Assembly: GCF_004010195.1 (NCBI RefSeq)
Contig: NC_057718.1
Location: forward strand, 40,563,362 to 40,604,603
Reading direction: 5' to 3'
Length of the DNA stretch: 41,242 bases
DNA from: Chiloscyllium plagiosum
Lineage: Eukaryota
In this document: piece by piece, positions 1-41,242 of the stretch
How the letters are laid out: each line of letters opens with the position of its first letter
Position numbering within the stretch: the first letter of the stretch is position 1
Position numbers and translations under genes: made by a program
Notes under the pieces: model-generated
Told to the model about the DNA's origin: nothing
The model's input: only the letters and a program-made list of their open reading frames with translations
The model's database searches: none

Positions 1-183
1 CCCCCAAGTCCCTCCTCCCTACCTTTTATCTTAGCCTGCTGGGCACACTTGCCTCATTCCTGAAGAAGGGCTTATGCCTGAAACGTCGATTCTCCTGCTC
101 CTTGGATGCTGCCTGACCTGCTGCGCTTTTCCAGCAACACATTTTCAGCTCTGATCTCCAGCATCTGCAGTCCTCACTTTCTC
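1..183 (+). mobile_element. Penelope-like element pLTR / 3' end (cut by window start)
   Basis: cattcctgaagaagggcttatgcctgaaacgtcg...ctccagcatctgcagtcctcactttctc is the same motif that terminates the RT/GIY-YIG-bearing element at 4696-4830 (reverse complement). Confidence 0.85.
55..92 (+). ncRNA. Minimal hammerhead ribozyme motif in PLE pLTR
   Basis: CUGAAGA (60-66), stem II gggc-uuau-gccu, GAAA (80-83), palindromic ACGU then C (GUC triplet). Matches the CUGANGA..GAAA..NUH core; minimal HHRs are an established feature of PLE pLTRs. Confidence 0.7.
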
Positions 184-1689
184 ATCAACCACGGGTACCT
201 TGCCTGGCACTCCTCTATCCATATCGGGAGATGGAAAGCTGTGTTACAAAAAGAGATGGTACTTTTCTTTCTAAAAGATATCAATAGTTTATCCGGTGAC
301 TCCATGTAGGTTATGGAACACCTTTGAACAATATAGTTGACATTCTTCCAAATACAATATAAAGGCCATCTATGCTGGTAACTTAGCAGTAATTCCAAAC
401 AGACCACAGGACTTTTAACAGTGGTTTGATATCCATAAATTGGGAGCCGCTGTTCCCAGCAGAATAATAACTGCATTTTAGAATGAATAGCATTCAACAT
501 AGCTATGGTTTTATTTATGTGAATTTACAAGATTGTCTGTTCTAAGAATACTGAGAGACGATTTATTGTAGCAAGGTTAGTAACTGGAAAACATTCCAAG
601 TGGTTGCACACAATACTCCAGGAATCCCTTCCTGACATATTTTGCTCTTCTTTTCTTTGGTCAGTCATCTGGATCCCACCTGTGGATTATGAGATGTGCC
701 CAGCAATTTATCCTGTCCCACCCAGATAACGTATCACCCAATGGATCAAAAAGAACTTTTATTCTTCCAGATATTATCATGAGGTTTAAGACATGGTTTC
801 CCAACTATGGGTCACAGCCCCAGTTAGTTTTGGAGGTTGATTATTCGGTGTCAAGGTAACAAAGGCAACTGTCAGGCAGGGACTGTGGACAGGATGAGAA
901 ACTTTTCAAATCAATCGTCAATGTGACATCTATTCACTGCCCTCATTGGTTGTTTGCTCAGTGTCCCAATTGGCTGTTCAGTTAAGTGCTCCTTTTAGCT
1001 AATCAGGGATTTTCAGTGACCCAGTTAAAATACTTTGCCTGTGTACTGTGGAAAATGGCAGGTCAACGCTGAGACTGGGCACTGAGACTCATATGCCTAT
1101 ATATGACTCTTAACTCTGAGGTCCCACAGGAGTCTTCAAAACTATATTGGACAAAACCACTTGTCCCCGGTTCACCCAGCAACACGTCTCCAGCTCACCA
1201 TTCTCCCTACTGTTACTCTGGAGTTGCACCAATATTTAAGCATTAAAATAGGCCCCCCATGAAGCTCTTGGGAAGCATGTCATGGTGGTAAATATATTTG
1301 ACATGGCTACCAGAATCATGAATTTGAATTCCTGCCTGCACCAAATCCTGACCCTCTGGCTGATGCCCATTGCAAACCTGCATCTTCTCATTTTCTATAT
1401 GTTCTTCCACCCACTAGAAGCAGCATTAATAACACTCATGTGAAAAGGTGATACTTACTGAGGTTGTTTATTCAATGAGTATATTCAATACGGACTTTGG
1501 CTGATTTTTGAACACTAATGTAATCAAGACACAAGGGAATGGGACTTCAAGTAACAAAGGTAGCTTCTACAGGTGTTAAGCCCTCTACAGCCTAATCGGC
1601 ACTTTGGTTAAATCTAATTGCTATCGCAGTCTCCGAGCCAGAGATATGGGACCAACTGCTTTTTGGGCATTTGCAGAAGTCCCATCAGA

Positions 1690-1800
1690 ATTTGACACAA
1701 TCAGATAGTTAACTGCCTGCCATCAGAACCCTTGGCCAATCGAGGGATGGAAAGCTCTTCAATTCCAGCAATGCCATCAGGAGTTGTGGCTAATCCTTGT
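1690..1800 (+). repeat. Old interspersed repeat of unknown class; related copy on the opposite strand at ~15985-16030
   Basis: ccaatcgagggatggaaagctcttcaattccagcaatgccatc resembles the reverse complement of ggtgccactgctgataatggagagccactggcctctgattg. Highly diverged, boundaries uncertain. Confidence 0.3.
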
Positions 1801-2831
1801 ATAGAAAAAGATCATGGACCAGCCATCATGGAGGAGGCCTTGAATGCAAGTAACTTGGTTGAGCTCGCTGGACCCAGTTGGATAGGCCTCAGGGAAGGTG
1901 GGATATTGTCCGTGGGGTGGGTGAATCATAATAGAGAGTATTGGAACCTCTTTCAACTGTGGAAGGCAGGGGCCCTCCATGGGTCACAGGGTATCTGGTG
2001 AATGTTTTTCCAGTAACAGCTGGATGAAGCCCTTAGCAGCAATAAACATTGTCACATAAGGCACTGAACTGGCCTCCAGATGGGAAGGCATTATTTGTAC
2101 TTCCCTGCCTCTGACTTAATGTCAACAGGGGTCGAGGGTACGGAAGGGGGACGTCAGTGTAATCCACTCTGTGCCCCCTTGCTTCCAGGGTTTTTGTTTG
2201 GTTGGAGAGCTGGTGGTGATTGGGAGCCAATCAAATTATTATTGACATTATCGACAGGAAGTGACAATGGGCATCCTTGCAGATTTATGTAATAAATAAA
2301 CTTGACAATGAGGTTGTCTGGAGGTTGTAGTCTGTTCGATAGGCTAGCCATCACATTCAACTTTTGGAGTTATTTAAACACCATCAGGTAATTTTAATCA
2401 TGCTGTTGTAAATGTCTTATATCTTTAATTCATCAAACATCCCAGTATTAAATCTTCAGCTTAATTACACGACATGACTGACTTAGTCAACGTCCAGAAA
2501 TATTGGAAGTATTTTAGAAATGAAAACTGAAATCCAGAATCTTAATTAATTTTCCTTATGCGGTTTTCCTTTCACAAAGATTTGTTGACTACCCTTTTCT
2601 CTCAGTGTTTTCCAGTTTGTGGTTGGTGGGTTTCATTTTCACTTCCTGTTTACTCATTGGCACAGTTGCAACCACCTGAGCTGTAATCTTTTTTATGAGT
2701 ATGAAATGTGAGCAAATCCGATGAAAGAATAAAACAAAAATTTGCATTTATTCAGGCGTAATGTCTACAGCGTGACAATCAAATGACCCAGTGGAGGCAA
2801 GATTTCTCTGTGTATCTGTATACATATGCTT

Positions 2832-2965
2832 GGAGATAGTGAGGACTGCAGATACTGGAGAGTCGGAGCGGATAAAAAGTGGAGCTGGAAAAAGCACAGG
2901 AGGTCAAGCAGCATCAGAGGAGAAGGGAAGTCAATATTTCAGGTTGGAAGCTTTCATCAGGACTC
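2832..2965 (-). mobile_element. Solo PLE pLTR insertion with 13-bp TSD
   Basis: Reverse complement of the pLTR motif with a decayed HHR core (tcatcag ~2954-2960). Flanked by tatacatatgctt (2819-2831) and tatacaaatgctt (2966-2978). Confidence 0.8.
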
Positions 2966-3354
2966 TATACAAATGCTTTACATTTAAAAGCACAAAAAAA
3001 GATGAAAAACCATGCCTTCCAACAGTAACTGGTGCTTTTAATCCTCTTAAGGGAAAGTATTAGTATATATATATAGAACATTGGCCTGTGGAAAGCCATA
3101 AAGTGAATTATTATTTTTAGTGCAGGCACAGCATGAAGAGAAACAAGCTATTGGAGAAACAAGCTATGGATTACTTCCTGAATCATTGAACGGAAATACT
3201 CCCCCATTACTCTCCCTTGACAGTGAGGGCAGGTGGGAATTTTCACCTGCTGGAAGATGGGATGGCTTGACTAAGAATCGTCAGACATAGGGGTAGTGAG
3301 TCTGGGATGGAGATGGCAACGGGCTGATACCAACGCAGCCATGCTGAAAATTGT

Positions 3355-3572
3355 AGAACTTTTCACCACAGAGAGCTGTTAAGGCTGAGTCATTCAGGAT
3401 ATTCAAGGCTGAGATAGAAAGAATTTTAATCATATAGAGAATCAAGGGTTACAGGGAAAAGGCGGGAAAGCGTAGTTGAGGGTTAACAGATCAGCCATGT
3501 TCTCATTGAATGAGACAGCAGACTCGATGGGCTGAATGGCCTTCTTCTGATTCTTTGTCTTATGGCCTTATG
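3355..3572 (+). mobile_element. CR1 LINE 3' fragment
   Basis: attcaaggctgagatagaaag...gatcagccatgttctcattgaatg...gatgggctgaatggccttcttctg and a short tandem tail (cttatggccttatg), typical of the CR1 ORF2 end and 3' UTR. Confidence 0.7.
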
Positions 3573-3959
3573 TTAAAAGATCTGTTTCTATTCATACACA
3601 TTTTGGTTTAATTCCTCAGATCACTGCAAAGAAGCCCTCTTCCTCACTCTTTAACCATCCTAACCATCTCTTCTCCTTCATCCCCACCTCCTTTTACTCC
3701 ATCTTCATCTTCCTTTTGAACCCCTAGACTCACTATACTCCATAGCATCCTCAGGCCCCTTACCCCCACTTTCCCTCATCTCCCAAACATACATACACTT
3801 CATAAATAGAAGTCACAGGGCTTGTAATAACTTCTGAAATTTTTGAATAGTTTGATAAATGTAGAAATTAAAAGCCACATGAATAATCATTGCCTTCCAC
3901 GAAAAGCTCTTAAGTCTATCAAAACAGGCAAACAACATTTGAGCTAGCACTAAAATAAG

Positions 3960-4176
3960 ACCAAAAACTGCACATGCTGAGGGATCTGAAACAAAAACAG
4001 AAATTGTTAGAGAAATCCAAAAGGTCTGGCAACATCTGGGGAGAGAAAGCATCATCAATGTTCTGGATCCAGTGACCCTTCATCAGAATTAATTCACTGG
4101 ACCCAAACTGTGGACTCAGCTTTCCCTCTATGCTGCCAGACCTGCTGAGTTTCTCCAACAATTTCTGTTTTTATTT
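3960..4176. mobile_element. Fold-back (inverted) PLE pLTR pair
   Basis: 3989-4035 is an imperfect reverse complement of 4130-4176. Minus-strand HHR core (cccttcatcagaa ~4076-4088) lies at the axis. atttgagc occurs at both 3937-3944 and 4173-4180. Confidence 0.75.
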
Positions 4177-4358
4177 GAGCAACGCTTGAAACAAAAATAG
4201 TTTCTTTATAAGCTAATAAACTATCAAAGCAACAATCTCACATTATCCAGGACAGTATGCAAGCAATTCCTGCATCACGAATTATGAGTTTCCTGGAAAG
4301 CAGTCAGAAGCTATTTATGTCACTTTTAAACAACAAAACAGACAGCTTGTCCTGTTCC

Positions 4359-4644
4359 CATAGAATCCCTATAGTGTGGAAACAGGCCCTTTGCCCCAAC
4401 AAGTCCACACCGACCCTCTGTATCTCACCCATACCCGTTCCCCATTACTTGACATTTACCCCTGATTAATGCACCTAACCTGAACACTATGGGCAATTTT
4501 GCATAGCCAATTCACCTAACCTGTACATCTTTGGATTGTGGGAGGAAATCAGAGCACCCAGAGGAAACCTACATCACCAGAGGGAGAATGAGCAAACTCC
4601 ATACAGACAGTCGCCTGAGGCTGGAATTGAACCAGGTCCCTGGC
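4359..4644 (-). mobile_element. HE1-type (V-SINE) tRNA-derived SINE, 5'-truncated
   Basis: Minus strand reads B-box ggttcaattcc, core gactgtctgtatggagtttgc...ggtttcctc, and CR1-like tail gggcctgtttccacactatagggattctatg. Aligns by eye with 36635-36945 and 38401-38698. Confidence 0.85.
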
Positions 4645-4695
4645 CCCGGTTCTGTAAAGAATGAATGTAAGATCAGAGAACAGTCAATGTTTTCA

Positions 4696-5995
4696 AAGAG
4701 GTGAAAGTGAGGACTGCAGATGCTGGAGATTGGAGTTGAGAGTGGAAAAGTACAGCAGGTCAGACAGCATCTGAGGAACAGGAGAATCGATGTTTCGGGC
4801 AAAAGGCCTTCATCAAGAATGAGGCTAGGAGCCTCAGGGGGAGAGAGAAAAATGGGAGGGGCTGGGCTAAGGGGAAGGTAGCTGAGATCAATAGGTGGAT
4901 GGAGGTGAGGGTAATGGTGATAGGTCAGAGGGGAGGGTGGTGCAGACAGGTGGGAAGCAAGATGGACAGGTAGGACAGGTCATGAGCTGGAAGGTTGGAA
5001 CAGGGATAAGTTGGGGGAGGGGAAACGAGAAATCCACACTGATGCCATGGGGTTGGAGGTTCCTGAGGCAGAAGATGAGACGTTCTTCCTCCAGGTGTCG
5101 GTGGTAAGGGAATGGCAATGGAGGATGGCCAGGACCTGCATGTCCTTGGTGGAGTGGGAGGGGAAGTTGAAGTGTTCTGCCATGGGGTGGTGGGGTTGGT
5201 TGGTGTGGGTGTCCCGGAGATGTTCTTTGAAGCGCTCTGCCAGGAGGCATCCTGTCTCCCCAATGTAGAGGAGACCACATTGTGAGCAACGGATACAGTA
5301 AATGACATGTGTGGAAGTGCAGGTGAAACTTTGGTGGATATGGAAGGTTCCTTTGGGACCTTGGACAGAGGTGAGGAGGGGGGGGTAGGATGATGCAATG
5401 TATGCAGAGGTTGGTGAGGACCATGGAAGTTCTGTCCTTGTTGCAGTTGGAGGGATGGGGTTCAAGGTTTGAGGTGCGGGATGTGGATGAGATACATTGG
5501 AGGGCATCATCAACCATGTGAGGGAAAATTGCGGTCTTTAAAGAAGGGGGCCATCTGGTGTGTTCTGTGGTGGAACTGGTCCTCCTGGGAGCAGATGTGC
5601 AGAGGCAGAGGAATTGGGAATAAGGAATAGCATTTTTACAGGAGGTAGGGTGGGAGGAGGTGTAATCTAGTTGCTGTGGTAGTCAGTGGGTTTGTAGAAG
5701 ATGTAAGTGTTGAGTTGGTCACTGTTGATGGAGATGGAGAGGTCAAGGAAGGGGAGGGAGTTGTCAAAGATGGTCCAGGTGAATTTAAGGCCAGGGTGGA
5801 ATGTGTTGGTGGAGTTGATGTTCAACCTCCTCATGGGAGCATGAAGTGGCGCTGATGCAGTCACTGATGTAACAGAGGAAAAGATGGGGAATGGTGCCAG
5901 GGTAACTACGGAAGATAGACTGTTCCACGTAGCCGGCAAAGAAATAGGCATAACTGGGGCCCATGTGGGTGCCCATGGCTACCCCTTTCGTCTTC
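4696..5995 (-). mobile_element. Penelope-like element, 5'-truncated (RT C-terminal half, GIY-YIG endonuclease, pLTR); frameshifted
   Basis: ORF fragments TKGVAMGTHMGPSYAYFFAGYVEQ (PLE RT motif), FHPGLKFTWTI..LPFLDLSI..IFYKPTD, and FTCTSTHVIYCIRCSQCGLLYIGETG..LAERFKEH (GIY-YIG). pLTR with mutated HHR at ~4785-4820. Confidence 0.93.
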
Positions 5996-7206
5996 ATCAA
6001 CACATTCCACCTCGACCTTAAAAATCACCTGGACCATCTCAGACACCTCCTTCCCCTTCCTGGACCTCTGCAACTCCATCAACGGTGATCGACTCAACAC
6101 AGACATCTTCTACAAACTACTGACTCCCACAGATACCTGGATTACACTTCCTCCCAACCTACCGCCTGTAAAAATGCTATCCCTTATTCCCAATCCCTCT
6201 GACTCTGTCGTATCTGTTCCCAGGAGGACCAGTTCCACCACAGAACACACCAGATGGCCTCCTTCTTTAAAGACCGCAATTCCCCTTCTACGTGGTTGAT
6301 AATGCCATCCTTCACATCTCATCCATTTCCCACACCTCTGCCCTCGAACCCCACCCCTCCAACCATAACAAGGACAGAACCGCGCTGGTCCTCACCTTCC
6401 ACCCCACCAACCTCCGTATACATGGCTTCATCCTCTGTGATTTCTGCCACCTACAAATGGACCTCACCACCAGAGATATATTTCTCTCCCCACTCCTATC
6501 TGCTTTCCGTAAAGACCGTTCCCTCTACGACTACCTCGTCAGGTCCATGCCTTCCCCTCCTGGCACCTTCCCCTGCACCGGTGGAATTGCAAAACCTGCA
6601 CCCACATCTCCCCCCTCACCTCTGTCCAAGGCCCCAAAGGAGCCTTCTACATCCATCAAAGTTTCACCTGTACATCCACACATGTCATTTATTGTATCCA
6701 TTGCTCCTGATGCGGTCTCCTCTACACTGGGGAGATGGGACGCTAATTGCAGAATGCTTCAGAGAACATCTCCGGGACACCAGCACCAACCAACTCCATC
6801 GTCCCGTATCTGAACACTTCAGATCCCCCTTCCACTCTGCCAAGGACATGCAGGTCCTGGGCCTCCTTCACCGTCACTCCATTACCACCTGAAAACTGGA
6901 GGAAGAACCTCTCATCTTCTGCCTCAGGACCCTCCACCCCCCTTGGCATCAATGTGGACTTCACCAGTTTCCTCATTTCCCCTCCCCATGTTATTCCAGT
7001 TCCAACCTTCCAGCTCAGCACTGTCCCCATGACCAGTCCTACCAGTCCATCTTGCTTCCCACCTATCCGCTTCACCCTCCCCTCCAAGCTATCACCATTA
7101 CCCCCACCTCCATCCTCCTATCGTACTCTCAGCTACCTTCTTCCCAGCCCCACCTCCCCTCCCATTTATCTCTCCACCCCCGAGGCTCCCAGACTCATTC
7201 CCGATG
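5990..7206 (+). mobile_element. Penelope-like element arm in inverted orientation (RT thumb, GIY-YIG), ending at the HHR start
   Basis: ORF fragments MASFFKDRN, NKDRTALVLTFHPTNLRI, CFREHLRD..HSAKDMQVLGLLH. Homologous to the reverse complement of 4820-5820. Ends at ctcattcccgatg (decayed cattcctgatg). Confidence 0.92.
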
Positions 7207-7969
7207 TAATGCTTTCATGCAGGTACATGAGCTCTTTTGCAAAGAATGAATGATAGCAATGGTGACCATGAATTTTCAGTCTCATGCTGGGCCAGTCTTC
7301 AATATTATACAATGCAAAATAGCAATGAACTTGAATAATCTATTTAAATGCATCTGAAGATTTCTCCACTTTTGAAATGCTGTTTTATTGCTTGACAGCA
7401 TACCAGTTTTCAAAAGTACTTCATTGACATCTCCCTTTTCCAAATGCACCACTGTCATAATTTATTTTATTAAATTGAGGTACAACTCCCTCTACAGTAT
7501 TTCATGGTGATCTATAAAGGAGGGAACACCTTTCTTACTAACATTTGATTCTTTTCTTATCCTCAGTCCATGGTTCACACCTCCACATTGCAGTTGTAAT
7601 GCGGGAAGCCTTCAAAGACGTGATTGCCTATCTGGGTATTGAAGTTCCTGAAAAGCCCATCTCCAGATGGGGTTGATACAACTTCAGACCAGTAATGTTC
7701 CTAGCCTGCTCCTTTCCCATTCTGCTGAAGGCAAACAAAAATTGGAGGAGAGACAGGACTACTGCCTTCATCGCTCAGTCCCATACTTTCCCTAACGTCT
7801 AACTCTATGCAGTATCAAAATGGGACAACATGATATGGGCCCTTGTACTTATTCTCGAGATGATTGCTTTTAAAGCTGGCAGTCATTGGCTGTCTGAAGT
7901 TGCTCAGGTTTGATACAACTTAGTTGTTTCATGGACCCTTTCAGAGGGCACATAAGAATCGATAATGTT

Positions 7970-8065
7970 TTTTGGCATTGGTATCACAAGCTTTCAGAGG
8001 GCTGCCCCTTTTTCAATGTGACTTTTGACCTTGTCCACCCCAGTCCAACACCAGCCCCTCCATAT
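7970..8065. mobile_element. Decayed pLTR remnant, probably a second PLE family
   Basis: agctttcagagggctgcccc...cttgtccaccccagtccaacacc. Recognised from memory only. Confidence 0.35.
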
Positions 8066-10169
8066 TAGGACTGATGACATGAGGTCCAAATGCCAGATTT
8101 CCTTCACTAAAGGTACCAGTTAAAAAAATGCATTTGGAGAAATACAATAACAGAAGAGAACTAAAAACAATCCAACAAGTTTTAAAGTAATGAAAATTGC
8201 TAAGCTGATTTTATGATGAAGCAATGTTCTCTGCCAAACTAATGTTGCAGTAATTCCTGGTTGTCCATAAGAGTGCAGTACTCACTTACAAATGGCACAG
8301 CAAGTTATTTTGAAAAAACTGGCTGTAGTTATACATTTCAATTCTTTACCTTGATAAAGTTTTGAGCTAAAATGGACAGACTCCCCTCCTCAACTCTGTG
8401 GATATTAATTTATTCATGAAAATGTGCTTTATTCCTATTTGGAAGTGAAACTGGTTCAAAATATTCTTTAACACTAACTATTTTAATCTTCTATTTGTCA
8501 TGCATTTATAGCTTTGTCCGTTATGTTTAGATTGAATCTTTCAAGTGACGCTTGTTGTTGATTTATTGTTAATCTAAATTGTAAATGAGTAGAGGAAACT
8601 TTCTGGCAGTGACTCAGGCTCACGTCTTTAAAGCCTGCAGCCAATACAAACAATAGTAGGGTTAATAAGTGTGTTCTGCAGAAGTTGAACACTTGCTTAC
8701 CTTGTCATTTACTATGTTACTGCACCAGAGCGAGAAAGAACAACATGGTGTTCTTTCCAGCCTTTTCAGTAATATTTGTTCATCATGAAATAAAACAAGA
8801 TTAAATCTTTTTATTTATTCAAAAATAATGTTCTGTAGTTGAATACAGTTGTGCAATTCCCTTTTATAATACATTGGATATTAAAAGATATAAAGGAAAT
8901 TACTCTTGCAGAAATGTTCTGAGAGAAGAGATGGGTGTTGCTTGAAATCTGAAAGGCTCTTTCATTACTCAGCGCCCAAATCATTCAGTCACTTTGTTCC
9001 AGCCTCTGTACATTTCATTTCATCTCCTATGTGTTTACCTATGGAGATTACCTCCTCAGAAGTAATGAAACGGTCTAGGGTTACTAGGAGAACAAACACT
9101 AGGGATACACAGTCATGTACTTTAAATAAAAGTTTGGCACTTCATTTCTCATGCTTGTTTAATTATCTATATAAATTGCATCATGCCCTCATCAACTGCA
9201 TGAAAGGTGCCCTCTGTCATTTGAGTTATTTTAACATTAAATTCATAATTATGTTGCTGTAGTATGCAACTCAAGATAATTACGAAATATTTTGCCAAGT
9301 ACCAACATGATTAATATCATTAGACATCACAAAAAGAACAAGTTCTTCACTGTCTTATATATACAGGTTTTTTGACTTAAACTGTGAGCAGAGACCTCGA
9401 AGAACTGAGGTTCTGTGCAATAAGTGGTATCCATGTAGCACCAGATAACGTCTAGTCAGCCCTATAGTTAATAGCTGAAAGAAAGTCATAACAAGAGATC
9501 ACATTTTCAAGTAATTTACTGTAACTAAAGGCTATAAGCTCTATTGCCTAAACACTATCTTTGTTGGCAACATATTCACCATATCCTTGTTATCTGTAGG
9601 ATACAGACCTCATGTCGATAACACAAATATGTGGACAGCACTATAATTGAAATCCCCCATTTACTGCAAGACAGTGCTTTTCATAGGGGCCTGTCAATTA
9701 GGGAAAAAAAATGAGGTCTTGGGCCAATTTGGTGAGTAGATGGTTAGCAAATCTATGTGTAATGAGGAATGAATGTACTTTAACCCACAGATCTGAATTG
9801 CTATTCTTATTTTTAAAGCACACCAGAAATCCCGTTTTATAAATATACTTTACATTTTACTTTAAGTATTCATTCAGTTTTCCTGAAATCTGTTCAAGAT
9901 GAATCTTAGCTCCCGAGGGATTACTTATTTTTTGTTTTCAACTATAACTTTAACCCCAGAACTGTCCTTCATGGTGAATGTATTACTGGGTATCCTCCCT
10001 TCTGTACAAACTATTGAATCTTTCAGCTTTATTTTAATGCCTCACCAATTTGATCTTTTCAATCCAAGCAGATGTTTTCACCTGTCTTCAAGTGTGGTGA
10101 ACCAAGGAGACTGTTGACATTTCGCTGCTCTTCCTCTCCAGGACCCTGGTAGATTAACCCATCTGTGAC

Positions 10170-10756
10170 ACATATCTCTGAAGAGACAAATGAGTTCACA
10201 TTTCAAGCCCAATGTCTGATTTTCAGCGGGGGGTGGGGTGAGAGGGAGAGGTAGGCTGGATTTTTTTATATACTGTTCACAAAGGAGGAAGAACAAGTGA
10301 ACCAAATAGTGAGGATGTCCAGATCAAAAGACAAATGAAGTGCTAACAACAGTACAATTGTTAGTTAAATGCAGAATAGGTGTTGATGGTGAATGTTAAT
10401 AGCAGAAAATAGGGAACAAATCCATGCAAAGGCAGTGGAGGGAGGTAGGGTATAATAAAATAGAGGACAGTGTACACAGTTTGAAGTTATTGAATTCAAT
10501 GTTGATTTTTGAAGACTGTAAAGTGCATAAGTGGAAAGTGAGATGCAGTTCCCCTGGCTTGCTTTGGGCTTTATTGGAACACTGCCATAGGTTGAGGACA
10601 GGAATATGAGCATGAGAGAAAGGTGGTATCTTGAAATGAAAATTAAGTCAGGATCATTGTTACGAACAGGATAGAAGTGTTCTGTAAAGTGGTCACCCAG
10701 ACTATACCTGGTCTTGCTAATGTAGAAGAGATTATGTTGTGAGACGTGAACACAGT
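10170..10756 (-). mobile_element. Old decayed Penelope-like element, 3' part (host of the CR1 insertion)
   Basis: Minus strand at ~10675-10755 translates YCVHVSQHNLFYISKTRYSLGDHFTEH, a decayed GIY-YIG matching YCIRCSQCGLLYIGETGCLLAERFKEH. Left boundary approximate. Confidence 0.65.
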
Positions 10757-10979
10757 AGAGTCATAGAGTCATAGAGATGTACAACATGGAAACAGACCCT
10801 TCGGTCCAACCTGTCCATGCCCACCAGATATCCCAACCCAATCTAGTCCCACCTGCCAGCACCTGGCCCATATCCCTCCAAACCCTTCCTATTCATATAT
10901 CCATCCAAATGCATCTTAAATGTTGCAATTGTACCAGCCTCCACCACTTTGTCTGGCAGCTCATCCCATAGAAAATTGC

Positions 10980-11008
10980 TTCCCTGACCAGGAATCGAAC
11001 CTGGGCCG
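10980..11008 (-). pseudogene. tRNA-Glu 3' fragment, copy 1 (T arm and acceptor strand)
   Basis: Minus strand cggcccaggttcgattcctggtcagggaa versus vertebrate tRNA-Glu(CTC) 3' end cggcccgggttcgattcccggtcagggaa (recalled): 2 mismatches, both CpG transitions. Confidence 0.8.
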
Positions 11009-11027
11009 AAAATCCACTGAAAATTGC

Positions 11028-11056
11028 TTCCCTGACTGGGAATCGAACCCGGGCCG
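11028..11056 (-). pseudogene. tRNA-Glu 3' fragment, copy 2
   Basis: Minus strand cggcccgggttcgattcccagtcagggaa, 1 CpG-type mismatch. Followed by gcaattttc rather than CCA. Confidence 0.82.
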
Positions 11057-11063
11057 AAAAGGG

Positions 11064-11095
11064 CTGATGAAGGGCTGATGTCCGAAACGTCGATT
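11064..11095 (+). ncRNA. Minimal hammerhead ribozyme motif, intact core
   Basis: CUGAUGA 11064-11070, stem II gggc/gucc, GAAA 11084-11087, ACGUC to 11091. The 5' strand of stem I is replaced by the captured sequence. Confidence 0.7.
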
Positions 11096-11388
11096 TCGAA
11101 GCTCCTTGGAAGCTGCCTGAACTGCTGTGCTCTTCCAGCACCACTAATCCAGAATCTGGTTTCCAGCATCTGCAGTCATTGTTTTTACCTAGCTCATTCC
11201 TTCCACATACCACCCTCTGTGTGAAAACGTTGTCCCGTATATCTCTTTTATATCTTTCTGCTCTCACCCTAAACCTATGCCCTCTAGTTCTGGACTCCAC
11301 GACCCCAGAGAAAAGACTTTGTCTATTTATCCTATCCATGCCCCTCATAATTTTGTAAACCTCTATAAGGTCACCCCTCAGCCTCCGA

Positions 11389-11708
11389 NNNNNNNNNNNN
11401 NNNNNNNNNNNNNNNNNNNNNNNNNNNNNNNNNNNNNNNNNNNNNNNNNNNNNNNNNNNNNNNNNNNNNNNNNNNNNNNNNNNNNNNNNNNNNNNNNNNN
11501 NNNNNNNNNNNNNNNNNNNNNNNNNNNNNNNNNNNNNNNNNNNNNNNNNNNNNNNNNNNNNNNNNNNNNNNNNNNNNNNNNNNNNNNNNNNNNNNNNNNN
11601 NNNNNNNNNNNNNNNNNNNNNNNNNNNNNNNNNNNNNNNNNNNNNNNNNNNNNNNNNNNNNNNNNNNNNNNNNNNNNNNNNNNNNNNNNNNNNNNNNNNN
11701 NNNNNNNN
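11389..11708. other. Assembly gap inside CR1
   Basis: Run of N. Confidence 1.
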
Positions 11709-12759
11709 AGATCCTGTTGTAATCTGAGGTAACCCTCTTCACTGTCCACTACACCTCCAATTTTGGTGTCATCTGCAAACCTATTAACTGTACCTCTTAT
11801 GCTCGCATCCAAATCATTTATGTAAATGACAAAAAGTAGAGGACCCAGCACCGATCCTTGTGGCACTCCACTGGTCACAGGCCTCCAGTCTGAAAACCAA
11901 CCCTCCACCACCACCCTCTGTCTTCTATCTTTGAGCCAGTTCTGTATCCAAATGGCTAGGTCTCCCTGTATTCCGTGAGATCAAAGCTTGCTAATCAAAG
12001 CTTCCCCCATGGGGAACCTTGTCGAATGCCTTACTGAAGTCCACAAAGATCACATCTACCACTCTGCCCTCATCAATCCTCTTTGTTATTTCTTCAAGAA
12101 ACTCAATCAAGTTTATGAGACATGATTTCCCATACACAAAGCCATGTTCACTATCCCTAATCGGTCCTTGCCTTTCCAAATACATGTACATCCTGTCCCT
12201 CAGGATTCTCTCCAACAACTTGCCCACCACCGATGTCAGGCTCACTGGTCTATAGTTCCCTGACTTGTTCTTACCACCCTTCTTAAACAGTGGCACCACG
12301 TTAGGCAACCTCCAGTCTTCTGGCACCTCACCTGTGACTATCGATGATACAAATATCTCAGCAAGGTGCCCAGCAATCACTTCTCTCTCTTCCCACAGAG
12401 TTCTCGGGTACACCTGATCAGGTCCTGGGGATTTATCCACCTTTACCGTTTCAAGACATCCAGCACTTCTTCCTTTATAATATGGACATTTTGCAAGATG
12501 TCACCATCTATTTCCGTACAGTGTATATTTTACATATCCTTTTCCACAGTAAATACTGATGCAAAATACTCATTTAGTATCTCCCCCATTTTCTGCAGCT
12601 CACACAAAGGCTGCCTTGCTGATCTTTGAGGGGCCCTATTCTCTCCCTAATTACCCTTTTGTCCTTAATGCATTTGTAAAAATTCTTTGGATTCTCCTTA
12701 ATTCTATTTGCCAAAGCTATCTCATCTCTCCTTTTTTCCCTCCTGATTTCCCTCTTAAG

Positions 12760-12829
12760 TATACTCCTACTTTCTTTATACTCTTCTAAGGATTTATACT
12801 CCTACTTTCTTTATACTCTTCTAAGGATT
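12760..12829. repeat. Perfect 35-bp tandem duplication frameshifting CR1 ORF2
   Basis: tatactcctactttctttatactcttctaaggatt at 12760-12794 and 12795-12829. Confidence 0.95.
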
Positions 12830-13242
12830 CACTTGATCTATTCTGTCCATACCTGACATATGCTTCCTTCTTTTTCTTAATCAAACCCTCAATTTCTTTA
12901 GTCATCCAGCATTCCCTATACCTACCAGCCTTTCCTCTCACTCTGACAGGAATATACTTTCTCTGGATTCTCGTTATCTCATTTCTGAAGGCTTCCCATT
13001 TTCCAGCTGTCGCTTTACCTGCGAACATCTGCCCCCAATCAGCTTTTGAAAGTGCTTGCTTAATACCGTCAAAACTGGCCTTTCTCCAATTTAGGACTTC
13101 AACTTTTAGGTCTGGTCTATCCTTTTCCATCACTATTTTAAATCTAATAGAATTATTGTCGTTGGCCCCAAAGTGCCCCCCCACTGACACCTCAGTCACC
13201 TGCTCTGCCTTATTTCCCAAGAGTAGGTCAGGTTTTGCACCT

Positions 13243-13542
13243 TTAAAATGTATGTTTGAGGCTGTGGACAATGAGGGAGAAGGAGGTGAAAGGGGAAGTT
13301 TTACACCTCTTGCAATTGTATGGGTAACTGCCATGGGAGGTAAGTAAGGTGTAGAGATGTTAAAAGTGAGCAAGGAGTGGACAAGAATGTTATGGAGGGA
13401 ATGGTCCCTGTAGAAGACTGACAGTGAAGGGGAGGGGAGTGTGTGTTTGGTTGTGGCATTCTAATGGAAGTGGCAGATATGACAGAGGATCATCCTTTGG
13501 ATGCAGATGCTGGAAGAGTAGAAAGTAAGAACAAGGGGAATC
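13243..13542 (-). mobile_element. Old Penelope-like element, continuation 5' of the CR1
   Basis: ggagggaatggtccctgtagaag...ggaagtggcagatatgacagaggat...aagaacaaggggaat resembles the reverse complement of 6375-6640. Confidence 0.65.
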
Positions 13543-13680
13543 CATTCTAAGGAAGGGTCATAGGACCCGAAATGTTAACTTTGATTTCTCTTTACAGATC
13601 CTGCAAGATCCGCTGAACTTTTCCAGCAACTTCTGTTTTTGTTACTGACTTACAGCATCCGTAGTTCTTTTGGGTTTTTA
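13543..13680 (+). mobile_element. Inverted pLTR at the 5' truncation point of the old PLE
   Basis: cattctaaggaagggtcataggacccgaaatgttaac (decayed HHR, stem II gggtc/gaccc)...ttttccagcaacttctgtttttgtt...cagcatccgtagttc. Confidence 0.75.
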
Positions 13681-15584
13681 ATTAATATTGAACCCTAACA
13701 TTGTTCTGGGACAGTCTATGCACTTTTGCCTTAAAAACATTGAAAGACACTGCCATTTTGATAAACAAGGAGTAGAAAGGTTAAGGATAGTAAGCAGAGA
13801 AATCAGATCAGATCATGATCATATTGAATGGCGGAGCAGGTAGGAGGTGTCGAGAAGCCTATTCTTACACATAACTTGTAGGTTTATAAGTTTGTATCTG
13901 ATGTATTCTCCTTGAATTATGCTTAGACAAATAAATTGCCTGATTTAATCAAGGATGAACATCCTTGTTTGAAAGTTTTAGGGAATATTTAGGCCAACAT
14001 ATTTGTGCATAAGAAGCATAGAATTTCCAAGCGTTACCATTTAATTTTAGTTTTGTTCAAATAGTTTTCTGGCATCGTTTGTCATCCCAACGTTTCAGAA
14101 GCAACTTAGATTGAGTACACTTAGGGCCCAGGATGTAAAACAGGTCTTGAACTGATAATTGCTGGTTGCAAAACTGGGGAGAAATGGTAATTGATCTAGG
14201 TAACTTCCAGGCTTTGGTAGGGAGAGATTAGATATTCTGGGGTGGTGGTGAGGGCAATGGGTTATAGAGGTGACTGCATCCTAGGGAGGGCTTGAGGGAG
14301 TCAGATTAAAAAGATCAGGTCAGCAGATGCACAGGGGGATTGCAGCAATTTAGGGATTTCACCAGTGTGCACAGGAACCCTTCACAGATGCATCCCCATC
14401 CAACTGCTTGTTTCCTTTCTACCTCTGAGATGAAAAAAATTGAGTCCCTGCTCCAGCCACCTGCCCACGTCAACTGGCAGTGTGATATTGTGCTTGGTAA
14501 GTTGGCTTGTAAAGAAGCTCAGTTGCCCATGACTGATTTTAGGTGATACAATAGTGCCAAACATATTTTATGTGTTTTCACACGCCCCCTTTCTGGTGGA
14601 TGTGGGGTGGCATAAGATCCACTTTGATGATTATTTCAAGATGAAAGCATTCTCTGTGTAAGGGCATCTCTGAATCATCCAGTTGAGATTGAGAACTGTA
14701 GTTGAACCGTCTACAGTGTTTTAACATGCTCGATTATATTCTCTATTCTTGAAAACTCAGCCCAGACTGATGTGAGTGCGAGTTAAATTCAGTTCACATC
14801 TCAAACATCATCCTGATTTATCTTCTCATGAGGAATGCTGGAGTTAATAGGATCAATTTTAAAAAACCTTGCATTATTTCAAGTTATTCCTACTAAATGA
14901 GCCTATTTTTATGTGAAATGCATCCCAAGCTCTTAATTTGTTTTTCATTTCTATTCCAAACTGATCCTATTTGAACATTCACACCCGCTAATGAAAAAGC
15001 ACAAATTCTTCATGGTCTCTTTTTGTGGTTTGTATCTCCTTTTCTAGTTCATTCACTTTTATATGAACTGTAGCTCCTCGTTTACGATCCAAATTTTTTA
15101 AAGATTGGCTATAATTGTGTCCACTGCAAGAAGTATTGATTTCAAAGAAAAAATATATGTTTCAGCTCCCTGACTGAGAAAAATACACATTACGAAAACA
15201 GATTCTGAAGTGAATACATAATCTTCAGACATGAAAATCGATTCTGTCTTTCCTATTCATCTTCAAGCTGACAAGCAGTTTTTTTAATTAATTGGACTTA
15301 ATGCCAACAGTAATGCACATCTACACAAGCTTTCTCCTACATTATTTGTTGATACGATGTTTTGAACTAGACTTATTTCTCTGTGAGAAGACTCTAATAA
15401 TTGATTCATGGGTGTGTTTTAATTGCATGTACCTTGAGAGTGGGTTTGGAGGTGAGGGGGCCTATTATATTGAATTGGAGGATGCAAGGTAGGATTCCAC
15501 TGCTTCTCCAGATGCCATCTGAGGTTCACGTAAAGATCTCAATTCTCCACCTTTGGTATTTAACTAGCAGAGGGTGGGGAACAC

Positions 15585-15713
15585 CACCTGATGAAGGGCT
15601 TATATCTGAAACATCGATTCTCCTGCTCCTCGGATGCTGCCTGACCTGCTGTCCTTTTCCAGCACCACACTCTTGACTCTGATCTCCAGCATCTGCAGTC
15701 CTTACTTTCTCCT
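15585..15713 (+). mobile_element. Solo PLE pLTR with HHR core
   Basis: CUGAUGA 15588-15594...gaaacatcgattctcctgctcctcggatgctgcctgacctgctg...ccagcatctgcagtccttactttctcct, closely similar to 60-183. Confidence 0.88.
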
Positions 15714-16244
15714 AACTCACCATGTGTGCCCAGTTATATGCAAACATTGTTTGGGTTACTTGAGGCCTGATATGTAGAATCCCTCAATCAATGACACTAA
15801 TATTGTCTGGCTGAGGGTCTTGAGATCAGCATGCATGCTGCCCTTTCTTCATAGCCCCTTCCTCCCCCTCTTCATATGCCTTGACTCCCTTTCCATAATC
15901 CCCATCCTGCCCTCACTTGCTTTTCCCCTAGTATCCATCCATATTTAGAGAAGGCCCAAACATATTACTTACAGCCTACCACATCTGGTGCCACTGCTGA
16001 TAATGGAGAGCCACTGGCCTCTGATTGTCTGGTAGCTTACAGGGCAGGATTTCACCCTGAGTAGGGGAGGGCATGCGATTAAATATCATCTGTGGAGCTG
16101 GAGAGTTCCTGCTGCCAATTTGAGATTTAATCCCCTTCAGACTCCTGATGATCATTGGGGTTTCTGACAGTTTTCATGGTGTCTGTTGGGCTCCCTTCCA
16201 CCTTCATTAAATTCCACCAAAATGTCCCAGGATAATCAAGATGG

Positions 16245-16892
16245 TGTCACAATGTTGGTCTTTTTACAAGGTTACTATGCCCCTGAATCTTTTCCAGAGA
16301 GGGGAGTAGTTGGTCAGGCTCCAACTAGGCTGCGCTGAAAGGTTTTTTGGGGCCCTTTTTTGTTTACCCTTAACAGATAATGCCTCTGGCCTAAGTCTTT
16401 CGTATCTTAAAAAAACAGTATAGTCAATGGGGAGCGGCCAGCTAACTATGTAGCTAGCCTTTGTTTAGATTAGAATTTTAGATTCAGTTCAACAGAAGTG
16501 TGTGTGAAGAAAGGCTGCTGGGGAAAGTATAGCAGTGCACCCTTTCTCTCAGACTTCAAGCCTGTAATCCCTGGTTTGTCTCAATTTTACTCTTTGTGCT
16601 AAGGGTTGTGTTTATTGGGACTGTCGCAAGTATTTTTGGAACAGCATCATTATGTCAGAATTGTCTGTCAGGTTTTTGGATAAGATAAGTTATCCAGGGT
16701 ATTCTATTTTCTGTTCTTTGTGTTTCATTCTGTAATTTTGAAAATAAGTTCTGTTTGTTTAAAACTTGGCAGTTGGATCAGCTAATTCACTCCGGGAATA
16801 TCCACTATACACTTAACTAAAACAAATTGCCAAGTTATGGTCTGGGCTACCTGCTTAAAAATGTTTTAATATGTCGAGTCTGCTCCATAACA
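16245..16892 (+). mobile_element. Probable solo LTR (~650 bp)
   Basis: Starts tgtcac and ends ataaca (TG..CA, imperfect terminal inverted repeat). AATAA-like signal near 16743. No clean TSD. Confidence 0.5.
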
Positions 16893-17059
16893 AGTGGCCT
16901 CCCTCAGTGCCATTTTTGCTATTTGCTGAACAATGTCAGCACAGAAAGAGACTGTACCCAAGGGCTCGCAATAAAGTGGGAAGTGGGGTATTAACCTGAA
17001 GAGGAGGGAGCAAAACAGAACAACCATTGCTGAATTATCCAACAAAACAGAAATTGAAT

Positions 17060-17150
17060 GGCCACTGGACTTGAAACATTAACCCTGCTTTCTTTCCACG
17101 GATATTGCTAAACCTGCTGAGTCTCTCCATCTATTTCTGCTTTCGCTTCA
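17060..17150 (+). mobile_element. Decayed PLE pLTR remnant
   Basis: cactggacttgaaacattaac...gatattgctaaacctgctgagtctctcc, similar to 4094-4170. Confidence 0.6.
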
Positions 17151-17659
17151 GTTCTTTATTTTATCTTATCATTGTAGAAGTAAAAATTCTCTCTGTTACT
17201 GACAAATATAAACTCAGATGCAAAACAATGACAGTGATTCTTGCACTTTTATTTGATGTAACAGTGAACTTGTGTGTATGCATGTGCGTGTGTGTCTGTC
17301 CAATAGTACCATGGTCCTTCTCTACCGTTACTGTGTGATAAGGATGCGGAAGCCTCCTGGTAGACTTGCTTGTGATTCAGGAGATGACCTACCTTTACAC
17401 ATACAGATTGTGCTGGGGCTAGGCATGTGCTAGAAAAGGTTTGATTGAGAGGAGGTTTCTCCTCATTTGTCCAGGAGAAAGACCACAAAACAGCTGATTA
17501 GTAGGAGTTGGATAGAGACTAGGGAGTCACCTTTCTTGTGTTTCTTCAGTATTCCTTACTGGAGGCTGAAGTACACATTGGTCACTGTCATTAGTGATTT
17601 GAGAACATAACATTACAGTGGGGTCTCTAGTTCTGAATTCCACATTGCGGTATGAAAAT

Positions 17660-17816
17660 GAAGTGCTGCGAATACTGGAAATAAAATTACAGAATTGGCT
17701 TGAAATACTCAGCAGCTCAGGCAGCACCCGTGGAGAGAAAAGCACTGTCAATGTATTGGATCAATTAGCTTTTTTCACAACTGGACCTGAACGTTTCATC
17801 GATCTGAAACATTAAC
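17660..17816 (-). mobile_element. Decayed PLE pLTR with short inverted arm
   Basis: gtgctgcgaatactggaaat...aaatactcagcagctcaggcagcacccgtggagagaaa followed by gatctgaaacattaac. Confidence 0.6.
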
Positions 17817-19740
17817 ATTGCATGGATGTTGTTGTGTCTCCTGATGTCAATCTGGATCAAACTGGCCGTCCTAGACTACTCATTTCCTATTTGCATGAAG
17901 CAAGGCTCTCAAAATGGACTGAAACATCAGCCACCTGAAAACCAAATATCCCAAGATCCTCAGTAACCGCTGGCTCCAACTTATTTCAGGTGGATCTAAA
18001 TTCTTCCCTGCCATTCCAGAAATTTACCAAAAACACACATTATTGTAATATAGATAATGCAAGACTAATCTGTTTCATGCAGGAGAATCATGTGCCTTAG
18101 GCCTCAGTACAGAAAAATATTGGACAATGTAAATGAGTTCAGGAAATACATTTCAGAATGGAGAAAAGCTTGAGGGACATGGTGAGAAAGTGGATGTTTG
18201 GCTTATTGTTAGTGGGTATAGATTATTATGTAATACCTTTTACCTGTTAATAAATGTAATGCTTTTATGCCTGGTTCAAGTGACAACAGAAATGGCCTAA
18301 CACTTAACACTCACAGTCCATGAAGTCATTACAAACCCTAAATGAATTACCACTCCAGAATTCAGGGCCAGCTTTCAATTACACTCCATTTACGGTTTCT
18401 TCCTTAAAAGTGTCAAATGCAAACCAACTGTATTCACAAATCTTCTCAAGGGTCAGTGTTATCAGCATTTCCAGAAAATTGAACCAGCAATCATTGCAAA
18501 AAAAAAATTGCTGACTTAGTTTATTTTGCCACTCAACTTTTCCGGAAAGCAATATGTTGGATTGAGACTCAGTTACACTTATTTTCATTGTTTGGCTGGT
18601 AAACTGAGTGTTACAGTCACCGAAATTCACTGTACCCAGTTTTGTTATATTAGGTTACTGAAACTATTAATAGGATTTTTTTCAGGCCTCCTGATATTCA
18701 GAGTCAGCACAAATCTAACATTCCCTTTTAAGTCTGGTAATAAAACACAGAGCTTTGTTGGAAGCCTGCAGTAAATTAAAGAGCTAGGCACTATCTTAAT
18801 GTTTTCTGTGTGATGCTGCTAAATAGAACTTACCATATGGAACAAATGCAGTTGAACATCACCTCAAATAGCAATCCAATTTTAAATGTATTTTTAGTGA
18901 CTATGCTAGAAACAAAACACAAGTTGGGCCCTTTGTAGGGTTGAGAACAATTTATATATTATGTACACTGTATAATTAATGCCAGGCATACTTACTTATG
19001 GCATCGTTAGACATCACTTTGGTATATTCAGAATCCGAAACCATGATTTGTTTTTTTACTTACATAAATATCTAATTGAAACTCTTGTTTCTTAAACCAT
19101 GATTGTTATGTTCAAAAATTATCCTTTACATCAATAAGACAACTAATGGGAAAACAAAATTATTTTACTTTTTGTATATTGGCTTATAACATGTCTCTAA
19201 GTGCTTTCCATTTAATAAATTTATTGGAAAGAGTCAGAATTCAAAGCGGCAATTTTGGACATAAATAAGATCAAAATAATCACTTTGAGATCAAGCTGTT
19301 AGGAACTTCCTAGTTGTGGTGAGCACCAGTGATGCCCTGAAAGCTGGAAAAGCATTTATCATTGAAAAAAACCTTTGAAGCCAAATCTTACCTTTTTGTT
19401 GGGTTCAATACATTTAACTGGAATTTCAATTAATGCTGTTTCTGCAGATTTTCAGCTGCTTTTCTGGCAAAATCGTATTGAAGAACTCCTGTGTAGATCC
19501 TACTCGTGTGGAGAAAGCTTCCCAGCCTGAATTGTACCTGCATCTGGGAGGTCACCGAAACAGGGGCCAGGGGAGACTATCTCATGTCAAGCACAATTAA
19601 GGTACTTTGATTTAAAAGCCAGGGATTGTATATGGAAGCTGGAGTTTTTAAAATGCTGTAAAAAGTTTAAAATGCCTCCTTTAGTCTTTTTAGAGACTAT
19701 ATGGGACACAGAGGTAGCTGAAAAACCTAATGGTTATTAT

Positions 19741-19781
19741 TGTTTGAATGTACATCACAGTAGGTGATGTACATTCAAACA
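19741..19781. repeat. Perfect 18-bp inverted repeat with 5-nt loop
   Basis: tgtttgaatgtacatcac-agtag-gtgatgtacattcaaaca. Confidence 0.97.
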
Positions 19782-21244
19782 GCAAAACTTAAAATGAGGT
19801 TGGGTGGTTTGTTCCTACATTAACAATACATTTGTCTCATAATAATATTCTTAAAATGGCATTTGTTGGTAAACTTCTTTAAAAGAAGTTAAATTTGTCT
19901 TGGCTTTTTTATAAGGTCCAAACTAAGGGGAATTCTGGGATTGCATGTTGCAATCAGTAGACCTAACGCCAGTCTAAAACTAGATCTTGGGCTGTACCAC
20001 ATTGATGGCAATCAAATGAAATGAATTAAGCAAATAAGAGGAGAAAGAACAACAGGCTGTTTTTTCAAACCTAATTTACGGTCTTGGTTATCTTCAATTT
20101 CTTAAATTTCAGTTTGATGCTATACACAAGATGTTAACAGCTTTCTCTGCTGGTAATCAATGGTTTAATCCGGAGTAATGCTTGTCATTTGGTTGACAGC
20201 TACTATTTTGTTGCTTTCTTTTTAATTAACATGCCATTATTGAAGGACTGTATGTAAACTGAAGAATGTTCATGATCGGACACATTGTTACAATAGGAGC
20301 TGGGAATAATCCAAGGTCACCGGCCACCTTTGTGTACTCCTAAACATGCACACACAGATTTGTAATTGTGTCACGAAGAGGTTAAAAGAATGTACCCTTT
20401 TTATTGTGATTAAAAGTCAAGCCATCTAGATGGCAGAAAAACCTATTGTCTTATTAAAACTGAAAGTCATTCACACTTCTCCCACTGCTAGAGAGCAATA
20501 AAGATGTTGTTAACCGAAAAACTGCATTAAAGAACATATTGTGCATTTTATAATTTCTGGCATGCATGTGTTTCTGAAATGAACAGTTCTTGATCATGCA
20601 TGCTCCTAGTGTACTCAATGGGCTAATAAACCACACATCAGTTTGACCAGGAATGTTGGCAACAGAGGGCATATCAGTGTGTAGTTGGGAATAAGATTAG
20701 GATTATTCCATATTTGTGAGGAATGGTATTCACTGGTTAAACAGAGATAAGAGCTTCTGGCTGCCAAGTGTTCTGGAATAACACACCTATCCAGCCAGGG
20801 ATCTTGGAATTTGTTTGAATCTTGTGCTTGAATGCACTTGCTAATGTGTTCCTTTTGTTCAGCATAAAAAGTCTATTTGTTCAAGAAGATGCAGCACTGA
20901 GCACTAGTATGAGGGTATTAAGAGCTGATCTCAGTAGCAGAATTGACTGATTATGGCTGAAAAGAAAATCTAAAATGGAAAGTTACACAACTGATCTACA
21001 ATGATGTAGAATATTCACTCAAATGATGTAATGCTGTAGTCTTCTGACATCTGTAACTTGTAGCCTAGTACAAATGATGTAGGTACTGGCTCACTGAGTA
21101 GCATGGTCATCTCTGTATCATAAGGGTTTGGCTTCAAATTGTACTCCAGGGCTTCAGCCCAATAATCAAGACTATCAGTTCAGAGCAGGTCAGTTCAGAA
21201 TATTCCATTTTCGGAAAAGATGTTAAACTGAATATCTATCAGGT

Positions 21245-22372
21245 AGGTAAAAACAATGACTGCAGATGCTGGAAACCAGATTCTGGATTAGTGGTGCTGG
21301 AAGAGCACAGCAGTTCAGGCAGCATCCGAGGACAGGCAAAATCCGAGGACAGGCAAAATCGACGTTTCGGGAAAAAGCGCTTCATCAGGAATAAAGGCAG
21401 AGAGCCTGAAGNNNNNNNNNNNNNNNNNNNNNNNNNNNNNNNNNNNNNNNNNNNNNNNNNNNNNNNNNNNNNNNNNNNNNNNNNNNNNNNNNNNNNNNNN
21501 NNNNNNNNNNNNNNNNNNNNNNNNNNNNNNNNNNNNNNNNNNNNNNNNNNNNNNNNNNNNNNNNNNNNNNNNNNNNNNNNNNNNNNNNNNNNNNNNNNNN
21601 NNNNNNNNNNNNNNNNNNNNNNNNNNNNNNNNNNNNNNNNNNNNNNNNNNNNNNNNNNNNNNNNNNNNNNNNNNNNNNNNNNNNNNNNNNNNNNNNNNNN
21701 NNNNNNNNNNNNNNNNNNNNNNNNNNNNNNNNNNNNNNNNNNNNNNNNNNNNNNNNNNNNNNNNNNNNNNNNNNNNNNNNNNNNNNNNNNNNNNNNNNNN
21801 NNNNNNNNNNNNNNNNNNNNNNNNNNNNNNNNNNNNNNNNNNNNNNNNNNNNNNNNNNNNNNNNNNNNNNNNNNNNNCGGAAAGGTGTGGGGAGGGAAAT
21901 ATATCCCTGGTGGTGGTGTCTGTTTGGAGGTGGCGGAAATGTCGGCGGATGGTTTGGTTTATGCGAAGGTTGGTAGGGTGGAAGGTGGGCACCAGGGGCG
22001 TTCTGTCCTTGTTGCGGTTGGAGGGGTTGGGTCTGAGGGCGGAGGTGTGGGATGTGGATGAGATGCGTTGGAGGGCATCTTTGACCACGTGGGAAGGGAA
22101 ATTGCGGTCTCTGAAGAAGGAGGCCATCTGGTGTGTTCTATGGTGGAACCGCTCCTGGGAGCAGATACGGCGGAGGCGGAGGAATTGGGAATACGGGATG
22201 GCATTTTTGCAAGAGATAGGGTGGGAAGAGGTGTAATCCAGGTAGCTGTGGGAGTCGGTGGGTTTGTAGAAAATGTCAGTGTCAAGTCGGTCGTCACTGA
22301 TGGAGATGGAGAGGTCCAGGAAGGGGAGGAAGGTGTCAGAGATGGTCCAGGTAAATTTAAAGTCAGGGTGGA
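21245..22372 (-). mobile_element. Young Penelope-like element, 5'-truncated; middle lost in gap
   Basis: Open frame HPDFKFTWTISDTFLPFLDLSISI..DIFYKPTDSHSYLDYTSSHPISCKNAIPYSQFLRLRRICS. CpGs retained. pLTR 21245-21411 has HHR core (CUGAUGA 21388-21382, GAAACGUC 21368-21361) and a 17-bp tandem duplication (21324-21357). Confidence 0.95.
21412..21877. other. Assembly gap inside PLE
   Basis: Run of N. Confidence 1.
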
Positions 22373-22749
22373 TCACCCTATTTGGATGTCATAACAAAAG
22401 ATTCCATGGTAGCATTTTGTAGGACAACTGACACCTGAGGTCCTGAACAATATTTATACCTTATGCCATAAAAAGCAGATCACCACTCATTGCCATATCA
22501 CTGTTTGCTCTTGGCAAATTAACGTCTGTGTTTCCAACATTACCGCAATAACCACACTTCAAAAGTATTCCAATAACTGCAGTGCTTTGAGACTTTTGAG
22601 AAAAGTGAAAAGTGCCAAATAAATGAAAAATATTTTGAAAACACTTTGTCTTCAAAGCAGTGTCCTTAGTTTGCAATGGACTCTGTGTAATTGTGACCAT
22701 AGGTTATACAGAACTTTGACTCAAGATGTAATGAAATAATTCGAAATAG

Positions 22750-23162
22750 AATGCCTATCCTGACCTTGCCTCAGGTGATCCAAAAGTGTATCACAGCCAT
22801 TGGAGTACTTCTGGATTGTAGTTACTGCTATGATTTGCACACAGCAAAGTCCCATGAACAAAATTCATACAAGTGAGAATGATTGTATGGTGATCTTTGG
22901 TTGAGGGCAAGTATTGGCCTGAACTCCACTGAACTCTCCTGCTGTTTGCTGAATAGACCTATCTGGATCTTTGTTGACATCTCGAAAGGATTCACAACAT
23001 TGGGATTTAACATCTCATTTGGAAGACAGCAGATCTGACAACACAGCACTCCCTCAGTATTCTGCTGGAGTGCAGTCGGACTATACATTGAAATCTTTAC
23101 AACGGAGCTTGAACCTAAATCCTTCTGACTCAGAGGCAGGAGTGCTGGCATGAGGCTAACAC
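22750..23162 (-). mobile_element. DeuSINE (SacSINE1-like)
   Basis: Minus strand: tRNA-like head gcactcctgcctctgagtcagaaggatttaggttcaagctcc, then ctgtcttccaaatgagatgttaaatc...aaagatcc...ggccaatacttgccctcaacca...tgggactttgctgtgtgcaaat. Confidence 0.7.
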
Positions 23163-24911
23163 CCAACATAACTGATATTCATCAACCTTTTATTTTCCAA
23201 AAGTCTGTGGGGTCCGTGTAACACCTACACAAGTTATATATCTTGACTATGATGCAGTGCTTCACATGTTATATTGTGGAAAGAGAAATCACTTGGGGAG
23301 AACAACTTTCCTTTAAATGGTGCTATTTAAAGGCATACAGTGTGTAATAACATACTGGAATAAAGCCCATACAGCTGATTGAAAAAAAAAACACAGGCGT
23401 GCGATTGGAATAAAGCCGAGAAATTTTCAGGATCGGTGTAATGGTTGTTAATTGTTAGTTTCAACCTGTTCACTGCAGAAAGATTCTCCCTTCTTGAAGC
23501 AGATTCATAATGAATTCATAAACTGAAAGACAGTTTTTGTTAAATCCATTTATGGCCTCCACACCATATAGGCAAATGTGCAATATTGTAAAGGGCTTGC
23601 AGTTCTCTCGAGAGACAAAGAGCATGAGAATGCATTATAAAATGAGAATGAAGTACCTACATCTAATGTTCTACCTGTAGGCATTACAAAAGTAGATCAC
23701 TAATAACGGGACAGATTTTCTTACTCATTTCCCCTATCGCTTCACTGAACCGATGTTGAAATTTGATAACTGTTCACATATTTATCAGGATTAATGTGGT
23801 CCTCCTGGCACCTGTAAGCTTTCACAACAGTAGCAATTTGATACGGTGAAATCCACAGTGTAAAGGATAAACTGCCTGTCAAAAATACCATCTGGACAGG
23901 AAATGGACACCTGCTGTTCAGAAGAATTTGAGAAGCATACTTGTTCAATAAAATGATTAAAGGAGTTAAGGACATCCAGGTAATGCAGCATACAGTGACC
24001 TACATTTTTTAACTGCTTAAATTAGTCCAAATTAACAATGTTCTCACACAGGTTCAGCGGTTAAAAATCACAGAATGTGAGGTTAAAAAAAGGTAGAATT
24101 TTTGCCTCTCCATTTGCACATTTCCTCTTCGGGTTTCTTGACTCCAGGCATTCAGGAGGCGTGAGACCCTTATGCAGACAAATGAGGGTCTCATAAACAT
24201 CCAGAAGTCACTCACTTATACCATTTGGAAACGGACACAAAATTAAACACAGGCTGACTGAATTATGTACCATGCTAATTACTGGAAAACGCTGCACGAA
24301 ATGGATCCAGAATCAGAAGTAATCAAGGTAAGCTTACATTTTTCAAAGTTTCTAACTGTTTTCTGGTGGGTACTCGCTTCCAGGAGTACACATCAAAATC
24401 TCATGAGGCTTCATGGTCTTCCTTTCCAGCCTCTAACCCCAATATACTTGTCTGACTGCTAGGGAGCCAATCTCACTGGATCACAGGGCTCTCCTGACAC
24501 TTGTTACTTGGCACCCAAAAGTCAGCCTTCCCATCATTCCCACTGGGCAAAGCAGGAGCCTAACTTCAGATGTGTTAATGATGTTTGGGTGATAAACTGG
24601 CTAGGGCATGACACCAATACCCTCAGGAGCTTTCCCTCACATCACACCACATCCCCCACTGCTTCAATTGATCTGTGTTTAATGGCTAATACTGAGTGTA
24701 CACAAAGCACTTACAGTTCAGGTAGAGGACTAAAACAAGCCAGATACTACACCAAGGGCACAACTACATTTCTATGAATATCCCTCTTTACACTGAAAGA
24801 AATGCATGTTCTATTATTTGAACTTACAAGTTATGCAAGTTATCATAGAAAATTATCAGTCCTTAACCAAACCATGTTAGCTCTGGTTAGTTCCACTTCC
24901 TTCAGTCTCTA

Positions 24912-25045
24912 GGGGTTTGGTTAGCTCAGTTATCTGAATGGACATTTTACAATGTAGTATGATGCCAACAGTGTGTGTTCAATTCCTCCAGCGACTCAGG
25001 TTACCATGAAGGACTCTCCTTCTTGTCCTCTCCCCTCAGCTGACC
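24912..25045 (+). mobile_element. tRNA-derived SINE fragment
   Basis: A-box-like ggttagctcagtt and B-box-like gttcaattcc (24977-24986) with a non-tRNA continuation. Confidence 0.5.
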
Positions 25046-26335
25046 TTTACCTTTATATCAGTCTATGCACATGCACATGGTCTTTAAATCATGCAAGTTT
25101 CCTAATAGTATCCTGGTATTTCTACCATCATTCCTCGGATGAAATTATTTCTCTGGAGAATGTTGTTCAGGGATGAGTGCTTTTGCCACGATAACTGTTG
25201 TTGCTGATCTATTCCATTGCTGGGCAATGGTAGACCTTTGGGGCTGATGGTTGTGCTGTGTTAGTATGAAGTTCACATCCTCCTGATCAACTCTCTACAG
25301 TGGGAAAATATTTACTCCAGTTGCACATAGATGTACATTTGAGGTGACAACTGTTTCACAAATCCCAAGTTACTACATGGCCTGACTTTAGTTGCAATCA
25401 TTAAATATTTGCACTCTGGCTCTCCAATGCTTAGCTTTGATAATGACTTGACAGTTTTATCAAAGTGAAATGTGACTTTCTATGGCTTAGCTTTGATGTT
25501 ATCATTCATGCTTGTTGCTGCTGCTGGTTTCAATAGTCTTTCAATAGTCTAATAGGATAATAGATTCCACTAGTGGTGGAATGAGTCTTTGGAAATGTTT
25601 TCAGTAGAGTCGCTCCTCTAAAGATTGCCTTTTTAAAATTTGTGCTGAATTGGCTTGACTTCTTTATGACCCCTTTGGTGATTTTCAGCCCCAGCCTTTC
25701 TGTTTGAGTAGTGTTAGTGTGGAGATGATGTATTGTTTTGAATTTTGTAATCCTGCATGAAGCAGCTGACTCCTCACTCAAGTATTGAGGGCCATTGTAA
25801 CTCGCAACAAAGTCTGGTATGCGGTCTGAAATAATATGCTTTGGGAGATTCTACAATCTCATTAGTAATCATTGATGTCAGTCTGTCTAACTCTCAGTGG
25901 TCCAGACGAGATAATTACTTCTTACAAGAGTGAAAAGGTCTACTCCAAATTTCATCCACAGTCTGTCAGTAATGTCATGTGTCATAAGCAGCTGTTTAAC
26001 TTGTTTAGCTTTGTTTTTGTTATAAAAATTGCACTCGCTGCTCCTTAATCGTATCTCACATGTTTGGCCAATAGAGCACTTATCTTGCCTTCCACAGACT
26101 AGATTCATTTTCATGATGGCTTACATGGATGCACTCCAGCATCTCCTCATTTCCTTTCTCATCTCCGTAGGGATAATGGCTATTTCTTTTGTACAAGATG
26201 CCATCTTGAGTTACCATTTTCATCTGTGTACTGTATACTCAATACTCACTTAGGGCAACATATATATGCGTGAGGCTTTCAGACCATCCTTTCATCACTA
26301 CTTCATGCAGCTCTTGGGATGTTACCCCTTTATAG

Positions 26336-26520
26336 GTAAAAGAGAATTGCAGATGCTGGAACTCAGAAACAAAAACTGAAATTGCTGTAGAAAATCTACA
26401 GGTCTGGTAGCATCTGTAGAGAGAGGAACAGAGTTAACATTTCTGGTCCTGTGATCCTACCGGACCTGAAGCGTTAACACTGTGTTCTTTCCACTGATGC
26501 TGCCAGACTTTTTCGGGTAA
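26336..26520. mobile_element. Fold-back pLTR pair inserted in the Gypsy pol
   Basis: ggtctggtagcatc..gttaacatttctggtcc | ggacctgaagcgttaac..gatgctgccagact. Axis in the HHR stem II region. Confidence 0.75.
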
Positions 26521-28261
26521 TTTGCTTGAATTGAGCAAAAGAACTTGTCTTTTAGATTATTGTTTCTGCTGGTTTGATGGGTTCCAGAGCCTGCAAGAAT
26601 GTTGCTTCTCATTGAATCAAGAGGCTTTTACAATCTGTCTTAATGCTCTTAACTATTTTCATAGATAGTGTCTCTATTGACAATGTGTCACAAATATGTA
26701 TTTATTTCTCCCTGCTTGTAGGTCGCACCCAGATGCTCTATCTACAAATGAAATAACATTGTTTGCAGGTACTTGAGAGCAGATAGAAGTGGTTCAAGGA
26801 AAGTGTTTTGAAGTGTCTTGTGTTTGGACCACAAAGTAACAGTGAGCACAAGGATGCTCACAGACTAAGACAATAGCATTGCACAGTTTGATTTGTGTTA
26901 ATGTCCTCAGTGTAAATGCAACTGATTATTCTTGCTGCATTAAAGTTGCTCTATGTCCTGCCTTTCCGGCTTCATCCTACATGGTGACTTTTTCAATCAT
27001 ATTGTGGTACCTCCCTACTGATGTGACTTTATTAGTTTGAATTTAGTGTTAACTGTGTCCAGTTTTGTGCCCCAATACTGCTGCACATCCTTAATAGTGA
27101 CCTTGCACAGAGATTCACATTCTGATGACCAATTAAGCATGAACATTGCTAAATAATTCATATGTTGAAAAAAATCACTACATTGGCTTCCCATCTGTTT
27201 GATGCTGCATCTCTGCTACATTCTCACCTTGTCAGGATTGAAGTGAAGTCTTTTGTCTGTCAGTCACCCAATCCCATTTAGAGGAGATACCACTATCTTG
27301 ATTACTTGCCCCCTTATCCTTTTTTGTATTTTATTTTTCAGACTGGACTTGTGGCTGGTTAGAATTCTTGGCAATAGCTGCATTGACCTTTTGCTCTCAT
27401 TTATTTCAAAATGACAGTCACGAGAAAGTCACCCAAGACAACATAACAAGTCTTTATAATCTTCTTAGATTTGTTCAGTGGTCAACAGTTTAGCAGCCTG
27501 TAAAATGTTGCAACACTCTTCTGGCAAGGTTAGGGTCACTAGCTGAAGCTTTCGGCTTGCTTCAAATGAGATGAGTGGATTTTGCTTGACTGTCTGGAAT
27601 TACAGATCTTCGTTCTTCACACTGCATTAGACTCTCAGCTTCATTTGTCCTCTTGAGATGAGAATGACTATCATTCCATTAAATAGCCTGAACTTCATCT
27701 TCAAGGGCTCCATTTCTGGGTCAACATCTTGAGCAACATTTCACAGGTTTGCAAAGCTCATGATGTTGAATGAAGTAGTGATGCCTGTAGGATACTTTGT
27801 ATCAACTATTAAATCAGCAATAGCCATCTTTATTGGCTTGCTTTGTTTCTTCCAAGCTTAACATTTGTATGCAACATGATTCAGCCTCTTGTAAATAGAG
27901 CACTAAATTCCTCATGTTTGACCTGCTTTCCTTTCTTTTGTGTGATATCCTCCACAGTAAATTAGATTGTGTTTTTGACCTTTGCCCTTATTGTTGGCTC
28001 TTCTCCAAATAATTACCTTCTTTTCCAATCTATTGTCCTTATTCAGCACATAATTCTGCATAGCCTATTGTCAAATCTCCTCTGTTCTCCCATCCATAAA
28101 CCCTCGCTGATAATTAACTATCTCAGAGCTTCTGCACATGTCAATAACTTTCTTAAGTAGTTTTCTCCTTTCTTCCAGATGCTCTCTTGCAGCAGCATCC
28201 CTTATGCCTAACCTAATTTTACCTTTGATGGGATTGACTGGGATTCTGAAGGAGACTCATA

Positions 28262-28362
28262 CAGGACTCCAAATGTTAATTCTATTTCTTGTTCCATGGA
28301 TGCTGCCAGACCTACTGAATTTCTCTGTCAGTTCCTATACTTGTTTCAGGTTTCCAGCATAT
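28262..28362 (+). mobile_element. pLTR remnant inserted in the Gypsy gag
   Basis: ggactccaaatgttaattct...ggatgctgccagacctactgaatttctc...ttcaggtttccagcat. Confidence 0.65.
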
Positions 28363-30268
28363 TTTGTTAATATTCTCCCTTACCTGATAAGCTCTGATAT
28401 TGAACATGTAATATTTGTACGTAACATGGGGTTAATGGGTTCAAATTGTGTCTTCAAATCTTTCAAACAATCTTCTATCATCTGGCTTTTGTGCTCCTCA
28501 GTTAGATCCAGGTTGCAATACAACTTTTGGCACTCTTTCCCCAGTACTGGAAGCAATGTTGCAACTCTTACCTGCTCAATGTTTTGAACTAATTCTCTAG
28601 CTGTTTGACAGTTCTGCCAGTGAGAGTAGAAAAATTCTAATTCTGTCTCATTTCCACAGAAGCAGAGAATAGCAAGTGCACTGCCATTTTTACTCATCTG
28701 CTATTTCGAAGTTGCAGATTTCTTTTTGACAATTTCTTTCTATCAGTACCTGACTCTCCAACAGCTCTGAATATCTACACCTTTTCAGCTATTCCGTTGT
28801 GGAACCATTTTCAAGTGATGCGTTTTTTAAAGGCCGCCACAGATTGCACACAAGGACATTTAGAGCAGAGGTCGAAGTCACTTGCTGTCAACAAATAAGC
28901 AAATAAGCAAAGGGTAAAATTGCGTTTTTCCAAACACCTACGCACTACTTGCATCCTGAGTTAAAATTAGGGATTTAATCTCCAAGGCCTTTTTTTCAAA
29001 GCAACTTGCTTTAAGAGAAATATATCATTTTACAAAAAACTGTTTTGCTCTATATAACATCCAGGAACATTTGAGGTTTTGACCCTGATCCATGCTGAAC
29101 TCACCAACCTCAAATGTACAATTACAGCATGTTGTATAAATTAAGTAATGCTTCTATAGTTGGTCTCAGTATTCTAGAGGGGGGAGAAGTAGCCAGAATT
29201 TTTTTTTAAAATGGCAGCAAGTTCTAACAGTTGTTGGTTAATGGGGTAGAAATGAAGCTGGACATGCTTTAGATTCAGCACTAGGGAGATGGTTTAAGCC
29301 TGAGCCAAGAGGCTTAAAGATTGATAGAAATTGGTTGCCTGATGAGGGAAAACTATTTCTGGCCATGTTGACAATGGCTCTCAAGCAGGTCGAGGGAATG
29401 AATTTGGAGCATGGTCAACAATTAAACATTTCACATGTTAGAAAGTGGGGTCAGGCAGTAGAGAATCCCCATTCTCTCAGCATTGAGAGTGAAATTGGTT
29501 GTATTTGCAAAGGAACCAGCCCAGTTCTATGTTTGGAAAACTAGGTCTAACATTGCAAATGATTGTATATCATGTGATGTTAACTGAAAAGTGTGTGATA
29601 TTATTCTCTTAAGAGAACTGCAATTCTGTTCCGCCTAAAGTCAGATCAGATTACCCAGTACTAGCAGAACAGAAGCTTATATAATATTCCACACATGATT
29701 CTGTCCTGCCTTTTAAGATTTTATGTCATTTAACAAGAACACTCGACACAAGTACAAGTTTGAAAACAGGAGGTCCACCTCTCAGAAAATCCATGAGGCA
29801 ATACTTTTGTTCAATTGGGATATTTATAATGTAACTCCATGTGATCTCCTCATCAGCTATTTTCTCATATTTGCTTGGCTAACTGCTTATCTTAAAATAT
29901 TCCTGCCTTTATTATTACAAATAAAGATCCTAATCTTCCATCCATTCAAGACCATCTTCTTTTCATTGATGGTCTGGTTTCACTTTTATGACTCTGCCCC
30001 TTCCACTATTTATGTCTTCTCTTCATTCTACCTTTGCATGTGACTCATAGCCTCCAGACATTTGGCAAGGTCAAAAAAACCTCCAATTTCAGCAGCTTTT
30101 GGTTTGAAGGAAGTATCCCATGATTCCCTATATTAAAATGATATACTTCTACTTTAGCTTCTGAGTATATGCATTTTCTCCTCCAGATTTAGACTAATGG
30201 TTTAGCTGTTGTTTGAAGCTGAAATCAGTTCACTAAACCTGTGGTGTAAATGCACATGAACAGTTCAA

Positions 30269-30474
30269 CCGCAAACAAAAATAGGAATTGCTGGAAAAGC
30301 TCAGTAGGTCTGGCAGATGTGTGGAAAGAAATCAGAGGAAATTCTGAGGAAGAATCACTCGACTAGGAACGTTATCTCTGATCTCTCTCCATAGATGCTG
30401 CCAGACCTGCTGAGCTTTTCCAGCAATTTCTATTTTTGTTTCTGATTTAAAGCACCCACAGATCTTTTGGTTTT
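30269..30474. mobile_element. Fold-back pLTR pair with perfect 10-bp TSD
   Basis: aaacaaaaataggaattgctggaaaagctcagtaggtctggcag pairs with ctgccagacctgctgagcttttccagcaatttctatttttgttt. aacagttcaa at 30259-30268 and 30475-30484. Confidence 0.88.
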
Positions 30475-30999
30475 AACAGTTCAAAGACAATCTCATGACT
30501 CACTAACATTCTTTTAATGACTATGTAACCTGCATGCCTTCAAGTGTTCCTGCTATGAGCTAGTTGGGATACTCTTCAAATCTATTGAAAACTCAATTCC
30601 CATTTCAAAGTTTTACTCTGTTCAGTTGTCTGCTTACACCTCTTGGTATAACACAAAACTGTGTTAACATACCTTTAACCTGGATGATTTATATATCATG
30701 CTTACCATTGTATGTATTTTTGTCTTACTGGAGTTTTTGTCCTCTGAGATTTTTTTTCTTAGTCATTTCTGCTTTTTATCAGAGACTGCAACCCTCAACA
30801 AATTATTTTACCTGTTTCCATTTCACACCATCAGCACAGGTCAGCCTCACATTTACTGTGTTAAACTGACTGAAACTTCTCCTGGCAGGAGTTCCTTCTG
30901 TCTGCATGAATATTGCATTTGATCCATCAGCACTTTTAGCACCAAGCCGATGCTCTGAACTATCACCAACTTAATCAGAAATGATGGGGCAGATTTTAA

Positions 31000-31175
31000 T
31001 AAAAGCATTACAGATGCTAGAGATCTGAAAATAAAACAGAAGGTGCTGGAGAAACTCAGCAGGTCTGGCAGCATATGAGAAGATACAAGCAGTTAATATT
31101 TTGAGATGGATATGATTCTTTGTTGGAACCCTTGCGTAGATGTCTGTTGAGTTTCTGAAGTATTTTCTATTTGTT
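31000..31175 (-). mobile_element. Decayed pLTR with short inverted arm
   Basis: cagatgctagagatctgaaaataaaacagaaggtgctggagaaactcagcaggtctggcagcat..., then gttgagtttctgaagtattttctatttg. Confidence 0.65.
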
Positions 31176-33159
31176 CGAGGGTAGATTTTAATTCTAGGCC
31201 AGCAATGGAGAGGTAGAGGGTGTATTCTGTCCACCTATTTTTGCCAGACAAAGATCTGAGTTCAGTGAAGGTCTGAGTAGCATGGCACCTCTGAGCTGTG
31301 GGTGCTTCTGCTATACTCTGTCTGTCCTAGCAAGGTATCACAAGGTATCACAACTCACACTCTGAACCAACTAACCATGACCTGGTCTATATAGTAATCA
31401 TGTTTAATGAATATGCAAAAAGACCCAGAGGTATGTGGGATGTGTCTGTGACCTTCATGGCTATGTCTTAGGCTCACTGCAGGAACATTCTATGTAGGTA
31501 GCTCCAGGCCACAAATTTGTTTATGTCAACTGTGTAAATAAAGGCTATTGAATGAAATTCCCTTTTGCTTGCCTGTACCCTTCTAAACCTATCCACCTGT
31601 ACTTAAACTGGGGCTGAATGTACATATTTAATGAAGATGGCAATTTCCAAACATGACCATGATGGCCCACAGGGGAGAAACTGATCATGAACCTAGACAA
31701 TGTGAATTACCCTGATGCACGTGCTGGATGAGAATTTTCTAAATGTGCCTCAGCTTTTCTCTGCTCTCTGCAGTTGTTGAAGAACCAATTTGGCTGCAGA
31801 CATAAGAATGTTAGAATAGACAGTGCCATATGTCTGGAACAGCCTCAGATCTTCACTTGAAGCAGGAAGGCCTCCAGATCAGTATCCTTTTATCTGCAGT
31901 GGCACCAGTGCACCTGAGGTTCTGCAGAGACGGGGTATTTGGAAATTTGTTTGTTTTTGGCAGGAATTTCCAACGCTCTCCGCTTTGTATTCTCAGTTCA
32001 GAGGATTTCTGTATTCTGTTGGGTCAAGAGGCCCAGCCATTTTTTTTTTGCCCCTGAGAAAGGTCCCACCCAGCACCGGACAAAGTTAAAGTAGAGTTAG
32101 ATGTAATACTACAGAGAGGAGTCCTTTCCCCTACTTGGCGATTTTCTGGTTTGGACACCATTCCAAATTTGGACAGTCAGCACTGCCTCTTCATCGACTT
32201 AACACAACTTAACAAGATGGTCTATAGGGAGCTGCCTCCCATGTCCTCTGTCAATGACAGCTTGGAGAAACTCACCATGAGTCTGTTTTTTTAACTCAAC
32301 TTGATGCCGATAACAGGCTCTGGTAAATCCCACTGAACCAGGAGGCCAGGCTGCTGACTGCATTAGTAACTCAATTTTCTTGTTACTGCTTCAATCAACT
32401 TCTGTTCGGCATGTCATTTGTCCAGGAGATATTTCAATGTACAATGACTACAATTCCTAAGGGGGAGTGGGTCTGTTTGCCATTTAGACAACACTATGAT
32501 CCACCAGGCTACTGGAGAGGAATGTAGTAGAGTCAGAACAGTCTTGACGTCCCTAAGCAGGACAGTAGCCTGCACCCCCTCTTAATTTCTATATTTCTAT
32601 GTTAAAGCAACCCCCTGCTCTTGTGTAACCTTTGAGACCTTTGAAATGTGTTTGGGGATTGTCAATGATGGGTAACACTTTAAAGGCACTTGTGATAATT
32701 TCTGCTTCACAGATATTACTAGGATTAATTTGTAATGATCAATCTTATGATCAGAATTGTTTGTGGTCAGGGGTTTTAGTATTTGTTTGAGTGCTTGATT
32801 AGTGTAACTGCCTCACTTTGGGTCTCACAATTGGTCCTGCCCCTGCAGACAAAACAAAAGAAACTTGCTCTGCCCCATCTGGGTGTGCTGACAGCATTGT
32901 TTTCATGTTTACTGTGCAGCTGAGATTGGGTTGATAAAGAGAAGGCTTTCCAGGTTGTACTGGAGAAAGTGAGGCGCAGGCTTCTCAAGCTGTACCTCTT
33001 CAAGTTCCTTCATTTTCCATCCTGCACTGCAGCCCCATCGACCTCATCACCTTTGACCCTCCCCCTCCAACCCTTTTATAGAACTAATAATATACACTCT
33101 TTTCCTGTAGAGCCCTAGACCTAGTACATACCTAGGGCTAACATTGGTATCCACTTAGG

Positions 33160-34615
33160 GTCACAGAGTCATACAGATATAGAGGAGGGACCAGACCCTT
33201 CAGTCCCACTGACCAGATATCCTGAATAAATCTGGTCCCATTTGGCCCATTTCTCTCTAAACTCTTCCTAATCATCTACCCACCCAGATGCCATTTATAT
33301 GTTGTAATTGGACACATCTCCACCACTTCCTTTGGCAGTTCATTCTGTACATGCTCCATCATCTGCATGAAAAAGTTGATCGTTAGATCCCTTTTAAATC
33401 TTTCCCTCTCATTTTACACCTTATGCACTATAGCTTTGGACTCCCCCACCCCTGGGAAAAGGCCTCGACTACTTACCATATCCATGCCCCTCATGATTTT
33501 ATTAACCTTTACAAGGTCACCCTCAGCCTCTGATGCTCAAGGGAAAACAGCCCCAGCCTATTCAGCCTCTCCTTATAGCTCAAATCCTCCAACCCTGGCA
33601 ACATCCTTGAAATCTTTTCTGAACCCTTTCAAGTTTCACAACATCCTTCCTATAGCAGGGAGACCAGAACTGCATTCAATATTCCAAAAATGGCCTAACC
33701 AATGTCTTGTACAGCTGTACCTGGGCTTCAGTTTCAAGGTGCTATGAACCTGCACTCTGAGGTCTCTTTGTTCAGCAACACTCCCCAGGATCTTACCATT
33801 AAGTGTATAAGTTCTGCCCTGATTTGCTTTCCCACACATTTATCTAAATTAAACTCCATCTGGCACTCCTCAGCCCATTGGCCCAACTGATCAAGATCCC
33901 ATTGATCTGGGGTAAACTTCTTCACTGTCCACTACACCTCCAATTTTGGTGTCATCTGCAAACTTACTAACCATCCTTCCTATGTTCACATCCAAATCAT
34001 TTATATGAATGATGAAGAGCAGTGGACCCAGCACTGATCCTTGTGGCACACCGCTGATCACAGGTCTCCAGTCTGAAAAGCAACCCTCTCTCTTCTACCT
34101 TCAAGCCAGTTCTGTATCCATAGATAGATCTCTCTATATTCTGTATGATGTAACCTTACTGACCTGTCTACCATGAGGAATGTTATTGAATGCCTTACTG
34201 AAGTCCATATCGATCACGTCCTCCACTCTGCCCTCATCAATCATCTTTGTTACTTCTTCAAAAAACTCATGAGACATGATTTCCCACGCACAAAGCCATG
34301 TTAACTATCCCTAATCAGTCCTTGCCTTCCCAAATACATGTAAATCCTATCCCTCAGGATTCCCTCCAAAACTTGCCCACCACCAATGTCAGGCTCACCG
34401 GTCTATAGTTCCCTGACTTTTCCTTACCACCTTTCTTAAATAGTGGCACCACGTTAGCCAACCTCCAGTCTTCCAGCACCTTGCCTGTGGCTATTGATGA
34501 TACACATATCTCAGAAAAGGGCCCAGCAATCACTTCCCTAGCTTCCCACAGAGTTCTATGGTACACCTGATCAAGTCCTAGGGATTTACCAACCTTTTAT
34601 GCGTTTTAAGACTTC
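33160..34615 (-). mobile_element. CR1 LINE, 5'-truncated, decayed
   Basis: ORF fragments DWRLANVVPLFKKGGKEKSGNYRPVSLT, LGQWAEECQMEFNLDKC, YTLNGKILGSVAEQRDL. Colinear with 10757-12460. gtcacagagtcata tail. Confidence 0.93.
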
Positions 34616-35749
34616 GAATACCTTCACCCTTCCCTCCCTTCCCCACTTCTCCTCTCCACCCCTGAAGCTAGAGTGGTGATGATTATCGAAGACCCCTCCC
34701 CTTTTACACACAGAATCTTTCTATGTTATATCCACTCTGGCCATTACATTGAGAGTTGCCTCCCTTTACAGCAATTGTATCCTTTGCATCCCAGTGCACT
34801 GCCTCCAATCACCATATTTGACAACTCCAATTTTCCCAACCCAGTCCCAAGCTCTGATACCCTTGCCCTTTCTCCACCGCCCCTCACGTTTAGTAAACAG
34901 AATTCACAAGGACTGATCATGGCCCATCTCCTCAATTAATTTGGTAAGAACGCATCAGGACAGACCATCTCCCTGACTGTTTTCCGTATAGCGTCCTGAC
35001 TGATGTAACAGTAATCCTGGGACTCACGGTGTTCAACTGGCAGGTCTGACCAAAGCTCAATCTCATAACAATAAGGATACAGATTCCCCGGATCCAGGTC
35101 ACACCAATTGCCCGACTGAGCAGGCCACCCCTCTGGACTCAGATTAGACAATACCCTTGTCAGAATCTGATGGCACCCCGATTGAACATAATCCCCTTTG
35201 ACTCTCAGACTTTCAGATATAGCCATTTGCTTGCTGCATACAATGTATTTGTACATAAGCTGTTAGCAACCCTCTCACTTCTACCTTCAATCTAGTGTAT
35301 GTGGCATTGATGTAGCATATTGTGTACAGCAACATCTCTGCTCTTTTCTCTTTATGGTACTGGCGAGCATGACAAACTCTGTGCCTTTTTGTCTGCCAAC
35401 AGGCAAGGAAGGATATGACACCTGTGAGCCTTTAAGCTCTGAACGATGTGGGATTGCAGAGATAGCTCAAGTATCCAAGCAAGTTCAGAGTAAGCGAGTA
35501 GTAATAACACAAGCTAAGAGCCTTGATATGCTTTGAGTTCCAGTGCATAGGATGAAGGCTTGTCCCTCTGTGTAAAACAGCCTGACAGCAGCATTGCAAT
35601 GTAAGGTAACAGTGAGCTCCAAAGGGCAGTACTGATATGTTGAACTGGATTATAATTTAGTTCAATATGTGCATGATGATGTAGTGAGAGCTGATTTGGA
35701 CTTCTGTGGATGGAGGGTGAGAACAGTCACTGCCCATGGAGCATGCACT

Positions 35750-35970
35750 CACATGGTCCATAGATGTGCAGGTTGAGTGGATTGGCCAAGCTAAATTGGC
35801 CCAGAGTGTCCAGGGATGTGCAGGTTAGGTAGGTTAGTCATTGGTAAATACAGGGTTACAGGGATGTTGGGCAGGGGGTGGGGGAGTGGGTCTGGGTGGG
35901 ATGCTTTTCAGAGGGCCGGTGCAGATTTGAGTGGTGTCTACCTGCACTGTAGAGATTCCATGATTCCATG
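35750..35970 (+). mobile_element. HE1-related SINE, 3' portion
   Basis: gatgtgcaggttgagtggattggccaagctaaattg...gggtctgggtgggatgcttttc...cactgtagagattccatgattccatg. Confidence 0.7.
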
Positions 35971-36446
35971 AATTGCTGAGGAATGTTTGACAAGATGGAT
36001 ACCTGGTGGAGACACTGATGAGCTGAAGTATTCAGGTAATTATTCTGACTTTCAAGTCAGGAATGGGTTCTGTCTATGTTTTTGCTGCTACCTGCTTAAA
36101 AACGAAGCAAGATTCAGTCAGAATGAGGTATTAATGACATAAATACTGGCTCATCACTTACTAGCAAGATTCTTAATGAGCTATTGAAGCCTTAAGAGGA
36201 AAGTCAGACTTCTATTTCTCAACATTGAGAATCTAATCGTTTCATTTTCACTGTATTCTCCCGATTTCTCGTCATTTCCCAGGTCTTTTGGACACAAGGC
36301 AAATTATGCACAGAGTTAATATTTTGTAATCTGTTTTTGCTACATTATAATTTCTGTAGGTTTGTAAAAAAAAAATCTAAGATTAAGCAAGAAAGAGAAT
36401 ATAATACTAATCAGAGTGCATTTACTTTTTTATTGAAAAACATTAA

Positions 36447-37060
36447 CATGGTGGCTCAGTAGCACTGCTGCCTCATAGCCAGGGACCTGAGTTCGGTTCC
36501 AGCCTCGGGCGACTGTCTGTGTGGAGTTTGCACATTCTCCCTTTGTCTGTGTGGGTTTCCTCCCGCTGTCCAGGTTGGGGTGAATTGGCCAGGCTAAATT
36601 GCCCATAGTGTTCAGGGATGTCTGGGTTAGGTGCATTAGATTAGATTCCCTACAATATGGAAACAGGCCCTTTGGCCCAAACAGTCCACACAGAATCTCC
36701 GAAGAGTAACCCACCCAGACCTATTTCCCTCTGACTAATGCACCTAATACTATGGGCAATTTAGCATGACCAATTCACCTGACCTGCGCATCTTTGGACT
36801 GTGGGAGGAAATCGGAGTATCTGGAGGAAACCCATGCAGACATGGGGAGAACGTGCAAACTCCACACAGACAGTTGTCTGAGGCTTGAATTGAACCTGGG
36901 ACCCTGGTGCTGTGAGGCAGTAGTGCTAACCACTGAGCCACCATGAGAAAATGTACAGTAACAGGGTAGGGAAAGGGTCTGTTTGGAATACTCTTCAAAG
37001 GGTTGGTGTGGACTGGTTGGGCCAAATGGCAAATTTCCACACTGTAGGGTTTCTACGATT
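36447..37060 (+). mobile_element. HE1-type SINE interrupted by a second copy (5' part ~36447-36639, 3' part ~36946-37060)
   Basis: Head ggtggctcagtagcactgctgcctca..gttcggttcc. Body resumes after 36945 and ends ttccacactgtagggtttctacgatt. Confidence 0.8.
36635..36945 (-). mobile_element. Full-length HE1-type SINE nested antisense
   Basis: Minus strand A box tggctcagtgg, B box ggttcaattc, core, and (TCTAA)n tail at 36635-36647. Confidence 0.9.
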
Positions 37061-38400
37061 TAGCACAGAGAATGCATTCAATTTGTTGAGGAGTATCCTG
37101 AATTCTCATCATTTTGTTCAGGTTTGTAAATGGACCTTACCTGGACACATTGCATGTGCTCTTGCTGGCCTACAACTTGCAGAAGCTTTGAGTTAGGCAC
37201 AGAAGTATTAAATATCTCTCATGTAATGAATACAAAATTGCCCCAGGAATATAAATTAGGCTTTTTTTTAAAATGGAGAGGAAGCCCCAACTTTGTTTTG
37301 GCATTACTGTAATGTGTCATTTTTCACCACAAATATCCAGAAATTCTATCCAGGCTGCAAGGATCAGGAAACATTTCAGACACACCCAACAAACCAGAAA
37401 TTTGTTTGCCATGTTCATGCATTAACCTCAAATTAATGTCATATCTTCAGCATAGATTTGTAGACAGAATGGAATCTGACAATATAATGAGTTACTTACA
37501 TGCATCAAATGCTATACATAAACTAATATATTTAAATTGTGCACATTTGGAGAAAAAGAAGAAAAATTACTGTTTTTTAAAAAAAATTCAAATACTTGAA
37601 TACATTATTTAAAAAGTGCAAGTTGCCTAAATCCCTTCGCTTTCCACAATGTTTCATTTTTGTGAGGATAATTGGAGATAACATTTCGAGAGGAACATGT
37701 TTCTGCTAAAGGTTTCTCCACTTGAATTTTGAAATCTGTAAATGGGGTAGCTTAACTATTTTCAGTTGATAATGGAGTTTAAACTCAGATCTATTGACTA
37801 GGACCTTAAATAAGAACTGACAGAAATATTTGATTGTTTTAGTCTCATGGTCATTAATTTACTCCTTTAAAAATCATAATGACTGTGGAACAGCAAACAA
37901 GCAAGACTTTGAGAGATTTGAATAAAAGCAGATACCAATATACTAGCAATTCTGCTTGTGCCAGGCACAGAGAATCAGATTTTAACTGTTCATGTAATCT
38001 TCTTTATTTCTGGTTCTGATTTGCATCAATTTTCACTGTAGCTGATGGCAACACAGTTTTGCAGTTGATTATGATGACATTATCTTACAGGGCTTCCCTG
38101 TAATCAACATATTTTAAAATTTACATCATGATTTAATATCGGAGAACGGCTGTGTATTTGGGGCAACAATGGGTTGCAATTAATGTGCTATTGCTCACTG
38201 ACAGCTGTGACATTGCTTTAATATCCATTGTTTCTCAGATGGAAGAGAAAAGAGCAAGAATAATAACACAAAACCAATTAAAATTGTAAATAATTATCAC
38301 CATTTTAACAGCTGAAGAATACAAGTGATTATCAAAGAATCATGGAACTATTTCAGTGCAGAAAAAGGCCATTTGACTCATTGAGCCTGCGCTAATTCTG

Positions 38401-38698
38401 ATTAGATTAGATTCCCTACAGTGTGGAAACAGGCCCTTCAGCCCTGCAAAGAGTAACCCACCCAGACCCATTTCCCTCTGACTAATGCACCTAGCACTAT
38501 GGGTAATTTATCATGGCCAATTCACCTAACCTGCACATCTTTGGACTGTGGGAGGAAACCGGAGCACCCGGAGGAAACCCACACAGACACAGGGAGAATG
38601 TGCAAACTCCACATAGACAGTCATCTAAGGCTGGAATTGAATCTGGGACCTTGGTACTGTGAGGCAGCAGTGCTAACCACTGAGCCACCGTGCCACCC
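38401..38698 (-). mobile_element. Full-length HE1-type SINE
   Basis: Minus strand gggtggcacggtggctcagtggttagcactgctgcctcacag...gattcaattccagcc...tagggaatctaatctaat. Confidence 0.9.
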
Positions 38699-38788
38699 AG
38701 TGTTTAGTTTAGATATGATGAAAAACTAATTATACTACATTCTGTCCACAATAATTCCTTTATTCTTTTATTTTTTTCAAGTTCAAGT

Positions 38789-38794
38789 TTTATT
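38789..38794 (-). promoter_or_regulatory. Candidate polyadenylation signal for the minus-strand gene
   Basis: AATAAA on minus ~380 nt after the stop; further copies at 38767-38772 and 38759-38764. AT-rich context weakens this. Confidence 0.3.
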
Positions 38795-39170
38795 CAATTT
38801 AAGAATAAGTGAAAGAAATATCTTTAAAATTAAATAGCCCCAACCAAGTACAACGATCTCCAATACCAGTAATGCCTATCAAAAACATATCCTAGAGACC
38901 TCTCTGAACCCTCCAAGTCTCCTTTAATACAAAGCCTTACATTCAAACATTTCCTCATAACCACAGATTTTTCAATTTCACTTCGTCCAGGCAGAACTTG
39001 AAGTGACCATCTCTCATCTTCCTGTCTCCAACAGAATGCGAAAAAAAATCCTCTGAGCACTGCAATAACCAGAGCGACAGAAAAATCCCCATTATTCTGG
39101 GAAACAGAACACTGATGTTCGTATAAAATAATTCAACTGAGTCTTACAATGAAGCATTAAATTATAACAC

Positions 39171-39434
39171 TCAATTGAGCTGTTTGACCTTGTCCGAACT
39201 GCACATGTCATAACTGCTGTCATTATGACTAGAAGGCTTTCTTTTGTAAGTATGAATATGAGATAACTCTCCTTCATCTAATTTCTTCTTGTCCCCTTGA
39301 CTCAATAATACATTGTGGTTGTTCATCTCTGAGACATTGACAACTGTCCAACTGGGGAGAAATGAAGTCTGGACGTGAATATGGATTTGGTTCTTCAAGT
39401 CTACAGAATGTAACTCTGTTAATATGGGCTCTCC
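39171..39434 (-). CDS. Probable terminal coding exon of an unidentified host gene (GEPILTELHSVDLKNQ...DKVKQLN*)
   Basis: Acceptor atgcag|GGA with ctgac branch-like motif ~25 nt upstream, though the pyrimidine tract is weak. 87 open codons then TGA. Phase 0 matches the upstream donor. Non-repetitive sequence. Confidence 0.5.
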   Translation of the reverse strand, partial: GEPILTELHSVDLKNQIHIHVQTSFLPSWTVVNVSEMNNHNVLLSQGDKKKLDEGELSHIHTYKRKPSSHNDSSYDMCSSDKVKQLN

Positions 39435-39576
39435 CTGCATTCAGATAATGTGATCATAGTCAGCAATTAATTGCAGAAAGAATGCATTAAATATTAAAGT
39501 TATCTTCACATGACCTTTTAAATTGAAGTGAGGTTTAAAAGTTGAATGTTTAATCATGAATGTAACCTTTACTTAC

Positions 39577-39686
39577 ATCAACGACTTGTGAGTTTTTGTT
39601 TTTAGCCAGTCTGTAGTTTACTTCTCTGAACATAGCAGTCTCAGTTGTTGAGGACAATTCGTACAAGAGGAATTCAGTACAGCAAC
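39577..39686 (-). CDS. Probable penultimate coding exon (xCCTEFLLYELSSTTETAMFREVNYRLAKNKNSQVVD)
   Basis: Strong acceptor tttctcatttttcag|G and consensus donor GAT|gtaagt. 110 nt, only one open frame (phase 1 to phase 0), splicing in frame over a 142-nt intron. Confidence 0.6.
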
Positions 39687-40264
39687 CTGAAAAATGAGAA
39701 ACTGTTGGCAGATTTTTTTCTGGGACTGGACACACAGAAATAAAACTATCAGGGTAAGAAATCACAAATGACACAAAATATGAAGCATTCATCTGAAAAG
39801 GGTGAGTAAATTATTGCCCATCTGTGAAACCTGCAGCCAACTAAAGGCCCAGTGAATTTAAAAATATTCCAAATATGATCATCTGATTCTTATGAAATAT
39901 GACTATTGTGATTTGAAAAACACACACATCACTGCCTGACCTGTAATACTTCCTGACATTTCACAGCTTCTGATATGTGCTTCATTCTTTATGCAGTCTT
40001 CATCCTATATTTTCTAGTCCATCTGTTTAGAGATGTTATCACATACCTCTGAAGTAGCTGGGACTTCTCTTTTAGAAGTGTCACCACTACTGCATCACAA
40101 GGATCCTCAACTTTCATTCTTTATTGCTTCCTCACTGATTAAAAAAAATGCAACCTCCTTTACACATATTTGCTGTAATACATATTTGTCTATCTTCAAA
40201 ATACAGGTTTGGGAAAACAAGTCTTAATTGGATAGACCTTAAAATGGGTGTGATAATTGTAATT

Positions 40265-40950
40265 CTTTATCACCCATTCTTGGGATGTGGGTGTCACTGG
40301 CTGGCCCGCATTTAGTGCCTATCCCTTGTTGCCTTTGGGAAGGTGGTGGTGAGCTGCCTCCTTGAACTGCTGCAGTCCACGTGCTGCTAGTCGACCCACA
40401 ATGCCATGAGGGAGGGAGTTCCAGGATTTTGACTCAGCGACACTGAAGGAACAATGATAGATTTCTAAGTCAGGATGATGAATTGCTTTGAGAGGAACTT
40501 ATAGGCGGTAGTGTTCCCAAGTATCTTCTGTCCTTGTCATTCTAGACTGAAGTGCTCATGGGTTTAGAAGGTACTGCCTGAGGATCTTTGATGAATATCT
40601 GCAGTGCATCTTTTAGATAATGCACAATGCTACTACTGAGTATAAGTGGTGCAGGGAGTGGATGCTTGTGGATGTGGTGCCAATCAAGTGGACTGCTTTG
40701 GCTTAGATGGTGTCAAGCTTCTTGAGTGTTTTTGGAGCTGCACTAGACAAGTGGGTGAGGAATATTCCATCACACTACTGACTTATGCCTTGTAGATGAT
40801 GATGATTCCTGATGAAGGGCTTTTGCCTGAAACATTTATTTTCCTGCACCTTGGATGCTGCTTGACCTGCTGTGCTTTTCCAGCACCACTCTAACCTTGA
40901 CTCTAATCTCCAGCATCTGCAGTACCCACTTCTGCCTTGTAGGTGATGGA
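40265..40950 (-). mobile_element. CR1/L2-group LINE 3' fragment interrupted by a pLTR
   Basis: Minus strand near 40660-40800 translates roughly IYKA.VSSVMEYS...APKTLKKLDTI..KAVHLIG, a post-RT ORF2 C-terminus. Confidence 0.7.
40802..40932 (+). mobile_element. Solo PLE pLTR with HHR core and 16-bp TSD
   Basis: CUGAUGA 40809-40815, gggc-uuuu-gccu, GAAA 40829-40832. TSD tgccttgtagatgatg (40786-40801) / tgccttgtaggtgatg (40933-40948). Confidence 0.88.
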
Positions 40951-41021
40951 CAATTAACACATATCCATAGATTGTGATGCAGACAGCACACTAACGTTGT
41001 GTTGTCTTTTCAACTAACTGA

Positions 41022-41242
41022 TTTTTTTTTAATTTCAAAAATATACTTTATTCATAAAATAATATGATGGTCTGTACAGTTGGTCATGCCATACATATGT
41101 AAACATGTACATACAGAGATCAGAATTTATCATTTTTATACAGGTCTGTACATTTTTCAATCATATGCCCATATGATTAGCTGAGGCGTCAGCAGAGCCC
41201 AAATGACTGCATGGACCCCCTGTTCTTCATTAGGCAGGCAGA
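41022..41242 (-). mobile_element. Probable 3' end of a polyadenylated non-LTR retrotransposon (L1/Tx1-like)
   Basis: On minus, AATAAA (tttatt 41047-41052) lies ~20 nt before an A-run (t-tract 41022-41030). Family call from memory. Confidence 0.5.

Follow-up and report, generated by a model that had tools for sequence, protein, structure and literature searches.

Antisense pre-tRNA 3' ends joined to solo Penelope-like pLTRs in Chiloscyllium plagiosum: a probable one-event insertion and a recurrent class of similar build

Endonuclease-bearing Penelope elements leave insertions with head-to-head inverted ends, whose formation is described as undefined in the accessible text of PMC8557442. Self-priming on an antisense template has been proposed for them (PMC3846280), and the word tRNA is absent from the accessible part of that paper. 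In vitro, the purified Penelope protein of a vertebrate, Poseidon of the anole, cuts both strands and extends them, starts internally on its RNA and has no need of hammerhead cleavage; the accessible text (PMC11167929) does not report template jumping by the Penelope reverse transcriptase (RT). Minimal hammerhead motifs, for which we adopted the definition given in the accessible text of PMC4209133, showed no cleavage there as monomers. For LINE-1 (L1), 21 tRNA/L1 loci are known, mostly with 5' halves (PMC13174262, accessible text). A literature search, with supplements and many subscription papers outside its range, returned no paper on the capture of tRNA or SINE RNA by Penelope elements.

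We analyzed a window of 41,242 nucleotides, the whole stretch of C. plagiosum DNA under study, in which the 3' region of a host LINE, presumably CR1-like, carries an insertion of 220 bp (10971–11190). As shown in Table 1, the insertion contains bases 44–72 of tRNA-Glu twice, followed by a solo Penelope-like pLTR; sequence comparison placed the tRNA segment antisense to the pLTR, in a head-to-head arrangement. A preliminary description of this DNA had reported a 223-bp insert between 10-bp near-duplications. An enclosing duplication is still likely, but the dimensions changed, as ATA at 10968–10970 belongs to the target LINE and the duplication is 13 bp long with three mismatches between its copies. 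Its score was reached in 22 of 59 null windows, no better than chance, so the duplication rests on collinearity with the LINE: over target positions 1–13, the left side agrees at 12 and the right side at 11 with the majority of 20 other LINE copies. No duplication adjoins the pLTR itself; the LINE target is duplicated across the full 220 bp.

Table 1. Features of the focal insertion, its host LINE and a related Penelope-like copy in the window
Feature	Position	Strand	Remarks
Host LINE 3' region, left flank	10756..10970	-	Collinear with 20 other copies
Left copy of duplicated target	10958..10970	.	13 bp; against right copy 9/10 then 1/3 identical; other LINE copies in reads extend to 10970
Outer-unit tRNA-Glu 3' trailer, first 9 nt	10971..10979	-	Same 9 nt after gene in 6/21 tRNA loci
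tRNA-Glu bases 44–72, outer copy	10980..11008	-	Two CpG transitions
Inner-unit tRNA-Glu 3' trailer, 19 nt	11009..11027	-	Ends in second T4 run; closest genomic trailers 3/19 mismatches; exact junction unique in assembly
tRNA-Glu bases 44–72, inner copy	11028..11056	-	One CpG transition; starts right after all-GC anticodon stem
Junction AAAAGGG	11057..11063	.	AAGGG re-copy of pLTR start; overlaps A4 run
Minimal hammerhead core	11064..11091	+	CUGAUGA, 4-bp stem II with one G-U, GAAA, GUC; helix I 5' strand missing
Solo Penelope-like pLTR	11064..11190	+	127 nt; 122/127 to closest other copy, L110
Right copy of duplicated target	11191..11203	.	Collinearity with other LINE copies
Host LINE continued, RT-coding pieces	11204..12500	-	Assembly gap 11389–11708; Pfam RVT_1 11711–11980 (E 4.9e-11) and 11994–12500 (E 4e-10)
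5'-truncated Penelope-like copy, same family, not the source	21245..22388	-	Starts at end of RT region; 81–87% DNA identity to 5413–5800

The focal insertion is real and of single-copy depth. Misassembly, a possibility raised at the outset, is contradicted by contigs of sequencing run X1, which tile 10939–11001, 10972–11032, 11003–11056 and 11027–11100 at depth 9–14 with 0–1 differences and so exclude it for 10939–11100. Run X7, under the same species label as X1, gave no cover of 10972–11061, and runs X8 and X13, under the other species label, gave none of 10972–11013 or 11056–11061; such contig holes prove nothing. No empty allele was seen among the reads at the site, which are swamped by LINE and pLTR repeats, and repeat contigs had high depth from 10756 onward, in the left-flank LINE. 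Comparison of 10968–11100 with its own genome (3.56 Gb) returned 44 matches, among which the focal locus alone spanned the query. The junction, whose copy number the preliminary description had left to be counted, is single-copy, so it is neither a SINE family nor a satellite. ARAGORN called no tRNA gene in the whole window, and an Rfam scan of it gave nothing beyond hairpin matches below threshold, with neither a hammerhead nor a tRNA family among them.

Read on the minus strand, each unit is the last 29 nt of this genome's tRNA-Glu, with three changes over both units, all at CpG. A tRNA gene is present at each of the 21 tRNA-side loci scanned: 13 are Glu-TTC, 7 Glu-CTC and one has a stop anticodon. 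The original assignment to tRNA-Glu(CTC) with CpG differences only was right about the tRNA and about CpG, but CTC cannot be singled out, as CTC and TTC genes end in identical 29-nt stretches. One CpG site is altered in both units, on opposite strands, which indicates that the units decayed separately from the gene state. The 48-bp period reported for the two units was reproduced (starts at 10971 and 11019, 39 of 42 positions identical), and their predicted trailer, GCAATTTTC, was present after the gene in 6 of the 21 scanned loci. The 6-nt gap between the 42-bp units had been read as a spacer; in other scanned tRNA loci AGTGGAT stands at the next position after the trailer start, so the gap is also tRNA-Glu trailer, ending in a second T4, and the inner unit carries 19 nt of trailer and the outer unit 9 nt. 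An exact donor of the junction and trailer was not found in the assembly, where an exact search gave one match and a search with two mismatches nine, the focal locus included; the closest genomic trailers differ from the 19 nt of the inner unit at three positions. Both units begin at base 44, immediately 3' of the all-GC anticodon stem (anticodon at 34). Genomic trailers continue with TTGGC or TCGCC, resembling CGGC at base 44.

The tRNA-Glu donor loci are mostly one old composite: in 13 of 15, an antisense Penelope-like (PLE) body stops ~80 nt short of the gene, where a degenerate half copy lies; L009 is without this composite, yet has the trailer. At L004, L006, L007, L011, L019, L020 and L030 (G000:C44, ~8.88–9.37 Mb, and small contigs), an antisense PLE body, a pLTR and one and a half tRNA copies have been amplified, and the intact tRNA-Glu genes in this amplified composite may be retrotransposon-made. 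L015 (region of G000:C18:20045094) has another order: a young PLE body leads directly into base 1 of a full sense tRNA-Glu-CTC gene, followed by 142 nt of flank and by a pLTR whose first base lies a few nucleotides ahead of the hammerhead cut site. At L002:739–837, the 3' half of a tRNA-Glu and its trailer are themselves duplicated in tandem (54 bp).

Since the PLE body in these 13 of 15 loci has the same orientation relative to the tRNA as at the focal locus, the focal insertion might be a deletion derivative of the old amplified cassette, or else belong to a nascent family of tRNA/hammerhead SINEs or satellites. We find either scarcely credible. The focal locus is the only one that matches across the junction; its pLTR belongs with another subfamily (122/127) and reaches at best 95–98/114 to the four full pLTRs of the tRNA-Glu cassette loci, a comparison on which deletion from the cassette was rejected; and its units match the intact gene rather than the cassette's degenerate half copy. 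The SINE-like element envisaged in the preliminary description would be a sense tRNA head with A and B boxes in multiple dispersed copies. What we found is a single-copy junction with tRNA bases 44–72 only, antisense and without the A box region. The focal locus is a dead one-off; the likely retrocopy lacks a Pol III promoter in the direction of the element, and its ribozyme is probably inactive.

The focal pLTR starts at the first core base of the minimal hammerhead, which had been described as an intact core. The core letters and stem II are kept, but AAAAGGG stands in place of the 5' strand of helix I, and the predicted fold is no better than that of shuffled sequence (z 0.21). Of the 283 related pLTR starts in the loci retrieved, 12 have AAGGG directly before the first core base, a share raised by the first query, which favoured this motif. 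Such re-copies at pLTR 5' junctions were seen at L016, L021, L022, L023, L026, L027, L029, L101, L125 and window 11059–11063, and suggest a short slip-back as the RT reaches the template end. L023 (G000:C4:37978481–37981522) also has three closely spaced pLTRs of the same subfamily that share their 5' flank, like a tandem hammerhead repeat. Hammerhead motifs occurred 29 times per 312,685 nt of flanks, or roughly ~330,000 per genome, a figure to be read with the flanks not being random.

The last 79 nt of the insertion (11112–11190) had been noted as the exact reverse complement of 21245–21323; this was confirmed (79/79), with the match extending 1 nt further. The copy at 21245–22388 had been taken for a young RT-encoding source. 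It is instead 5'-truncated, retains no more of the RT region than its end and carries a hammerhead sequence of a different subfamily. The 79-nt identity is a CpG-free family match and not a link between source and daughter. At 21879–22385 there was no Pfam match, and the atlas gave PF26215 at 0.97 with a recognition of 2090, below 2300. A GIY-YIG match at 4983–5537, beside a related pLTR and adjacent to the stretch at 5413–5800 that resembles the truncated copy, is borderline (E 1.4e-4, 22.5 bits against a cut-off of 22.6). The family is putatively Penelope-like, as assigned from the hammerhead-pLTR and from this borderline match in a related copy.

Elsewhere in the window, 4700–7215 holds two Penelope-like bodies in inverted arrangement, which include the GIY-YIG match, and 3986–4179 and 30264–30468 are short head-to-head inverted insertions of another hammerhead-bearing repeat family, with sub-threshold Rfam miRNA matches. 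In the truncated PLE copy, a 19-bp tandem duplication lies just downstream of the hammerhead (21324–21361), and stem II is also mutated.

Motif searches for an antisense tRNA T-arm upstream of a hammerhead returned 71 hits at a gap of 5–35, of which 68 were examined and three apparent duplicates left out. By eye, the 68 included no true tRNA except the focal locus; most of these short-gap hits were pLTRs that had landed in SINEs, with an adjacent duplication at 15 of 30 and 17 of 38 loci. A variant motif gave 14 hits, one of them a true tRNA (Phe). At a gap of 36–65 there were 148 hits, 100 of them listed, and 40 were fetched: six tRNA-like rows and 34 SINE rows picked by eye, which are not a random sample. 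A search in sense orientation gave 32 hits with, by eye, no true tRNA. At least seven further antisense tRNA-pLTR insertions were thereby recovered: Phe (L142), Gly (L164, L165 and L169), Arg (L166), Asp (L167) and Ile (L168). ARAGORN called four of the six tRNAs from the 36–65 search; the two uncalled Gly cases we take to be tRNA-Gly, and the Phe identity comes from matches to called Phe genes. At a relaxed score ARAGORN called almost everything on the junction flanks and was uninformative.

In all seven further cases a trailer stands in place of CCA, and the best duplication (11–19 bp) encloses the tRNA, the trailer and the pLTR. The duplication score was reached by none of 59 null windows for L142, L165, L166, L167 and L168, by two for L164 and by three for L169. 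All eight tRNA cases, the focal one included, face the same way relative to the right-hand pLTR, which is the orientation that the main searches asked for. Among the matches listed, two of the eight tRNA cases (L164 and L169) have an inverted pLTR arm that begins at the left duplication, extends as far as its hammerhead and passes straight into the RNA 3' end, trailer first, on one cDNA strand; at L169 the trailer is entered at a T7 run. Complementarity between the target end and the captured RNA was seen by eye in the Phe case, where the mismatch in the duplication matches the tRNA, and was not clear at the focal site. The preliminary description had suggested that a pre-tRNA 3' end was captured in trans at the left target end, where other insertions have an inverted pLTR arm, and that further pLTR insertions might carry antisense small-RNA ends. 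Both ideas gained support, from the trailer in tRNA-Glu loci and from at least seven more tRNA cases and the SINE cases below, which have the same build.

Tandem units are present in four of the eight tRNA cases, the focal one included, among the matches listed. At the Ile and Phe unit junctions, the terminator T-run is joined to a 5' leader of 5–7 nt (5 nt for Ile). Genomic Ile genes share the leader and the T-run and then continue with other sequence, as do the Phe genes, and in neither the Ile nor the Phe search did any of 39 other scored genomic matches span two units. Because these junctions lie at primary-transcript boundaries, RNA templates joined end to start are favoured. The data suggest an RNA template for Ile and Phe; the focal Glu units could also have been templated by DNA with slippage. 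One capture followed by tandem duplication, as first proposed, is likewise possible at the focal locus, but the tandem arrangement in four of eight cases and the Ile and Phe terminator-to-leader junctions favour serial template jumps.

In the DNA-templated version, the left end would have copied tRNA-Glu gene DNA, by RT or a repair polymerase, and slipped once to give the 48-bp tandem. Short templated extras are common at pLTR 5' junctions, there is possible CGGC-like microhomology between the trailer and base 44, the L002 locus bears a comparable 3' half and trailer duplication of its own, and L015 retains flank past the T-run. We nevertheless regard this account as unlikely: no scored genomic match spans the Ile and Phe junctions, captured SINEs extend from the tail to the 5' end, and eight of eight tRNA cases share one orientation relative to the right-hand pLTR, an agreement biased by the search and accompanied by a sense search without a tRNA by eye.

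The same junctions bear on the possibility that RNA was ligated or circularised first, a 48-nt tRNA 3' fragment with trailer being made circular or concatenated (RtcB-like) and then copied for ~1.9 rounds from the left end. The cDNA does start internally and end in AAAA, with both units starting at base 44, like a rolling copy of a 48-nt circle. However, the Ile and Phe junctions fall on the 5' ends of primary transcripts, which are expected to be triphosphorylated. RtcB ligation makes a U6/LINE-1 chimeric RNA, but RtcB needs a 2',3'-cyclic phosphate and a 5'-OH, and a 5' triphosphate strongly reduced ligation (PMC6789731, accessible text). On this balance, prior ligation of the RNA seems to us very improbable.

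SINEs, presumably HE1-like, occur in insertions of the same build. Within 30 nt of a hammerhead we counted an antisense SINE 5' end 58 times, a sense tail 61 times and an interior motif 10 times; in the fetched DNA the interior motif is commoner than the 5' end (22 vs 11). Duplications were scored in sets of 30 loci with an antisense 5' end (set A), 30 with a sense tail and 10 with an interior motif, of which 26, 23 and 8, respectively, were scorable; a distal duplication was accepted at a score of ≥10, which 8 of 300 null cases reached. Distal duplications were found in 8/26, 3/23 and 0/8 of these loci, adjacent ones in 4/26, 8/23 and 1/8, and none in 14/26, 12/23 and 7/8. In set A, each of the eight distal duplications adjoins either the SINE tail or the beginning of an inverted arm; in six of the eight such an arm leads directly from the left duplication into the RNA 3' end, on one cDNA strand. 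The captured SINEs extend from tail to 5' end. Among the matches listed, 12 of the 34 hand-picked SINE rows, which overlap with set A, had a distal duplication, or 11 after that of L194 was dropped as a likely SINE self-match. At least 11 SINE-pLTR insertions therefore have the same build inside one target duplication. Two distal duplications of the sense set (L236 and L255) include ~70 unexplained bases and may be chance. Sense SINE captures exist, and antisense ones predominate among the resolved cases. Pol III start sites are targeted by Ty3 and TRE5; an element with such targeting was rejected here, adjacent duplications being a minority in set A (4/26).

Of 22 Ile and Phe loci, 11 have a pre-tRNA fused to a SINE in sense orientation, and in these neither an abutting pLTR nor a clear duplication is present. 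Such fusions of a pre-tRNA (Phe or Ile) and its trailer to the SINE 5' end were seen at L153–L156, L161–L163, L275, L278, L283 and L285, and L283 chains a SINE, a tRNA and further SINE pieces. Another RT, that of a LINE, thus also seems to copy or jump onto pre-tRNA in this genome, and the enzyme that acted at the left end is therefore not proven. The focal locus might then record two independent events: either a pre-tRNA retrocopy made by a LINE inserted at the 5' edge of a pLTR already in place, or the pLTR inserted where such a copy ends. In favour, pre-tRNA retrocopies that no pLTR abuts are frequent in this genome, the hammerhead motifs estimated above would offer many targets, and the focal duplication is imperfect. 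We hold this to be very unlikely, however, because the LINE target is duplicated across the insertion and not beside the pLTR, the best duplication lies outside the tRNA in the seven other tRNA cases, and pLTRs that merely landed in SINEs show adjacent duplications.

Taken together, the focal insertion was probably made in one event, in which a Penelope protein primed both target ends and jumped serially between pre-tRNAs. The endonuclease would make a staggered cut ~13 bp wide. From the right end, the RT would copy its own RNA from the usual start to the 5' edge of the hammerhead and re-copy AAGGG. The second cDNA, at the left end, corresponds in other copies to the inverted pLTR arm; here it would start 9 nt into the trailer of a pre-tRNA-Glu, stall at the all-GC anticodon stem (base 44), jump to the U4 3' end of a pre-tRNA and stall at base 44 again. 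The two cDNAs would be joined via AA/AAAA microhomology, and CpG decay would follow. Against this model stand the focal duplication, with three of 13 positions mismatched and a score that is not significant, and the 61 sense SINE tails that precede a hammerhead, so that orientation is not exclusive.

A wider reading, which we offer tentatively as possible rather than probable, is that Penelope integrates by two independent target-primed cDNAs on sense RNAs and that its RT routinely switches to nuclear Pol III transcripts at their U-tailed 3' ends, so that pre-tRNAs and SINE RNAs are strung together. The inverted pLTR arm would then be the second-end cDNA and not a fold-back of antisense RNA, intact tRNA genes would be scattered, and one product would have seeded the amplified tRNA-Glu loci, a transcript of which was later recaptured here.

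Because strand, start and stop are known for Pol III transcripts, a captured pre-tRNA is a natural tracer of the copied strand, the target end and the jump sites. The class gives genomic support to the two-strand extension seen in vitro (PMC11167929, accessible text), points to a way in which tRNA genes and SINEs are spread by Penelope elements, and suggests a concrete assay, in which a U-tailed pre-tRNA is offered to purified Penelope protein.

Among described systems, as far as the accessible texts go, the tRNA/LINE-1 chimeras of the human lineage (PMC13174262) likewise combine an antisense tRNA piece and a 5'-truncated retroelement, within one target duplication as is probable here, at one-off loci attributed to twin priming. 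They involve L1 and mostly 5' halves (1–37 nt), whereas a Penelope pLTR is joined here to 3' ends or whole genes with unprocessed trailers, often in tandem and sometimes after an inverted arm. In the inverted U5/U1/U2/U6-L1 chimeras (PMC4476161), copying of a small RNA likewise starts at the second-strand cut, is primed internally and involves complementarity at the junction, but the snRNAs are 3'-truncated single pieces and the machinery is that of L1. The inverted-pLTR insertions of endonuclease-bearing Penelope elements (PMC3846280, PMC8557442) have a similar head-to-head 5' end, duplications of 8–10 bp and unrelated sequence captured between solo pLTRs; their cargo is host genes or unnamed DNA, in contrast to a Pol III transcript of known strand and ends. 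The minimal hammerheads of metazoan PLEs (PMC4209133) and non-LTR retrozymes (bioRxiv 10.64898/2026.07.22.740005) have the same minimal type I core in a pLTR. Retrozymes consist of tandem units each with a complete hammerhead, whereas the focal locus has one hammerhead motif, with the helix I 5' strand lost, no hammerhead tandem and no family, and its tandem part is tRNA-derived. Twin-primed small-RNA/L1 chimeras and the capture of host sequence by Penelope are thus already known, and the class described here appears to work like a twin-primed chimera; what is new is the different class of retroelement and the probable serial jumps on unprocessed transcripts.
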